Source of the DNA: a virus
Lineage: Duplodnaviria > Caudoviricetes
Length of the DNA stretch: 64,000 nucleotides
Strand: one strand, 5' to 3'
IMG/VR virus record: IMGVR_UViG_3300037400_001189
Span: 11,007-75,006 of that record
Position 1 is the first letter of the stretch, and each line of letters begins with the position of its first letter. This document shows, piece by piece, positions 1-64,000 of the stretch. The notes beneath the pieces are model-generated. The model was not told where the DNA came from, did no database searches, and saw nothing but the letters and a program-made list of their open reading frames with translations. The position numbers and the translations under genes were made by a program.

Positions 1-1
1 C

Positions 2-2098
2 AAGGCAGACGAGAAGCTTATAGGCCATATCGACTGCTTAACTTCTCTTATTGCCATGCAGAATGCTGATCCTAGCCATAGGCTAGCTATCTCCAAGATG
101 AATTCAAAGGGATTGAAGACTGTACTGGAATGCCATAGAAGCCTTATAGGCAAGGCATTTGATGCAGGCTACATTGAAAGAGCTCACATGATTAAGGGAT
201 GGCATTCCTCTATCATAGACGATACCAAGGACTATGCAGTAGCTCCTGTAGATCCTGCTACAGTAAAAGCTATGGCTGACGATGGATACAAGCTCAATAC
301 AGAGCTTCCTGTAGACGGCATGACCAATGCTGTAATGGGATTCTACATCAAGAGTGTAACTACTCCACAGCATAGGCAAGGTGCAGCTCTTCAGATTACA
401 GGAAAGAGAGCTATAGGCCAGTCTCTTAACTCCTTCATGGAAAGCAACGAGCATATTATAGGAGACAGAAGAGACTACATTACAAGGCAGATAAAGAAGG
501 CTCACTTCATTAGAACCAAGATGCAGGCTAGAATGGAAACTCTAGACGGTCTTAGCTATGAAGATTTCGACAATAGAGGACTAGTTGGTTCCTACTATAC
601 TCCTGTAATTAGTCCTAATGGAGACGTAACAGACTTCCGCATTACCATGTTTAACGACTTCAAGGATGCAGTCATGAACAGAAACAACAATATCTGCGAT
701 GTCATGTCCAAGATGGCTATGACAAATACTGTCAAGACAAGTGCAGGAGGACAGAATACCAACATAGTTCATTTCCTTATAGACGACATGGAAAAGAACA
801 TGGATCCAGATACCCATAGAGCTAGGAGACAGTTTGAAAATCTTGGCGAAGTAGTGCTTGGAAGCAAGGAGCTTAGAAACAAGCATGACATCAAGTATGT
901 AAGAGTAAGAATTGATCCTGACTCTGAATTTGCTGCTCCAGACGTTCCTGCTGCTATCATTCCAGAAGAAATGAGGGAAGCTATGAGAAGACTGGAGAAG
1001 AATGGAGACGGTCTATGGGTTAGGGAAGACTGGCTCTATCAGATATTTGGCACTCCTGACATTTCTCTTGCAGATGCCAAGGTAATGCAGAAGGAAAATA
1101 TGAGAGCTGCCAAATTTGGCATTAGGCTAGCTGAAAACATTGCCAAGGCAGTAGCCACTCTTGCCAAGGTAGCTATCGTATTCAAGAAGCCTCAGGTACT
1201 AGTAGGCAATGCCGTATCCAACTATCTGTTCCATATAATGAATGGACATAATCCAGTTACTGCAGCTGCTATGGATACCGAGAATCTGCAGCTAGTAATC
1301 AAGTACATGCAGACGGAAAAGGAAATCAACAGACTGGATATCAAGAAGGACATTGGAGAAGCTACTGCATCAGAAAAGGCTAAGCTTAACAGGCTAAGAT
1401 CTGCTCTGGAGAACAATCCTATTCACAAGCTAGTTCAGGCAGGACTCTTCTCTGCAGTTGTAGAAGACAACAGCAAGAAGGATCAGGATGCCATGAAGGC
1501 TATGCTTAGATACATTAGCGACAATCCAAAGATGCAGAAAATAGCCAAGTCTGCTTTAGGCGATGCATTCGACATGAAGACTGTAAAAGGAAAGATTGCA
1601 GGACAGCTCTACATGAGAGAAGGAACTCCTCTCTATGACTTCATCTATGCAATGACCCAGTATTCAGACTTTGTATCCAGATGTACCGACTACCGCATTG
1701 GAATGAAGCAGATGCCTGAATCGTTCAGAGGCAATGCCGACATGAAGAGAAAGTATGAGACTGCTCTTATTCAGCAGATAAGAGACGACTACATCAACTA
1801 CGATTCTCCTCAGTCCAAAGCTATGAACTACGTCAATGCAGTAGGCTTGACATTCTTTACAAAATACTTTTTCAGAATTCAGAGAGTAATACGCAGAACA
1901 ACCACTAGACGGCCACTAATGGCATTTAGTATGATGGCTGCCAATGCTCATTTCGATACGCCTGACAACATATTTGAACAAATGCCACTAAGCAAAAACT
2001 ATGGAGCCATATTCCATACTCCATGGGGCAATGCTGCTGACTTGGTATTTCCACCTGCATTTGGTGCATACAATCCAGCAAACTGGTGGCCTTTCTAG
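2..2098 (+). CDS. Virion RNA polymerase (N4 gp50-like), C-terminal part; 5' end lies outside the window
   Basis: Frame is open from base 2 to the stop at 2098. C-terminal motifs LWVREDWLYQIFG, YSDFVSR and INYD...AVGLTFFTKYF match my recollection of the N4 vRNAP C-terminus. Synteny fits: the ORF starting at 61891 follows the gp51-like gene. Confidence 0.72.
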   Translation, partial: KADEKLIGHIDCLTSLIAMQNADPSHRLAISKMNSKGLKTVLECHRSLIGKAFDAGYIERAHMIKGWHSSIIDDTKDYAVAPVDPATVKAMADDGYKLNTELPVDGMTNAVMGFYIKSVTTPQHRQGAALQITGKRAIGQSLNSFMESNEHIIGDRRDYITRQIKKAHFIRTKMQARMETLDGLSYEDFDNRGLVGSYYTPVISPNGDVTDFRITMFNDFKDAVMNRNNNICDVMSKMAMTNTVKTSAGGQNTNIVHFLIDDMEKNMDPDTHRARRQFENLGEVVLGSKELRNKHDIKYVRVRIDPDSEFAAPDVPAAIIPEEMREAMRRLEKNGDGLWVREDWLYQIFGTPDISLADAKVMQKENMRAAKFGIRLAENIAKAVATLAKVAIVFKKPQVLVGNAVSNYLFHIMNGHNPVTAAAMDTENLQLVIKYMQTEKEINRLDIKKDIGEATASEKAKLNRLRSALENNPIHKLVQAGLFSAVVEDNSKKDQDAMKAMLRYISDNPKMQKIAKSALGDAFDMKTVKGKIAGQLYMREGTPLYDFIYAMTQYSDFVSRCTDYRIGMKQMPESFRGNADMKRKYETALIQQIRDDYINYDSPQSKAMNYVNAVGLTFFTKYFFRIQRVIRRTTTRRPLMAFSMMAANAHFDTPDNIFEQMPLSKNYGAIFHTPWGNAADLVFPPAFGAYNPANWWPF

Positions 2099-2110
2099 GA
2101 GGATAAATAC

Positions 2111-2467
2111 ATGCAAGGATTAGCAGGTAGCAATGATGCTAAAAGATATCAGAAACAGCCTTACAAGATGCCTGATGAGCCTATCTTGGACTATAGCAAA
2201 AATTCACTAAGCAACATGGATAAATTGCCAGACATAGAAAAGATTCCTGATCTTGAATCTAGTGAAGGTCTTGTAGACAAGAGAAAAATTCCTAATGGAG
2301 TTAAAGATGAGCTAGGTGCAAGTCCTGATGAACTAATGGCTTCTGTTGAAGACAAAAAGCAGTCTGGCAAGAAGAAAAAGAAGAAGAGAAGGAAGAGTGC
2401 TCCTGATGAAGTAGATGATTCCGATTCTGATATTAAGAACCTAGTAGATGAGGCTAGTGAGTTGTAA
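2111..2467 (+). CDS. Hypothetical protein with a lysine/arginine run (KKQSGKKKKKKRRKS)
   Basis: 118-aa ORF with GGAGG RBS upstream; overlaps the next gene by 1 nt. Confidence 0.6.
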   Translation: MQGLAGSNDAKRYQKQPYKMPDEPILDYSKNSLSNMDKLPDIEKIPDLESSEGLVDKRKIPNGVKDELGASPDELMASVEDKKQSGKKKKKKRRKSAPDEVDDSDSDIKNLVDEASEL

Positions 2468-3159
2468 TGGCTAAAGAATATGAATTTAATCCATACTTTA
2501 AATGGGGGTTAGCAAAACCAGAGGAGGTATTGTATCCTTCAAATCTGTCTGACGATTATTCAGATACAGTTTCTACCAGCTACTTAAATGGTGCTTTTAA
2601 CGATAGGCTTACTCCTAGAGAACTAGCAACTAAGTATGCATGGCTAGCAAATAAAGGCAAAGATTTTAGCTATCCGGGTAATTCTTATGACTATAACTTA
2701 AATGGATTTGTTAAGCATAATTTAGCTAGACAGCAGAATAGTGCCGTAGGAGGCAATGGTCATTTGGATGATTCTGGAAAGAAATGGAACCATTTTACTC
2801 CTAGCACTGGAGCTCTTATTAGCGATGAAAGAATGCTAGGTCTTGCTAGACCTACTGGAGAAGTAGGACAATGGATAGACCTTGATTTAAATAAGCCTGA
2901 TGTAAGAAATTATTATAGAAGTCTATCTCCTGAAGGACAAAGACTAGTAAGACAAATGGCTAGAGATGGAGCTATAGGTGGATACATAACTGGTAGAGCT
3001 AACATGCATGGCAATAAACCTCTTCAAAGATATTTTGATGAAAGAGAAGAAGGATATATTCTTTTAGATCCTAGAAGACCTGAATATTCTTCATCTATAG
3101 AATATCCTTCAAATTATGAATTAATAAATAAACAGCATACTGGTTTAGAAAGAAGGTAA
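2467..3159 (+). CDS. Hypothetical protein
   Basis: 230-aa ORF coupled to the previous stop codon and followed by a terminator. Confidence 0.7.
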   Translation: MAKEYEFNPYFKWGLAKPEEVLYPSNLSDDYSDTVSTSYLNGAFNDRLTPRELATKYAWLANKGKDFSYPGNSYDYNLNGFVKHNLARQQNSAVGGNGHLDDSGKKWNHFTPSTGALISDERMLGLARPTGEVGQWIDLDLNKPDVRNYYRSLSPEGQRLVRQMARDGAIGGYITGRANMHGNKPLQRYFDEREEGYILLDPRRPEYSSSIEYPSNYELINKQHTGLERR

Positions 3160-3165
3160 TAAAAT

Positions 3166-3191
3166 AAACCCCCTCTTTTCAGAGGGGGTTT
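3166..3191. terminator. Bidirectional rho-independent terminator between the convergent arms
   Basis: AAACCCCCTCT-TTTC-AGAGGGGGTTT, flanked by A-rich and T-rich tracts. Confidence 0.85.
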
Positions 3192-3199
3192 CTTTTTAT

Positions 3200-3355
3200 C
3201 TACTTCATCTCAATCATGAGCTTTGGCTCTTCAAGCATCTGCCTTACTTCCTGAAGGCATTCCATGAAGGTTCTCATGTCTACTGTCTTGTCGTCAATTT
3301 CTTTTCCTTTATCAAGCATCTTGTTAATCATTAGCTTTAAAGTATCTAATACCAT
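3200..3355 (-). CDS. Small hypothetical protein (51 aa, MVLDTLKLMINKMLDKGKEID...)
   Basis: Translated by hand, below the ORF-track cutoff; GGAGG RBS upstream; fills the gap between lysin and terminator. Confidence 0.55.
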   Translation of the reverse strand: MVLDTLKLMINKMLDKGKEIDDKTVDMRTFMECLQEVRQMLEEPKLMIEMK

Positions 3356-3364
3356 ATGACCCTC

Positions 3365-3919
3365 CTACAGGCACTTAACTGCAAGACGTTCACATGCATT
3401 AGTCCTGTTCAGCCATCCTTTTAGAAATTTCTTTTGGGTAGGTTTCTTTGCAGCTAGTCCATTATAGAACTTCCGTCTCTGGTCACAGAATCTGGCAATA
3501 ATCTGAGATACAGGCATTGATTCTGCTGCAGCAATAGTCTTGGGACCAATAATGCCGTCATCTGCAGCATTTACAGCTCTCTGTAGAAGCTTGTTAGTTT
3601 GTCTGCATCCACAGTTTACATTGCTGTCAAACATCATCATTGCAACAATGGGATGAAACCTTTCAAGCCTAGGCTTGTCCCAGAATTCTTTCTTGAAGAT
3701 TTCCTTAGCATCCTGCTTAGTGACTGCAATGACATCCCTGCGGTCTACAACACCGTCATGGTTGATGTCACCGCCTCCTCTAGTGCCTAGGTCTCTAAGA
3801 AATTCCATGCAGACTCCGTATTTAGTTTCTCCGCCTGCATCATATTTGTCATTGGAATATACTCCTTCCCATTCGGCTACATGAGCCATTGCTTTTTCAA
3901 ATGCTTCTTCATGCGTCAT
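3365..3919 (-). CDS. Endolysin, glycoside hydrolase family 108 with C-terminal peptidoglycan-binding domain
   Basis: EGVYSNDKYDAGGETKYG catalytic motif, FDSNVNCG, and FLKGWLNR C-terminal motif. Confidence 0.9.
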   Translation of the reverse strand: MTHEEAFEKAMAHVAEWEGVYSNDKYDAGGETKYGVCMEFLRDLGTRGGGDINHDGVVDRRDVIAVTKQDAKEIFKKEFWDKPRLERFHPIVAMMMFDSNVNCGCRQTNKLLQRAVNAADDGIIGPKTIAAAESMPVSQIIARFCDQRRKFYNGLAAKKPTQKKFLKGWLNRTNACERLAVKCL

Positions 3920-4443
3920 GATTTACCCTCATAGTTTACAATGTCAAAAAGTACGTCTGTATCTTCTTCCCATCCATGCAGATAGCTGTTCCATGATTCT
4001 ACATGATCTACAATTATGTCCTGAAGAGCTCCATAGGATAGTGCTTCCCATTGAGCAAACTTTCGTACATCTATGGTATCATTGATGTAGCCGAAAGTAT
4101 GCTTTAGAGCTTCCTTCAAGTCAAAGGAAAAGGCATATTTTCCTGTTCCTCCTGCCTTCAGTTCATCAAGCCTCTGCTGTGCAAGAATTCTGCCTATCTT
4201 CCTGTCCCATCTGTCTTCAGGATTTCTTAATGCAAAGCCTACGTCTACATATACCTCTCCTGAAGAGTTGGGAGGATTGACGGAATATGCAATGGAAGCA
4301 CATGGAAGATACGATTCGAGATGCAGCCTGTAGAATTCATCGCTGAATTTCTCTACATTGTCTTCTCCTACATACATTGCACTATGCTGTCCCGGATAGG
4401 AGGAAGGCTTTGGATAGATATACTTAACTGTATTGAACTGCAT
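3916..4443 (-). CDS. Hypothetical phage protein
   Basis: 175-aa ORF overlapping both neighbours; VGFALRNPEDRWDRKIGRILA resembles a common phage motif. Confidence 0.7.
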   Translation of the reverse strand: MQFNTVKYIYPKPSSYPGQHSAMYVGEDNVEKFSDEFYRLHLESYLPCASIAYSVNPPNSSGEVYVDVGFALRNPEDRWDRKIGRILAQQRLDELKAGGTGKYAFSFDLKEALKHTFGYINDTIDVRKFAQWEALSYGALQDIIVDHVESWNSYLHGWEEDTDVLFDIVNYEGKS

Positions 4444-5012
4444 TAGATAACTCCTAGAATCTTAGCTGCAAGAGCAACACTCCACTTAAGAGTGGAATGT
4501 TTGCTTACCATTTCATACTGGTAGACATCTTCCTTGTATGCCTTGGCAGTAGGACAATATCTTACGATAGGATCTTTTACCTGATAGCCTAGATTGATTA
4601 AAGCCTTGTTAATTATCTGTGCACTGCACTTAATGTTAAAATTAGTCTTGATGTATTCTGCCATCTCTTTTGGAGTAAGCATTTCATTATCTTTAGGCAT
4701 GTTTGCTTCCATTACAGACTTGGCAGCATCAACGGCACTATTAATCTGCTCTTTCTGATTTTCTGAAGATACGCTGTTCAGAATTTCTGCAATTTCATTG
4801 CATGCATTCGCAAGATCATCTTCCGTCATGGTAAGTAGTGCAGCTAGAATATATGAACTGTTTTCAGAGAATTTAGTTTTGCTTAGCATAACCATGAAAT
4901 CATTATAGTCTTCTCCAGAACAGGTATAGAAAGCTTCTGCTGCATTGACTATGCCGTCAGAATAGAGCTTCATAAGCAGTTCAGTAGTCATTTTCTCCAT
5001 AAGAACCCCCAA
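4443..5012 (-). CDS. Hypothetical protein with antirepressor KilAC-like C-terminal DNA-binding region
   Basis: C-terminal LTPKEMAEY...SAQIINKALINLGYQ...CPTAKA. Confidence 0.5.
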   Translation of the reverse strand: MGVLMEKMTTELLMKLYSDGIVNAAEAFYTCSGEDYNDFMVMLSKTKFSENSSYILAALLTMTEDDLANACNEIAEILNSVSSENQKEQINSAVDAAKSVMEANMPKDNEMLTPKEMAEYIKTNFNIKCSAQIINKALINLGYQVKDPIVRYCPTAKAYKEDVYQYEMVSKHSTLKWSVALAAKILGVI

Positions 5013-5018
5013 ATAAAT

Positions 5019-5046
5019 AAGCCTCCTATATTGCTATAGGAGGCTT
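5019..5046 (-). terminator. Rho-independent terminator after the SSB gene
   Basis: AAGCCTCCTATA/TATAGGAGGCTT stem with TATTTATTT tail on the minus strand. Confidence 0.75.
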
Positions 5047-5090
5047 TGCTAAGGCATGTTGTTCTTTCTATTCTATACTTTTATCATTAT

Positions 5091-5786
5091 CTATTTCTTG
5101 ATTGAGAATGATCTCTTTCCTGCAGCTGGCTTTGAAGCAGCCTTAGCAGAAGTGTCTCTACCACTCCTGCGAGAATTAATCCAGTCCTGTATGTCAGTTT
5201 CGGTAAGATCATCCTTGTAAACAGTCTTGTCAGCATAGGCCATTTCCTTCTCATACTGCTTTGCTTCTTCAGAACCATTAATGATTTCAGAAGCAGTTAG
5301 ATGCGTAATGGAATCAAAGAAGTTCTTGATACGCTTTTTCTGCTGAATCTCTCCATTATAAAGAGAATACTCCATCTGAATCCTGACAGTGATGGGAGCA
5401 TCTTCAAACTGTTCAAGAACAGCACAGTCCTTCATTGCACCACCAGCACCGATAGGACATTTCTTTTCAACAGGATCGTCAATTTCAATCTCTTCTCCAC
5501 CACCTAGAATGATGCAGAGCTTGTTAAACAGAGATGCCTCAAAGTTCTCTGAACCATCCTTGTTGGTAAGACGGATTGCAGTATAGATGGTCTGAGGCTG
5601 ACCGTCATATTCAAAGAATAGATTGATATACTCAGAACCGGATGGAGACCTGTCTACAATGACTTCCTTGATAAGAATGTCATAGATGCCAGACTTGTTG
5701 ATGTACTTGCTGCCATTGCCGTCAGTATCGCGAACTGCTTCTGCGTCCTTTTTAACCTTGAAAAATGCCATAGCTAAATCCTCCAC
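5091..5786 (-). CDS. Putative single-stranded DNA-binding protein
   Basis: YINKSGIYDILIKEV OB-fold-like N-terminus; position after exonuclease and AAA ATPase as in N4-like replication blocks. Confidence 0.6.
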   Translation of the reverse strand: MEDLAMAFFKVKKDAEAVRDTDGNGSKYINKSGIYDILIKEVIVDRSPSGSEYINLFFEYDGQPQTIYTAIRLTNKDGSENFEASLFNKLCIILGGGEEIEIDDPVEKKCPIGAGGAMKDCAVLEQFEDAPITVRIQMEYSLYNGEIQQKKRIKNFFDSITHLTASEIINGSEEAKQYEKEMAYADKTVYKDDLTETDIQDWINSRRSGRDTSAKAASKPAAGKRSFSIKK

Positions 5787-6433
5787 TGATCAGCAATGCT
5801 GTCAGCTTTCTGTTGTAAAAGGTTGAGATATTCCTGCAGATTAAACTGTTCTACAGGTTCCTTGTCGGGAAGAGAATCAATAAGAGTCCTGCACATGTTG
5901 CTTCCTCTATGATGGATGATTCTCTTTGTTCCCTGCATGTCCAGATAGACTGCTTCATCTACCGTTGATATGAATCCTCCAAGCTTTGCAAAGGAACCCT
6001 TTGCTACCTCAGAGTAGTTTCCTGTCTTTTCATCATAGGAGCAGTGAGCAATAAGAACTACGTTGAAGCCATTGGCATTCAGCTGATTAATGCATTCACA
6101 GAATGCATTTACGTCCTTGTTGACATTGCTCCATACATCAAAGCCTTTGTACTTGTTTGAATTGAACGTCTCTATGTCAGTGAAGATTCTGGATACAGAA
6201 TCAAAGCAGATAGTGTCTGGAGTCTGTCCAAACTTGTCTGCATACTTGCCTACCGCTTCTTCCACGGTATCAAGAAATGAATTGATTCCTTCAAACTCCA
6301 CTATGTTGACATGAGCCATAGGAAGACTGAAAGGCTTTCCATCATCTGCTATGACAAGAGCATTTTTCAGAGACTTCAGCAAAGTAGTCTTTCCTACATT
6401 TGAACGTCCAATGATAAGAATCTTTGCAGGCAT
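5774..6433 (-). CDS. AAA-family ATPase (Sak4/AAA_24-like)
   Basis: Walker A GRSNVGKTT, Walker B ICFDS, and the VVLIAH motif. Confidence 0.8.
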   Translation of the reverse strand: MPAKILIIGRSNVGKTTLLKSLKNALVIADDGKPFSLPMAHVNIVEFEGINSFLDTVEEAVGKYADKFGQTPDTICFDSVSRIFTDIETFNSNKYKGFDVWSNVNKDVNAFCECINQLNANGFNVVLIAHCSYDEKTGNYSEVAKGSFAKLGGFISTVDEAVYLDMQGTKRIIHHRGSNMCRTLIDSLPDKEPVEQFNLQEYLNLLQQKADSIADQWRI

Positions 6434-7195
6434 CTATGCCTCCTTTAGTTTCATTGACTTGAACAGAAGGTATACAAGAGAAGGATCTTCCTTAGCCTTT
6501 AAGCATGTATCTGCTATGAGATCCATGCAGTCTTTGAACTGCTGTTCTAGTTCATAGTCTATGGCTTTATCTGCAACTAGACATCTGGCAGGAAGAGTCT
6601 TGGTAGGCTTAATGCCGTATATGAGCCTTAGACTGTCAACTATCTTGCCAGTCTTTCTCAATGCCCAAGCATAGGCCATCATCTGCATTAGATACTTGAA
6701 TGGAAACTGTTCGTTAGGAACTCTGGAGACATTCTTGTAGTCGCACAGTATAGTGCCTTCAAGCCTGTCATAAGTTCCCTTGATATAGATTCCATCTCTG
6801 TATTCTACAGCTATTTTCTCTTCTAACCATAGATTCTTTGTCTGATGCTTTAGAACATATTCGTTCACTACAGCCATAGCTACGCTAGGATAGGTTGCCA
6901 TCACTTCATCTATATTGACATCAGGATTGTCTGACATTTCAGCTATGAGTTGTGCATTTATCCCTTCCCTGTCTACAGGTTCTCCCTTGGATACCTTTTC
7001 ATAGATGTAGTGGCATATAGTTCCAGTTACAGAAGCAGTATTGCCTTTAAACTCTGGTTCTTCTCCTAAGAAATTCTCCCTGTACCATACAGGAGGATAG
7101 TCGAAGAACTTATATATACCGCTTGGTGATATTCCTATGCATCCTTCAGGAATGCTGGGAGATTCATATTGAAACAGATCACTGCAGTCTTGCAT
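6434..7195 (-). CDS. PD-(D/E)XK exonuclease (RecB/Cas4-like)
   Basis: GTICH, GTYDRL...LCDYK and QMMAY motifs. Confidence 0.75.
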   Translation of the reverse strand: MQDCSDLFQYESPSIPEGCIGISPSGIYKFFDYPPVWYRENFLGEEPEFKGNTASVTGTICHYIYEKVSKGEPVDREGINAQLIAEMSDNPDVNIDEVMATYPSVAMAVVNEYVLKHQTKNLWLEEKIAVEYRDGIYIKGTYDRLEGTILCDYKNVSRVPNEQFPFKYLMQMMAYAWALRKTGKIVDSLRLIYGIKPTKTLPARCLVADKAIDYELEQQFKDCMDLIADTCLKAKEDPSLVYLLFKSMKLKEA

Positions 7196-7463
7196 TGTAT
7201 ATCTCCAGAAAGAACTTGGCTAAGTCTGAAGGAGTCTTGCATTCAGCAAATGCCTTCTGCTGCTCCTTGTTGAATGAAAGCTCATTCTCTTCGTAGCCTA
7301 GCTCTTTTTCTACATCTACAAGAATATCCATTCTATCTAGTGAATCTAATTCCAAGTCTTCCTTAAGATCAGAATCAGGTTCTGCATGCTTTTCAAATAA
7401 ATTGTATATTATTCTGCATATTAGTGCAGTCATTGAATCTTGGCTGTATTTTTTTGTAGCCAT
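7179..7463 (-). CDS. Acyl carrier protein
   Basis: 94-aa acidic protein with DLKEDLELDSLDRMDILVDVEKELG (DSL phosphopantetheine serine) and C-terminal KTPSDL helix; GGAGG RBS. Confidence 0.78.
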   Translation of the reverse strand: MATKKYSQDSMTALICRIIYNLFEKHAEPDSDLKEDLELDSLDRMDILVDVEKELGYEENELSFNKEQQKAFAECKTPSDLAKFFLEIYNARLQ

Positions 7464-7915
7464 AAGGTTAAGTCCTCCTCTATTTCTCCATTGTCTAGCT
7501 TGAACAGTCTCTGATTGGTATTGGGAGACTGCAGTCCTCCAAGTTCCTTCATATAGGGACCTACTTTGAGATAGTCCAGATAGTCCATATATTCGGTGCC
7601 TTCAAAGAAGGCTAGCTCCTGTCCGCTGTACAGTGCAGTCTTTTTTTCAGGATAGCCTCCTTTGACATATTTTATGAAGTTTATAAGAGAACTGTCCCAT
7701 TCTCCTCCCATGAAGAGAACACAGGTAGCTTTGTCATGCCTTTCCAGCATGTAGGATAAAGCTTCATAGGTGAATGGAGTTCCAAGCCTGTCATCCCATA
7801 GAGGCTCCCAATGGCATCCTTCACAGTGAATTGGACAGCCTGTAAAGGATATGCCAAGAGATATCTCTTTCGGTATTTCATTAAGGTATATATCGCAGTC
7901 AAAGTAGCTTAGCAT
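7430..7915 (-). CDS. nrdG: Anaerobic ribonucleotide reductase activating enzyme (radical SAM)
   Basis: GCPIHCEGCH (CxxxCxxC), FMGGEW, YLKVGPY and SPNTNQR motifs. Confidence 0.9.
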   Translation of the reverse strand: MLSYFDCDIYLNEIPKEISLGISFTGCPIHCEGCHWEPLWDDRLGTPFTYEALSYMLERHDKATCVLFMGGEWDSSLINFIKYVKGGYPEKKTALYSGQELAFFEGTEYMDYLDYLKVGPYMKELGGLQSPNTNQRLFKLDNGEIEEDLTLWLQKNTAKIQ

Positions 7916-7936
7916 GGCATACCTCCATATGCCTTA

Positions 7937-7978
7937 AAAACGCTCCAGAATCGTTTCTAAGCGACTTTGGAGCGTTTT
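7937..7978 (-). terminator. Long hairpin with U-tail directly upstream of nrdG (terminator or attenuator)
   Basis: AAAACGCTCCA/TGGAGCGTTTT 11-bp stem with an inner stem. Confidence 0.5.
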
Positions 7979-8032
7979 ATGATAAATCATACGTCTCTGC
8001 TTAAACAGAGCATTCTAGGGGCACTGCAGGGC

Positions 8033-8455
8033 TCAGAAAGGGTATCCTTTCTTTAGTGCTGAAAGCAGTTCCTGAGTCTGGCTGTAGATCGCCTTGCTGA
8101 GCAGAATGTTCGGATCGTCTTCAAGCACTTCAGGCTCTATTACATATGGAACTATTTCCTTTGACTTGGATATTCTGGAGTTTCTTATTTCCTCCATGCC
8201 ATCACTTATCATTTCCTTTATTGGATTGAACCACATGCGTACAGTTATGATGCTTAGCATTATGCATCCCGGCAGTATGGTCATGCATGCCATTATCATG
8301 AGATATAGCTTGTCTCCTTTGCATCCTAAGGTTTCCTGAACTGTCTCATATCCTAAATATCCAAGCATCATTAAGGAGGCTATGAGAACAAGCAGAAAGC
8401 AGCATGCAAAGACTATTTGAAACGTTCCATGTATCCTTTTATCCATCATGTCCAT
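8033..8455 (-). CDS. Membrane protein with two predicted TM helices, between nrdD and nrdG
   Basis: Hydrophobic segments FQIVFACCFLLVLIASLMMLGYL and LYLMIMACMTILPGCIMLSII. Confidence 0.7.
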   Translation of the reverse strand: MDMMDKRIHGTFQIVFACCFLLVLIASLMMLGYLGYETVQETLGCKGDKLYLMIMACMTILPGCIMLSIITVRMWFNPIKEMISDGMEEIRNSRISKSKEIVPYVIEPEVLEDDPNILLSKAIYSQTQELLSALKKGYPF

Positions 8456-10304
8456 GGTAATACCGTTTAGACTCCTCTATCTGCCTGTCTTTGGAGAAGT
8501 TTGATATTCTCCTTAGATAGCCGATAATTCTAGTGGCATAGTCCAAGTCTGCAGAACCGCAGGAAGGACAGTACTTCAAGGTATGCTTGTCGATATGTCC
8601 ACACTGGTTGCAGATTGTAATCTTCACGTTGGTAGTCCAGTAGCTGCACCCTACCTGTGCAGCTATGTCCAGAAGCTTTTCATAGGTTTCCTTGTCTGGA
8701 TATTCTTCAAGCTGAAGATGGCATGCAGAACCTCCATCCAGATAGTCTACAATTTCCTTTCCATGAAGAACCATCTTGTCAAGAATGGTTATGTCTTCAG
8801 ATTCAGATGGGAAGAAATAGGAATTGTAGCAGTCTCTTGGAACATAGTATCCATCCTTCTTGTCCCATTGGGCAAACTTGACTCCAAGGGATTCGCCGGG
8901 AACCATTTCAGTGTTGATTTTAACTCCTGCATGCTTCCTGCATGTTTCCTTGTTGCAGTCGCTGATGGCTTCAAGAATGGCTGCACAGAACGACTTATAT
9001 TCCTGATTGTTGGAAGGCTCTATTCCGCATGCTTCTGCAGCTTCCACTAGACCATTGATGCCAATGGTAAGAAACTGCTTGTCAAGGGAAATGTAGCCTG
9101 CATCGTATACAGGAAGCATTCCTCCTGCCTGCAGATCCTTGAACAGAGATCTGTAAGCTAGCTGATACTTGTGCATGAGGAATATCTGTTTTTTCAGTTC
9201 AGGAACCAGATCATCTCTTACGTCTACTACAGGATTTATTCTGGAATATACGTCTTGAGTGAATCTATTCAGATTGAGAGATATTACGTTCATTGAACCA
9301 GTCTGAACTCCTCCTGCTCCCAATGAATAGGAGAAGTCATTTTTGATTTCTTCCAGCTGGTCTCCAATGTAGTTCCTGAGACGGCAGCAGGAAGAGAGAC
9401 TGTCTACAGTATCTGAAGTGTAGATAAAGAAAGAATTGCCTTCAGATAGTTCTTGTGCAGTGAATTCTCTATAATCCTTGTCCAGTACACTATGTCCATC
9501 GTGCAGAAGAGCTACGGTTACTACAGGGAAAGTAAGAAGAGCCTTGGTACGTTCCTTGTTGAACCATTTCATGAAGAACTTCTGCAGCTTGTCTACGGAT
9601 TCCCATTTAGGCTTGTCTCCGTCTGGGAAATAGAAGTTTCCAAACAGGGAATCAAAATAGAACTTGTCAAAGATTGACACGTTCCAAAACACGGATTGAA
9701 AACCGCGTGCAGATGCAGGCTGGTTAAGAGCATACACAGTCTGCTGAAGCTCCTGAGTCACTTCATGCTCATGCGTATCCAGATAGTCGTCTCCATAGTC
9801 CTTTCTTGCAAAGTGATCGAAGCACAGGAAGTATTCTACGGTAGCTACTGCTCCTGCAAACTGGGAAGATATTGCAAAGATAAGATTGATGAATCCGCCA
9901 TTGAATGAAGACAGATGCCTAGGTGCCTTGGATTCCCCACCAAATGCTTTCAGTCCATCCGTGAGAAACGGATACATGGAAATAGCTACGCAATAGGGAA
10001 GAAAGGCGCTAGTTTCGTCATGAGCATAAATAAGGTGGTCTTCAAGCTGCTTAATATACGTTTCAGCAATCTCATCTCCATACAGTTCCTTAATTTTTCT
10101 AGTTACCAAGCCTCTCTTGACCTGAATGTTGATATCCTTGTTTAATTCAGCAAGCATGGTAGCTACGTTCTTGTTGGATACATTGCTGTTAGCGTCAAAG
10201 GTGCTTCCAGTAGCTGCATTGGAAGCCCCTATATAGCTGTCGATGAAGTCTAGTTTAGTTTTTAGCTGTGATTCGGACAGCCTGCACATTTTAGCTTTTG
10301 CCAT
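8439..10304 (-). CDS. nrdD: Anaerobic (class III) ribonucleoside-triphosphate reductase
   Basis: LSSCCRL, VPGESL, Zn site CNQC...CPSCG, and glycyl-radical motif TRIIGYL. Confidence 0.95.
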   Translation of the reverse strand: MAKAKMCRLSESQLKTKLDFIDSYIGASNAATGSTFDANSNVSNKNVATMLAELNKDINIQVKRGLVTRKIKELYGDEIAETYIKQLEDHLIYAHDETSAFLPYCVAISMYPFLTDGLKAFGGESKAPRHLSSFNGGFINLIFAISSQFAGAVATVEYFLCFDHFARKDYGDDYLDTHEHEVTQELQQTVYALNQPASARGFQSVFWNVSIFDKFYFDSLFGNFYFPDGDKPKWESVDKLQKFFMKWFNKERTKALLTFPVVTVALLHDGHSVLDKDYREFTAQELSEGNSFFIYTSDTVDSLSSCCRLRNYIGDQLEEIKNDFSYSLGAGGVQTGSMNVISLNLNRFTQDVYSRINPVVDVRDDLVPELKKQIFLMHKYQLAYRSLFKDLQAGGMLPVYDAGYISLDKQFLTIGINGLVEAAEACGIEPSNNQEYKSFCAAILEAISDCNKETCRKHAGVKINTEMVPGESLGVKFAQWDKKDGYYVPRDCYNSYFFPSESEDITILDKMVLHGKEIVDYLDGGSACHLQLEEYPDKETYEKLLDIAAQVGCSYWTTNVKITICNQCGHIDKHTLKYCPSCGSADLDYATRIIGYLRRISNFSKDRQIEESKRYYHGHDG

Positions 10305-10312
10305 TGCACCTC

Positions 10313-10801
10313 CTATCGGGTGCCTGAACTGCCGAAGCCTTCAGCACCCCTTTCAGTTGAGTCTAATGTCTGAACTTCAATCATCTGCATGAGATAGGAT
10401 TTCTCTATGCAGAACTGGCCTATCCTGTCTCCCTTGGAGATGTTGAATTCATAGTCGTTGGAGTTGTGCATGATAACTCCAATGCTGCCACGATAGGTTT
10501 CGTCTATGGTTCCAGTATGAACAAACAGTCCTCTTGACGCTAAACCGCTTCTTCCTCTTACTATGCCGTGATAGCCTCTGGGGAGCTGCACGGCTATGTT
10601 GGAGTGAACTATGGTAGTGTCGTGAGGATAAACTACGATATCTACATCCGAATAGATATCTAGGCAAGCATCTCCTTCACGGGAATACTTGAAGGGAATG
10701 GCAGTGTCTGTAAGCTTTTTAAAACATACCTGAGCTAGAGTACGGTTAGACGATACTCCAAATTCTACATATGAAACGTCTGTTACTGTTGGGTTGAGCA
10801 T
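10313..10801 (-). CDS. dut: Trimeric dUTPase
   Basis: RGRSGLA, GTIDETYRG, GDRIGQ and RGAEGFGSSG motifs. Confidence 0.92.
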   Translation of the reverse strand: MLNPTVTDVSYVEFGVSSNRTLAQVCFKKLTDTAIPFKYSREGDACLDIYSDVDIVVYPHDTTIVHSNIAVQLPRGYHGIVRGRSGLASRGLFVHTGTIDETYRGSIGVIMHNSNDYEFNISKGDRIGQFCIEKSYLMQMIEVQTLDSTERGAEGFGSSGTR

Positions 10802-11901
10802 TTATCCTCCAGAGAAGCTATTGCATTCTCTATGTCTTCTAGGGAGGCTCCATTAGGAACCTCTGCAGTGTCGTACCAGTTGTAGCCTATCTCTCCTACT
10901 GCTTCGTTATGAACTATCTGGTCTTCCAGAAAGTCTGCAGTCATTATAGGGATGATAGTATCATTTACCCATTTAACTAGCTCTGCATCCTTGTCAATGT
11001 GAATATAGAGAGCATCGTAGATGGAAGAGATAACTTCCACTCTATTTTCTAGATGGTTCTCTGCTATCTTTTCATTGAATCTATGAAGAGAGAGAAGAGA
11101 TAGAATTGACCAGAACTGCGAACAGGCATTGAACACTGTCCGTATTTCCTTTTCAGGATGGTCTGTAGTGATTCTGCATCCTAATCCTAATGGGATATAA
11201 CCTTTGCTTTTAGCCTTGACTAGAACAGTGCTTCTCATCTTGTCTACTCCCTTGTACAGTTCATCGTGATATCTATGAAAGATATTCTCTGCCTGTTCTA
11301 GAGAGCATTTAATGGAAGAAGCTACTTTCTCAGGATATGCGCCGTAGTTTAATCCGAAGCTAACTGGTTTAGACTTTTGGCGTATAGCCTTCAATGCCTT
11401 ATTGCCATTGTCTACTTCTCTTTTAAATCTCTTTACGAATGCATAGAGGTCTTCTCCTTCTTCTCTAGGAAGAATGGCTTCTACTTCATCTGTAAAATAG
11501 TAGTAGGCATTCAAACAGTGACCATCTATGCCTTGAGTGAAGATTGCACATTTATTCTTGTCTCTGGACAGATTGGCTATTACCCTGTCTTCTAGAGCAG
11601 AGAAGTCAACTTGATAGATTAAATGGTCTTTGTCTGTAGACAAGCATTGTTTGATTGGCTTTGCATAGACAGAACCAGTGGAAGGAGCATTTAATAAATT
11701 AGGAGCAGAAGAAGTGAGACGAAATGTTTTAGTACCAAACAGTTTGAAAGAACCGTACAGCCTCCCATTAACAGTATTGTCATAGAAAGCTTTAATGAAG
11801 TTGTTTCTAATGATAGCTGCATTGCTGTAATCTAGCATAGCATTAACTACTTCCTTTAGCTGTTTCAGTTCTTCCAGAGACAAATCGCTTACTATAGGCA
11901 T
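10783..11901 (-). CDS. Family A DNA polymerase, part 3 (end of thumb, palm, fingers)
   Basis: TFRLTSSAPNL, motif A DFSALEDR, motif B RQKSKPVSFGLNYG, motif C SIYDAL. Confidence 0.9.
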   Translation of the reverse strand: MPIVSDLSLEELKQLKEVVNAMLDYSNAAIIRNNFIKAFYDNTVNGRLYGSFKLFGTKTFRLTSSAPNLLNAPSTGSVYAKPIKQCLSTDKDHLIYQVDFSALEDRVIANLSRDKNKCAIFTQGIDGHCLNAYYYFTDEVEAILPREEGEDLYAFVKRFKREVDNGNKALKAIRQKSKPVSFGLNYGAYPEKVASSIKCSLEQAENIFHRYHDELYKGVDKMRSTVLVKAKSKGYIPLGLGCRITTDHPEKEIRTVFNACSQFWSILSLLSLHRFNEKIAENHLENRVEVISSIYDALYIHIDKDAELVKWVNDTIIPIMTADFLEDQIVHNEAVGEIGYNWYDTAEVPNGASLEDIENAIASLEDKCSTQQ

Positions 11902-12218
11902 TACAGTTCATCACTCTTTTCATCAAAGATTTCGTTAGGCTTAAGCCAGCTGTACATATCAGCAAAATAAGCATAGCCTGCAATGTCCACTGCATTGTCT
12001 TGATTCCACTGGTCTAGATCTGGATGGATTCTAGCTATCTTTAACAGCATCATCATTACGGCTACGTCTCTAGGACGTATGTCTATGCCTAGAAAAGTAC
12101 TCCAGTATCTAGATATTAAGACAAATACATCTTCAGGATATCCACCACGTTTGCCAGAAATGATGTCCAATGCCTGACTAAGAACATTCTTTGTTTCCAT
12201 TCTGTTCTCCTTGCTCAA
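11901..12218 (-). CDS. DUF6378-like protein (dATP/dGTP diphosphohydrolase-related fold), inserted inside the polymerase locus
   Basis: RGGYPEDVF...WSTFLG...DVAVMMMLLKIAR...DNAVDIAGYA; own AGGAG RBS before MET at about 12200. Confidence 0.65.
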   Translation of the reverse strand: MSKENRMETKNVLSQALDIISGKRGGYPEDVFVLISRYWSTFLGIDIRPRDVAVMMMLLKIARIHPDLDQWNQDNAVDIAGYAYFADMYSWLKPNEIFDEKSDEL

Positions 12219-12984
12219 TTAAAGTATCTAGAAGCTTGTTAAGCTTCTCCAGTTCATCCCTGTTCCAGCAGGGATTGCCTTTGCCAGTAGTAGCTTCAGA
12301 CTGTATGCCAAGAGAGGAGAAGAATTCCGTCTTCTGCTTTGCAGAACCACAATTGAATTCTTCTGCTTCTTCAGTCATAGCCTTGGTAAGCCTAGGCTCT
12401 ATTTTGCTCTTATAGTAAATATCATACTTGTCTGAAGCTAGCTTAAGCATTGCTCTATGCTTTAAATCGTCTAAGCTTTTATGCTCAGGTTCTTCCAATA
12501 AAAGAGAAAGAACAGGATCCTTATGTACCTTTAGAAGAAGCTTCAGATCTTTTAGAGTCCATTCAGGCTGATAGTAATCCATTTGATTCGTATCTTTCAG
12601 TCTCTGATTAACTAGATAGCTTCTATGAATCTTGTTAGATGGATTGCATTCCTTTGGAGTGAAGTCTTCTACAGTCTTTGCCTTCTGCTGTATGCTAGTG
12701 CATTTTACAGCTTGAGACATTGCAGATTGTTCCTGTCTAAACTTCTGCATAAGAGGATTCTGAAGCATAGTATGCTGTACGTTAGCTAATACGTCTTCTA
12801 CGGTATCTTCTAGAACTCTGACTTTGGAAAGGTCTATTGGAATGCCTGCATTTTGCATTTTAATAATATCCGGAAGAAGCATTGAAACTATATGGTCATA
12901 GAACCATTTGCCATCCTGTTCAGGAGGCACTTCCATAGGTCTAGGAATAGGTAGATATTCAGACATTTCATTCATATCTTCCAT
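12178..12984 (-). CDS. Family A DNA polymerase, part 2 (linker and thumb)
   Basis: MQNAGIPIDL, FNCGSAKQKTEFF (cf. FNLNSPKQL) and TTGKGNPCW thumb motifs. Confidence 0.72.
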   Translation of the reverse strand: MEDMNEMSEYLPIPRPMEVPPEQDGKWFYDHIVSMLLPDIIKMQNAGIPIDLSKVRVLEDTVEDVLANVQHTMLQNPLMQKFRQEQSAMSQAVKCTSIQQKAKTVEDFTPKECNPSNKIHRSYLVNQRLKDTNQMDYYQPEWTLKDLKLLLKVHKDPVLSLLLEEPEHKSLDDLKHRAMLKLASDKYDIYYKSKIEPRLTKAMTEEAEEFNCGSAKQKTEFFSSLGIQSEATTGKGNPCWNRDELEKLNKLLDTLIEQGEQNGNKECS

Positions 12985-13643
12985 GCCTCCAAGTCTTTGA
13001 GTATGTCCTGATACAGTGCATAAGTTGCACAGGCATCAGTAGCTGAATATTCAAGCATATAATCCTTATTCTGCTCTTCAAGAGTGAAACTGTCTTTAGA
13101 CAGTCCCCATTTGGAATACTTGTAGGACATTAATGTTTTCAAGCCAGTTTCTCCCTTGAGATGGTCTGCATTGTTGAGAATAGATTTAGCTAGAAGCTGA
13201 GTGTCTATTACATGCTTGGGAAGCTTATGAGTATAGTAGTAGATTATGCCTCCATCATAACCAAAGTTATGAAAGAGCATTGTCTTGTCTGTATTGACAA
13301 GAAATCTCATTAGCATGTCTACCATGTTAGGGTCTTCACAGACTAGAACATAAGCATCGTGGTCAGACCATGCCACTGACAGATGGGTAACTGTAGTTAA
13401 TGATGGATGTGATAGACCTGTACTGTTGACTGATTGCTTAAGCAGACGCTTCTCTTCTCTAGACAGAACAGGAGAGAACTTATCCAGTCTCCACTGATCC
13501 ATCTTCTTTTGAGAGCCATCTGCTCTTGGAGCCACTTCAAAGTCAGCAGCAAACAGGTCTGGAAGGCTTTCAAGCCATTTGCTTCCCCAGTATGTGCTAG
13601 ACGTGCTCTTGAAGCTTACATGCAGCGGCTGAGAGCTTGTCAT
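12972..13643 (-). CDS. Family A DNA polymerase, part 1 (3'-5' exonuclease)
   Basis: ExoI ADFE, ExoII FHNFGYD and ExoIII YSATD motifs. Confidence 0.82.
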   Translation of the reverse strand: MTSSQPLHVSFKSTSSTYWGSKWLESLPDLFAADFEVAPRADGSQKKMDQWRLDKFSPVLSREEKRLLKQSVNSTGLSHPSLTTVTHLSVAWSDHDAYVLVCEDPNMVDMLMRFLVNTDKTMLFHNFGYDGGIIYYYTHKLPKHVIDTQLLAKSILNNADHLKGETGLKTLMSYKYSKWGLSKDSFTLEEQNKDYMLEYSATDACATYALYQDILKDLEAWKI

Positions 13644-13860
13644 AGACTGTGTTCCTTATGTATTCCTTAATAGGACCAAGAGCATCGTACCATGAAACAG
13701 GGATATTCTCTGCATTGATAGTAATATTATTGTTTTTAATGTTAAATTCGTATTCTAGCAGAAATGGATAGTCGTTAATAGTGCAGATGACTGAACCAGT
13801 GCATTTATGCAGTTCATTTACATTTGCAAAGAAACAGTTGACATTAATTGGTTCACTCAT
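13597..13860 (-). CDS. Hypothetical protein, paralog of 13870-14142
   Basis: Shared HKCxGxVxCxIN...EYE(F/Y) and IKxxIxN motifs. Confidence 0.7.
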   Translation of the reverse strand: MSEPINVNCFFANVNELHKCTGSVICTINDYPFLLEYEFNIKNNNITINAENIPVSWYDALGPIKEYIRNTVYDKLSAAACKLQEHV

Positions 13861-13869
13861 GAAATCCTC

Positions 13870-14142
13870 CTAAAATTTACAGAGATAGCTTCTAAGCTGA
13901 TTCTTAATAAATTTCTTTATTTCATCTAGGTGTCTATATGCTTCATCTAAATTAAAGCCTGATATATTGAAGGTATTAAGGTCATCCATAGTAACATCAT
14001 ACTCATATTCAACCTTATAGTTGTTTCCATTAATATGGCATACTACGTTGCCTTTGCACTTGTGAGTTTCATGAATCTCTACTGCAAAAGGAATAAATGT
14101 ATCTTTCTCTTTAAGTTCTTCAGCTTCCATCGTTATCTCCAT
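13870..14142 (-). CDS. Hypothetical protein, paralog of 13597-13860
   Basis: Same shared motifs as the adjacent ORF. Confidence 0.7.
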   Translation of the reverse strand: MEITMEAEELKEKDTFIPFAVEIHETHKCKGNVVCHINGNNYKVEYEYDVTMDDLNTFNISGFNLDEAYRHLDEIKKFIKNQLRSYLCKF

Positions 14143-14347
14143 ATTGGTGGTTTTCCTGATAAAAAAAGAGTGCTCTATATTTCAAGAGCACTCTAATAGC
14201 AATGTACGACTTCCGTGCTTCAGTTGCCGTACCTCCTCTACTCCTATAGCACTCAAGTATCCGGTCATGGAGGATTGGAGTCAGGACTTTTAAGCAGTAG
14301 TGCTCATTTAAGTAGTTCGCTGCTGCCTGAAAAAGATTGTTAAACAT
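14120..14347 (-). CDS. Hypothetical protein
   Basis: 75-aa ORF in the tightly packed operon. Confidence 0.5.
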   Translation of the reverse strand: MFNNLFQAAANYLNEHYCLKVLTPILHDRILECYRSRGGTATEARKSYIAIRVLLKYRALFFYQENHQYGDNDGS

Positions 14348-14368
14348 AACCTAATGCACTTTAAGGTT

Positions 14369-14680
14369 CTATTCATGTTCCTTATCTAGTCTGCATTCTT
14401 TGCCTTCCTTGCATTGACTTATCACATCCTGCTGATTTTCATATGGATCAGTTTTCAATGCATCGTAGACAGTCTCTCCAACTACAGTTCCAGCTGCAGC
14501 TCCTCCCATTGAACTGAATGCAGTTCCCCAATGGCTAGAAGTTCTTGCTGGAGCTTTTCTAGTCATCATACGCATGACTCTTATATAGCTTCCTCTTCGT
14601 GCATCTGCACAGTCGGCTAATGCAAGACTTCCTGCCATAGCGACAATCAATGCAATGGAACATAGCTTAAGAAGTTTCAT
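14369..14680 (-). CDS. Secreted or membrane protein with signal peptide and glycine-zipper segment
   Basis: MKLLKLCSIALIVAMAGSLALA signal; MGGAAAGTVVG; AGGAG RBS. Confidence 0.7.
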   Translation of the reverse strand: MKLLKLCSIALIVAMAGSLALADCADARRGSYIRVMRMMTRKAPARTSSHWGTAFSSMGGAAAGTVVGETVYDALKTDPYENQQDVISQCKEGKECRLDKEHE

Positions 14681-14699
14681 GGAATTCTCCTAATATGAG

Positions 14700-14771
14700 A
14701 GCCAGAGGCAGGACTTGAACTTGCAACTTTGAGATTACAAGACTCTTGCTCTACCGTTGAGCTACTCCGGC
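14700..14771 (-). tRNA. tRNA-Thr(TGT), imperfect stems, no encoded CCA
   Basis: GCCGGAG/CTCTGGC acceptor, GCTC/GAGC D-stem, CTTGTAA loop, TTCAAGT T-loop. Mismatches at pairs 27-43 and 31-39 and one in the T-stem. Confidence 0.75.
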
Positions 14772-14794
14772 AGAAATTTGAAGAGGACAATTAG

Positions 14795-14845
14795 GCTTCC
14801 GGTTTCGGCTCTGCCTCTATCGCGAGGCGGTCTACTCCCGGAAGC
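14795..14845 (-). ncRNA. Candidate structured RNA (extended hairpin with AGUA/GAA internal loop)
   Basis: GCTTCCGG/CCGGAAGC outer stem, CCGCCTC/GAGGCAG inner stem, internal loop AGTAG...CGAA. Confidence 0.35.
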
Positions 14846-14851
14846 GTTGTA

Positions 14852-14883
14852 AAAAGGAGGGGTCCATCACCTCCCCTCCTTTT
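14852..14883 (-). terminator. Rho-independent terminator
   Basis: AAAAGGAGGGG/CCCCTCCTTTT stem with T-tail, just after the stop at 14888. Confidence 0.7.
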
Positions 14884-14887
14884 ATGC

Positions 14888-15067
14888 CTACCGATCCTTC
14901 TCTCTTTCGGTACCTCTGTGCCTAGGCTTGTACTTGTACAGAGGACATTCCTTGATGCTGCATAGACGTGCTTGTGCCACATCATTGCCGCAGCAGTCAA
15001 CACATTTGTTGTAGCAGGCTTTCTTGATGGTTCTAAGCTCTTTTTCCAGTTCAGTCTTTGTACTCAT
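14888..15067 (-). CDS. Small Cys-rich (putative Zn-binding) protein, 59 aa, not in the ORF track
   Basis: Translated by hand: MSTKTELEKELRTIKKACYNKCVDCCGNDVAQARLCSIKECPLYKYKPRHRGTEREKDR; paralog of the upstream ORF. Confidence 0.7.
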   Translation of the reverse strand: MSTKTELEKELRTIKKACYNKCVDCCGNDVAQARLCSIKECPLYKYKPRHRGTEREKDR

Positions 15068-15236
15068 ACAATGGACATTCCTTGAAGGAGCAGGAAGCTA
15101 CCTTGTCATGGTAGCCTCCTACGCATGCAATGCACTTAGCTTTGATAGCCTTCTTCATAAGCTCTTCTGCCGTAAGCTTTGCAGGAGACTTTACTTCCTT
15201 GACTTCTTCAGTCTTCACTTCTGATTTCTTGACCAT
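15051..15236 (-). CDS. Small Cys-rich (putative Zn-binding) protein
   Basis: KKAIKAKCIACVGG...CSFKECPLYEYK; start placed at the ATG with an AGGAG RBS (15236). Confidence 0.7.
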   Translation of the reverse strand: MVKKSEVKTEEVKEVKSPAKLTAEELMKKAIKAKCIACVGGYHDKVASCSFKECPLYEYKD

Positions 15237-15726
15237 CGAATCTCTCCTGAGGAATGGCACCTCTATAGTACCTTCCTCCAATGTTTGAGTTAATGTAGCT
15301 GGGATCTACAATGGCATCGTACTTGAAGAGATTCTTTTCTTCCAGATACGTCAATTCAAGTTTTGAAAAGGCGAAAGCCAGTATTGCACGTTCTACCGGC
15401 TTTCTGCCTTTAACTTCCTTTGAACTGCCTTTGTAGGACTTCCAGTTGGATTCAAGCTTGATAATGTCATATCTCTGCCTGAATCCCTTTCCTGTATTTC
15501 TAAACTTAATGCTTACTATGGCATCCTTGCGCTTGTTAGCCTCAGACTTCACAGTACGCAATGAATACAGGCTTTTCTTTCCGATGTACAGGGTTCCATC
15601 TTCAAATAGTATTCTATAGACGAACCCTGTACATCCTTCTGGAAAGTCCTTTAGAGACAGATACTTCTTTATTTCCTTGCCATGTACCTGAACCCAGTCT
15701 GGTAGACTAGAGCGGGTTGTCATCAA
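15208..15726 (-). CDS. GIY-YIG family endonuclease
   Basis: GFVYRILFEDGTLYIGKK motif, WKSYKGSS, and YINSNIGG. Confidence 0.75.
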   Translation of the reverse strand: MMTTRSSLPDWVQVHGKEIKKYLSLKDFPEGCTGFVYRILFEDGTLYIGKKSLYSLRTVKSEANKRKDAIVSIKFRNTGKGFRQRYDIIKLESNWKSYKGSSKEVKGRKPVERAILAFAFSKLELTYLEEKNLFKYDAIVDPSYINSNIGGRYYRGAIPQERFDGQEIRSED

Positions 15727-16744
15727 TCTTCTTAAGAGTGTTTTCGTTTACCCACCATGTCATGTCATTAATAAAGAGCTTGATATGATAGGTAAGATCA
15801 GGATCGTTACGGTCAATGGCAACCACAGTGCCTGTAGTCCACTGGTCATTGCTGTAGTCGCCACGGTACCAGACCTTCTCGCCTTCCTTGAACTTGTAGT
15901 CTACAGGTGCGTCTTCTTCCTTTTTGCTGCTAGTATCGACACAGGCTTCACGAAGCTGGTCAAGCTTGCACCAAAGGTAATCTTTGTCTCCGTCTTCATC
16001 AATGAAGTCTACACGGTAGATATAGCTGTCACCCTTCTTTTCCTTAGTGGAAATTTCAGCAAGAGTGCCACGGAACCACTTGTCTCTCATAAGATAGAGG
16101 AATTCAACTGCATCACCTTCCTTGAAACTAGTCTTAGCAGTAGCCTTTGTAAAAGTCATTTCCTCATTATAAGGAATGCAATAGCGATACTTGGAAGTAA
16201 GAGTAATGTAAGGATACTCTGCTTTATCACCGTCTTCGTCTTCAGGGACAAAGCGGATGAAAAGATCAGGATTCCATTCCTGATCAATAGAATCACGAAC
16301 AAGAACACGGTCAAAGGTTTCGAATTCATAAGAAGTTTCGTTAGACATAGCAGTCTCCTTTAAATTAGTTTGATGGGTATTGTCAGTCTCTTCGATAGAA
16401 TTTTGTTCATCAAAAAGACGTTTTCTCTCTTTATATAACCAGTCTTCAAATTTCATGGCTACTTTTTTAGGTGGAACAGCTTTATTCCATACAGTTTCCC
16501 CTATTGAATATTCAAATTCATATTTTTCTCTAGGTATAGATTCACATTTTGAAAGCCAAGCATATGGATAATTTTCAATCCATACTTTATAAATATTATC
16601 TTTATACTCTATGAAAGCATAAAAATCATTTTCTTTTATAAGCTTTCCTTCATCTATAAAGCTGCCTACCAAATAGCCTATCATGTCACTTGATGGATAG
16701 ATTCTGTTGGCAAAGAACCATTTTATTTTTTTAAATGCATTCAT
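15707..16744 (-). CDS. Multi-domain hypothetical protein with two SH3/Tudor-like repeats; probable internal start
   Basis: FKEGDAVEF and FKEGEKVWY repeats; internal AAGGAG-N6-ATG before MSNETSY. Confidence 0.65.
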   Translation of the reverse strand: MNAFKKIKWFFANRIYPSSDMIGYLVGSFIDEGKLIKENDFYAFIEYKDNIYKVWIENYPYAWLSKCESIPREKYEFEYSIGETVWNKAVPPKKVAMKFEDWLYKERKRLFDEQNSIEETDNTHQTNLKETAMSNETSYEFETFDRVLVRDSIDQEWNPDLFIRFVPEDEDGDKAEYPYITLTSKYRYCIPYNEEMTFTKATAKTSFKEGDAVEFLYLMRDKWFRGTLAEISTKEKKGDSYIYRVDFIDEDGDKDYLWCKLDQLREACVDTSSKKEEDAPVDYKFKEGEKVWYRGDYSNDQWTTGTVVAIDRNDPDLTYHIKLFINDMTWWVNENTLKKIDDNPL

Positions 16745-16745
16745 G

Positions 16746-18956
16746 CTACTCCTGCCAGTTCCATCTGGATATCTGCCTCTCTAAAGCCAGCAGCCTGTCT
16801 TCAGGAAAAGGCTTTACCCAGTAGGAACTGATTTGATGAACAAGATCTAGTGCATAGTTCAAGTCTGCTCCAAGCTCTCTTGCATACTTTACAGCCCATA
16901 TAAGCTTTCTGGAGCCTTCTCCATCCTTAGCCTGAAATGCCTGTTCAAAGGTGCTTAATGGATTCTCAAGCATCTTGCTACAGGAACTTTTTGTAGGAGC
17001 TTTCTTAGGAGCTACAGGCTGTGCAGCAAGAAGATCTAGTACAGGCTTTACGTCAAATGGTTCTGCTTCCAGATTCTCCAAGAGAGTGAAAGCAGACTTT
17101 GCATAGCTGAAGAATATCTGGCTCTTTGGAAGCAAATCGCAGTTTAGTCCCAGTTCATTGGATACCAGTTCAAGAAACAGTCTCCATTGAATGTCTGGAA
17201 CATCTATTACGCAGGACAGTTCCAGCAGCACTCTATACTTGCTTTCATTGTCTGGATTGGATGTACGGCATATGAAATGCCTTATGTCTCCTAGAAGCAG
17301 ATGGGCTTCTGCATCAACTATTTCTGAATCGTCAATGTCAAGTACAAGCCATTTAGTTCCTCCTTCTATATTCTCTTTAGATCTTACTCCATTGGAGAAT
17401 ACAAAGTTTGAATAGGCAAAGTCTCCCTGAAGAAGATTCTTCAAATCCTTGAATTCCACCTCTTCAGATTGATAGCCCATAGCTACCTTGGTAGCTCTCT
17501 GCTGCTTGGTTCCAGATGCTTCTACATATGATACTGTAAGATACAGGGGCTTCTGCAGTTCTTCATAGAATACTTCATCTCCCTTGACAGTATAGGCTCC
17601 ATCCTTGTCGAATGAATTAGCAAGCTTAACCAGCTCTTTCATTTGAGTAGTAGAGCTTCCTTTTAAAGAGATAAATCCATGCTTTCTTAGATTATGCAGA
17701 GACATACTGTATCTGCCATCTAAAGCATACATTCTACAGTAGCTTGTAAAGAGTTCATATGGTTCCTTGACAAGCTCCTTTTCGAACAATCCTATGTCTT
17801 CAGAGATAAGCTCTACATAGCTGACTGCCTGTATGTAGTGTTCCTGCATGATAGTTGGAGAATACTCCAGAAGAGCCAATGCTCCAGCAAGCTTGAATGC
17901 CTTCCAGTACATGTGCTGTCTGCACAGCTTTGCAATAGGAAACATTGAGTTCATTGGCTTAGCCATTTCCTCGCAGTACTGCTTGTATAGAGTGCATAGC
18001 TCTCTGGCTTCCTTTGACACTGTTAAACAGGAGAATGGACAGGAAACTAGATCAACAGTGAGAGAATCTATGAACGTAGACAGTCTCTCTCTGCTTTCCT
18101 TTGCCTTGTCTTCCATAGCTGTCTGTGCAGCAAGAAGCTCGTCTACAGAATTGTAGTCTAGAACTTCTTCCTGATCATTGGCGAATATGAAGAAGGATCT
18201 TCTGGCAAGTTTAGTAGTGAATTGATCCTTAAACTTTCTTTTAATAGATTCATCAAACAGAAGATGGTCAGGGGATGATATGAACAATGCTGAGACGGGA
18301 AGATTCTTTATTTCCTTTCCCTGACGTTCTCTGTCCTTCAAGATTTTAACTTCCTTAGTTCCTTCATCATAGAGTTCAGAAATGATCTTGCACATTTCCA
18401 CCATATTGGCATTGGATTCCAGTTCCTGTCCAAATTCTCCTGAATATATGTAGCCTGCTCCCATAGGATTCTCAGCCAAGTCATTTAGATGCTGAAGAAA
18501 TCCTTCAGGAGTGGAAACAGCTACAAACAATGGATTAGGAGGCACTAAGAATTCCTTGTAGACTGAAAAGTCATTTGGATTTCTTTTACCTGCCTCCTTG
18601 GCTGCTTCCTTTGCATGTATCCTAGCAAAGTCAGCACGGTATTCATTTATTTTCTCATAGCTAGACTGAAAGCATTTCCGTGCATTTCGCAGAGAAGAAT
18701 CTTTTGCTGCACCAGACTTGGCAATGCAGAAGGTAATGGCATTCACTGGTATCATGCTGTCGTTCCAGTGCCTGATGTTGATGCGGAACTGGGAAGCATA
18801 CAGCATCAGTTCAGACACTGCAATGGCAGTCTTCATCCGATAGGGAAGAGTGGTAGTTGGAATGGAATCTGCCACTGCCTTTACAATTTCAGGAAGCTCT
18901 CCACTGAATGCTCCACGGCTGTAGAGTTCCTTTTCAAGCATGTCCAGCATGTTCAT
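16746..18956 (-). CDS. DNA primase (N4 gp43-like; DUF3987/P-loop N-terminus, AEP-type C-terminus)
   Basis: AKSGAAKDS, ELYD, WLVLDIDD, RTSNPDNESKYRVLL and a PriCT-like tail. Confidence 0.7.
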   Translation of the reverse strand: MNMLDMLEKELYSRGAFSGELPEIVKAVADSIPTTTLPYRMKTAIAVSELMLYASQFRINIRHWNDSMIPVNAITFCIAKSGAAKDSSLRNARKCFQSSYEKINEYRADFARIHAKEAAKEAGKRNPNDFSVYKEFLVPPNPLFVAVSTPEGFLQHLNDLAENPMGAGYIYSGEFGQELESNANMVEMCKIISELYDEGTKEVKILKDRERQGKEIKNLPVSALFISSPDHLLFDESIKRKFKDQFTTKLARRSFFIFANDQEEVLDYNSVDELLAAQTAMEDKAKESRERLSTFIDSLTVDLVSCPFSCLTVSKEARELCTLYKQYCEEMAKPMNSMFPIAKLCRQHMYWKAFKLAGALALLEYSPTIMQEHYIQAVSYVELISEDIGLFEKELVKEPYELFTSYCRMYALDGRYSMSLHNLRKHGFISLKGSSTTQMKELVKLANSFDKDGAYTVKGDEVFYEELQKPLYLTVSYVEASGTKQQRATKVAMGYQSEEVEFKDLKNLLQGDFAYSNFVFSNGVRSKENIEGGTKWLVLDIDDSEIVDAEAHLLLGDIRHFICRTSNPDNESKYRVLLELSCVIDVPDIQWRLFLELVSNELGLNCDLLPKSQIFFSYAKSAFTLLENLEAEPFDVKPVLDLLAAQPVAPKKAPTKSSCSKMLENPLSTFEQAFQAKDGEGSRKLIWAVKYARELGADLNYALDLVHQISSYWVKPFPEDRLLALERQISRWNWQE

Positions 18957-18958
18957 GT

Positions 18959-19546
18959 CTACACCTCATATGCCACAATAAAGTCTCTATTTACAAACTT
19001 TCCTGATTCAAATTTGGACATGTAGTAGAGAAGCTCTTCAAGACGTTCTGCTATGGAAAACTCTTCTTTAGGCTTCAGCTTAAGATGACGGCTAAGATAC
19101 CTTACATATTCACGGTTTCCTCCACAGAACCTTTTTATCACTCCTTCAAGAGTCTTGATTCCATGTCTCCTTTCATAGTTAAGAAGAGTAATGGCTCCTG
19201 CTCTAAGTCCATAGTGAAGATTCTTGAAGACAATATGCTTGTACTTGTCTACTCCTATCTGTCCCTTCCACTTCTTTCCATTGACATCAACCTTGATGTT
19301 CAATGGATTATTGTTCTGGCAGGAAAGAGTTCCTTCTTTGCCAGCCTTGTAGGAAAGCAGAATAGCTCTTTCTTCATCAGTAACTCCAACTGTTCTAGTG
19401 ACAATTTTTGGAGCTTGAGGAACACTGAGCTTTGCGATGGCATTCTCTGCTTTAGTAATCTTTGAAAACCATTGAAGTTCATGGACACTCAAGAATCCAA
19501 GAACAATAAGAACCATCACTAATTTAAATTTCCAGTTGGATTTCAT
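18959..19546 (-). CDS. Membrane-anchored lysozyme-like protein (NNPxNI family)
   Basis: N-terminal hydrophobic helix, then QNNNPLNIK...FKNLHYGLRAG...IKTLEGVIKRF. Confidence 0.5.
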   Translation of the reverse strand: MKSNWKFKLVMVLIVLGFLSVHELQWFSKITKAENAIAKLSVPQAPKIVTRTVGVTDEERAILLSYKAGKEGTLSCQNNNPLNIKVDVNGKKWKGQIGVDKYKHIVFKNLHYGLRAGAITLLNYERRHGIKTLEGVIKRFCGGNREYVRYLSRHLKLKPKEEFSIAERLEELLYYMSKFESGKFVNRDFIVAYEV

Positions 19547-19555
19547 TTCAGTCTC

Positions 19556-19792
19556 CTAGTCTGAATCTGATATGAAAAGCTTTTTCCAGTCTTCTTCTGT
19601 TATGGTAAGACATTCCCTTTCCAGTTCATCAGGAAAGGGACAGTTAAATACTTCACCTAAAGGACAATGCTTTTCCCATTTTCTTTTCTGCTCATTCTGG
19701 CCTTCCAGAAGCTGCTCTCCAAATGCATGACATCTCTTGTAGAGCATTTGTGCAGAAAATGGAGTTGGACATGCTACATAGTTCATAGTCAT
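19556..19792 (-). CDS. Small Cys-rich hypothetical protein
   Basis: 78-aa ORF containing HCPLGEVFNCPF. Confidence 0.6.
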   Translation of the reverse strand: MTMNYVACPTPFSAQMLYKRCHAFGEQLLEGQNEQKRKWEKHCPLGEVFNCPFPDELERECLTITEEDWKKLFISDSD

Positions 19793-19855
19793 CCTTTGCA
19801 GCTCTCTCTGTCCTAGGAGGTATTCAATGAACTCTCTCTAGGACAGGAGGCACTG

Positions 19856-20497
19856 CTATTTAAACTTGCATCCAGATACTTCAGTGCATGCATCGCAGTT
19901 GGGTCTGCACAATTCATGCACAGATGGGTAGATTTCCTTGATGGATTCTCTCAACAGTCCAAACAGATCTCTTATCTCTTTCTGTGCTCTAAGGCATAGC
20001 CTTAGCTTGCAGATTTCAACAAAAGCTCTGGCATTCATGCTGAGAATTAAATTGGTGAGAGTGCAGTTGGGAAGAATATATCTGGCATCTTCAGGCTTTA
20101 TGCCTTCCTTCAGGAAATGTTCATAAGTCTGCTTTATTAGATTAAGCAGTCCAAAATATGTTTTGCTTATTTCATCATCCTTCTGAAAGCATTCAGGCAC
20201 ATGCCATTCAGGACTGTCCATAGCTACATATCTCTGGCTTTCCACTGAAAGAGAAATATGCCTATGCCTAGACAGCTGTGCCAGAAGAGCTCTGGAAACT
20301 CCTCTGACGCTCCATGTCAATGGCAGATGCTCTATTAGAGAGTAATGTCCACTTGCCAGAGCCTTTTCCAGACCAATAACGGAAGGAGTTTCCTTTCCAA
20401 CGCAGTATGATGCTCCCAGCTGTGCAGCTTCTTCGTTTTGATAGCTATATAGAAGTTTTACTTCCATTAGACCTTTTCTCCATGGCATTCTTATCAT
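19856..20497 (-). CDS. thyX: Flavin-dependent thymidylate synthase
   Basis: GHYSLIEH, RHRHISLSVESQRY, EDARYILP and AQKEIR motifs. Confidence 0.93.
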   Translation of the reverse strand: MIRMPWRKGLMEVKLLYSYQNEEAAQLGASYCVGKETPSVIGLEKALASGHYSLIEHLPLTWSVRGVSRALLAQLSRHRHISLSVESQRYVAMDSPEWHVPECFQKDDEISKTYFGLLNLIKQTYEHFLKEGIKPEDARYILPNCTLTNLILSMNARAFVEICKLRLCLRAQKEIRDLFGLLRESIKEIYPSVHELCRPNCDACTEVSGCKFK

Positions 20498-20855
20498 TGT
20501 CTTCTTTTATTACATCCATCATCCATTTGTTGGTAAGTGCAGTTAAAGTTTCGAGAAGGTTGGTTCCCATGGTTGCAACCTTCTCGTTGTTTACCACAGC
20601 CGGGACTATGTACATGGCTGCTAGAAGCTTCGTATCTGGCAAGAGGGTCTTCCCCGCAACCAAAATGCTCAATATCAGCAAAGCACGTTTAGCATGCTTC
20701 CAAAATCCGTCTGGAATGTCAGAACTATCATGGCGATTTAAGAAAACAGCCATTCCAACAGCCCCTATGACTGTAACGGATGCAAATATTGAGAAACCAA
20801 GCACTGCATGAATATTGTCAAGAATGCCTATCAGATACACTTCTAGAGCAGTCAT
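20445..20855 (-). CDS. Membrane protein with 2-3 TM helices
   Basis: Several hydrophobic segments; AGGAGG RBS. Confidence 0.7.
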   Translation of the reverse strand: MTALEVYLIGILDNIHAVLGFSIFASVTVIGAVGMAVFLNRHDSSDIPDGFWKHAKRALLILSILVAGKTLLPDTKLLAAMYIVPAVVNNEKVATMGTNLLETLTALTNKWMMDVIKEDNDKNAMEKRSNGSKTSI

Positions 20856-20863
20856 GCTTCCTC

Positions 20864-21049
20864 CTAGGCTACGGGTAGATCTACTACTAGATCGACATTA
20901 TCGACTTCACCTACAGTTTCATCGCCTTTCTTGCCAATCATGGTAAGATTGGTTTCATCAACTTCAGGAGAATTTGGATTGAGAGATTTAAGCTGGTCAT
21001 TGAGAACCTTGACAAACTGATCTTTGCCAAACCTAACTGATACTTGCAT
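20864..21049 (-). CDS. Small hypothetical protein
   Basis: 61-aa ORF with GGAGG RBS. Confidence 0.65.
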   Translation of the reverse strand: MQVSVRFGKDQFVKVLNDQLKSLNPNSPEVDETNLTMIGKKGDETVGEVDNVDLVVDLPVA

Positions 21050-21050
21050 T

Positions 21051-22031
21051 CTAGCCTCCGTAAGTGCGAATTATTTCGTTCATCTTTCTCATGTAGCGTT
21101 GACAGGTAGACTTCTTGATGCCCATCTTCTTACAAATCTGGGCTTCAGAAAGACCATCTGTCTTAACGTACTTGTACAGATCCTTGTAACGTCCAGTAAG
21201 ATACCTAGGACAGTCATCCTCTTCTGGAAGAAGATCAGATTCCTCTTCATATTCCTCCTCTTCAGCACGAAGAAGATTAGTGTCTCCAATGGTATCATAC
21301 TCTCTGAGCTTCTTCAGCTTAATAGCTTCATTAGCCTTTTCTTCGAGAATAGCCACTGTCTTGTACTTCCTGCACCTTCCCTTAGAGAAGTTGTAGTCGT
21401 CAGGAATGGCTACAATGTCCCTAGGATCAACTTCTACTGCAATGACCGTATCTCCGCTGAAGCAGTTGAGATAGCTGTAGGAGCAGAAGTGAAGGCCATT
21501 GGAGCATGTCCTAGTGCGATCTGTATCGAATTCCTTCTCTTCAGTGTATTGGCCTACTGCATGCTGAGTAGTTCCATCATGGCAGGAAGTAAGATCTGAA
21601 TTCACTCTCTTGTAGGCAATAAGATTGCCTTCTCTAGTGATTTCAAAATCTCCTGCTTCGCAGAATTCATACAGTTCAGTAAGACAGTTGATGAACTTGT
21701 TTTGAAGAATCTTCATCAGGAAAGGCTTTACAGGCTCGATGTCTGCGTTTTCAGAAATCATGCCTCTCTTAACGAGAAGCTTGATAAAGTTGGAAAGCTC
21801 GTTCCTGCTGACGATTTCAGTGCCGTCTTCAGTAACTGGAATTCCATTCTTTACCTTGACAGTGCCAAGAATGATAAGCTTGGTGCTTTCAAAATAGTTT
21901 CGTATGAAAGCTTCATCGTCATTGACTGCAGCTTTATACACCCTGTTGAAATTAGGTTCATCGGAAGAAATGGAATAGAGCTCTCCGTCAAGAACGATGG
22001 TAAGCATTCCGTCTGTCTTGATGTAAGTCAT
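21051..22031 (-). CDS. rIIB: rIIB-like protein
   Basis: LIAYKRV, RTCSNGLHFCS and VDPRDIVAIPDDY...KGRC motifs; follows rIIA; C-terminal HTH. Confidence 0.85.
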   Translation of the reverse strand: MTYIKTDGMLTIVLDGELYSISSDEPNFNRVYKAAVNDDEAFIRNYFESTKLIILGTVKVKNGIPVTEDGTEIVSRNELSNFIKLLVKRGMISENADIEPVKPFLMKILQNKFINCLTELYEFCEAGDFEITREGNLIAYKRVNSDLTSCHDGTTQHAVGQYTEEKEFDTDRTRTCSNGLHFCSYSYLNCFSGDTVIAVEVDPRDIVAIPDDYNFSKGRCRKYKTVAILEEKANEAIKLKKLREYDTIGDTNLLRAEEEEYEEESDLLPEEDDCPRYLTGRYKDLYKYVKTDGLSEAQICKKMGIKKSTCQRYMRKMNEIIRTYGG

Positions 22032-22040
22032 TTGACCTCC

Positions 22041-24359
22041 CTACAGATGGTTTTTGTTGTTTAAAATGAAATTGGCAATCCTGTACTGGTCTTCCTTGCT
22101 AGGAAACCTGTAGCTGCTTCTCCTCTCGGAGAAATAGTTATAAAACTTTGCCAGTCTAGGCAGAATGGCAATGTTTCTGTACTCGCATATCCTGACTGTG
22201 GAAGAACCTTTGAAAAATCTTTCCATTAGGTCTGTCATGCTGTCATACAAGCTATCCAGTGAATTTCTAGCTATCTTTTCTATAAAAGACAGATACATCT
22301 CATGCATTTTATAGATATAGCTGCTTTTCAGTCTTCTTATAAGACTGAGATGCAGCTTTATGCCTCTCTGCCTTCTGATTTCATGATCTTCAGTAAACAT
22401 TTTGCTTACGAAATAAAGTTCAGAGATGTCTACAGAACGAGACTTTATGTACATGGATATGCTCATTGCCTTTACGTCTTCTATCAGCTTGTTAAAGTCC
22501 AAAGGCTTCAATCCCATGTCTAGTGCCTGTTTATAGCCTCTTGAAGACAGAAAAAGAACATGATGCTTGGAATTTACATCATTTATTCCTTTTACATTGA
22601 TGCCTTGATTTGCCAATGCTTCGTCAACTGCAATGTTTCCTTTGGAATTTGTAATCTTGCGGTTGAATAGAAACATAAGGGCTCTAAGGTCTTCAAGATG
22701 TGGACAGTCCTTCTTTAATGCAACTCCAATTACGTTCCAGCTGTTTACCTGCTTTTCCAGAGTAGAATCTCTGAAATACATTGGACATGCATTGTTGTAG
22801 TTGGACATTTCAATAACGCCTACAAGAGTGTTCACAGGAGCAGAAGGAGTTTTTCTTTTTGCTGGAGCACTCTTGAACTTCCTAAGGAAAGTCTTTATCG
22901 GCATTATCTGAATGTCGAAATTAAGCTCTGGAATGCTATTGTAAGTCCAAACTATGTTTTTAAGATACTGAATTGCTTCTTTAGGTTCTATTCCAGTAGC
23001 ACAGGGAATTCCTTTAGTTAAAGCATGTGCACATATTGGATATTCACTGTCATTGGGATGATTAAGCCAACGGTCATAATTAAATCCCTTTACATAGATG
23101 TTCATGTCCTTAAAGTCAGGATAGGTTGACATCTTACGTTTTACCTTGCTCCAGTCAGGATCATTTCCTTTTCCAACAACAATTATCATTGGAATATCAT
23201 CTCTTACGGATGACTCTGAAAGACTGAAATAATCCTTTACATAGCTTTTTATTTCAAACAGTCCTGCTATGTAACCTGTATAGGCAATCTTATGCATTGA
23301 CCTGTCTTTATAGGATTTCTGTACATCTATGGAACTGCTGTCTCTGTAGTATGTGTAAGTACTCAGGAAAGACTTAGTTGGAAAATACTTTTTCCTTAGT
23401 GCTTCAGCTATAGGTTCATGAAGATAGGAATTAAACACGAATGTAGAATGAGGTTCAAATTCGTTAAGAATGTTGGACATTAGTTTTTGAACTGAATTCT
23501 TCATTCTAATGAGATTTCTTTTGTTGGATTCACTTTCTGACAAGGCTTCCCTTGAAGGAACTATTTCAAATGTTCCAATGGGAACTTCCACCACTGCAGT
23601 GAATCCATATAGAGAGATATCTTCCTTGCATTGAAAGATATTCATGCCCTGCTTAATGTAAGGACATGAATTTCTGTATGAACTATTGTCCATAGCAAGT
23701 CTTACCTTGCAGAAGCTGTCTTCATATTCCTTAAAGAATTCTACATATTCTACAGATGCATTGGCTTCTATAGCTTTTCCCAAGTCAGGCTGATACTTAA
23801 CGTACTTGCAGAATTCATAGTAGAAGTCTTTGTCTCCTTCAGGAACAGGGATAGTAATCTTAAGGCCATTGCCTTCATCAGTTTCCTTTTCTCCAATCTT
23901 GGTTACCTTAGGATAGCCATTCATCTTAGCCATAAGATACTTTTTGGAAATTCCATTCTGGAAAGATTCAACCATAAAGCTGTCTCCATAGGCAAATGGA
24001 GACTTGGAACCTAAGCCATAGCAGCCTGTGAATTCATTTGAATCACGCTTAGTGGACTTAAAGAAAGTAGTGTACAGATTGAACACTTCTTCTTCAGACA
24101 GTCCATTGCCGTAGTCCCTGACAATGAATCGGGATTCCATCATGTCTGGAAAGTGGACTTCTATCTTTTTGCTTTCAAGAGTTCCTGCCTCTGCCATTGC
24201 ATCGTAGGCATTTGACAGAATCTCCCTGACGATAGCTAAAGTCGTGTTTGAATACAGCCTTGAAGACAGGATGTCGAAGGCAACTGGACTAGCTTCTATT
24301 CCAAAAGACTTGAAAGTGTTCTGGAAATTGGATTCAGTGGCTGCAGTGGCCAGTAGCAT
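22041..24359 (-). CDS. rIIA: rIIA-like protein (GHKL/HSP90-type ATPase N-terminus)
   Basis: LYSN...IVREILSNAYDA, VRDYGNGLS, STKRDSNE and GLGSKSPFAY motifs. Confidence 0.88.
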   Translation of the reverse strand: MLLATAATESNFQNTFKSFGIEASPVAFDILSSRLYSNTTLAIVREILSNAYDAMAEAGTLESKKIEVHFPDMMESRFIVRDYGNGLSEEEVFNLYTTFFKSTKRDSNEFTGCYGLGSKSPFAYGDSFMVESFQNGISKKYLMAKMNGYPKVTKIGEKETDEGNGLKITIPVPEGDKDFYYEFCKYVKYQPDLGKAIEANASVEYVEFFKEYEDSFCKVRLAMDNSSYRNSCPYIKQGMNIFQCKEDISLYGFTAVVEVPIGTFEIVPSREALSESESNKRNLIRMKNSVQKLMSNILNEFEPHSTFVFNSYLHEPIAEALRKKYFPTKSFLSTYTYYRDSSSIDVQKSYKDRSMHKIAYTGYIAGLFEIKSYVKDYFSLSESSVRDDIPMIIVVGKGNDPDWSKVKRKMSTYPDFKDMNIYVKGFNYDRWLNHPNDSEYPICAHALTKGIPCATGIEPKEAIQYLKNIVWTYNSIPELNFDIQIMPIKTFLRKFKSAPAKRKTPSAPVNTLVGVIEMSNYNNACPMYFRDSTLEKQVNSWNVIGVALKKDCPHLEDLRALMFLFNRKITNSKGNIAVDEALANQGINVKGINDVNSKHHVLFLSSRGYKQALDMGLKPLDFNKLIEDVKAMSISMYIKSRSVDISELYFVSKMFTEDHEIRRQRGIKLHLSLIRRLKSSYIYKMHEMYLSFIEKIARNSLDSLYDSMTDLMERFFKGSSTVRICEYRNIAILPRLAKFYNYFSERRSSYRFPSKEDQYRIANFILNNKNHL

Positions 24360-24400
24360 TTTAAATTCTCCTTTGCAGTTCTAGTGTCTTCTCAATTAAA

Positions 24401-24420
24401 AAGCCTCCTTTCGGAGGCTT
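24401..24420 (-). terminator. Terminator downstream of the tRNA pair
   Basis: AAGCCTCC-GAAA-GGAGGCTT followed by TTTAATT on the minus strand. Confidence 0.75.
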
Positions 24421-24426
24421 GAAATT

Positions 24427-24503
24427 TGGCGGGTCTAGAAGGAGTCGAACCTTCGACCAACAGCTTAGAAGGCTGATGCTCTATCCTACTGAGCTATAGA
24501 CCC
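24427..24503 (-). tRNA. tRNA-Arg(TCT) with CCA
   Basis: Complete cloverleaf: GGGTCTA/TAGACCC acceptor, CTTCTAA loop, TTCGACT T-loop. Confidence 0.93.
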
Positions 24504-24506
24504 TTA

Positions 24507-24590
24507 TGGTACAGGCAGAGGGATTCGAACCCTCATGGCATAAGCCGGAGCATTTTGAGTGCTGTGCGTATTCCATTCCGCCATGCCTGC
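24507..24590 (-). tRNA. tRNA-Leu(CAA) with long variable arm and CCA
   Basis: GCAGGCA/TGCCTGT acceptor, CTCAAAA loop, GGC/GCC variable arm, TTCGAAT T-loop. Confidence 0.92.
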
Positions 24591-24599
24591 ATTGTAATT

Positions 24600-24734
24600 C
24601 TAGTTGTCTCCACCACCTAGATGGAAAAAGAACATGAATGCCATAGCCAGAATTATTGGAGCAAGAATGAAGCAGCAGAACACTCCAGTTCCAGCTATAG
24701 CTGCAGCTATCAAAGTATCAACTATCTGGTTCAT
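24600..24734 (-). CDS. Small single-TM membrane protein
   Basis: MNQIVDTLIAAAIAGTGVFCCFILAPIILAMAFMFFF; start re-called at the ATG with an AGGA RBS. Confidence 0.45.
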   Translation of the reverse strand: MNQIVDTLIAAAIAGTGVFCCFILAPIILAMAFMFFFHLGGGDN

Positions 24735-24903
24735 GATCGTTCCTGCCTGTTCTTTCATTAAATTCAAATTCATCTTCAGGTTCCTCTTCCTCATACTCTC
24801 CGTCTTCGGAATATTCCCATTCAGTACATGGAAAAGGAATTCCCTTTCCCCAAGTGCAGTGTCCATATGTGTTTTCATATGGACATCCCATTCCGTAGCA
24901 CAT
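24718..24903 (-). CDS. Small Cys-rich protein with acidic tail
   Basis: MCYGMGCPYE...C...PC followed by an E/D-rich tail. Confidence 0.55.
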   Translation of the reverse strand: MCYGMGCPYENTYGHCTWGKGIPFPCTEWEYSEDGEYEEEEPEDEFEFNERTGRNDHEPDS

Positions 24904-24912
24904 GGCTTTCTC

Positions 24913-25107
24913 CTATGCTTCAAATCCTTCAACATCTCTCATGAGCTTGTCATGCTTGTACTGGTATCTTGCTTCCTTTCTCATCTTGGCTAAATGCCTT
25001 GCCTCCTTCTGCTTTCGTTCCCGCCTCTGCACTTTCTGCTTCAGCTTGTACTCTTCGTCATCGTCATCAATGTCTTCATAGCAGTCGTAGCGGTAGTAGC
25101 GTGACAT
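24913..25107 (-). CDS. Small hypothetical protein
   Basis: 64-aa ORF with GGAGG RBS. Confidence 0.65.
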   Translation of the reverse strand: MSRYYRYDCYEDIDDDDEEYKLKQKVQRRERKQKEARHLAKMRKEARYQYKHDKLMRDVEGFEA

Positions 25108-25482
25108 CTAGTCCTCCTTCAGTTTTACGATTTCGCCTTCTTCGTTAGTATAGAAGACGTTCTTTATTCCTATGTAGTTCATCAGCTTTCTGCACATCTC
25201 GCATGGACATGCATTGCCAAGCCTTTCCTCAGCCCTGCTTATCTTCACGACAAGCATGGAGCAGCCTTTCAGCTTCTTCCATTCCAAACCAAGTAATGCA
25301 GACTGTTCCGCATGTAAAGAGTTCTCGTAGTTTTTATGTTTGAGGGAAGAGGAACGTATCTGGTTCCAGCCAGTAGACAGAATCCTCTTTCCCTTAAACA
25401 CGACAGCTCCAAGTTTAACCCTGTAGGTGGATTTCCTAGCAGCTTCTATGGCTGCATGGAGTATGCCTGTAGACAGTGCCAT
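25108..25482 (-). CDS. Cytidine/dCMP deaminase family protein
   Basis: Zn-binding HAE and PCEMC motifs; KLGAVV...STGWN. Confidence 0.85.
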   Translation of the reverse strand: MALSTGILHAAIEAARKSTYRVKLGAVVFKGKRILSTGWNQIRSSSLKHKNYENSLHAEQSALLGLEWKKLKGCSMLVVKISRAEERLGNACPCEMCRKLMNYIGIKNVFYTNEEGEIVKLKED

Positions 25483-25590
25483 GGATATGCCCTAATTTTG
25501 CACGAGGATGGCTTCTCCTGCATTTCTTTTAGCTTCATGGATGATTTATCCTGAAACTTCAGGAAATGCCTTAGAGAGCCTTCTAGGGGC

Positions 25591-26589
25591 CTAAATAGAC
25601 GTTCGTATGCAAATGGATGCACAATGTCCATTTAAACCTACCGAATTGATGCAGGCTACGGAGTTCTTAGGAGAGGATGCCACGGTAAGAGCAGTCTCCA
25701 CTGCTCCACATGCTCCCAGCATGTGTCCCAGATGCTTCTTCCAAGTGAATGTCTTAGGCTTCTCTTTAAATTCAAACATCTCGCAATGTCTCTTTACTGC
25801 TTCCATCTCTACTTCGTCTCCCATTGGAGTGCCTGTGGCATGCATGGAGAGAACGGAAGGAACGAAGTTGAAGCATGCAGTTCTCATGCATGCAAATATT
25901 TCGTCTGGAGAAGATGCAGTTCTAGACATTCCTGTATGTTCAGAGAAGCCTTCTATGATTCCATAGATGTTTCTGCCATGCTCTAGTGCATCGTAATAGT
26001 CTTCCAGAACAAGCAGTCCACAGCCTGAAGAGAGAACTGTTCCTGTCCTGTCTGGATCTAGAGGCATGCATTCATGCTTAGTGAGAAGATGCATCTTCCT
26101 GAAGAACTCAAGAGTGTTGAGGTCTAGTGCATTTGTACCTCCCACTACTGCCATGTCTGCATAGCCATGCCTGATAGCCTTCACTCCTGCTATGATGTTG
26201 GAAAGAGAAGTGCAGCATACGGAAGATATGCCTTGCACTGTTCCTCTGAATCTGTTTGCAAGAGCTACAGTATCTGCAACATTGGAATTAAAAGACTTGT
26301 AGAAGTCTGATGCACGTTCTAGTTCCTTTCCATGAGTACTGATCTCTCCTATGTAGACATCAGTGTTAGGAGCAAACCATAGAGCTTCCTTTTCCTTGAT
26401 GGCATCTAGAGTGTCTAGTGCCATCTTTGAAGAAGAAATGTTTCCACAGGAACCATACGGATAGGGATAGTCTTCATGCTTTCTATAGCATTTCATTCCC
26501 TTCTCTATGAATTCCTTGGTGGATTCTAGTGAGCCAAGAGGAGTAGTCACTCCCATTCCAACGATAGCTACTGGAATATAGTGGTTCAT
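25591..26589 (-). CDS. Beta-ketoacyl-ACP synthase (FabF/FabB-like condensing enzyme), compact
   Basis: VAIVGMGVTTPLG, catalytic SVCCTS, AVVGG, CMPLDPDRTG, LLVLE, MHATGTPMGD, KKHLGHMLGACG and NSVGLNG motifs. Confidence 0.9.
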   Translation of the reverse strand: MNHYIPVAIVGMGVTTPLGSLESTKEFIEKGMKCYRKHEDYPYPYGSCGNISSSKMALDTLDAIKEKEALWFAPNTDVYIGEISTHGKELERASDFYKSFNSNVADTVALANRFRGTVQGISSVCCTSLSNIIAGVKAIRHGYADMAVVGGTNALDLNTLEFFRKMHLLTKHECMPLDPDRTGTVLSSGCGLLVLEDYYDALEHGRNIYGIIEGFSEHTGMSRTASSPDEIFACMRTACFNFVPSVLSMHATGTPMGDEVEMEAVKRHCEMFEFKEKPKTFTWKKHLGHMLGACGAVETALTVASSPKNSVACINSVGLNGHCASICIRTSI

Positions 26590-26613
26590 TTAATAGCCTC
26601 CTATAGGGGTATT

Positions 26614-26626
26614 TGACATAGTGTCA
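26614..26626 (-). promoter_or_regulatory. Hairpin element TGACA-TAG-TGTCA upstream of the KAS gene (candidate phage RNAP promoter)
   Basis: 5-bp stem with 3-nt loop; related to the early hairpin family; about 25 nt before the ATG. Confidence 0.45.
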
Positions 26627-26720
26627 CTATAGGGAAAATAGGGTTCAAAAAGAGATTTGTCATATAGGTTGACAGATTTTTTTACAAGATTATTTCTGAA
26701 TAGAAAGCTGTACAAAAAAT

Positions 26721-26750
26721 AAGGGAGAGACTCCGAAGAGTCCCTCCCTT
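26721..26750 (-). terminator. Terminator after the RNA polymerase gene
   Basis: GC stem with TTCG loop on the minus strand and a T-tail. Confidence 0.75.
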
Positions 26751-26763
26751 TGTAATTTTCCTG

Positions 26764-28488
26764 CTATTTCATGGCTGTGCCAAAGAACTGAGGCACTTCC
26801 TCTCTGTTAACGTCACGGATAGTCTTGGTGTTGCCTATGCTGTCCATGAAGTTTCTGAGAATGGAATGCCTGTCCTTGTATATCTCGTAGAGCTTGGACG
26901 TATAGAGAATTCTGACTCTATGAGCATCGTTTGGATGAACTATGGCAGCATCATGATTGCATAGAATCCAGTTCATGTTAGCTCCTATATAGTTCATCAC
27001 CTGAGAATCAAGATTGTGGACTAGCAGAGTGCAGTGGTATCTGACAAACTGCTTAACGTCTACAACCCTATCAGCTCTAGCGTACGGCTTATAATAGCCG
27101 TTAGTAGTAGTATATATCTTGACATGCTGCTTTTCCTCTGAATCCTTGAATTTGGAGCAGTTTACAGTGAATTCCTCGTTCCATATCTTCACTTTCCTAG
27201 TCTCTGCAGGAACGCACTTGAGAATGGTATCCTTGAAGAGATTGGGAGCAAAGAATCTTCCTCCTCTCTCGAAATCCTTCTCTATGTTCTCCTCGTCTTC
27301 CTGAGTATACTCAAGATGGTGACGATCCCATAGATCTGCAGGAGAGGCAGAAGAACCATAGATTCTAGGAGTTACTGCAAACTTGACATACTTCCGAGGA
27401 AGATAGTCTACAGTCCAGTAGTCTTCTAGAACATACGGATTTATCAAGTTAGTAAGATTCATGAGATTATGGTCGTTCATGAGAACACCCATAATCTGGA
27501 CAGCAGATGCAGTAGCATCTACCTCGATAGGCACTGTCCAGTGGTCAGTGTCTTCCAGATTCTCATAGATTCTCTTGAGCCATATCTGTTCGTGAAGGTC
27601 TGCAGATTCAGGGATTTCCCTGTTCTCTGCATGAAGCTTTCCAAGCTCTATCTTCTCCTTGAGAGTTCTAGGCTTGTCTCCGAATATCTCTGCTATAAAG
27701 AGATATACGTTCTTCAGTCCAGCAGTGGTAAGCTTCTGGACAGGACACTTCACGATAGATCTGGCTACCTTATGAGAGATGGGATTGAACACTCTATGAA
27801 CGCAGTCGAATATAGCTCTTCCACGGGAATCGGAAGTGCATTCGCCTAATACATAGCGTTCATCCTTGGATGCTCCCGTATAGAGCAGAAGAGATTCAAC
27901 TATTTCGGAATATGTAGGCTTCTCTCCTTCATATCCTTCTTGAGGCTTCTGATAGTCTGCATAGACTTCCTTAGCCATCTCTTCAAGATATTCCTTGACG
28001 TACTTTACGTCATACTTGAAGGGACAGGAGCCAGACTTGGCAAAGCCAAGACGCTTGAGACCTACGTCTCTAGTAACCTTGGCTCCATGACTGTTCACAG
28101 TCCTAGTCCTGTTCCAGTGCCTAGGGAGCTTGGAAGACATCATAGTCTTTCTTATCTTGAACTCTCTAATCACTGAATTAAGCTCTTCTTCGCTTACCCA
28201 CTTGAGAAGCTTTTCATAGTTGAGTTCAATGGTTCCAAACTTGCCTACAGTCTTGACCAGTATCCAGCCCGTAACGCCCAAGATCATGAAGATCTTGTTA
28301 AGATGCTTGGAATCTATGCGTTCAATCCAAGCATTGAGACTCATGGTCTTTCCATGGAAGAACTTCACAACCATGCGGTTCCAAAGTTCCTCTATGTCTC
28401 TCTTTTCATCTTCATTTACATGAATGTATTCCCACAGCTTTGCAGGAATGTTCACGATTCCTTGAAGAATCTCTTCACGTCTAGCCAT
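26764..28488 (-). CDS. Single-subunit T7-family RNA polymerase (N4 RNAP II counterpart), 574 aa
   Basis: DSRGRA, motif A EVDATASAVQI, motif B RKYVKFAVTPRIYG, VHNLDS, and motif C NHDA. Confidence 0.88.
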   Translation of the reverse strand: MARREEILQGIVNIPAKLWEYIHVNEDEKRDIEELWNRMVVKFFHGKTMSLNAWIERIDSKHLNKIFMILGVTGWILVKTVGKFGTIELNYEKLLKWVSEEELNSVIREFKIRKTMMSSKLPRHWNRTRTVNSHGAKVTRDVGLKRLGFAKSGSCPFKYDVKYVKEYLEEMAKEVYADYQKPQEGYEGEKPTYSEIVESLLLYTGASKDERYVLGECTSDSRGRAIFDCVHRVFNPISHKVARSIVKCPVQKLTTAGLKNVYLFIAEIFGDKPRTLKEKIELGKLHAENREIPESADLHEQIWLKRIYENLEDTDHWTVPIEVDATASAVQIMGVLMNDHNLMNLTNLINPYVLEDYWTVDYLPRKYVKFAVTPRIYGSSASPADLWDRHHLEYTQEDEENIEKDFERGGRFFAPNLFKDTILKCVPAETRKVKIWNEEFTVNCSKFKDSEEKQHVKIYTTTNGYYKPYARADRVVDVKQFVRYHCTLLVHNLDSQVMNYIGANMNWILCNHDAAIVHPNDAHRVRILYTSKLYEIYKDRHSILRNFMDSIGNTKTIRDVNREEVPQFFGTAMK

Positions 28489-28541
28489 TGAATACCTCCT
28501 AGTACTAGTCGTAGGTGATTTTCCTGAGACTTAAAAAACAA

Positions 28542-28561
28542 GGGAGAGCCGAAGCTCTCCC
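28542..28561 (-). terminator. Terminator with UUCG loop
   Basis: GGGAGAGC-TTCG-GCTCTCCC followed by TTGTTTTTT on the minus strand. Confidence 0.8.
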
Positions 28562-28571
28562 CTATTTCTAG

Positions 28572-29099
28572 CTAATCAAAGCTCTCGCGAAGAGCCTGAC
28601 GGATGTCCTCGTCAGACTCCTCTTCATCGTTTTCCAGAAGCTCACGCTTCTTTTCGACAAAGGCTTCCCAGTTCTCGTCAGTGATGTCGGCAAAGTCTTC
28701 ATCGCTGTAGGACAGGCTGTAGCCATCGCAGAATGCCTTGACGATTTCAATCGTCTTGGCACAGTCGCGCTTCTTGCCTTCCACCATAGTGCCATCGGCA
28801 CTGATGAAGGGAGCAACGCCACAATACTTCCTGTACATGTCGATAAAGACAGGAGGAAGGCCAATGGCCTTGTGCACCGGAGACTTGGCATTGCGAGAGT
28901 TCACGCATTGCTTGATCATGCCAAGGACAAACTGGCAGAGTTCGTTCTGGGTGCTATAGTCAACCCAGACCTGAGAGACCTTGCGACCGAGACAAGAAAG
29001 AGCCTGAGAGCGAAGCTCGTCCATGATTGCAGCATTCTTTTCAGAAGTGGCAATAGCGGCAGAGAAGGCACCAGAGATACGGGAAGAATCGAACGACAT
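28572..29099 (-). CDS. Early hypothetical protein with acidic C-terminus
   Basis: 175-aa ORF with RBS; more GC-rich codon usage than the structural genes. Confidence 0.75.
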   Translation of the reverse strand: MSFDSSRISGAFSAAIATSEKNAAIMDELRSQALSCLGRKVSQVWVDYSTQNELCQFVLGMIKQCVNSRNAKSPVHKAIGLPPVFIDMYRKYCGVAPFISADGTMVEGKKRDCAKTIEIVKAFCDGYSLSYSDEDFADITDENWEAFVEKKRELLENDEEESDEDIRQALRESFD

Positions 29100-29208
29100 G
29101 GTAGTACTCCTTATGATTTTGATGGATTATTTAAGGACTAGTGTCCTCTAAATAAAAAAAGAAAAGGGTGGAACACGAACCATGAAGTTCATGTCCACCC
29201 TAGTCTCT

Positions 29209-29451
29209 TTAGAGGAGAGCCCTAAGGCTCTCTACTGCCTTGGGATCTACAGCAGCCAGCTTCTCGCTGGCATCCTTGGCAATCTCACAGGAGAGAGCCT
29301 TTGCCTGACCTCGAAGCGAGGTTGTAACATCTGACACAGTGTCAATGGAATCAGACATCACATTGAGACACTTTTCGTAAGTGTTAGGAGAAACCTTTTT
29401 AAGAATGAGAGCACCAAGACCAAGACCGATAACTGTACGAATCATAACCAT
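29209..29451 (-). CDS. Early protein with N-terminal hydrophobic helix, paralog of 32794-33090
   Basis: Aligns along its length with 32794-33090. Confidence 0.75.
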   Translation of the reverse strand: MVMIRTVIGLGLGALILKKVSPNTYEKCLNVMSDSIDTVSDVTTSLRGQAKALSCEIAKDASEKLAAVDPKAVESLRALL

Positions 29452-29657
29452 ACTCCTTGAATTAAAGATAATTTGCGCTAGTGCGCTATCTAAAAAAAGA
29501 AAAGGAATAGGAAGGAATCTAGACGGTAGGCCGCAAGGAAGAGAATTGAAGAGAGAGTTGGAGGAAGATAATAGGCTGGGACGGTGCAGACGTGTATAAA
29601 GTGTATTTCAAAAAACAAGGAGAGACCTTTCGGTCCCTCCTTGTCTTCTGCACCTCC

Positions 29658-29978
29658 TTATGCAGCAATGTGAAGACGGATATAGTCAGCTAGCCATTGA
29701 GGCAGCATTGTCGTATCTCCATATCTCTTGCCATAGCCACCCTTGTAGACGGATATGAGAGGAAGATACGGATATACTAGTGCCACACGGACAGCTCCCA
29801 TAGTCTTGAAGACTACGAGAAGACGTTCCTTGCCAGATTGGCTAATATCCTTGCCAATCACTGTCACTTCCTTGAAGGAAGTGTTCCCTTCAAACATGAA
29901 GGAAACGATGCGCTGGTAAGGATCGCAGAGATGGAAACGGGAAGAAATTCTCATGGCAACCTCCTTTAGTTTAGCCAC
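29658..29978 (-). CDS. Early hypothetical protein
   Basis: 106-aa ORF; AGGAGG RBS suggests a start at the second Met. Confidence 0.65.
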   Translation of the reverse strand: MAKLKEVAMRISSRFHLCDPYQRIVSFMFEGNTSFKEVTVIGKDISQSGKERLLVVFKTMGAVRVALVYPYLPLISVYKGGYGKRYGDTTMLPQWLADYIRLHIAA

Positions 29979-30187
29979 TCAATTTCGGAACTGAATTCAT
30001 GCGTACCTTGGTGCATATGCACGATGTAGGAAGGATAGCCTTCACATTCCACCAAGGCATTGAAGTAATGGCTATTGCTGTTCTGGTCATCTTCTTCAAC
30101 AGTATCCTTCTGGATGTAGCTAAGAAGAGAACGGTCAGAACGAATGGCACGATGCATGATTTCGAGATAATCAGAATCAGAATACAT
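29966..30187 (-). CDS. Early hypothetical protein (acidic)
   Basis: Start re-called at MYSDSD with an AGGAGG RBS. Confidence 0.65.
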   Translation of the reverse strand: MYSDSDYLEIMHRAIRSDRSLLSYIQKDTVEEDDQNSNSHYFNALVECEGYPSYIVHMHQGTHEFSSEIEWLN

Positions 30188-30270
30188 AGCAGTACCTCCT
30201 AATGGATTGCTATCTAAAAAAAGAAAAAGATGGAACACTGCTCTAGACAGCATTTCATCCTTTCTCTCTC

Positions 30271-30633
30271 CTAAAGCTCCACTATATTCATGTTAAACCT
30301 AACATTCATATAGTCAGCTAGCAATCTTCTATGGCAGAACTTGCCACTTGCTTCCCAGCATAACAATAGCACATTCTGCCTACGTTCCTTAGCAATTAGC
30401 CTTTCAGCTAAATACTTTAAAGTATTATCCTTATCCAAAAGGATATTTAAATACTTTCTAGTATATTCATTGCTATCGCCTGTAGCCTTATATCTAGTCA
30501 GCATCTCCCATGTAGGAGCCAGCCAAGTCAACTGGCAATCTGGCTTAAAATAGCTAGGAACAGTACGGCTAATGGCAATCCTGAACGTATCAGGATACTT
30601 TACTGCCTTGGCATAGTAACTAGTGCAAATCAT
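30271..30633 (-). CDS. DUF488-family protein
   Basis: CTSYYA, IAISRTVP, LAPTWEML and LLCWE...FCHR motifs; start re-called at MICTS. Confidence 0.75.
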   Translation of the reverse strand: MICTSYYAKAVKYPDTFRIAISRTVPSYFKPDCQLTWLAPTWEMLTRYKATGDSNEYTRKYLNILLDKDNTLKYLAERLIAKERRQNVLLLCWEASGKFCHRRLLADYMNVRFNMNIVEL

Positions 30634-30717
30634 ATCTACCTCCTTAGGCATAATTACCCTAGTTAAAAAAAGAAAAAATAAAGGAGCCTAGGATTTCTCC
30701 TAGACTCCTTCATCTAT

Positions 30718-31002
30718 TTAGTCCTCGAAGTAGTGGTATTCCGCATCGTCAATAGCCTTTTGAGCTATTTCAGACCATGTGTGAATCTTATAGTTGCATT
30801 CGAAAGCCCACTGAATAGCGTTATACGACTCCTCTTCAGAGAGGTAGAACTTATAGCTCTGCTGAGAGTAGTCGTACCACCTCACCACGATCTCCAGATA
30901 TTCTGGATACTCGTAGATATCCAGATCCATGACCTGTGCATGCTCGTCTGCATCCTGAAGGGACATGAGAATGCTCTTGAAATTGTGGTAGCTAATCGAC
31001 AT
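30718..31002 (-). CDS. Small acidic early protein
   Basis: 94 aa, D/E- and aromatic-rich; RBS present. Confidence 0.7.
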   Translation of the reverse strand: MSISYHNFKSILMSLQDADEHAQVMDLDIYEYPEYLEIVVRWYDYSQQSYKFYLSEEESYNAIQWAFECNYKIHTWSEIAQKAIDDAEYHYFED

Positions 31003-31086
31003 GGCTAATCTCCTTGGATTTAGATTGTCAGAGGCTAATGCCTCCTAAATAAAAAAATAAAGGGAGCCGTTAGGCTCCCAGTATTG

Positions 31087-31236
31087 CTAAGACTGATAGG
31101 GCATAGGCCCAATGGATTCTCCCATGTCTTCCTCTGTACCATTAGGCATAAAGGATTCCATCATTTCCATTTCTTCTTCTCTCTGAATGAGCATTTCAAT
31201 CTGCTCTTCAGACAGGCTGTCAATAGTGCATCCCAT
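31087..31236 (-). CDS. Small very acidic early protein, 49 aa, not in the ORF track
   Basis: Translated by hand: MGCTIDSLSEEQIEMLIQREEEMEMMESFMPNGTEEDMGESIGPMPYQS; AAGGAG RBS; own terminator. Confidence 0.65.
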   Translation of the reverse strand: MGCTIDSLSEEQIEMLIQREEEMEMMESFMPNGTEEDMGESIGPMPYQS

Positions 31237-31286
31237 TGCTAGTCTCCTTGAATTTTAAAGGAGGAGCCGAAGCTCCTCCCATTCTG

Positions 31287-31469
31287 CTAGAAGTCAGGAC
31301 AGTAGTCTTCGTAGTTGTACAAAGCACTATCACCGAATGAAGAATCTATATCTTCATACAGATCTCCATTCATAATTGCCTCTATAGCTCTCTTTGAGTT
31401 CTCTTCAACAGTGAGTTCATCGCTGTAGTCGAGTTCAAAGCCAAGTGCCATAAGAGTAGCAGTATCCAT
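31287..31469 (-). CDS. Small very acidic early protein
   Basis: 60 aa with only two basic residues; AGGAGG RBS. Confidence 0.7.
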   Translation of the reverse strand: MDTATLMALGFELDYSDELTVEENSKRAIEAIMNGDLYEDIDSSFGDSALYNYEDYCPDF

Positions 31470-31555
31470 AATTTCCTCCTAGGGATTTAAGGACTAGGCA
31501 TAATTGCCTATATAATAAAAGAAAAAGGAGGAGCGTTAGCTCCTCCAATTCTTCT

Positions 31556-31858
31556 TTAGCTGTTTTCTATCTGCCTCATTCTCTTTTCGAGAATAGATGC
31601 AGCTTCTAGAACAGCTCTTGCTGCTGAATCAGTCATTTCTCCCTGTTTTTCAATTAAAGAGAAATACATCTCTTCAATTTCAAAGTAGGAGAGAACCTTA
31701 TGGTACTTTCTGTACCATAAAGATTCTTCTTCAGTATTCTGTTCTCCATTCCATTCATGATCTAATGAATAGATGGAGACTTCATAAGCAAGATTCTGGA
31801 TTTCTGGATTTTCAGATACTCCTGAAATCATGCTTGCGATTCTGAATACTTCTGTCAT
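31556..31858 (-). CDS. Small acidic early protein
   Basis: 100 aa, E-rich; AGGAGG RBS. Confidence 0.7.
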   Translation of the reverse strand: MTEVFRIASMISGVSENPEIQNLAYEVSIYSLDHEWNGEQNTEEESLWYRKYHKVLSYFEIEEMYFSLIEKQGEMTDSAARAVLEAASILEKRMRQIENS

Positions 31859-31974
31859 TTTCTAATCCTCCTTTGGATTGATAAAGGCATAACTGCCTGC
31901 ATAATAAAATAAATACTTGACATTGGGACTAGGGAAGACATAGGTATGGAATGTCAGGAAAATGACAGGGAAAT

Positions 31975-32120
31975 TTGAGTAGTGATGTACTCATGTACTA
32001 CTGTACATATATCTTATACATGAGAATGATGTGCCAATGCACTTAGTACTTAAGTGCTAGTAATAGTGCTAGTAAAGTACTAGTGGAAGTGTCTAATGTG
32101 TATAACATGTGTCTAACCTC
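31975..32120. repeat. Non-coding tract rich in TAGTA/AGTAC words with a central palindrome
   Basis: GCACTTA-GTACT-TAAGTGC inverted repeat at about 32039-32057 and multiple GTACT/TAGTA words. Confidence 0.45.
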
Positions 32121-32167
32121 TCGACAAAAAATAAGGAGGCAGGAGCCTAAGCTCCCACCTCCAGATA

Positions 32168-32404
32168 CTACAGCAAACCGTAGTCGCCTTCGAGGACATC
32201 CTCGATTGAACGACAAGTCTTCTTGTCCCTACGGCGCATAGCCGTATCGAATTCAGCTTCCGAGTAGTTGGTGTGCAGGATATCCACAGTCCTCTCCTGC
32301 CAGTAGGCGAAGATGGACCACATGTGGATCTGATCGTCCCTGTTCATAAGAGCAAGGTCAATATTCCTGTAACCGTAGTACTCGAACATATCGTTGATAG
32401 ACAT
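32168..32404 (-). CDS. Early hypothetical protein
   Basis: 78 aa; AGGAGG RBS. Confidence 0.7.
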   Translation of the reverse strand: MSINDMFEYYGYRNIDLALMNRDDQIHMWSIFAYWQERTVDILHTNYSEAEFDTAMRRRDKKTCRSIEDVLEGDYGLL

Positions 32405-32500
32405 AACAGCCTCCTATGGCTTTAATTGTCAGGACATAATTGTCCTATCTAAAAAAAGAAAAGGTCCACACCTCCGAAGAGATGCAGACCTTGTTGATGT

Positions 32501-32725
32501 TTAGAAGGGAAGCTCCATGACTTCTAAGCCATAGAACTGGAGCACAATAACCTGAGATGCAGTGCCTTGGAAGCACCAGTCACCGTCTTCACGGTCCCAG
32601 AGCTTCCAGCCACAGCGATACTGCAGGTTGGAGTACCGAATGTTCCTGCCTTGTGACAGCGTAGCCATGACCTCATCCATAAGGTCACGGTCGTTACATT
32701 CGAAGTAAACGAACTCTTCGCTCAT
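32501..32725 (-). CDS. Early hypothetical protein
   Basis: Start re-called at MSEEFVY with an AAGGAGG RBS. Confidence 0.65.
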   Translation of the reverse strand: MSEEFVYFECNDRDLMDEVMATLSQGRNIRYSNLQYRCGWKLWDREDGDWCFQGTASQVIVLQFYGLEVMELPF

Positions 32726-32793
32726 GTTGTCCTCCTTTGGACAAAAACTGACCTGCATCCCCGAAGGGACACAGGTCAGGAAGGGAGCAACGG

Positions 32794-33090
32794 TTACGGA
32801 CGGCGAACTGCACGGCGAGATGCAGGACGCACAGGCTGCTGAGGCTGCTGTCCATCGAGCAGAGCACGGAGCTCTTCGATAGCAGCAGGGTTCACTGCCT
32901 GCAGACGCTGGGTAGCATCCGCAGCAGCCTCGGAAGTGTAAGCCTTCACCTGACCACGGACAGCCGTGGTGAGGTCAGCAGCGGAGTCGATGATGTCGGT
33001 AGCAGCCTGCACTGCCTGCTCGTATGCACGAGGGCAAGCACGCTTTGCGACAAAGCCAGCGACAGCGAGACCGATGATGGTCTTAAACAT
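32794..33090 (-). CDS. First early gene; paralog of 29209-29451
   Basis: MFKTIIGLAVAG...AVRGQVKA...AVNPAAIEELRALL. Confidence 0.78.
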   Translation of the reverse strand: MFKTIIGLAVAGFVAKRACPRAYEQAVQAATDIIDSAADLTTAVRGQVKAYTSEAAADATQRLQAVNPAAIEELRALLDGQQPQQPVRPASRRAVRRP

Positions 33091-33185
33091 GGTATACCTC
33101 CTACGGTATATTTTGTTGCAGCATAATTGCTGCTATTTAACAAAAGAAAGGAGCGAAGCGACCAGATACATTTCCCCTGTGGCAG

Positions 33186-33350
33186 GAGCACAGGACAGCA
33201 TAGCACACACCTACCCCCACCCCCTATGGCACAGGGACAGCATGGCACAGCAGGGACAGCAGGCAGGAGAGAGCACAGTGCAGCACAGCACAGGTGCACA
33301 GGCAGCACACAGTACCGCAGGCTCGATAAGGGGCTCCACAGCACACGACA
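33186..33350 (+). repeat. GC-rich tract of GCACAG-type hexamer repeats at the junction of the divergent arms (likely genome end region)
   Basis: Six exact GCACAG (33188, 33229, 33245, 33271, 33281, 33296) plus GCACAC/GGACAG variants. Confidence 0.7.
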
Positions 33351-33538
33351 CCGGGGGGAGTCTTCGATTTCTTGAGCTCGGTGGCGCAGTGCTACCTCCA
33401 TAAAAAATTATTAAAATTTCAAGTATAATTTTGACCAGTATGCTATGGAGATTTATATGGAACAGAACAGATGGTTTTTCTTTATATGGCTTTGGAACTT
33501 GATTAAGAAGGTTAATAAATTATTAGGAGGACACTAGT

Positions 33539-33856
33539 ATGAAAGCTATGATTAGCCAGCCTATGGCTGGAAAGACTGATGAAGAAATACAGATGGCTAA
33601 GATTAAAGCTTCTAAAGATTTGGAAGATATGGGATATGAAGTGGTAGATACTCTCTTTAGCGGTGACTGGTGCAATCGTGAATCACTGAAAAGACTAGGC
33701 ATAGCTAATATTCCTTTATGGTTTCTTTCCAAGTCTCTTGAGAAGATGAGCGAATGCGATGCAGTGTATTTCTGCAAGGGATGGGCTAATGCAAGAGGAT
33801 GCAAGGTAGAGCATGAAGCTGCTCTTAGATATGACTTAAGGTGCATTCATGAATAG
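33539..33856 (+). CDS. DUF4406 / nucleoside 2-deoxyribosyltransferase-like protein
   Basis: MISQPMAG, SKSLEKMSECDAVYFCKGW and RGCKVE motifs. Confidence 0.75.
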   Translation: MKAMISQPMAGKTDEEIQMAKIKASKDLEDMGYEVVDTLFSGDWCNRESLKRLGIANIPLWFLSKSLEKMSECDAVYFCKGWANARGCKVEHEAALRYDLRCIHE

Positions 33857-34013
33857 ATTCAAGATAGCCAGAAGACTTATAGTATGGTTTATGAGTCTAT
33901 GGGACGATAACTGGTGGTACAGCTACAGGTATGACAGATGGTTTCCCAAGTGCAGGAACTGCTATGGAGAAAGAACATGGAAATGTCCTGTAGACTGTGA
34001 AGGAGACAGGTAA
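33849..34013 (+). CDS. Small Trp/Cys-rich protein, 54 aa, not in the ORF track
   Basis: MNRFKIARRLIVWFMSLWDDNWWYSYRYDRWFPKCRNCYGERTWKCPVDCEGDR; its TAA overlaps the terminase small subunit ATG. Confidence 0.55.
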   Translation: MNRFKIARRLIVWFMSLWDDNWWYSYRYDRWFPKCRNCYGERTWKCPVDCEGDR

Positions 34014-34693
34014 TGGAAATAGAGGCTGTTAAAAGGCTCGTTCCCAAGAACCAGAGAGGAATGATAACTCCTGAGTTCTGCGAGAAGGTGGAGAAATGCG
34101 TTAACGATCCAGTTCTTGCAGAACAGGTAAAGAGCAATTTCATTTCCTATCTGAATGTGCTTAGCACTGGCAAGTTCTCCATGGACGAGTATCTTAATGC
34201 AGTGAAGTATGTATCGTTCAAGCTTCTCAACTATACCAATAGAGATGCCTATGCAGCTACCTTCCCTGACAGATGGGAGAGAATGGTGAAGGAAGGTGTA
34301 GAAGAGAAAAGGATGGATGCATATGTGGCAATGTACAACAAGTCCAAGCTTGTGATGGCTATCTATGAGCAGACTATTGTTCCTACATATGTTCTTAATG
34401 CTCCTCTGCATCAGGAAGCATTGAATGTTCTTGCAAAGATGATAAAGGATCCTTCTGTAAGAGGAATGGCTAAGGTAAAGGCATGCGAAGCTATTCTTAC
34501 CCATACTAAGCAGCCAGAGATAGTGAAGGGAGAATTGACCATAGGACTGCAGGAGAACGAGACTATAGCAGAGCTTAGGGAAGTTACTGAACAGCTTGCC
34601 AATACCTTTAGAGCTTCCATAGGAAAGGGAAAGACATTGCAGGATGTAGCTGAAGCACAAATCATAGATGTCAAGGTAGAGGAGATAGAGTAA
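34013..34693 (+). CDS. terS: Terminase small subunit (N4 gp69-like)
   Basis: YLNAVKYVSFKL, YVAMYNKSKLV and VKACEAILTH motifs; directly upstream of the large terminase. Confidence 0.75.
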   Translation: MEIEAVKRLVPKNQRGMITPEFCEKVEKCVNDPVLAEQVKSNFISYLNVLSTGKFSMDEYLNAVKYVSFKLLNYTNRDAYAATFPDRWERMVKEGVEEKRMDAYVAMYNKSKLVMAIYEQTIVPTYVLNAPLHQEALNVLAKMIKDPSVRGMAKVKACEAILTHTKQPEIVKGELTIGLQENETIAELREVTEQLANTFRASIGKGKTLQDVAEAQIIDVKVEEIE

Positions 34694-36303
34694 TGGATGC
34701 TGAAGTTAATTCTACCTTGGATGATCTGCTTAAGAAAGTAGACTACCATAAGTTCAATGAAGGATATGTCCCTACTGCCTTTGCTGTTAAGTTTATTAAC
34801 TTTATTAAGCTAGTTAATGGAGAAGCAGGAGAAGAAAATAAGTCTCCTTTGTTTCACTATGACATGCTTGATGCAGTGCATGACAATAGCAATACTCTCA
34901 TAGTCAGCTTCCGTGGTTCAGCCAAGTCTACTGTCATGGCAGAATACATGTTTCTGTACATAGCAGTATTTGGACAGCTTGATGGATTTGGAAATGTCAC
35001 TGTAGCCATGTATGTAGGCGATACTATGGAGAATGGCTGCAAGAACCTTAGAGCCAACATAGAGCACAGGTATACTAATTCTGAGTTCTTGAAAAAGTTT
35101 ATCCCAAAGACTAGGTTTACTGATGTAGAGATGGAGTTTGTCAATGCAGAAGGACACCAGTTCTGTGTCAGAATGTTTGGTGCCAATACAGGTGTCCGTG
35201 GTTTCAAGAAGTATGGACAGAGACCTCAGTTTGCAGTGCTTGACGACTTGATGTCTGATAAAAGTGCAGAGTCAAAGACTATTGTCAAAGACATAGAGAA
35301 TGTCATATACAAAGCTGTCAGGCAAGCTATGCATCCTACTAAAAGAAAAGTTGTATGGATAGGAACTCCTTTTAATAAGAAGGATCCTCTTTACAAGGCT
35401 GCAGGAAGTCCAGCATGGACTACTAGAGCCTATCCCATATGCGAGAAGTTTCCCTGCATCAAGGGAGAATTCATAGGAGCATGGGAAGACAGATTCAGTT
35501 ACAAGGCTGTGAAGGCAGAGTATGATTTGCTTAAAAGCACTGGCAAGATAGATGCCTTTAATCAGGAATTGATGCTGAGGATTCTTAGCGATGATGACAG
35601 GCTTGTACTGGATGAAGACATTATCTGGTACAAGAGAAGTTCAGTAATGGATAGCTTGGAAGACTATAATGTCTATATAACTACTGACTTTGCTACCAGT
35701 GAAGATGATAGGTCTGATTTCTCTGTTATATCAGTATGGGCAGTGGATTATACAGGAAGGTTTCACTGGATAGATGGAATAGTTAAGAGACAGGACATGG
35801 CTAAGAATATGGATGATCTGTTTAGGCTTGTAGACTTGTATCATCCATTAAGCACTGGCATAGAGGTGTCTGGACAGCAGAAGGGATTTGTAGCTTGGGC
35901 TAAGAGAGAGATGGTAACTAGAGGAATATTCTTTGGAATAGCTTCAGACAAGACTTCTGGAGAGGAGGGATTAAGACCTAATACTAGCAAGCTTACTAGG
36001 TTTAATGTAGCTCTTCCTTTATTCAAGGCTAGGAAGATAGCTTTTCCAGAAGAATTAAAGGAATCTGCTTCAATGGTGGAATTCATGGATGAATTGACTA
36101 GCGTTACTCCCAGTGGATTCAAGTCTCAGCATGACGACTGTGCAGATACAATTAGTCAGCTTCCATTGATAGATTATTTCTCTCCAATGGATCCTAAGCT
36201 GAAAAAGAAGAGTCCTGCAGTTGAACCAGTATGCAGAGGAAGATATTTTGACTTAGGTGTAGAGCAGGCTGAAACCAATCAGCTTGCTTCATACATCGTA
36301 TAG
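34693..36303 (+). CDS. terL: Terminase large subunit (N4 gp68-like)
   Basis: FRGSAKST P-loop, AVLDDL Walker B, IGTPFN, nuclease TTDFATS and HDDCADT motifs. Confidence 0.93.
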   Translation: MDAEVNSTLDDLLKKVDYHKFNEGYVPTAFAVKFINFIKLVNGEAGEENKSPLFHYDMLDAVHDNSNTLIVSFRGSAKSTVMAEYMFLYIAVFGQLDGFGNVTVAMYVGDTMENGCKNLRANIEHRYTNSEFLKKFIPKTRFTDVEMEFVNAEGHQFCVRMFGANTGVRGFKKYGQRPQFAVLDDLMSDKSAESKTIVKDIENVIYKAVRQAMHPTKRKVVWIGTPFNKKDPLYKAAGSPAWTTRAYPICEKFPCIKGEFIGAWEDRFSYKAVKAEYDLLKSTGKIDAFNQELMLRILSDDDRLVLDEDIIWYKRSSVMDSLEDYNVYITTDFATSEDDRSDFSVISVWAVDYTGRFHWIDGIVKRQDMAKNMDDLFRLVDLYHPLSTGIEVSGQQKGFVAWAKREMVTRGIFFGIASDKTSGEEGLRPNTSKLTRFNVALPLFKARKIAFPEELKESASMVEFMDELTSVTPSGFKSQHDDCADTISQLPLIDYFSPMDPKLKKKSPAVEPVCRGRYFDLGVEQAETNQLASYIV

Positions 36304-36311
36304 GAGGACAG

Positions 36312-36722
36312 ATGAAAACAGCTGTCTGTAATTTGGAACTGTATCAGGGAAATGATGATATCTATGTTCTTAAGTTTGAAGACGTAGACAATGATGGAAA
36401 CAAGACTCAGTCGGATCTTACAGGATACTATTTCTTTATGGCTGTAAAGGCTGAAATAACTGGAGATGCATTGGCTGAATTGAGTACAGGCAATGGCTGT
36501 ATTCGTTCAGGTATACTGAATGAAGAAGGAAGCTTTGAAGATTCAGAAGTTAAGCCTTATGCCATTAGACTGCAGTTTCCTCACGAGTTTACTGAAACTC
36601 TTCAGTTTCCCAAGTATGTATATGACTTGTTTGGCATAAAGAAGGACGGAACTAGAGAAGTGCTCATGAAAGGCTCTCTAGACGTGTCTAGGAGCGTTAG
36701 CTATGGGTCTAAACGCAAATAG
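36312..36722 (+). CDS. Putative tail/baseplate adaptor (BppU N-terminal-like Ig fold)
   Basis: LELYQGNDD...DLTGY...YVYDL...LMKG pattern. Confidence 0.55.
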   Translation: MKTAVCNLELYQGNDDIYVLKFEDVDNDGNKTQSDLTGYYFFMAVKAEITGDALAELSTGNGCIRSGILNEEGSFEDSEVKPYAIRLQFPHEFTETLQFPKYVYDLFGIKKDGTREVLMKGSLDVSRSVSYGSKRK

Positions 36723-37020
36723 CATAGTTACAGTCCAGAAAGTAAGGCATAATGTTTCTGCCATAGAAAAGCCAAAGCATACTGAAATACTTGTAATGAA
36801 GGCTGCTGCTGGATCTGACGGCAGAGATGGCAGAAATGGATATGACGGAAGAGACGGCATAGATGGTCAGGATGGAGAAGTGTTTGTTCCTCATGTAAAT
36901 GACAGAGGCATTATAGAGTGGACAAAGGAATCTAATCCTGAATCTGCCAGTTCTATTAACATGCTGGCTAACATAGCTAGCATAACTAATATTGAAATTT
37001 TGAATATAGTAAATAGCTAG
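36703..37020 (+). CDS. Short collagen-repeat tail-associated protein ending in ITNIEIL
   Basis: GSDGRDGRNGYDGRDGIDGQDG Gly-X-Y repeats. Confidence 0.75.
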   Translation: MGLNANSIVTVQKVRHNVSAIEKPKHTEILVMKAAAGSDGRDGRNGYDGRDGIDGQDGEVFVPHVNDRGIIEWTKESNPESASSINMLANIASITNIEILNIVNS

Positions 37021-37028
37021 GAGATGGT

Positions 37029-38504
37029 ATGGCTGCTACAAAATATCTAGATTATGATGGTTTGCTTTATTTCTGGTCTTTAATCAAAGCTAAGCTTGCT
37101 CTTAAAGCTGATGCACAGTCTGTAACTGCAGGTTCATATGGACCTAGTGCTGATGCTAGTCCTGCACATAGCGGTACATTCAAGGTTCCTTATGTACAGG
37201 TAACTTCTCAAGGTGTTGTTACTGCTATTTCAGAGAAGACTATTACTCTTCCTGCTAGTGGCAATACTGATACCAAGGTAAAGCAGAACCTTAAGGCTAC
37301 TTCTGATACTGGCAAGTATCCTATTCTTTTAAAGAATAGTACCACAGCTACAGATAACCCTACAGGTGAAGCTAACTATGCTGCAGCTATTACTGTACAG
37401 CCTTCTACAGGTACAGTTAAAGCTACCAAGTTTGAAGGTGCAGTAACTGGCAATGCTGATAGTGCTACTGAATTTAGTTCTGCCCAGTCTGTGACTCTTA
37501 CTGGAGATGTTACTGGTACAGCATCTAGCAAAGCAGGATGGTCTATTGCCACTACTCTTGCTGATTCTGGTGTTGCTGCAGGAACAGTTGGCAATACTAC
37601 TCAGCAGACTCCTTCACATGGCGGTACATTTAATATTCCTTATGTAACTGTTGATGCTAAAGGCAGAGTTACTGCTGCAGGAACTACTACAGTAAAGCTT
37701 CCTGCTGATAACAATACAGATACTTTAGTTACTCAGAACGTTTCTACTGCTAATGAAGAACATCCTATTCTTTTAACTGTAACTAAGGATGCTGTTAACA
37801 ATCAAGGAGCAAAGACTTCTATATTTGCTGCTGGTGTTAAAGTTAATCCTTCTACCGGAACCATTACTGCTACAAAGTTTAGCGGTGCTGTACAAGGTAA
37901 AGCTACAGATGCAGATCATGCAGATGAAGCAGATGTTGCTGATAAAGTAACTAACGATTTAGTCCTTAAGATTAAAACTGGTACATCTGAAGGAACTAGT
38001 CTTTATACTTATAATGGCAGTGCAGGAAAGACTTTAGATATTAAACAGGGAAGTAATATTACTCTTACTGCTGCAGCTAACAGTCTTACTATTGCCGGTG
38101 TAGGTGATACAAAAAATACTGCTGGTTCTACTGATTCTTCTAGCAAGTTGTTTATTATAGGTGCTACTTCACAAGCAGCTAATCCTCAGACGTATAGCCA
38201 AGATACTGCTTATGTAGGTACTGATGGATGTTTGTATTCTAATAGCAAGAAATGTTTTACTTCAGATGATGCTTATACCAAAACTGAAATAGATAATAAA
38301 CTTACTTCTGCTATGCATTATAAGGGCAGTAAAAATACTTATGCTGATCTTCCTGCTACAGGTAATGCAGTAGGTGATTTTTACAATATTACTCAAACTG
38401 GAGAAAACTATGCTTGGACAGGTGATACATGGGATGTAACAGGCAGCATAGTTGATCTTCAGTCTATTACTAATGCTGAAATTGATACTGTAGTTGCTAG
38501 CTAA
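37029..38504 (+). CDS. Tail fibre protein (Thr/Ala-rich, internal duplications)
   Basis: Repeated PSHxGTFxxPYV and DTxVxQN...YPILL modules; N-terminal YLDYDGLLYFW; C-terminal ITNAEID. Confidence 0.8.
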   Translation: MAATKYLDYDGLLYFWSLIKAKLALKADAQSVTAGSYGPSADASPAHSGTFKVPYVQVTSQGVVTAISEKTITLPASGNTDTKVKQNLKATSDTGKYPILLKNSTTATDNPTGEANYAAAITVQPSTGTVKATKFEGAVTGNADSATEFSSAQSVTLTGDVTGTASSKAGWSIATTLADSGVAAGTVGNTTQQTPSHGGTFNIPYVTVDAKGRVTAAGTTTVKLPADNNTDTLVTQNVSTANEEHPILLTVTKDAVNNQGAKTSIFAAGVKVNPSTGTITATKFSGAVQGKATDADHADEADVADKVTNDLVLKIKTGTSEGTSLYTYNGSAGKTLDIKQGSNITLTAAANSLTIAGVGDTKNTAGSTDSSSKLFIIGATSQAANPQTYSQDTAYVGTDGCLYSNSKKCFTSDDAYTKTEIDNKLTSAMHYKGSKNTYADLPATGNAVGDFYNITQTGENYAWTGDTWDVTGSIVDLQSITNAEIDTVVAS

Positions 38505-38514
38505 GGAGTAGGTT

Positions 38515-41379
38515 ATGGCTGTAAAGTTTCTAGATAATACTGGCCTTGCTTATTTTTGGACGAAGATAAAGAACTACGTTATAAATTTGCTTAGCTCAAA
38601 AGCAGATGATTCTGCTGTTGTGCATATTGCTGAGGCAGAAACGGTAACTGGAGCTAAGACATTCACATCAACCGTTGCTACTAATGGCTCTTATACAAAA
38701 AAAGCAGGTAACATAGATAAAACGGCAACTGGTACTGGAGAACAGGAATCTGTAATATTCAATACCGTCGATAAAAATAACATTGCAATATGTCAATTAA
38801 ATGCAGAACGAAATCTTGTTGAAGCATTTCAAGAACTTCGATTTAGAAATTGGAATATCAATAATCTTTGGAGTGATTTTAGACTAAGATGTACTGATGA
38901 TAACAAATATTGGCTTACTATGGCGGCCAAAAATGGAATGAGTTTTGGTCTTTCTGCAACAGATAATAGTCTTAGCATTCCAACTACATCTTGGGTAAGA
39001 TCTGCAACTGGAAATTTTGCCTGCAATGCAGCCACCGCTTCTGCTGTTGCATGGTCTGGTATTACTAATAAACCTACGACTATATCTGGTTATGGTATTA
39101 CTGATGCCAAGATAGCCAATGGAACAATAACCCTTGGTTCCAATAGCATCACACCTTTAACTTCTCATCAAACATTACCTACTCTTAGTAGAACTATATC
39201 TGGTTCTGGTAATGCCATTACAGACATTACTGTATCCAATCATGCTATAACTGCTACTAAAGGAAGCACATTTCTTACATCTGCTTCTACTTTAGATGCT
39301 ACTAAGTTATCTGGTACTATTCCTTCTAGTTGCTATACTAATACAACTTATACTGCTGGTACTGGGTTATCTCTTAGTGGTACAAAGTTTTCTTTAGCTA
39401 GTCATAATCAGGCATCGAATACTATCAATGCTATGACCGGATACAGCAAGCCCAGTTCTACGTCTGCTATCGCGGCTAGTGATACTCTCAACCAAGCCAT
39501 AGGCAAGCTGGAAAAAGCCGTAGACGATGCAGATATTTCAAATGTTGTACATAAAACTGGCGATGAAATTATTCAAGGTGTAAAAACTTTTAGTAATGCT
39601 CATAATTGGTACACAGATGGTGCTGAAACTTTATCAAGTATTCAAATACAATGTCCTTTTTTAGAAAGGAACACAGTACCAGTAGATGCAAGTTATGGTG
39701 GTTTAATTATTTTAGATAAAAATGCTAATGGAGTTGATATAGATTATAGCCATAGATTAGCTGCATTAGAATTTTCTAAGTTAGCTGATAATACTTCTTA
39801 TATACGATTAAAAACATATAATCCAACAACTATAGGTGCTGGTTTTGAACAAATATCTGTAGGATATGATGAGAATACTATACCATATAGTACTGCTCCA
39901 TCTACATCTTTAGATAGAACTGATGGTGAAGATATTTTAACAAGAAATTGGATACCAAAAGATACAAGAATAGTACACACAACAGGTGCTGAAACTGTAG
40001 CTGGAGCTAAAACCCTAAATGATAAGTTAACTATAAATAATGAAATTCAAATAAATAGGGATAACGGTTCTGTATTCGGGTTATATCTTAGAGGTGCTAA
40101 TCAAAATTTTGGTATTTGTCTATCTGCTACAGATATAACTAAAGGTACAAATCCGAGTGCTACAGAACAATATGGTATAGGTTTTTACGGTACTGATGTA
40201 AGTAGCTGGAAGCAACGTATTGGTTATATAGGTGGTAAAGTAGCTACAAACGGATTGTGTACTTTTGGTATATATACCTATGATTTTCATAAAACTGATG
40301 GAACTAGTAGTGGTATTGAAGTTACTATAGATGCTAATGGTGCAGCATATACTTCTGCTGTTACTCCTGCAGCATCTTCAAATACAACAAATATTGCTAC
40401 TACTGCATGGGTAAGAACATTTTGTGATACTACTCAAAAATACATGAAAGCTGTATCTGTTACAGGATCTGGTAATGCTGTAACTACTGCTTCTCTTTCT
40501 AATGGTACTCTTACTCTTACTAAAGGAACTACATTTCTTACTAGTCATCAAAGTTTAGCTAATTATGCTACTTTAAATACTGAACAAACTTTTTCTCGTG
40601 GTAAACACTTTTGGTATTGGTCAGCTTTTAAAGATCAAACTTATACATATAAGCAACAAGTATATTGTGTAGTTCAATTTAGAGATAAAAATAATGCTAT
40701 TTATGCACAGAATAAAGTATTTGGATCAGAGGATGGTACAACAGCATATTATCAATGGATTTTAAACGATCCTAAAAAAACTATTAGTGATAGTAATAAC
40801 GTAACTATAGAATTAACTGTTACTAATTCTTCATGGACGTTTTGTCCAGTATCTAATAATGATAATGTTGTTACCCTAGGTTCTGCTGGAAGAAGATGGA
40901 AACAATTATATGCTGGTACTACTACTATTGGAACATCGGATAAACGGCTAAAAAATAGTATATCTGATATTCCTAGTAAAGTGTTAGATGCTTGGGATAA
41001 AATCAACTGGGTGCAATTCAAATTTAATGATGCTACTGATGAAAAGCCTGCTGATCAAGTTAGGCTACATACAGGTCTTATTGCCCAAGATATTCAACAA
41101 ATAATGTTGAATGATGATGTTGATATTAGTAAGTATGGACTATTTTGCTATGATGTATGGGAACATAAAGATCCTATATATGATAAAGAAGGAAATATTA
41201 TTCACAACGAGGTACAAGCTGGTGATAGGTATTCCTTACGTTATGAAGAAGCTCTCTGCATGGAAGCAGCATATCAAAGACGTAAAAATAAAATTTTAGA
41301 AAACCGTATCTCTGAACTTGAAAAGCAGGTTTCAGATATGCTAATTCTGTTACAGAATTTAACCAACGGTAATGGTTAA
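38515..41379 (+). CDS. Tail fibre / receptor-binding protein with C-terminal intramolecular chaperone (peptidase S74-like)
   Basis: Repeated VVHxxGxETxxGxKT linkers; SDKRLKN autocleavage motif; LHTGLIAQD; RYSLRYEE; coiled-coil end. Confidence 0.88.
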   Translation: MAVKFLDNTGLAYFWTKIKNYVINLLSSKADDSAVVHIAEAETVTGAKTFTSTVATNGSYTKKAGNIDKTATGTGEQESVIFNTVDKNNIAICQLNAERNLVEAFQELRFRNWNINNLWSDFRLRCTDDNKYWLTMAAKNGMSFGLSATDNSLSIPTTSWVRSATGNFACNAATASAVAWSGITNKPTTISGYGITDAKIANGTITLGSNSITPLTSHQTLPTLSRTISGSGNAITDITVSNHAITATKGSTFLTSASTLDATKLSGTIPSSCYTNTTYTAGTGLSLSGTKFSLASHNQASNTINAMTGYSKPSSTSAIAASDTLNQAIGKLEKAVDDADISNVVHKTGDEIIQGVKTFSNAHNWYTDGAETLSSIQIQCPFLERNTVPVDASYGGLIILDKNANGVDIDYSHRLAALEFSKLADNTSYIRLKTYNPTTIGAGFEQISVGYDENTIPYSTAPSTSLDRTDGEDILTRNWIPKDTRIVHTTGAETVAGAKTLNDKLTINNEIQINRDNGSVFGLYLRGANQNFGICLSATDITKGTNPSATEQYGIGFYGTDVSSWKQRIGYIGGKVATNGLCTFGIYTYDFHKTDGTSSGIEVTIDANGAAYTSAVTPAASSNTTNIATTAWVRTFCDTTQKYMKAVSVTGSGNAVTTASLSNGTLTLTKGTTFLTSHQSLANYATLNTEQTFSRGKHFWYWSAFKDQTYTYKQQVYCVVQFRDKNNAIYAQNKVFGSEDGTTAYYQWILNDPKKTISDSNNVTIELTVTNSSWTFCPVSNNDNVVTLGSAGRRWKQLYAGTTTIGTSDKRLKNSISDIPSKVLDAWDKINWVQFKFNDATDEKPADQVRLHTGLIAQDIQQIMLNDDVDISKYGLFCYDVWEHKDPIYDKEGNIIHNEVQAGDRYSLRYEEALCMEAAYQRRKNKILENRISELEKQVSDMLILLQNLTNGNG

Positions 41380-41407
41380 ATTATTCACTAACATTTAACA
41401 AAGGAGT

Positions 41408-42178
41408 ATGCCTATGGACAGTGTAGCTATGCCTGTTCTTGAAAACAGTGGTTTTGGTGGTGCTGGTATGGGTGCTGGTTTCATTGGTGGTTTAGTTCTT
41501 GGCTCCATCTGGAATGGTGGATGGGGAGGCTGGGGAGGCAATGGCAGAGGTGCTATGCAGGCAGGAGCAGATGTTGCTCTTGCTAATGCAGTAGAGCATG
41601 TTGGTGATGCTGTTAATCAGGGCACTATTTCTCAGCTTCAGTCTGCTAATCAGCTTGGTCTTCAGATTGCCAACAGCAATGCAGGTACTGTTAACGCTGT
41701 GAATCAGAATACCATTGCAGGCATGCAGGGCAATGCTCAGCTTGCTCAGCAGATGTGCATGTCTACTGGCAGATTGTCTCAGGAAATTGATCAGACTGGT
41801 GACATGACTAATGCTGCCATTAATCAGGTTAATATCCAGAGCATGCAGAATACTCAGGCTCTTGGTGAGAAGCTCTGTGCTATTAATAATAACATTACTT
41901 CTCAAGGCTACGAGAACAGGCTACAGGCTCAGGCATTAGCTTCTCAGCTTCAGGCTCAGCATGCAGAACTTTCTGCACAGATTTCTGATGAAAACTGCAA
42001 GGACAGGGAACTTATGCGTGAGATTGCTGCACAGAATGTCAGAGATCAGCTTGCTCAGGCTCAGGCTCAGAATGCTGCTCTTGTTGCTCAGATTAATCTT
42101 CAGGGACAGCTTCAGCAGCAAACCTTGTATCTTATCGACCAGTTGAAGACTACAACTACACCTACTGCAGGTGCATAG
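41408..42178 (+). CDS. Gly-rich hydrophobic N-terminus with Gln/Asn/Ala-rich coiled-coil body; function unknown
   Basis: GFGGAGMGAGFIGGLVLGSIWNGGWGG; Q/A-rich helices; followed by a terminator. Confidence 0.75.
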   Translation: MPMDSVAMPVLENSGFGGAGMGAGFIGGLVLGSIWNGGWGGWGGNGRGAMQAGADVALANAVEHVGDAVNQGTISQLQSANQLGLQIANSNAGTVNAVNQNTIAGMQGNAQLAQQMCMSTGRLSQEIDQTGDMTNAAINQVNIQSMQNTQALGEKLCAINNNITSQGYENRLQAQALASQLQAQHAELSAQISDENCKDRELMREIAAQNVRDQLAQAQAQNAALVAQINLQGQLQQQTLYLIDQLKTTTTPTAGA

Positions 42179-42203
42179 TAGACAATAGGTAGAAATTTGT
42201 ATA

Positions 42204-42233
42204 AGGAGCTTTATCAGTAAAGGTAAAGCTCCT
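42204..42233 (+). terminator. Rho-independent terminator
   Basis: AGGAGCTTTA/TAAAGCTCCT stem followed by ATTTT. Confidence 0.65.
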
Positions 42234-42254
42234 ATTTTATATAAGGAGTATGGT

Positions 42255-42716
42255 ATGGTGAGATGGATTTACCTTACTGGCAAGAAAGATACTACTGATG
42301 GTCTTATTGATGAACAGCTAAAGGAACAGATGCCTAACCATTCTTTTAGCGAATATGACCTTGAAGACCATGCTACTAAGCATAAGCTTGAACAAGTAAT
42401 GCATAATCTGGATGAATGGGTTAAAAAGCATATAGAAGAAAAAAAGGAAGAGCATTTCTATGACACTCAGAAGGAAATGATTACTTTTGAAAAACCAAAG
42501 GACTGGGCTTTCATGAAGCAGTCTGGAAATGTTCTTAAGAATTATCCTGCTACATGGATGACCTATCCTAATACTATAGAAGGAGCTAGGGGCATCATAG
42601 ACATGGAGTATAATGAGTATAAGAATGCAGCTTCATATCAGGATATAAGCCATGAACTGGTGCATCTAGCTTCAGCTTGTCTCTTGTTATGGAGGAAATT
42701 AAACAATGCTGAGTAA
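42255..42716 (+). CDS. Hypothetical protein
   Basis: 153-aa ORF with AAGGAG RBS. Confidence 0.7.
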   Translation: MVRWIYLTGKKDTTDGLIDEQLKEQMPNHSFSEYDLEDHATKHKLEQVMHNLDEWVKKHIEEKKEEHFYDTQKEMITFEKPKDWAFMKQSGNVLKNYPATWMTYPNTIEGARGIIDMEYNEYKNAASYQDISHELVHLASACLLLWRKLNNAE

Positions 42717-43278
42717 TCCCTACTTGCAGTCTTTTCAGCAGAACTATCTGCAACCACAGAGTTCTGACATGATAAAGATGCCTTCTTTGTCTCAGAATCT
42801 AGTGAAGCCTACTCTTGGTCTTACTCAAATAGAAAACTTCAAGCCAGTAGAACGGTTTACTGACAGTACTGGTACTCTATGGAAATTATCCAAATCTAGC
42901 TTTGATTCTACCAAGGATGTACCTGATCCTAAAGGAGTACAGATTTTAGACTACTGGAATCATGAGTTTCTTAATGTAAAGCAGAAGTTGTATGTTTATG
43001 TGGTAGAAGGCACTAGATTACCTAGAGTTGACACTGAGCAGCCTTCACGCATAATGTATCAATGGTTTAGTCAGACATTTGTTCCAAAGTTTGATCCTAC
43101 AATGATTACAGAGAAAGAATGGTTAAAAGCTAATATTTATTCTGCTCCAATAGTTGACTCTCGTGTAAGCAAGCTGTATGCGATATGTCATGTTACAGCT
43201 CCTGAACCACAAGTTGAAGCTGTCATAGACGAAAATGGTCTATTGAAAGTAGAGGAGCTGACTGATGAAACTGCTTAA
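42706..43278 (+). CDS. Hypothetical protein with Gln/Pro-rich N-terminus
   Basis: 190-aa ORF overlapping both neighbours. Confidence 0.7.
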   Translation: MLSNPYLQSFQQNYLQPQSSDMIKMPSLSQNLVKPTLGLTQIENFKPVERFTDSTGTLWKLSKSSFDSTKDVPDPKGVQILDYWNHEFLNVKQKLYVYVVEGTRLPRVDTEQPSRIMYQWFSQTFVPKFDPTMITEKEWLKANIYSAPIVDSRVSKLYAICHVTAPEPQVEAVIDENGLLKVEELTDETA

Positions 43279-43483
43279 AGATGTAGAGGATTTCATTAAG
43301 AAAGATGACAGAAATCCTGCAGAGCAGATGAACTATATAAAACAGCTTGGTACAATGATGATGTTCAGCTCTAGGCTGCATAGGGATCATGTAGTAGCTT
43401 TCTGTGGTTCATTATTAGGCATGTATGAAAACTTAAATAAAGATGCTGATGAGCAGGAACAGCTCATTAAGCTGGAGAAGTAA
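43265..43483 (+). CDS. Small hypothetical protein
   Basis: 72-aa ORF abutting the next gene. Confidence 0.65.
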   Translation: MKLLKDVEDFIKKDDRNPAEQMNYIKQLGTMMMFSSRLHRDHVVAFCGSLLGMYENLNKDADEQEQLIKLEK

Positions 43484-45961
43484 ATGGCATATTTAGATTA
43501 TCCCGGACTAGCCTACTTTAAAAGTCTCTTGGATCAAACCTACCTTCGTGTAGATTATGATGGAGACACTACTATTGCAGGTCATGTCACTTTCACTAAT
43601 CCAATTACTGGAGATATTGATGGCAGAGCTAAAAAAGATTGGCTAGGTCAGCAATTTGATACTACTTATCTCAAGGACATTCAGCCTGATGAAAGTGGTG
43701 CATTAAAGCTTATTCTTGGCAATGGACAAGTATCCCATCTAGTAACTGATACTACAGTTACTCAGGAACGTTCTAGTGCTAATGAAACCTATCCTATTCT
43801 TCTTTGCTATGATGAAAATGCAACAGCTGATCAAATAGCCAAGAAAGTTAAGTATGGTCATGATGTGCAGATTAATCCTGCATATGGCTATATCTATGCT
43901 CAAGGCTATGTAGAAAAGCATCCTGCGTACAACCGTACTACTGCTCAGTCTTCTAGAGTAGAATGGATGTTTGATTTTAGAGATAGTGTTCTTAATCCTG
44001 TTGGTCAGATTTACAGCTATATTGATCCATCTGGTCAAGGTGGAGAGCATAGAATGGAATTTAGGCTGTATGGTAATCCTCATACAACTAGCCTTAATCT
44101 TCCAAACTATAACTTTGAGACAGATACTGTAAGCCTTGGTGTAAGTTCTACTAAAGGTGACAAGCTTACCTTCTTTGGTTATGCACCTTCTACCCCAATA
44201 TACCTTGAAAACGGTTCTACTATGCGTAAGTCTACTGTTCGTGGTGACCAGTATGGTAGAGATATTATTACTCGTGACTGGCTTAATTTAAATGGTTCCA
44301 TTACTGGCTTAGTTCATACCTATATGGATGAAACTATTGATGGTTACAAAACATTCTTAAAGACTGTTACTATTGATAGTGGCAATGATAATGCCAAGGC
44401 TGGACTAAATGTTCAGGGTGATGTCAATATTGATAGTGGAGATGCTAGCAAACCTAGCAACCTTTATGTTCAGGGCAATAGTCATATCCACGGCAATGAG
44501 GACATTGACGGTAATCTGAATGTTGATGGTACTAGCGATCAGCATGGCAATGTTCATATGTATCATAATCTTGATGTAGATGGTAATGCCAATACCGATG
44601 GTAATCAGACCATAGGTGGTATTCTTACTGTTACAGGCAAGATTACTGGCAATGGTGGTGCTGAAATCAGTGGTGGTAGTGGATTAAAAGTTAATGGTAC
44701 TACAACTACTACTAATCTTTCTGTTACTGATGATGCTACTATTGGTGATGATTTAACTGTTAATGGTGATACTTCTGTTGCAGGATCTTTAAATAAAATC
44801 GTTAATAATGCTGTAACTGAATATGTTCAATATATTACTAATCAACCTTCTAATAGACAGCAAATTGCTGCTAACTTAATAGATACCTCTAAGGGTTTAA
44901 AGCTTTATAGTGGTAAGATTGGTGTTAATGCTGGTCAGAGTTTATCCTTTGATTCTAATGGTGTAATTGATGTTGATTTTGATCAAATGCCTACTGATAA
45001 ATTTGAAAAACTTTTACAGCAATTACATTTACCTCTTTATGTAGGTGAAAAGAATGGTTCCAGCACTATCGGTACTGAATTTTATGTAGCTCCTAATGGT
45101 GTAAACAATACTGCAGATGGTCGTGGTAGATCTGCAGATAAGCCTTGGCAGACTATTGCTTATGCTACTCAAACTATTGCTAAAAACTATAACATTAGCA
45201 CAAAGACTGTTCATATTAATGTAGCTGCAGGTGAATATGATGAACATGTAGATTTGCCTATGCTCCAACGTACTACAGGTAAAGTGGTTATTCGTCCTGC
45301 TAGTTCTAATGCTTCTGTTACAATTTCTAGGAATGCTGCATCTGGTGGTTGTATTGCTCATACAGGTGGTGCTTGGGAGCTTCATAAAATTACTTTAAAA
45401 ATGACGATTCAAACTGCAAGTTCTAATTCATTTCCATATTTAGTAGAATCTACAGATTCAACTGGTTATGTTGAATTGCATGGATGTCCAATGCAAGTTA
45501 TTGATAGTACGTCTGGCACTACTCAAACAGATGCTAGATTAATTTGGGTTGCTGGTGGTAAAATTAATATCAATACTCATAACGATTTTACAGGAACAGA
45601 TTCCCAGATTACTTGGTCCCGTACTGGTACTAATATTAACTCTTTACATTGGCTGTATATTGAAAATAGTGGTGTAGTTCAGTTTCTTAGAAGTACAGCA
45701 TCAGGTAATAAAGTTATTAATGTAACTGGTACATTTAATACTTTTGCTAAAGTTCTTTACATGGGATTACTTAGGTATTTAGGTACAGGTACAGGTGTTT
45801 CATTTACGGGTAATGCTACCGGTACTGAATTTGCTGTTAGTACTGGTGGTGCTATTACTACAGATGCTGAAAACAATGCTCACTGGTTCCCCGGTGATAC
45901 TAATGGCTGGGTATCTTCTGGTACTGGTTCTTGGATTTCTCCTGCCGCTAACTATGAATAA
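43484..45961 (+). CDS. Tail fibre/tailspike protein with beta-helix-like C-terminal domain
   Basis: N-terminal YLDYPGLAYF; (L/I)xVxG repeats; FYVAPNG...G...DKPWQTIAYA...INVAAGEY pectin-lyase-like start. Confidence 0.8.
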   Translation: MAYLDYPGLAYFKSLLDQTYLRVDYDGDTTIAGHVTFTNPITGDIDGRAKKDWLGQQFDTTYLKDIQPDESGALKLILGNGQVSHLVTDTTVTQERSSANETYPILLCYDENATADQIAKKVKYGHDVQINPAYGYIYAQGYVEKHPAYNRTTAQSSRVEWMFDFRDSVLNPVGQIYSYIDPSGQGGEHRMEFRLYGNPHTTSLNLPNYNFETDTVSLGVSSTKGDKLTFFGYAPSTPIYLENGSTMRKSTVRGDQYGRDIITRDWLNLNGSITGLVHTYMDETIDGYKTFLKTVTIDSGNDNAKAGLNVQGDVNIDSGDASKPSNLYVQGNSHIHGNEDIDGNLNVDGTSDQHGNVHMYHNLDVDGNANTDGNQTIGGILTVTGKITGNGGAEISGGSGLKVNGTTTTTNLSVTDDATIGDDLTVNGDTSVAGSLNKIVNNAVTEYVQYITNQPSNRQQIAANLIDTSKGLKLYSGKIGVNAGQSLSFDSNGVIDVDFDQMPTDKFEKLLQQLHLPLYVGEKNGSSTIGTEFYVAPNGVNNTADGRGRSADKPWQTIAYATQTIAKNYNISTKTVHINVAAGEYDEHVDLPMLQRTTGKVVIRPASSNASVTISRNAASGGCIAHTGGAWELHKITLKMTIQTASSNSFPYLVESTDSTGYVELHGCPMQVIDSTSGTTQTDARLIWVAGGKININTHNDFTGTDSQITWSRTGTNINSLHWLYIENSGVVQFLRSTASGNKVINVTGTFNTFAKVLYMGLLRYLGTGTGVSFTGNATGTEFAVSTGGAITTDAENNAHWFPGDTNGWVSSGTGSWISPAANYE

Positions 45962-45963
45962 TT

Positions 45964-46551
45964 ATGATAGTTCAAGACATTATTTCTTTAATACAGATTA
46001 GATCTCAGCATCTTGCTATAGCCAAGAATAATGATGCTATTATTCATTTCATTAATCTTGGAATGGAAGAGCTTTATCGTAGATTTAATCTGTCTATTAA
46101 ATCAGAAACAGTATTAACTGTATCTGATAGAGCTCTCTATGAGCTTTCTAATGAAGATGTGCAGATGCTGTTATCTCTTAATCATAGAACTGGCATAGAA
46201 ATGAAACAGTCTGATGTACTAGATTCTATGAACTATGACTATAAGATAGTAAACTATAGATCTTTTATATTAAGAAAACCATTTGATGGCTATGTCTATG
46301 CTATTTATAAAGCATCTCCAGTTATGTTAAGAGATATAAACGACAAGATAAAGCTTCCTGGTACTATGATTCCTGCACTGCTTACTTATGTCATGTACAT
46401 GAGTCATGATGTCATAAATAGAGATAATAAGACTGAATCTAATAATTTCTACAAGATGTTTGAACTGCAGTGCAGGGAACTTGATTTACAAGGCTTTACA
46501 GTTCCTTTAAATACTGAAAGCACAGCTGTACAGGCTAGAGGATATGTATAA
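45964..46551 (+). CDS. Head-tail adaptor / tail protein (N4 gp67-like)
   Basis: IIHFINLGMEELYRRF motif; position before the portal block. Confidence 0.6.
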   Translation: MIVQDIISLIQIRSQHLAIAKNNDAIIHFINLGMEELYRRFNLSIKSETVLTVSDRALYELSNEDVQMLLSLNHRTGIEMKQSDVLDSMNYDYKIVNYRSFILRKPFDGYVYAIYKASPVMLRDINDKIKLPGTMIPALLTYVMYMSHDVINRDNKTESNNFYKMFELQCRELDLQGFTVPLNTESTAVQARGYV

Positions 46552-46973
46552 TGATATATACATGCATAGGTAATATACCTCTTCAGGTACATCCTAGATG
46601 CAGACATGCTCCTATGGATGTGTATCATAAGAAGAAATGGTGCAAACCTGTTAAAGGTACATTAAGCGAGATAAATGCTTCTCAGCCTTATCTGTATGTC
46701 AATGAAACTATGGATGGCTGTAAGGAAGTTAAATATCATGTTAATTTGATTGATCTGTTAGACAGGGTTTTTATGAATGACAATTTGAAGAATCTCAGCG
46801 AGGAGCAGATGGAGTTTATTACTGCCTTCTTTGAACAGGCAGGACTAGCTACAGACAGAATTAGGTCCAATGTTCCCAATCCATACAGCGGCATGGATGA
46901 AGCATTCATGGACTTAAACAGCTTCTTAGGAGGTTATTCAGGAGTTGACTATGGGCAATATGCACGACTGTAA
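46551..46973 (+). CDS. Hypothetical virion-module protein
   Basis: 140-aa ORF coupled to the gp67-like gene. Confidence 0.65.
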   Translation: MIYTCIGNIPLQVHPRCRHAPMDVYHKKKWCKPVKGTLSEINASQPYLYVNETMDGCKEVKYHVNLIDLLDRVFMNDNLKNLSEEQMEFITAFFEQAGLATDRIRSNVPNPYSGMDEAFMDLNSFLGGYSGVDYGQYARL

Positions 46974-47655
46974 CTGTACACCTCCACCTTCTGGTGGACT
47001 TCCTCCTAAATTTCATCCTATGCCTCCATACTGGGGCTATGGATTTCCACCTCCTCCAATGGGAGGCTGCATGCCTCCTCCACCTCCTGCTCCTTATAGG
47101 CCAGCTCCTTATCCTCATGTGCATGGATGTCCTGATCATCCTCATATGCTAGATCCAAAGCATCTGCATTTGTTTCTAGAGGAAAGGAACAACAAGAATA
47201 ACAGTTTCATCGCCAATGTTAACGTAGTAGCTGCTAATATTAATTCTCTTAATCTAGTGGCTAACCATATGTGCGAAATCATCAGGGTTGCATATGGCAT
47301 GGAAGATATTCAGATGGTTTCTGAACATCTGGAATACGTTAACTTTCTTGCCAAGAACATTGGTCCTATTACTGCTCTTATTTCCCAAAATTCTGGTCTT
47401 GCATTTAGATTTGTAGATACTGTAGTCATTGATGAACCACAGGATGAACAGTATGTGATTACATTTGCAGACGAGTATGCTGGATACCTTCCCGGCAGTG
47501 CAATGCTGCTAGTATCCTATAATGGAGCAGACTGCAGAATTGGAGAGCAGTACGAGGAAGTGGGAGATATTGGAGTTCTTTCCAATAAAGTGAAGATGCT
47601 GTTCCCGTTGAGAGCAGGAGACGAGATTACATTCAGAGTTATTGCACAGTGCTAG
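46945..47655 (+). CDS. Tail-associated protein with Pro/His-rich N-terminus and small beta-sandwich C-terminus
   Basis: PPPP runs; ANVNVVAANIN; YNG...YEEVG...FPLRAGDEITF. Confidence 0.65.
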   Translation: MTMGNMHDCNCTPPPSGGLPPKFHPMPPYWGYGFPPPPMGGCMPPPPPAPYRPAPYPHVHGCPDHPHMLDPKHLHLFLEERNNKNNSFIANVNVVAANINSLNLVANHMCEIIRVAYGMEDIQMVSEHLEYVNFLAKNIGPITALISQNSGLAFRFVDTVVIDEPQDEQYVITFADEYAGYLPGSAMLLVSYNGADCRIGEQYEEVGDIGVLSNKVKMLFPLRAGDEITFRVIAQC

Positions 47656-47719
47656 TATAGTGGAGGCTCTGCTTCGGCAGAGTCTCTGCTATGTGTAATG
47701 TTCCTGATAGGAGGATGCT

Positions 47720-48022
47720 ATGGGTAAAGCCCCTAAAGTATGGATTCCAGTAGCAACTGGTACTACTGCTGAACGTGATCTCAGAGATCGTTTTGCAGAC
47801 TTTATTAATTTGAAAGACTATGGTGCTGTAGGTGATCAGGTAACTGACGATACTACTGCTTGGAATTATTTTCAGACTGCAGAAGGTGGAGTGAAGTACA
47901 TTCCTAGAGGTCACTATCGGGTTAATGGAGAAATTCTTCATTATCCAGATGGAGAGATTCTTGGCTATGTAAAGATTCCTGACACTATAACTAATCCGCA
48001 GATTCTTGCACTGTTCGAGTAG
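47720..48022 (+). CDS. Stand-alone tailspike neck fragment ending in ITNPQIL
   Basis: RDLRDRFADFINLKDYGAVGDQVTDDT...YIPRGHY, the classic tailspike N-terminal segment, stopping at 100 aa. Confidence 0.7.
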   Translation: MGKAPKVWIPVATGTTAERDLRDRFADFINLKDYGAVGDQVTDDTTAWNYFQTAEGGVKYIPRGHYRVNGEILHYPDGEILGYVKIPDTITNPQILALFE

Positions 48023-48027
48023 TAGCC

Positions 48028-48207
48028 ATGGGAAACATAGTAGGTGCATGTCCATTTTATCATGACGATCATCCCTGTCTCTATGGAAGCAAATGTCCCA
48101 GCTGCAAGTATTTTATTAAGTTTCAGAAAAGACAGAAAATCTTTAGATGGTTGCTAGTGGCTATTGGCATTGCCTTTGTAGCAACTCAACTATATGTGAT
48201 GTGGTAG
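48028..48207 (+). CDS. Small Cys-rich protein with C-terminal TM helix, 59 aa, not in the ORF track; possible lysis accessory
   Basis: MGNIVGACPFYHDDHPCLYGSKCPSCKYF...WLLVAIGIAFVATQLYVMW. Confidence 0.55.
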   Translation: MGNIVGACPFYHDDHPCLYGSKCPSCKYFIKFQKRQKIFRWLLVAIGIAFVATQLYVMW

Positions 48208-48210
48208 CAT

Positions 48211-48546
48211 ATGTTTGATTTAAGCACTTTACAGTTAACCATATTTGCTGCATTTGGTGGCTTTATTGGTTTCTTTGCTTTTAGCAACAAGCCTTCCATG
48301 ACTCGCATTGAACGATGCTTTGGACTGCTTGTTTCTGTTGGCATAGGAGTTATTCTTGCCTTGCCAGTGCATGCTTATCTGGTTGACTATGAAATCTGCT
48401 CCAAGCATCTAGCCGACATGATAGTTGGAGTTGTGGGATTAGGCATGCCTGATTTAGTAAAGACTAATCTTCCACAGCTGCAAAAGTTATTTGTAGAAAA
48501 ATTCCTTCGTGGAAGCATTAATGCTGGAAAGGTGAAAGATGACTAG
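48211..48546 (+). CDS. Putative holin (2-3 TM)
   Basis: Hydrophobic helices, VVGLGMPD, basic C-terminus; just upstream of the portal. Confidence 0.55.
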   Translation: MFDLSTLQLTIFAAFGGFIGFFAFSNKPSMTRIERCFGLLVSVGIGVILALPVHAYLVDYEICSKHLADMIVGVVGLGMPDLVKTNLPQLQKLFVEKFLRGSINAGKVKDD

Positions 48547-50680
48547 AGAAGAATTAAGAACAGTGCTTGAAGAAGGGATTGCTGAAGCAGAAGATAGGCA
48601 GGATGAACTGCAGGAAAGGGATTCTCTCGTTGACTGGGAGAATCCCCCTACTGTTAAAGATTTAAAGGCTGACTTAGATGAAGCTAGAGGAAGCCATCAG
48701 CAGCATGTAGCAAAAGTAAATGAATGGATAGACTCTCTTCGTGGCAAATTGAAGATCAAGGTTCAGGATGGCAGAAGCAGAGTTCAGCCTAAGCTTGTTA
48801 GAAAGCAGAATGAATGGAGATATTCTGCTCTTGAAGAGCCTTTTTTAAGCACTGACAAGATGTTTGTAGTTGATCCTGTTACTGCAATGGACGTAGAAGC
48901 AGCTAGGCAGAATCAGCTTATACTTAACAAGCAGTTTCGTACTGACATTAATAAAGTTAAGTTCATTAACAAGTATGTAAGAACTGCAGTCAATACAGGT
49001 ACAGTAATTGTTAAGCTGTCATGGGAAACTCAAACAGGAGTTGTTACTGAAGAAGTTCCAACTATGACAGAGACTCCTGAACAGCTCTATTTTGCTCTTG
49101 AACAGATGATGATGCAGGGAGAAATAGATCCTGAAACTGCACAGCAGATGATGGCTTCTGGTGAACCTATTCAGGTAGGCACTCATTATGAAGAAGTAGA
49201 AAAGGAGATAGTTAATCGTCCTGTACTGGAAGTTAAAGATAGCAGAGATGTTATTATAGATCCTTCTTGTGAAGGTGTTATAGAGCATGCACAGTTTATT
49301 ATAGACAGATTTACTTCTGATCTGTCTACGTTGAAGAAGGATGGAAGATACAGTAATTTAGATAAGATACCTGAATCTGCCTATAATACCTTTGATGACT
49401 ATGGCTATAGAAAAGTGGAAGAAGATGTAAGCTTCAGGTTTAATGACAAGGCTAGAAAGAAGCTTACAGTATATGAATACTGGGGATTCTGGGATATTCA
49501 TAATGATGGTACTGTACTGCCTATTGTAGCTACATGGGTAGGAGATACCATGATTAGACTGGAAGAGAATCCTTATCCAGACAAGGAACTTCCATTTGTA
49601 GTGGTGCAGTATCTTCCTCCAGACAATGATACAGTATATGGAGATGCAGATGCTTCATTGCTGAAAGACAATCAGGACATTATAGGTGCTGTTACAAGGT
49701 CTATGGTAGATCTTATAGGAAGATCAGCTAATGCACAGCAAGGTGTTAGAAAAGATATACTAGATCCAATTAATCGTGACAGGTTTAACAAAGGATTAGA
49801 CTTTGAATTTAACCCTGTAGGCAATCTTCAGGATGGCATCTATATGACCAAGCTTCCAGAGATTCCTCAATCTGCTATGGAAGTAATAGGTCTTCAGAAT
49901 AGCGAAGCAGAAGCTCTTACAGGCGTTAAGAGCTTTAGCCAAGGTATTACATCTGAATCTTTAGGCAATGTAGCTTCAGGCATTAGATCTGCTATGGATG
50001 CTACAGCTAAAAGAGAATTAGGCATTCTTAGAAGACTATCTGATGGCATTAGACAGATTGGAAGAAAGATAATGGCTATGAATTCTGTATGGCTTTCTGA
50101 TGAAGAAGTTATACGGATTACAGATGACGAGTTTGTGAACATTAGCAGAGCATCTCTTGCAGGAAATTTTGATTTAAATATCAATGTTTCTACTGCAGAA
50201 GTTGACAATCAGAAAGCAGAAGAGTTAGCTTTCATGCTTCAAACTACAGGCAATACTCTTCCCTTTGACATTACAAAGATTATATTGTGCAAAATAGCTG
50301 AACTTAGGAAGCTTCCTGATTTAGCTAAAATGATAATGGATTATACTCCTCAGCCTGATCCTCTTATGCAGCAGAAGGCACAGCTTGAATGTCAGCTGCT
50401 TGAAGCTCAGATTGCCAATGAACAGGCTAAGGCTTACGAGAATGAGGCTGACATTGACCTTAAGAGAGCTAAGACTGATTCTGAACGTGCCAAGTCTAGA
50501 AAGACTGTCAGTGAAGCTGATAGAATTGATCTTGATTATGTCAATGAGGCTACAGGAGTTAATAGAGCTAATCAGCTGCAGGACAAGCAGATGGATGCTC
50601 AAAATGCACAGGAACAGACTATGCTTAAAGGTCATTACGACTTAAGAAAGCAAAGTCAGAAACCAAGTCAATCCAAATAG
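48539..50680 (+). CDS. Portal protein (N4 gp59-like)
   Basis: WENPPTVKDLKADL, VQPKLVRKQNEWRYSALEEPFL and ALTGVKSFSQG motifs. Confidence 0.92.
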   Translation: MTREELRTVLEEGIAEAEDRQDELQERDSLVDWENPPTVKDLKADLDEARGSHQQHVAKVNEWIDSLRGKLKIKVQDGRSRVQPKLVRKQNEWRYSALEEPFLSTDKMFVVDPVTAMDVEAARQNQLILNKQFRTDINKVKFINKYVRTAVNTGTVIVKLSWETQTGVVTEEVPTMTETPEQLYFALEQMMMQGEIDPETAQQMMASGEPIQVGTHYEEVEKEIVNRPVLEVKDSRDVIIDPSCEGVIEHAQFIIDRFTSDLSTLKKDGRYSNLDKIPESAYNTFDDYGYRKVEEDVSFRFNDKARKKLTVYEYWGFWDIHNDGTVLPIVATWVGDTMIRLEENPYPDKELPFVVVQYLPPDNDTVYGDADASLLKDNQDIIGAVTRSMVDLIGRSANAQQGVRKDILDPINRDRFNKGLDFEFNPVGNLQDGIYMTKLPEIPQSAMEVIGLQNSEAEALTGVKSFSQGITSESLGNVASGIRSAMDATAKRELGILRRLSDGIRQIGRKIMAMNSVWLSDEEVIRITDDEFVNISRASLAGNFDLNINVSTAEVDNQKAEELAFMLQTTGNTLPFDITKIILCKIAELRKLPDLAKMIMDYTPQPDPLMQQKAQLECQLLEAQIANEQAKAYENEADIDLKRAKTDSERAKSRKTVSEADRIDLDYVNEATGVNRANQLQDKQMDAQNAQEQTMLKGHYDLRKQSQKPSQSK

Positions 50681-50743
50681 GTTGACATAATTTTAATTTA
50701 CGATTAACAGCGAAAGCTGAATCGAAGACACAAGGAGAATTTT

Positions 50744-51130
50744 ATGTCAGAAGAAACCAAGACTGAACAGATTTCCATTACTCCCGAACAGGCTAACGAG
50801 ATTCGCAAGGAGTGCAACAAGCGTATTGAAATGGCTAAGGCTCTTAGGAATCTCTATGACAATGCAGATTTCAAGAAGGTGTTTCTTGAAGGCTACCGTA
50901 AGGATGAAGCTACTAGGCTTGTAGGTCTTCTAGGTGAAGCTAACTTTAATGCTTCAGACAAGAAGGCTGCATATCGTGAAGAGCTTCATGAATGCATGGT
51001 AGGCATTGGCAGATTTACAGAGTATTGCAGAAATGTATTTAACATTGCAGAACAGGCAGACAAAACTCTTCATGATCTTCATGAAGCTGAAACTAGTTCT
51101 GAAGAGCCTGCAGTGGAAACAGTTCAGTAG
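50744..51130 (+). CDS. Conserved hypothetical protein between portal and scaffold-like gene (N4 gp58-like)
   Basis: LRNLYDNADFKKVFLEGY motif; synteny. Confidence 0.65.
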   Translation: MSEETKTEQISITPEQANEIRKECNKRIEMAKALRNLYDNADFKKVFLEGYRKDEATRLVGLLGEANFNASDKKAAYREELHECMVGIGRFTEYCRNVFNIAEQADKTLHDLHEAETSSEEPAVETVQ

Positions 51131-51139
51131 GAGTAGAGC

Positions 51140-52246
51140 ATGGCAGACGATACCGAAAAGGAAGATCAGACTCTTGACGAAGAAGAGCAATTTGATGACT
51201 CTGAAGAGGTAGAAGAAGCTGAATCTTCTGAAGAAGAGGAACAGCAGGAAAGTTCTGAAGAAGAAAAATCTGAGGAGATTGACTTTGAATCAATGTCTGA
51301 TGAAGAATTCTCTCAGTACATGGCTAATGAAGAGAAGATTATTGCTTCTCAGAAAGAGCCTAAGGAAGAACCTAAAGCTGAACCTAGGCAGAAGGAGAAG
51401 GTTGAAGATGCTCCTGAAGTAGAGGAATCTGACAAGACTCCTTCATTCGACTATAAAGCAGCCTATGAAAGCTTATTCAAGCCTTTCAAGGCTAACGGAA
51501 AGGAAATAGCTCCACGTTCAATGGAAGACATTGTGAGCCTTATGCAGATGGGTGCCAACTACACCAAGAAGATGCAGCTGATGGCTCCAATGAAGAGAGC
51601 AGTAGAATCTCTCAATAAAGCAGGCATTAATGAAGAGGAGCTTAATTTTCTTATAGACGTGCATAGGGGAGATAAGGAAGCTATCAAGACTCTGCTAAAG
51701 AGAAATGAGATTGACCCTATGGACGTGGATTTGGAGGATACAAACTATCGTCCAAATGCAAACCTAGCTTCCGATGAAGACGTAGAATTTTCTGATGCAC
51801 TTCAGGATGCACATGATTCTCTTCCAAGGATTAATGAGATTCTCAAGGATACTTGGGATGCAAAGAGCAAGGAACAACTCCTGCAGAATCCTGCTCTTAT
51901 CAGAGGTCTGCATGAAGAGATTCAAATGGGCAGATTTGACGGTGTACAGAAGATTGTGGAAAGCGAGAAGATGTTTGGCAGATATAAAGGAGTTTCCGAT
52001 ATTGATGCCTACATTGACGTGGTTACAAAGCTGGTAGCACAGCAGCAACAGCAGCAAGGCATGGCTAAGCCTCAAGCTCCTAAGTCTGCAGCTCCAAGAC
52101 AAAGCAAACCTGTCCCAGACAAATCCAAGGCTGCTCCTACTAGGACTAAAGCTAAGTCCAGCAAGAAGAGCCAGATGACTATGGAAGATCTATTCTCTCT
52201 TTCTGACGAAGAGTTCGAAAAGTTATCAATTAAAGACATTATTTAG
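51140..52246 (+). CDS. Scaffold-like protein (N4 gp57-like)
   Basis: Acidic N-terminus; PFKANGKEI...LMQMGANYTKKMQ motif; directly upstream of the major capsid gene. Confidence 0.78.
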   Translation: MADDTEKEDQTLDEEEQFDDSEEVEEAESSEEEEQQESSEEEKSEEIDFESMSDEEFSQYMANEEKIIASQKEPKEEPKAEPRQKEKVEDAPEVEESDKTPSFDYKAAYESLFKPFKANGKEIAPRSMEDIVSLMQMGANYTKKMQLMAPMKRAVESLNKAGINEEELNFLIDVHRGDKEAIKTLLKRNEIDPMDVDLEDTNYRPNANLASDEDVEFSDALQDAHDSLPRINEILKDTWDAKSKEQLLQNPALIRGLHEEIQMGRFDGVQKIVESEKMFGRYKGVSDIDAYIDVVTKLVAQQQQQQGMAKPQAPKSAAPRQSKPVPDKSKAAPTRTKAKSSKKSQMTMEDLFSLSDEEFEKLSIKDII

Positions 52247-52257
52247 GAGAATAGACT

Positions 52258-53667
52258 ATGCCCTTTGACGGAATGAAATATAACAATGGCAACAGTGCTC
52301 CAGTAAGCACTATGTATCCTCAGCTTAATGATTTCTATTGGCAGAGAAAGTCCCTTATTGAACTCCAGAAGGAGACCTTCTTTGGTCAGCTTGCCGACAC
52401 TACTACAATGCCCAAGCATTTTGGCAAGACCATTAAGCTCTATCACTATCTTCCTCTCTTGGATGATAGGAACATTAACGACCAAGGCATCAATGCTGCA
52501 GGTTCATCTACCGGTACTGTCTACTACATTACTGCTGTAGTTGCTGCAGGCAAGAAGAATGCTGGTCGTCTTGTAAAGAAGTTTACCTCTACCGTTTCTG
52601 CTGCTGATGCTCAGAACAAGGCTATCAAGTGGGCTACTGAAGCTAGAATTACTAGCTCCACTACTTGGGCTAATGTTCAGGCTGATCTTGCTGCAGACAT
52701 CACTTTTACTGAATCTACTCTTTCCAAGGTTAATCCCGGCAACCTCTATGGTTCCAGCAGAGATATCGGTACTATTCCTTCCAAGCTTCCCACTCTTTCT
52801 GAAGATGGTGGCAGAGTCAACAGAGTTGGCTTTAGCCGTGTAACTTTGGAAGGCACTATCAACAACTTCGGTTTCTTTGACGAGTACACTCAGGAATCTC
52901 TTGACTTCGATACTGATGCTGAGCTTATGTCCCACATTACCCGTGAGACTACTAGAGCCATGAACCAGATGAACGAAGACATGATTCAAATGGATCTCAT
53001 CAATGGTGCAGGTGTTGTCTACTATGGTGGCACTGCTACCAAGAGAGCTGACATCTCCCCTGAAACTGGTACTGATTCCAAGCTGTCTCTTGACATCCTT
53101 TACAAGGTAGATGCCATTCTCAATGAGAATATGTGTCCCAAGGACACCAAGATCATCACCGGCTCCAGAATGATTGATACCAAGGTTGTTGGTGCTGCCA
53201 GATATGCCTTCATTGGTTCCGAGCTTAAGCCTGAACTTATGAAGCTTGGCAACGGCTTTGGTGGTCCTGCATTCATTCCTGTTCAGCAGTATGCTGCTGC
53301 AGGCACCATTGCTAATGGTGAGATTGGTGCTATTGGCAACTTCCGCTTCATTGAGAACCCCAACATGATGCACTGGGAGGGTGCTGGTGCTGCAGTCACT
53401 ACTAACCCCGGCTATAGAGCTACTGGCGGCAAGTATGACGTATTCCCAATTCTTATCGTAGGTTCTGGTTCTTTCACTACCATTGGCTTCCAGACCAGTG
53501 GTCAGGGTTCCAAGTTCAAGATCCTTCATAAGGCTCCCGGTGAAGCTATGGCTACCTACAATGATCCTTATGGCAAGACTGGCTTCTATTCCATCCAGTG
53601 GTGGTATGGCAGTATGGTTCTTCGTCCTGAATGGATTGCCTGCATTCAGGTAGCTGCTCCTTACTAG
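52258..53667 (+). CDS. Major capsid protein (N4 gp56-like) with an insertion
   Basis: MPKHFGKTIKLYHYLPLLDDRNINDQG, GNLYGSSRDIG, LSEDGGRVNRVG and DPYGKTGF motifs. Confidence 0.95.
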   Translation: MPFDGMKYNNGNSAPVSTMYPQLNDFYWQRKSLIELQKETFFGQLADTTTMPKHFGKTIKLYHYLPLLDDRNINDQGINAAGSSTGTVYYITAVVAAGKKNAGRLVKKFTSTVSAADAQNKAIKWATEARITSSTTWANVQADLAADITFTESTLSKVNPGNLYGSSRDIGTIPSKLPTLSEDGGRVNRVGFSRVTLEGTINNFGFFDEYTQESLDFDTDAELMSHITRETTRAMNQMNEDMIQMDLINGAGVVYYGGTATKRADISPETGTDSKLSLDILYKVDAILNENMCPKDTKIITGSRMIDTKVVGAARYAFIGSELKPELMKLGNGFGGPAFIPVQQYAAAGTIANGEIGAIGNFRFIENPNMMHWEGAGAAVTTNPGYRATGGKYDVFPILIVGSGSFTTIGFQTSGQGSKFKILHKAPGEAMATYNDPYGKTGFYSIQWWYGSMVLRPEWIACIQVAAPY

Positions 53668-53706
53668 TTCATTATCCATAACCCTATACAAATCTGACTA
53701 AACCAT

Positions 53707-53732
53707 AGGGGAGGGGTATACGCTCCTCCCCT
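53707..53732 (+). terminator. Terminator after the capsid gene
   Basis: AGGGGAGGGG/CTCCTCCCCT stem followed by TCTTT. Confidence 0.7.
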
Positions 53733-53753
53733 TCTTTATAAGAGGAAGAAGAC

Positions 53754-54203
53754 ATGGCAAAAGAAGAAACGACTAATACTGAGACCAGCACGTCTAAGCC
53801 ATCTGCACTTGACATTCTTGAAAGCTACGAGAAGGAGCAGAAGGCTAAGGCATTGGAAGATGCCAACAAGCTTGTTCGTGTAAGAATCACATGCAACAAT
53901 CCAAACAAGACTAACTATACTTCTGAAATCTTCTGTGTAAGAAACGACAAGGTAGCAGAGATTAAGAAGGCAGTTCCATTTGGCGTTGCATGGCATGTAC
54001 CTAGGATGCTTCTCAACATGATTGAAGAAAAGCAGTTCCAGAAGTTTGAGAAGAAAAGAGTAAACGGCAATCAGATAACTACTACCAAGCTTATGCCTGA
54101 ATATACCGTTGAATATCTTCCTCCCCTTACTGAAGAAGAATTTGAAGCTATTAGACAGAAGCAGTTAGCTGAAGGTCTGAATGGAGATACTCTTTATGAG
54201 TAA
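53754..54203 (+). CDS. N4 gp55-like protein
   Basis: LVRVRITCNNP and VPFGVAWHVP...LPPLTEEE motifs; synteny. Confidence 0.75.
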   Translation: MAKEETTNTETSTSKPSALDILESYEKEQKAKALEDANKLVRVRITCNNPNKTNYTSEIFCVRNDKVAEIKKAVPFGVAWHVPRMLLNMIEEKQFQKFEKKRVNGNQITTTKLMPEYTVEYLPPLTEEEFEAIRQKQLAEGLNGDTLYE

Positions 54204-55689
54204 CGATATCGAAGAAGGTCAGAAATCAATCAAAGAAGTAGTAGATTCTGAACTTGTATCCCAGTATGAAGAGGATGCTACCGGCAAGGTAACGTCCAAC
54301 GTACATGTAGATAAAGAATACATTTCAGACAAGTATGACGTAGACAGCGATCTGCTTCCTGATGATATGCTTGATCTGAATTTTCAGATTCCAGATATAG
54401 AAAAGCTGTCTAAGATAGACATTACCGAATTTACAAAGAACGTATACATGGATTCCACTACGTTCGATGTAACTGGTGACGGCATGTTCGATGACTTGAT
54501 GGAAACTGCATCAACTCATCTTATTGCACAGTTTGAAGCAGGAAGAATTCATGGAGAAGAGTATGCTACTGCTTACGTTGATATCTATAAAGCTACTCTT
54601 CAAATTCTTACCAATGCATGGGTAGCAAAAGCTCAGGCAGCTGCACAGGCTGTACAGGCTCTCAGTCAGGCACATTTAGCCAAGGCACAGGCTCTTAAAG
54701 CCTATATAGAAGCCAAGTATGCCATTCCTATGGCTAAGGCACAGCTTTATCTTGTACAGGCTCAAGGCGAGGCTCAGAAGAACCAAGCTCAGGTGTATGC
54801 TGGACAGCTTAACAAGCTTGCTGCAGAGATTAAGCTTATTACTGCACAGACTGCTGTACAGGTTAAGGAAATTGACAGAGTTACTGCAGTTATTGGTCTT
54901 ACCAATGCTCAGACTGCTACAGAGCTTAAAAAGCCTGACAATGTAGAAGCCCAGACTAACCATGTTAATGCACAAACAGATTTGACTGAAGCTCAAACCG
55001 TTACAGAGTCTAAGAAGCCTGCAAACGTAGAAGCTCAAACTGAACATGTAGAAGCTCAAACTGCCAACGTAGAAGCGCAGACAGTTACTGAACAGAAGAA
55101 GCCTGCCAACGTACAGGCACAGACAGATCACATTATTGCACAGACAGGACAGGTAGAAGCTCAGACGGAGCTTACTGAAGCTCAGACTGAAACTGAAGAA
55201 AAGAAACCTGCCAATGTTCAGGCTCAGACTGCTCTTGTTACTGCACAGTCTGTCACTGAATCCAAGAAGCCTGCAAATGTTGAAGCACAGACTGCATACC
55301 TGCTTGCTCAGGCTGAAACTGAAGCTCAGAGAATTCAGCTTATGATAGAGCAGGTTAAGCTCTTGAGAGAACAGGTAAAGACTCAAACTCAGCAGATTGA
55401 AACTGAAAAAGCTAAGGCTAAGCTCTATATGAGACAGATTGAAGGCTTTGATGAAAACTTCAAGGAAAAGATGCTGAAGATCATGATAGATGGCTTTACT
55501 GTCGTATATTCTGTAGCTAAGGATGCCTTTAGCGGTGCATTGCCTGAACCTGTTACAGTAGACGGCATCAATGCAATCTACCGTGCATACATGAAGAGAG
55601 AATTTGACTTGCCTGACACTGTATCTCAGTCTGCAGACAATGAGGGAGGCAATGCAATCTCTGGATTGAACCATCCTAGACTAGAATAG
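54181..55689 (+). CDS. Virion structural protein (N4 gp54-like) with expanded AQT heptad repeats
   Basis: GDGMFDDLM...QFEAGRIHGEEYA motif; internal KKPxNVxAQT repeats; YMRQIEGF. Confidence 0.8.
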   Translation: MEILFMSNDIEEGQKSIKEVVDSELVSQYEEDATGKVTSNVHVDKEYISDKYDVDSDLLPDDMLDLNFQIPDIEKLSKIDITEFTKNVYMDSTTFDVTGDGMFDDLMETASTHLIAQFEAGRIHGEEYATAYVDIYKATLQILTNAWVAKAQAAAQAVQALSQAHLAKAQALKAYIEAKYAIPMAKAQLYLVQAQGEAQKNQAQVYAGQLNKLAAEIKLITAQTAVQVKEIDRVTAVIGLTNAQTATELKKPDNVEAQTNHVNAQTDLTEAQTVTESKKPANVEAQTEHVEAQTANVEAQTVTEQKKPANVQAQTDHIIAQTGQVEAQTELTEAQTETEEKKPANVQAQTALVTAQSVTESKKPANVEAQTAYLLAQAETEAQRIQLMIEQVKLLREQVKTQTQQIETEKAKAKLYMRQIEGFDENFKEKMLKIMIDGFTVVYSVAKDAFSGALPEPVTVDGINAIYRAYMKREFDLPDTVSQSADNEGGNAISGLNHPRLE

Positions 55690-55697
55690 GAGCATAT

Positions 55698-56192
55698 ATG
55701 ATTAAATACCTGTATCGAGGACATGAATACTCGGTAGAGGGATGTTCAAAAGAAGAAGTACCCTCTCATTTAGAGAGGGTACTTGTTTATTATGAACATA
55801 CTGATGCCGGAGTAAAATTTCAAACTAAGCTGCTAGAAAAGTGCATAGACAATAATACTGCTTGGCAAATAAAAGATAATGAAGGAAACAGCCAAGGACA
55901 GATGTACTTCATGCCTCATGGCAAGCATGAAATGAATGCTCATCATCTATGGTTTCAGAACAAAAGAGTATTTGCCATGATGGCTCACTATCTTATGTAC
56001 CATACTGATTGCGAGACTATCTACTATATGCCTCATCAAAGAAAGGTATTGCCTTTTAAGTTTCTAATGTCTGAAGACAATGCCAAGAGATTCTATAACA
56101 GTGAAGATCCTCTTATTATCCCTATCTACACTACTCCTAATTTAAAAATGGTAGAAAAATACTTTATCAATGAAGGCATAGAGGAAATCTAA
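55698..56192 (+). CDS. Hypothetical protein in the virion module
   Basis: 164-aa ORF with AGGAG RBS. Confidence 0.7.
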   Translation: MIKYLYRGHEYSVEGCSKEEVPSHLERVLVYYEHTDAGVKFQTKLLEKCIDNNTAWQIKDNEGNSQGQMYFMPHGKHEMNAHHLWFQNKRVFAMMAHYLMYHTDCETIYYMPHQRKVLPFKFLMSEDNAKRFYNSEDPLIIPIYTTPNLKMVEKYFINEGIEEI

Positions 56193-58948
56193 TGGGTGGA
56201 TTTATAAGCGGTGTAATAGGCTTCTTTAGTGCTATTATTACTTCTGTAGTAAACATAGTTAAAGCTCTGTTTACTCTTAACTTTATGGCTCTATTATTTG
56301 AGCCTCTTAGACCTATTTGCTATCTGCTAGGTATTGTAGATAGAGATATAACCAACGGTTCTGCCAGTTTAGTGAAGGTATTTCACAAGAGTGAATTTCC
56401 AGATACCAGAGTTAGACTGATTTCTGAAAAAGCTAGAAATGATTCTGATCTTCCTGACATGTACTGGGGATATTCCTATACTGGACAGAATCAGTATGAC
56501 AAGTATTTCTACTATGCACAGTCTAATTTTATGGATCATCTACCTGAAGGCCACATTGGTTCTTCAGGTATAGATGCCAAAGTAGTAGTGAATGCTCTTA
56601 AAGATGATCTAGGATTAAGCAAGGTCTACATAGATTCCATAGACTACGGCATACCAAGTAACTATGTATGGGCTCAATGGTATCTGCAGGAGCATAATGG
56701 TTATAAGTATGCTTCTAATACTGTTATTATCAATGATATAGTTTATGAAGTAGTAAATGCTGTCTATGATATGGATAGAAACAAGATAGTAGCTTATCTT
56801 ACAGCTGTATCTTCTATTAGAATAGTCGTAGTTGACAGAACCATAGTTACCATAGAACCTTTAGATAGTATTTATGATAAAAAGACTACTGTAATTAAAA
56901 GAGAAACTACCAAGTATACTGAAGGCTATGAAATAATAAGCTTTACTTCATCTACTATATCTACTGCTGTTTCAAATATTCCTAAAGATTCAGAAGAAAA
57001 TTCAGAAACTGTAGTTACTGTATCTGAAACTGAAGAGCATCCTAGCAATCCTAACATTACTTTAGATATTGATCCTCCTCAGCATGTTAACTTTTATCAA
57101 GTAACGTATGCTGAAGTAGGTACAAGCGATGGCAATAAGCTATGGCTATGCTCAATTACAGATCCTAGATACAATCTTAGCAATCCTGATAAGCGCATAG
57201 AACAGGCTATAGATCTTTTTCCTATAGTAGCATTAAGGAATTCTAAAGTAGATGTAAGAGATGCAGAGAATAATAATGACTGTACTGCAAGCTTTAGAAG
57301 ACCGGGCAGATATGCTCAGTCAAAGGAAATGCTTCAGCAGATAGGAATACCCATAGACAAACTTATAGATGAATATAGAAAGAATGATTCTATCAATGAT
57401 GTCTATGATGTATTCTTTGTAGTAGGCATTAGCCCTAAGCAGACTATGGATGACCATGATGAAGATCCACAGGGAAATGATTTCTCTAGGCAATGTGTAG
57501 GAAGACTTCTTTATGAGACTGTAGACTATGTATATAGATGTCTTCCATGCGTTCAAGCTGGACAAACCTACTATGTTACTTTCTCTGAAGATCCTTTTAG
57601 AGGAGGCGTATATTGGGGAGGAGTACCTCCTGTAAGAAAGCAGGGAAAAGTATGTAATCTTTACGATGTAGTAATGGATATGGGTACTGTTAAACTATCT
57701 AAAGTAAAAGTTAAAAAGATAGACAGGCTTGTACGAACTGAAAACTACTACTCAGATTCTGATTACTACTATAGCAGCTATAATCAGAGAAAAAGATACA
57801 TCTATCATTATAGCCAGTATGATGTACAGGTAGAAGAAAAAGTTACTGGAAAGGCTATAAGCGATGCTCTTAATGGTGTAGATTCTTCTGGTGGAGGAGA
57901 AATTGGTCTTCTTGAAGAACTAGCTTCTTTACCTGTTTATAGGGTAGATCCAGTATCTACATACGACTATTACAGTGGTGATGATAATAACAGTGGATCT
58001 TCATATTCCTCTATAAATCTTGATGTAAATGACAATAGCACTGAATTAAGCAGAGTATATCTAAGTGATACAGTAACTATTGATTCTCTTACATTAGATT
58101 ATCAGATAGCTATGTCTGAATATCGTAGGATAGTTCTTAGAGACATGCATTCTCTTGCATTTACTGATGAAGTAGATCAAGGACTTGTTTCTGTAAGCAA
58201 GGTATCTGAATCAGGATTCTTTATGCCGTTAGCTGTCAAGTCTCTGGAACAGCTTAATCTATATGACAAGAACAAGCTTGTAAGTGAAGCCTTCTACATG
58301 ATGTTCTTTGCCAAGAAAACTCAGCATCTAGAATTCTATCAGACTCCTGAATTTGCTACATTCATTAAGATTATAGGCATCTGCATTATTGTCATTGTGC
58401 AGATATTTACTTGGTGGTCTGGTCCTTCTACATCTCTTACTCTTACTGCTGTACTTATGGCAGTATTGAAGATGATAGTCATAGCTGTAGCTCTTACTTT
58501 AGCTATTCATCTTATTCAGACATTTGTTAAGGATCCTATGCTTAAGATGGCTCTTACTGCAGCAGCTATGGTAGCTGCAATGTATGCAGGAGGAGGGTTT
58601 GACAACTTTGATTTCTCTTCTGTTATACAGCTAGTAGAGATTCCTTGCAAAATAGCTGAAATGTATGTAGGAGACCAGATGAAGGCTCTGCAACAGGATT
58701 ACAATGAATTCCAGCAAGGAGCAGAGCGTAGCATGCAGGAGATGAAAGAGAAGAAAGCTGCACTAGATACTGGCATGGAGACTGAAGATATAGTGCAGCT
58801 GCAAAGTGTCACTAGGATGGCAGGACTATCCAATATAAGCGTAGATAGTTATTTCTTCTTAGCAAAAAATATTTCTCCAGTTGACTATGTATATGATCAG
58901 TATAGTCAGCTGTATGACTATGATTCTAAATTTGATTTAGCTTTTTAG
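56192..58948 (+). CDS. Large virion/tail protein (N4 gp53-like) with hydrophobic N- and C-terminal helices
   Basis: LFPIVALR, FFMPL and EFYQTPEF motifs, followed by TM-like helices; synteny. Confidence 0.7.
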   Translation: MGGFISGVIGFFSAIITSVVNIVKALFTLNFMALLFEPLRPICYLLGIVDRDITNGSASLVKVFHKSEFPDTRVRLISEKARNDSDLPDMYWGYSYTGQNQYDKYFYYAQSNFMDHLPEGHIGSSGIDAKVVVNALKDDLGLSKVYIDSIDYGIPSNYVWAQWYLQEHNGYKYASNTVIINDIVYEVVNAVYDMDRNKIVAYLTAVSSIRIVVVDRTIVTIEPLDSIYDKKTTVIKRETTKYTEGYEIISFTSSTISTAVSNIPKDSEENSETVVTVSETEEHPSNPNITLDIDPPQHVNFYQVTYAEVGTSDGNKLWLCSITDPRYNLSNPDKRIEQAIDLFPIVALRNSKVDVRDAENNNDCTASFRRPGRYAQSKEMLQQIGIPIDKLIDEYRKNDSINDVYDVFFVVGISPKQTMDDHDEDPQGNDFSRQCVGRLLYETVDYVYRCLPCVQAGQTYYVTFSEDPFRGGVYWGGVPPVRKQGKVCNLYDVVMDMGTVKLSKVKVKKIDRLVRTENYYSDSDYYYSSYNQRKRYIYHYSQYDVQVEEKVTGKAISDALNGVDSSGGGEIGLLEELASLPVYRVDPVSTYDYYSGDDNNSGSSYSSINLDVNDNSTELSRVYLSDTVTIDSLTLDYQIAMSEYRRIVLRDMHSLAFTDEVDQGLVSVSKVSESGFFMPLAVKSLEQLNLYDKNKLVSEAFYMMFFAKKTQHLEFYQTPEFATFIKIIGICIIVIVQIFTWWSGPSTSLTLTAVLMAVLKMIVIAVALTLAIHLIQTFVKDPMLKMALTAAAMVAAMYAGGGFDNFDFSSVIQLVEIPCKIAEMYVGDQMKALQQDYNEFQQGAERSMQEMKEKKAALDTGMETEDIVQLQSVTRMAGLSNISVDSYFFLAKNISPVDYVYDQYSQLYDYDSKFDLAF

Positions 58949-58960
58949 CAGGAGATAAAT

Positions 58961-59428
58961 ATGGCTCAGCAATATGGTCCATTAGATGATGAATTTGAAT
59001 ATCCTTGGTTAAACCCTAGTGCTTCAGGTTCAACTCAAAGCGGTGTACTAGGCACTCCTAATGTATCTTGGGATGGAACTAACTTTACTAGAAATGACAT
59101 GGGACTAGGTGGCAATAGCTGGTTTGGCAAGTCAGGCATTCTTCCTACTGCCTTTCAAGGTCTCAGTGCTCTAGGTGGCCTTATGCAGGCATATACAGGT
59201 TTCAAGGGACTGCAGCTTGCTAAAGAACAGCTGCAAAATTCTGTAGATGCATTTCGTACCCAGTTTGATGCCAATAAAACTTCTCTTGCCAATCAAGGCA
59301 GAAATGCTTCTGCTACCAACTATGCAATGCATAACGGCTTAGCTAGATCCTTTAATCAGGATGAACAGAATCGAGTAGCTGATGCTGAATATGACAGAAT
59401 AAATAAAAGTTATAAGAGCTATGTATAA
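58961..59428 (+). CDS. Small ejection-type virion protein (N4 gp52-like)
   Basis: GLSALGGLMQAYTGFKGLQLAKEQL amphipathic segment; synteny. Confidence 0.65.
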   Translation: MAQQYGPLDDEFEYPWLNPSASGSTQSGVLGTPNVSWDGTNFTRNDMGLGGNSWFGKSGILPTAFQGLSALGGLMQAYTGFKGLQLAKEQLQNSVDAFRTQFDANKTSLANQGRNASATNYAMHNGLARSFNQDEQNRVADAEYDRINKSYKSYV

Positions 59429-59439
59429 GGTGATTTAAG

Positions 59440-61875
59440 ATGGCAGGATCTATATATGATAGAATGATGGCTACTCCTCAGTATGATTCCAATGCTGGGA
59501 CAAGTGCTCTAAATTCTGCAGCTAATGCATTTCAAGGTATGGCTAGTACCTTTAATACTATGAGGCAGTCCATTATTGATGAAGAGCAGAAGAATCTTCA
59601 GAGAGAAATGGAGAAGCAGCATCACAGAGAAGAGATGGACTATAAAGATAGATCTCTTGCTCAGGACTATAAGCAGCATTCTGAAAGACTAGATTTTGAT
59701 AGATTAAAGCATGCTGATGACATGTCTATGGAACAAAAGAAGCTAGACATGCAGTGGAGAATAGCTAATCTCCGTTCCTCTGGTGGAGGAGGTGGAGGTG
59801 GTGGAAGAAGTGGAGGAGGCAGAAAATCTGGTAAGTTTTCTGCAGAAGGAGCTCTTTTATCTAATATACAAAATTTATGGGGAAATCTAAGTAACGAAGA
59901 AAAGTCTGCTTCTACAGGTAATACTCAAAAACCATCTCAAGGTACTTCTCAGCCTTCTGTTACTGTTCAGAAACCTTCTGTTTCTGCTAATGAAAATAAA
60001 GGCAGTAATGCTGGTGGTAGTGATTCTACTGTTTTAGCAGATTCTAATGCTTCTAAACCTTCTGATGTTTCAGTTGGTCCTCTTTTTTCAAAAGATACTT
60101 TTGCTAGAAGAGCAGCTGCACTTATGGGTGAAGATTCACCTTCATTTACAAGCAAGCCTTCTACTGATGTCTCTATTCCTTTTAAAACTGATAGTCCTGC
60201 ATTATCAGAAGAACAGTCAAAAATAGAGGCTAATAGAGCTTTAGACTTTACTCCTTCTCGTCAAAAGCTACCTGATTTTGAATTACGTTCTTCTTTCATG
60301 GATAAACCTCGTACAGATGTTTCTATTCCTTTTGAGACTAATACTCCTGCATTATCTAATGCATTATCTAAAGAAGACCAAAAAGCAAAGATTGATTCTG
60401 AAATAGCTGATTATGCTTCTTCTCAAGCTCCTAGGATGCCTGATTTTGGTGTACCTACTTCAGGAACAGAAACTACTAGAATAAGTCCTATTACTGCTCT
60501 TCCTGTATATACACCGATGGATGAAGATCAATTAAGACAGGATAGAGCTCATTTCTTAGAAAACAATGGTTTATTAGAAAATAATAGAACTTATAGAATT
60601 GATGGACGTGATGTTTCTTCTGGTTCTGTTGCTGGTGTAAATCAGCAAATAAATGATTTCTCTCAGCTTTCAAGACAAGAGCAGTTAGAACAGCTTTCAA
60701 AGAATGGTTCTGGAAGAAGTGCTAATGATTTGAGAAAAGAACTAGATAGATTAGCATTTCCTTCTAAGGAAGAAACACCAAGCAGTGTATTAACCAGACC
60801 TGCTAACTCTTCTTCAAGTTCTGATCTTCCTGCTAAAGAAGCTCAGCTAGTGCAAGCAGGAGAACCTACTGAAAAAGATTTAAGAGAAGTTGGAACTAAT
60901 GCTAAGAAAATGGCTGATACTCTATATGAAATTGAAACAAAGGGTGGAAGTGTAACAGGAGTACGATCTGGTACTACTGCAATAAATTATGATCCTACTG
61001 TTATGCCTTCTGATGCAGATATATTTAATGCTGATTCATCTAAACTTATGAATGCTACTCCTACAGTAGCTAAACAGTTAATAAGTTCTCCTGTAGGATC
61101 TGGATTCTTAGAAGATCTAGAACTTAATTTAATTAAAAGAGATTCTCATGGTAATGTTGACCATAAAACAACTAACGCTAATATAGCTAATTATGTTGGT
61201 AGGTCTATTGTTGAAAAAAGTAAACAGGATAGATATAACCTTATGAAATTATGTTACTATTTAGCTAATAGACCAGAATATAAAAATAAAAGAATGGGTA
61301 CATATTTTAAGGCTGTAGGAGAAGTTTTACAGGATTCTTTTGATATAAATGTAGATACTGGTGATAATCGTTATTCTGATATTTTAACAGCTAAAGCTTA
61401 TAAAATGCTTGGTGGCACTGATAAGGAAATATACAAGAATAGAAGAGAAGCTGAAAAGTCTCTTAATGAAGAAAGAACTGCTATAGAAAAGAGACAAGGG
61501 TTAAGAGCTCCCGGTACAGTAACTAGTAAAGATTTAGATAGTCTAACTGGATTATCAAAACTAGATCATATTACTAGAGCTGATACTAAGAAAATACTAA
61601 ATGATCCATTTAGTAATCCTGTTGTAGCTAGATATTTATATCTAAAAGGTAAAGGTAAATTTACTAATAGAGATTTAAAGATAGCTTCTACAGCTTATAT
61701 TTATGCAATGATGGGTACATGGAATCGTGAAGCTGAAGATCGTGTATTCAAACGTCCAGATCAAGTCAGAAGATTTTTCTATGATGTTGCAGATAAAACA
61801 TCTTCTACCCATGAAGATTTTAAAAATGCTTTCTTAGATTTTGCTGAAATCTTAGAAAAGGGTGGAGCTATATAA
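59440..61875 (+). CDS. Ejection-type internal virion protein (N4 gp51 position)
   Basis: 811 aa; N-terminal coiled coil, Gly/Ser-rich linker; immediately upstream of the vRNAP gene. Confidence 0.65.
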   Translation: MAGSIYDRMMATPQYDSNAGTSALNSAANAFQGMASTFNTMRQSIIDEEQKNLQREMEKQHHREEMDYKDRSLAQDYKQHSERLDFDRLKHADDMSMEQKKLDMQWRIANLRSSGGGGGGGGRSGGGRKSGKFSAEGALLSNIQNLWGNLSNEEKSASTGNTQKPSQGTSQPSVTVQKPSVSANENKGSNAGGSDSTVLADSNASKPSDVSVGPLFSKDTFARRAAALMGEDSPSFTSKPSTDVSIPFKTDSPALSEEQSKIEANRALDFTPSRQKLPDFELRSSFMDKPRTDVSIPFETNTPALSNALSKEDQKAKIDSEIADYASSQAPRMPDFGVPTSGTETTRISPITALPVYTPMDEDQLRQDRAHFLENNGLLENNRTYRIDGRDVSSGSVAGVNQQINDFSQLSRQEQLEQLSKNGSGRSANDLRKELDRLAFPSKEETPSSVLTRPANSSSSSDLPAKEAQLVQAGEPTEKDLREVGTNAKKMADTLYEIETKGGSVTGVRSGTTAINYDPTVMPSDADIFNADSSKLMNATPTVAKQLISSPVGSGFLEDLELNLIKRDSHGNVDHKTTNANIANYVGRSIVEKSKQDRYNLMKLCYYLANRPEYKNKRMGTYFKAVGEVLQDSFDINVDTGDNRYSDILTAKAYKMLGGTDKEIYKNRREAEKSLNEERTAIEKRQGLRAPGTVTSKDLDSLTGLSKLDHITRADTKKILNDPFSNPVVARYLYLKGKGKFTNRDLKIASTAYIYAMMGTWNREAEDRVFKRPDQVRRFFYDVADKTSSTHEDFKNAFLDFAEILEKGGAI

Positions 61876-61890
61876 CTATTAGGAGTTTAT

Positions 61891-64000
61891 ATGTCTAAAA
61901 TAGATGACTTCTTTACACAATTAAGAAATCAGTCAGATACATCTGTCCAAGATCAGCAGCCTATAATTCAAGCTCCTGCTGCTCCAGAAGAAGATGCTGA
62001 GGCTGCTGCTATAGAAGAAAGGAGAAGACAGCGTTCACAGTTGATGAACGATCTTGCTTTGCAAACTACACGAGATAGACTAAGCAGCATACCTTCTCCA
62101 GTAGAACGCAAGCGTTTAGAATCAAAGTTTACAGTAGAGCAGAAACTGCAATTATTGGAAGGAAACACTGTAGACAAGTATCATGGTCTAGATGGTTTCC
62201 AAAGAATGCGTATTAAGAGGTCACCTGATGGAGACTCTGGCTGGATTGTAGATAAAGATGGTAATACACATGAGTTTCGTCTTAGCTCTAGCAGTTCAAC
62301 CTATATTGATGCTCCTGACTTGTTAGGAAGTGTACAAAGATCTCGTTATAAGTCCCGTACTCAGCCAGAAGCTGTTGCTAGAGCTACTGGTAAGCCTGTA
62401 GATCAACTTACAGAATTTGATTACACTAACTATGATCATTATGCTCAGAATGAATTCATTAAAAAGATATCTTCTAAAGATGGATATAAATCTGAGCAAT
62501 ATGATCCTTCTAAAGTATATTCTGAGATAAATGCTGATGGTCTAGAAGTATATGCTCGTTTTGAAGGAGAAGATAGCACTTCTTCAAAACGTAAGCTTAC
62601 TACTATTCTTAATCCATATACTGGTGAAGATATTGGCTACTTAAGTAGCTTAGATCCTAACGTAAATACTGGGTTTAGCTTATTTAAATCCATGAGAACT
62701 GCTGGTAATGCTAGAAGAGCATTAACAGCTCAACGCTTAGGTGAGTTCTATAGGGATGAAATTAATCCTGAAAATGGATATGTTGATGACTTAGCTGCTG
62801 CAAAGAGAATCTTTGAAGAAAATAAGACTATGGAGACTCCTGATAATTTTGCTGTAGGAGCATTAAAGCAATTAGGAGGTTCTGCTCTTAGCACTGTTGG
62901 CAGCATGGCAGTAGCTATAAATGATACTCTTGGTGGTTCTTCACAATTAAGACCCGGTTTTGATTTACGAAAGTATGCAGATAGAGAAGCAGCTGATATT
63001 ACTGTAGGCAAGACAGCCAAGAGACGTGATGAGTATAATACCTACATGCAAAATGTTTCCTCTAAGTTTGAAGAAGGAGACATTGCAGGTGGTTTATGGG
63101 AGTTTATTAAGCATCCTACTCAGGTAAGTATGTTTGTAGCTGAACAGCTAGGCAACATGGCTCCCGGTATTGCAGCTACTATAGCTACAGGCGGTGCTGG
63201 TGCAGCTTCATTTGGTGCAGCTACTGCTACTGATTTGCTAGCCAACATAGGCATGGACTTCATGGAATTTAGAAAGAACCATGGACGTTCCATGAATGCT
63301 AGTGAAATGGCTAAAGCCTATCTTAGACAGCTTCCTGCTGCTATAATGGATGCCTTGTCTGACAAGATATTAGTAGGCAACAGCAATGTGCTTAGGACTG
63401 CTAGATATACTCCTCTTAGAGCTGCAGGAGAAGTAGCTAAAGAGATGGGTGTAGAAGGCAGTCAGGAAGTAGTGCAGAACATTGCTTCCCAGATGAATGC
63501 TGAAGACAAGTCTCTTGCAGAAGCAGCTGCAGATCCATCCAACATTAGCAACTTTATGCTAGGTGCTCTTGGTGGTGGTTTAATGTCTGGTCCTGTAGGT
63601 GGTGGTCAGGCAGTTAGGCACTACATTAAGCAAGCTAACTATGACCGCATTAGACAGCAGTATGGCGAAGACTATGACAAAACTGCCTATCATAATGGAG
63701 ATACTCTTAAAGAAGACCATAGAGCAGTAAGAGAGAATTTAATCTCTTCTACTAAGGATTCCTTTGATAAAGCAAAGGAATCTGTTGATATTAATGGAAT
63801 GGTCTCCAATATTGGAACTCTTAACAATGAAATAAAGAATACCCAGTCTGGTCTTTCTAAAAGAGACGTAGACCATATGAGAACAAGTCTTTATGACATG
63901 ATTTCCGATATGGTTGCTACTACTGCAGCTAATGGAATGCTCAGTGAAGACTTGAACAATGTTCTTAAGCAGCTTCAAGATAGTCTTGGAGTTGAGAACA
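61891..64000 (+). CDS. Virion RNA polymerase (N4 gp50-like), N-terminal part, open at the window end
   Basis: AGGAG RBS and ATG at 61891; frame checked by hand as open to 64000; Gly/Ala-rich helices and EGSQEVVQ typical of ejected proteins; synteny. Confidence 0.72.
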   Translation, partial: MSKIDDFFTQLRNQSDTSVQDQQPIIQAPAAPEEDAEAAAIEERRRQRSQLMNDLALQTTRDRLSSIPSPVERKRLESKFTVEQKLQLLEGNTVDKYHGLDGFQRMRIKRSPDGDSGWIVDKDGNTHEFRLSSSSSTYIDAPDLLGSVQRSRYKSRTQPEAVARATGKPVDQLTEFDYTNYDHYAQNEFIKKISSKDGYKSEQYDPSKVYSEINADGLEVYARFEGEDSTSSKRKLTTILNPYTGEDIGYLSSLDPNVNTGFSLFKSMRTAGNARRALTAQRLGEFYRDEINPENGYVDDLAAAKRIFEENKTMETPDNFAVGALKQLGGSALSTVGSMAVAINDTLGGSSQLRPGFDLRKYADREAADITVGKTAKRRDEYNTYMQNVSSKFEEGDIAGGLWEFIKHPTQVSMFVAEQLGNMAPGIAATIATGGAGAASFGAATATDLLANIGMDFMEFRKNHGRSMNASEMAKAYLRQLPAAIMDALSDKILVGNSNVLRTARYTPLRAAGEVAKEMGVEGSQEVVQNIASQMNAEDKSLAEAAADPSNISNFMLGALGGGLMSGPVGGGQAVRHYIKQANYDRIRQQYGEDYDKTAYHNGDTLKEDHRAVRENLISSTKDSFDKAKESVDINGMVSNIGTLNNEIKNTQSGLSKRDVDHMRTSLYDMISDMVATTAANGMLSEDLNNVLKQLQDSLGVEN

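Follow-up and report, generated by a model that had tools for sequence, protein, structure and literature searches.

Short terminal peptides as a probable joint between separately encoded tail fibre segments of tailed phages

The window analyzed here, 64,000 nucleotides of a 75-kb tailed-phage (Caudoviricetes) genome, contains fibre genes whose products share two short terminal peptides (Table 1; proteins are named by the first position of their genes). Three proteins of 100 to 491 aa carry ITNxx(I/L) 11 to 12 residues before the stop, a peptide here called the tail, and three fibre proteins begin with (Y/F)LDxxGLxYF, called the head. When the sequence and translations were read again, all six peptides of the original prediction were found where it had placed them. 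The chained genes 36703, 37029, and 38515 are separated by gaps of 8 and 10 nt, each with a GGAG ribosome-binding site, and their frames differ, which rules out a joining of the open reading frames (ORFs) by read-through, frameshifting, or an alternative code; they are separate cistrons.

Table 1. Fibre-related genes and terminal peptides in the window (functional names are putative)
Feature	Position	Strand	Remarks
Small phrog_1084-type protein, 136 aa	36312..36722	+	PHROG match, E 8.9e-15; upstream of first anchor gene, adjoining and overlapping it
Anchor protein 1, 105 aa	36703..37020	+	Gly-X-Y run; headless; class-1-type tail
Tail 1	36982-37017	+	ITNIEILNIVNS; C-terminus of 36703
Linker fibre, 491 aa	37029..38504	+	Head 1, repeat shaft, small beta knob, tail 2
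Head 1	from 37029	+	MAATKYLDYDGLLYFW; longer form MAATKYLDYDGLLYFWSLIK, 37029-37088
Tail 2	38466-38501	+	ITNAEIDTVVAS; C-terminus of 37029
Distal receptor-binding fibre, 954 aa	38515..41379	+	Head 2; no tail; C-terminal Peptidase_S74 chaperone from ~40936
Head 2	from 38515	+	MAVKFLDNTGLAYFW; longer form MAVKFLDNTGLAYFWTKIK, 38515-38571
Second receptor-binding protein, 825 aa	43484..45961	+	Class-3 head, K replacing the usual W; tailless
Head 3	from 43484	+	MAYLDYPGLAYFK; longer form MAYLDYPGLAYFKSLL, 43484-43531
Anchor protein 3, 100 aa	47720..48022	+	Class-3 tail; N-terminus like the start of a pectate-lyase-type tailspike
Tail 3	47987-48019	+	ITNPQILALFE; C-terminus of 47720

According to Pfam, a complete receptor-binding domain is absent from both 36703 and 47720, and 36703, 37029, and 47720 give no match to a Gp10-type domain. 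The score of 36703 against Pfam Collagen is 18.9 bits, below the cut-off of 27.2, and Gly-X-Y triplets are visible at about residues 37 to 59; in sister phages its homologues carry ITNAEIYSLVNS and ITNSEIYGIVNGE at the C-terminus, each with a linker gene next. Linker versions in sister phages keep both ends around a shaft of 275 to 533 aa. The S74 intramolecular chaperone of 38515 is recognized by Pfam PF13884 (52.1 bits, cut-off 22) and by PDB 3gud (E 1.8e-24). PF12708 matches 47720 with 37.9 bits over profile positions 1 to 66 of 213 only, after which comes the tail; the beta-helix domain is incomplete.

In all six frames of the 75-kb genome, the head pattern occurs exactly three times, each time at residues 2 to 6 of a large fibre gene, and it appeared in none of 300 residue shuffles. 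Taken alone in a single genome, the pattern ITNxx[IL] is only weakly distinctive (2.8 six-frame matches expected, 6 observed), and three matches lying 10 to 13 residues before a stop were reached in at least 1 of 300 shuffles (mean, 0.39). Given that the tail motif is not significant by shuffling in a single genome, its significance rests on comparative data.

Viral contigs were surveyed with the strictest forms of the motifs as seeds, and the counts cover the matches listed. About 128 of the 132 head matches listed lay 2 to 6 residues after the start Met. A tail was present on a same-strand ORF ending just upstream of the head, mostly 2 to 31 nt away, in 101 of 110 dereplicated junctions listed, against a background in which the tail regex matches 6.8% of all ORF ends; about 9 of the 110 listed junctions and a few tails had no recognizable neighbouring partner, some of them through ORF-calling or locus-end effects. 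The reverse survey with ITNxEIDxI listed 113 unique matches, 68 of them 11 to 15 residues from a real ORF stop; a head followed in 52 of these 68 by regex and in about 11 further, divergent cases by eye, and 32 internal matches listed were in unrelated proteins with no head after them. An exhaustive search with a head profile recovered 3,117 protein clusters at E <= 0.001, and the head started at residue 1 to 5 in 149 of the best 150. Thousands of proteins, mostly from gut phages, carry the start peptide; carriers include the window's SU10-portal phage, Crassvirales, a Streptococcus prophage, and many uncultured gut phages. The tail/head grammar is found in Streptococcus phage Javan105, a named Gram-positive prophage, and, in a divergent form, in the crAss-like phage cr131_1.

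Conservation is limited to the last ~14 residues (tail) and the first ~19 (head); the domains alongside are unrelated, and the tail follows at least four different folds. The bodies between the conserved ends are heavily shuffled, and conserved module boundaries are known in mosaic phage genomes (PMC10684548), as would be expected if the ends were mainly recombination joints for swapping fibre modules and not a protein interface. We consider this highly improbable, given that synonymous variation affects every tail codon position, with Ser written as both TCN and AGY, which points to selection on the peptide, the DNA not being conserved; that the peptides are strictly terminal and missing from fused fibres; and that an interface is modelled. 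A recombination benefit could be secondary to a real interface. The description of the peptides as halves of a split domain, part of the original prediction, is not supported: no in-frame tail-to-head fusion was found in 215 loci, and longer or fused fibres either contain the same knob internally and lack both peptides or carry the tail as their extreme C-terminus. Two second-stretch matches from the head-profile search were inspected as candidate fusions and are not fusions.

Adjacency by itself could mirror a conserved gene cassette. Tail-binding N-terminal anchor domains are usual in phage receptor-binding proteins (PMC12692247, PMC13352976) and the cassette order is conserved, in keeping with heads that are generic attachment peptides for a common tail or baseplate socket, tails that serve, for example, as a trimerization clamp, and adjacency that is merely inherited. 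This reading is very unlikely in our view, given the numbers of heads and tails, which are equal per whole record (2:2 in four and 3:3 in the window's genome, five records in all, with one tail, IANSEIDTILAS, missed by the regex and added by eye); chain-starting proteins are, moreover, tailed but headless, the class of a tail goes with that of its head, the class-3 pair is present or absent as a unit, and the complex model puts the head on the tail while controls score zero.

The correspondence of classes is drawn from related sequences, in which events are not independent: among the junctions listed, EID-type tails precede GLx terminal heads in 51, EIE or other tails precede GLL linker heads in 26, and about 9 cross classes, and tail positions 75, 77, and 78 covary with head position 12 (z 7 to 9). 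The tail-head pair 77-12 is a confident contact in the complex model. Of 30 linkers, 28 have a tail of another class than the tail encoded upstream of their head. Judged by sequence, the matched classes appear to run from anchor to linker to receptor binder, an order that the window fits.

The genes of the window's third pair, 47720 and 43484, lie 4.2 kb apart in reversed order. Their predicted partnership gains support from sister phage L218, which has the two homologous genes side by side, the class-3 tail gene being directly followed by a gene with the head MAYVDRDRLAYFLSKL. Both class-3 genes are present in L217, which encodes a full-length homologue of 43484 (43% identity, same head) and a 134-aa protein with 64% identity to 47720. 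From the 30 kb of L216/L220 read, both the class-3 tail and the head are missing, and a single 822-aa spike, unsplit and beginning like 47720, is present there; residues 11 to 53 of 47720 are 58% identical to the start of this spike. The tail of 47720 is matched in L218 by the tail of a 119-aa protein that is unrelated in other respects.

For one of the window's three pairs, 37029/38515, we modelled a complex of three copies of the last 80 aa of 37029 and three of the first 70 aa of 38515 from alignments that we supplied. This cognate pair reached an ipSAE of 0.79, compared with 0.00 for the best of three controls; in the calibration, 58 of 80 solved complexes attained the mark applied, as did 2 of 110 mismatched pairs, counts that hold only roughly for 3+3 copies with supplied alignments. 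Contact agreement between runs was 100%, with partner pLDDT of at least 88. The modelled interface comprises residues 64-80 of chain 1 and residues 1-15, 17, and 21 of chain 2, which are exactly the two motifs. The last 80 aa of 37029 are predicted to fold as a beta knob with a 9-residue terminal helix, and the head of 38515 as a turn and a 22-residue helix. The score is unlikely to reflect memory of a solved structure, since no similar solved complex exists by sequence. The model thus supports tail-head binding, short of demonstrating it.

Fibre genes of many myophages and siphophages are followed by a gene for a chaperone or adhesin that sits on the fibre's C-terminal tip (T2-type gp38, Mu/P2 Tfa). 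The frequency of this arrangement, together with the small size (120 to 190 aa) of some head-bearing partners, would suit a tail that docks a downstream assembly factor or tip adhesin and is no shaft joint. We give this extremely little credence: head-bearing partners in the window and sister phages are fibres of 354 to 1641 aa with their own S74 chaperone or a beta-helix (491, 954, and 825 aa in the window, not small assembly factors), linkers bear both head and tail, and chains of three to four genes exist (L012/L070). The distal fibre of one sister phage matches PF21446 (Gp34_trimer).

The docking of a C-terminal peptide on the next fibre's N-terminal peptide, the core of the original prediction, was supported by every test run, namely two-way adjacency, strictly terminal position, independence from flanking folds, equal head and tail counts, the shared presence or absence of both third-pair members, class covariation, and the 3+3 model. 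Most likely, then, the 12-residue C-terminal and 17-residue N-terminal peptides serve as end-to-end connections between separately encoded fibre segments. We hold it highly probable that the joint is non-covalent and lies between trimeric segments, with matched classes, a fixed order, and exchangeable modules. An end-to-end arrangement of separately encoded trimeric segments is supported by the 3+3 model and the gene grammar; we infer the trimeric stoichiometry, the assembly order, and the role in module exchange.

In the proposed joint, the proximal protein would end in a short helix of ~12 residues, (I/L)(T/S)N-x-E-(I/L)-x-x-hydrophobic-hydrophobic, and the distal protein would start, over ~20 residues, with a turn, (Y/F)LDxxG, that leads into a long amphipathic helix, LxYFWxKIK. 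Short and long helices, three of each, would pack in parallel, each tail contacting two heads, and, owing to this parallel packing, the fibre would continue in the same direction. One chain would lead from anchor 36703 through linker 37029 to receptor-binding fibre 38515, and another from anchor 47720 to receptor-binding protein 43484. Because there are several matched tail/head classes, a linker's tail would not be cognate to its own head, and such non-cognate ends would fix the order of assembly and prevent self-polymerization. Shafts and receptor-binding modules would be exchangeable as whole genes, since the joint does not depend on the domains that flank it.

The closest validated analogue is the branching-domain and conserved-peptide system of Klebsiella podophages KP32, K11, and KP34, in which a conserved 29-aa N-terminal peptide docks a separate receptor-binding protein (RBP) non-covalently onto another RBP; loss of either partner abolishes incorporation, and the peptide can carry foreign RBPs (PMC6872550, PMC13352976). 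By analogy only, the window's head is likewise a short conserved peptide at the extreme N-terminus (17 to 19 residues). However, the Klebsiella socket is an internal T4gp10-like branching domain, whereas the modelled socket of the window is the C-terminal 12 to 17 residues; the Klebsiella primary RBP keeps its enzymatic domain and yields a branched complex, whereas the window's anchors are without a receptor-binding domain and are modelled end to end. The long tail fibre of T4 is likewise one fibre made of several separately encoded segments placed end to end (gp34-gp35-gp36-gp37; PMC3004832). Window proteins have no Pfam match indicating gp34-37 homology. The T4 fibre also includes a monomeric hinge protein, and we know of no shared peptide code that recurs at each of its joints. 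The CBA120 and G7C-type multi-tailspike complexes also build RBPs on one another via dedicated N-terminal structures, but, as summarized in PMC13352976, they use folded N-terminal domains and branching, with no overlap of C- and N-terminal helices as modelled for the window. In crAss001 the tail-fibre hub is a folded A2B trimer and not a C-terminal tail, and flexibility kept the joints between its fibres from being resolved (PMC10172136). The "chain-like fibers" of podophage A1002 were considered as the same design and differ, being fibre dimers strung on a rope protein.

Neither peptide is covered by a family model in Pfam, NCBIfam, or PHROGs, where matches fall on downstream body domains; head-bearing proteins are spread over 35 PHROGs. 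When the PDB was queried by sequence, the 491-aa protein and the tail, head, and head-only profiles yielded spurious matches only, and no significant fold match emerged from a Foldseek search of the PDB with the knob-plus-tail model (best E 0.0096, TMq 0.51). No near-identical DNA was found among deposited phages, and no published description of the motif strings or the peptide pair was found in the literature searched.

The host range of tailed phages is set by fibres that are highly mosaic and hard to annotate. We lean toward a connector standard, in which a few mutually orthogonal tail/head pairs specify partner and order across unrelated lineages and over 3,000 protein clusters. In that case, gene ends would reveal fibre architecture, the code showing which adjoining "hypothetical proteins" form one fibre and how they are ordered, and receptor-binding genes would be cartridges, naturally exchangeable as whole units, which would explain their transfer between unrelated phages without in-frame recombination. 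Small headless, tail-bearing proteins would be marked as side-fibre anchors, and the 3+3 helices would offer a small structural target for joints so far too flexible, such as those of crAss001. Klebsiella phages already validate the principle that a conserved peptide can dock an RBP, and the window's system would be a second, far more widespread solution with a different socket and linear geometry.

The product of 36312..36722 may be the base of the fibre chain; a phrog_1084-type gene also lies upstream of the first tail-bearing anchor in L002, Javan105, L216, L217, L056, and L102.

Translation of the window bore out all six peptide positions of the original prediction: three proteins end in a C-terminal ITNxx(I/L) peptide (here, the tail), and three start with an N-terminal (Y/F)LDxxGLxYF peptide (the head); genes are named by their start positions. 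Across all six frames of the entire 75-kb source genome, of which the window covers 64 kb, the head pattern occurs solely at these three N termini, and it had 0 matches in 300 shuffles. The short tail pattern alone had no significance in a shuffle test inside this single genome, so the weight of the tail motif comes from its position and from cross-genome comparison. Genes 36703 and 37029 are separated by 8 nt and genes 37029 and 38515 by 10 nt, with a GGAG site in each gap and a change of frame. The phage also encodes, by family search, an SU10-type portal and adaptor.

Locations of the tail- and head-bearing proteins and of neighboring or related features
Feature	Location	Size	Details
Tail-ended protein	window, 36703	105 aa	ITNxx(I/L) 11-12 residues from stop
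Tail-ended and head-starting protein	window, 37029	491 aa	tail 11-12 residues from stop; head at residues 2-6
Head-starting protein	window, 38515	954 aa	(Y/F)LDxxGLxYF at residues 2-6
Head-starting protein	window, 43484	825 aa	head MAYLDYPGLAYFKSLL at residues 2-6
Tail-ended protein	window, 47720	100 aa	tail GYVKIPDTITNPQILALFE 11-12 residues from stop
phrog_1084-type small protein	window, 36312-36722		overlaps start of first anchor gene
Four-gene block	window, 41408-43483		Gly/Gln-rich 253-256-aa protein with GGxG N terminus, then three small genes
Four-gene block	L216:18118-20203		as in the window
Four-gene block	L217:14409-16507		as in the window
Long open frame	L218:11249-12780		starts MSTEFLDKSGLAYFWGKIK, directly after linker gene; absent from the collection's gene list
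Head gene	L008:3361-4470	371 codons	MNFLDKTGL*YFW; TAG at head position 12
Head gene	L072:42-1150	371 codons	MNFLDKTGL*YFW; TAG at head position 12
Annotated CDS of cr60_1 (NC_055891.1)	L001:3779-4309		extends beyond table-11 stop at 4249

Surveys of viral contigs in both directions, seeded with strict motif forms, gave the adjacency statistics that the original prediction had proposed as a check. The forward survey, a DNA-pattern scan for [YF]LDxxGLxYFW, found at least 118 loci. Among the matches listed, the head lies 2 to 6 residues after the start Met in about 128 of 132, and the open reading frame (ORF) that ends just upstream on the same strand (mostly by 2 to 31 nt) bears a tail at 101 of 110 dereplicated junctions; tails were scored as [TS]Nx[ED][IL]xx-hydrophobic, a form carried by 6.8% of all ORF ends. 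Scanning in reverse, for ITNxEIDxI, returned at least 113 unique matches; among those listed, 68 lie in a real ORF, 11 to 15 residues short of its stop codon, and a head follows in 52 of these by regular expression and in about 11 more, of divergent form, by eye. The 32 internal matches listed belong to unrelated proteins, and none of the 32 has a head after it. Heads and tails balance at 2:2 in four whole viral records and at 3:3 in the window's genome, counting one tail, IANSEIDTILAS, that was missed by the regular expression and added by eye; across these five records, no stray head or tail match was found among the 148 to 266 six-frame ORFs of each. A search of 1.84 billion representative proteins with a profile of the head alone matched 3,117 clusters at E ≤ 0.001, with the head starting at residue 1 to 5 in 149 of the best 150.

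In alignments, only the C-terminal ~14 and N-terminal ~19 residues are conserved, and the domains beside the peptides are unrelated, with at least four different folds ahead of the tail. Each tail position shows synonymous codon variation, so selection acts on the peptide rather than on a DNA or RNA signal. The one part of the original prediction without support is that the peptides are halves of a split domain: no frame runs from tail into head in 215 loci. The two profile matches that align over a second stretch are not fusions. Proteins of >860 aa with the C-terminal knob of the linker are of two kinds: in one the knob is internal and is followed by an ordinary shaft, with neither peptide, and in the other it stands at the very end and carries the tail. 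The peptides thus belong to split junctions and are not pieces of a domain that occurs elsewhere in unsplit form.

For the cognate pair 37029/38515, one of three in the window, we ran the multimer modeling suggested earlier, using three copies each of the 80 C-terminal residues of 37029 and the 70 N-terminal residues of 38515 with 34-row alignments. The model reached an ipSAE of 0.79 (best of three controls, 0.00). When the tool was calibrated, 58 of the 80 solved complexes but 2 of the 110 mismatched pairs attained the mark, counts that are only a rough guide here because our own alignments and 3+3 copies were used. Contact agreement between runs was 100%, with partner pLDDT of at least 88. 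The confident interface comprises residues 475 to 491 of 37029 and residues 1 to 15, 17, and 21 of 38515, and so coincides with the two motifs alone. Every tail contacts two copies of the head, and the contacts advance in step along the tail and head sequences, indicating a parallel overlap. The model supports binding of the 38515 head by the 37029 tail. Folded alone, the tail end forms a small beta knob with a 9-residue terminal helix and the head a turn and a 22-residue helix. A profile search of the PDB found no chain with either motif, and a fold search found no match showing such a joint.

The peptides fall into classes that follow gene order. Headless anchor proteins, often of 70 to 110 aa, end in xTNxE(I/L)E/xxxLx and are followed by YLDx(D/N)GLLY(F/L)W heads; proteins starting with that head (linkers) end in I(T/S)NxEIDTIVAS, a tail that precedes YLDxxGL(K/S/T/A/R/Q)YFW heads on terminal receptor-binding proteins, many of which finish in a tail-collar domain. 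The window chain 36703 to 37029 to 38515 fits this grammar exactly, and the longest chains have four genes (L012/L070). Dereplicated junctions among the matches listed number 51 and 26 in the two matched classes, with about 9 crossing, and covariation with head position 12 was seen at positions 75, 77, and 78 of the tail (z of 7 to 9 versus shuffles); as both results come from related sequences, they are supportive rather than independent. Of 30 related linkers, 28 end in a tail of a different class from the one that precedes their head, as a non-polymerizing chain requires. A phrog_1084-type gene also lies before the first tail-bearing anchor in L002, Javan105, L216, L217, L056, and L102, and its product may tie the chain to the virion.

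In ~75-kb relatives, the linker's head and tail are almost unchanged around a shaft of 275 to 533 aa. Shafts of the 37029-38504 homologues (P0001-P0026) differ by whole repeat units between invariant ends, so that fiber length appears to be tuned by repeat gain and loss. The third window pair, 47720 and 43484, has its counterpart in sister phage L218, where a 119-aa protein ending GYVKVGDLVTNQQIDAMFA, matching the 47720 tail, is directly followed by a 1,146-aa pectate-lyase/S74 fiber starting MAYVDRDRLAYFLSKL, matching the 43484 head. Sister phage L217 retains both homologues, non-adjacent as in the window. In L216 and L220, neither occurs over 30 kb of structural genes, and the place of 43484 is taken by an unsplit 822-aa spike, residues 10 to 52 of which are 58% identical to 47720. 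Judged from this shared N terminus, 47720 looks like the N-terminal attachment part of a spike, severed and fitted with a tail on which a receptor-binding protein with a head would mount. In L216, the four-gene block kept in sister phages has another location with respect to the adaptor genes, reflecting a rearrangement of the structural module. In L218, the listed 158-aa S74 "gene" is probably the C-terminal end of the long unlisted frame.

By analogy, we regard the receptor-binding proteins (RBPs) of Klebsiella podophages KP32, K11, and KP34 as the closest validated relative in kind: RBP2 has a conserved peptide of 29 residues at its N terminus, which docks on a T4gp10-like branching domain in RBP1, and neither part is dispensable (PMC13352976, PMC6872550). 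The principle of peptide docking proposed here from sequences and a model is alike. However, the socket is a C-terminal tail in the window phage and an internal domain in the podophages, the geometry is linear (as modeled) rather than branched, and the Gp10-like domain of Klebsiella RBP1 was absent from the window's tail-bearing proteins by family search. The T4 long tail fiber likewise consists of separately encoded segments (PMC3004832) but has no homology to the window proteins, and fiber-to-fiber joints are not resolved in the crAss001 atlas (PMC10172136). The motif strings had no match in the papers searched, and the family libraries contain no model of either peptide.

The same grammar occurs in Streptococcus phage Javan105, a prophage of S. 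constellatus, in the order 70-aa protein ending SITNIELEELLK, 197-aa protein (MATKYLDNNGLLYVW...SITNEEIDVFFV), 170-aa protein (MAKKFLSKEGLDRFYEKIK), and holin; a divergent form is found in crAss-like phage cr131_1 and high-GC fecal contig L002. The strict head is present in few deposited phage genomes, and the head-bearing family is mostly uncultured. On contigs L008 and L072 (97.5 kb and 64.9 kb), the head gene has 14 in-frame TAGs and TAG is therefore a sense codon; Gln at the TAG within the head would restore the common GLQYFW. In crAss-like cr60_1, translation by table 11 gives a product with a divergent tail at its end, VTSDEVSTVVSMT; next come an Mtd-like tail protein and then a reverse transcriptase, which suggests that a diversity-generating retroelement adjoins the junction. 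A reverse transcriptase gene is likewise close to the tail and head genes of L002.
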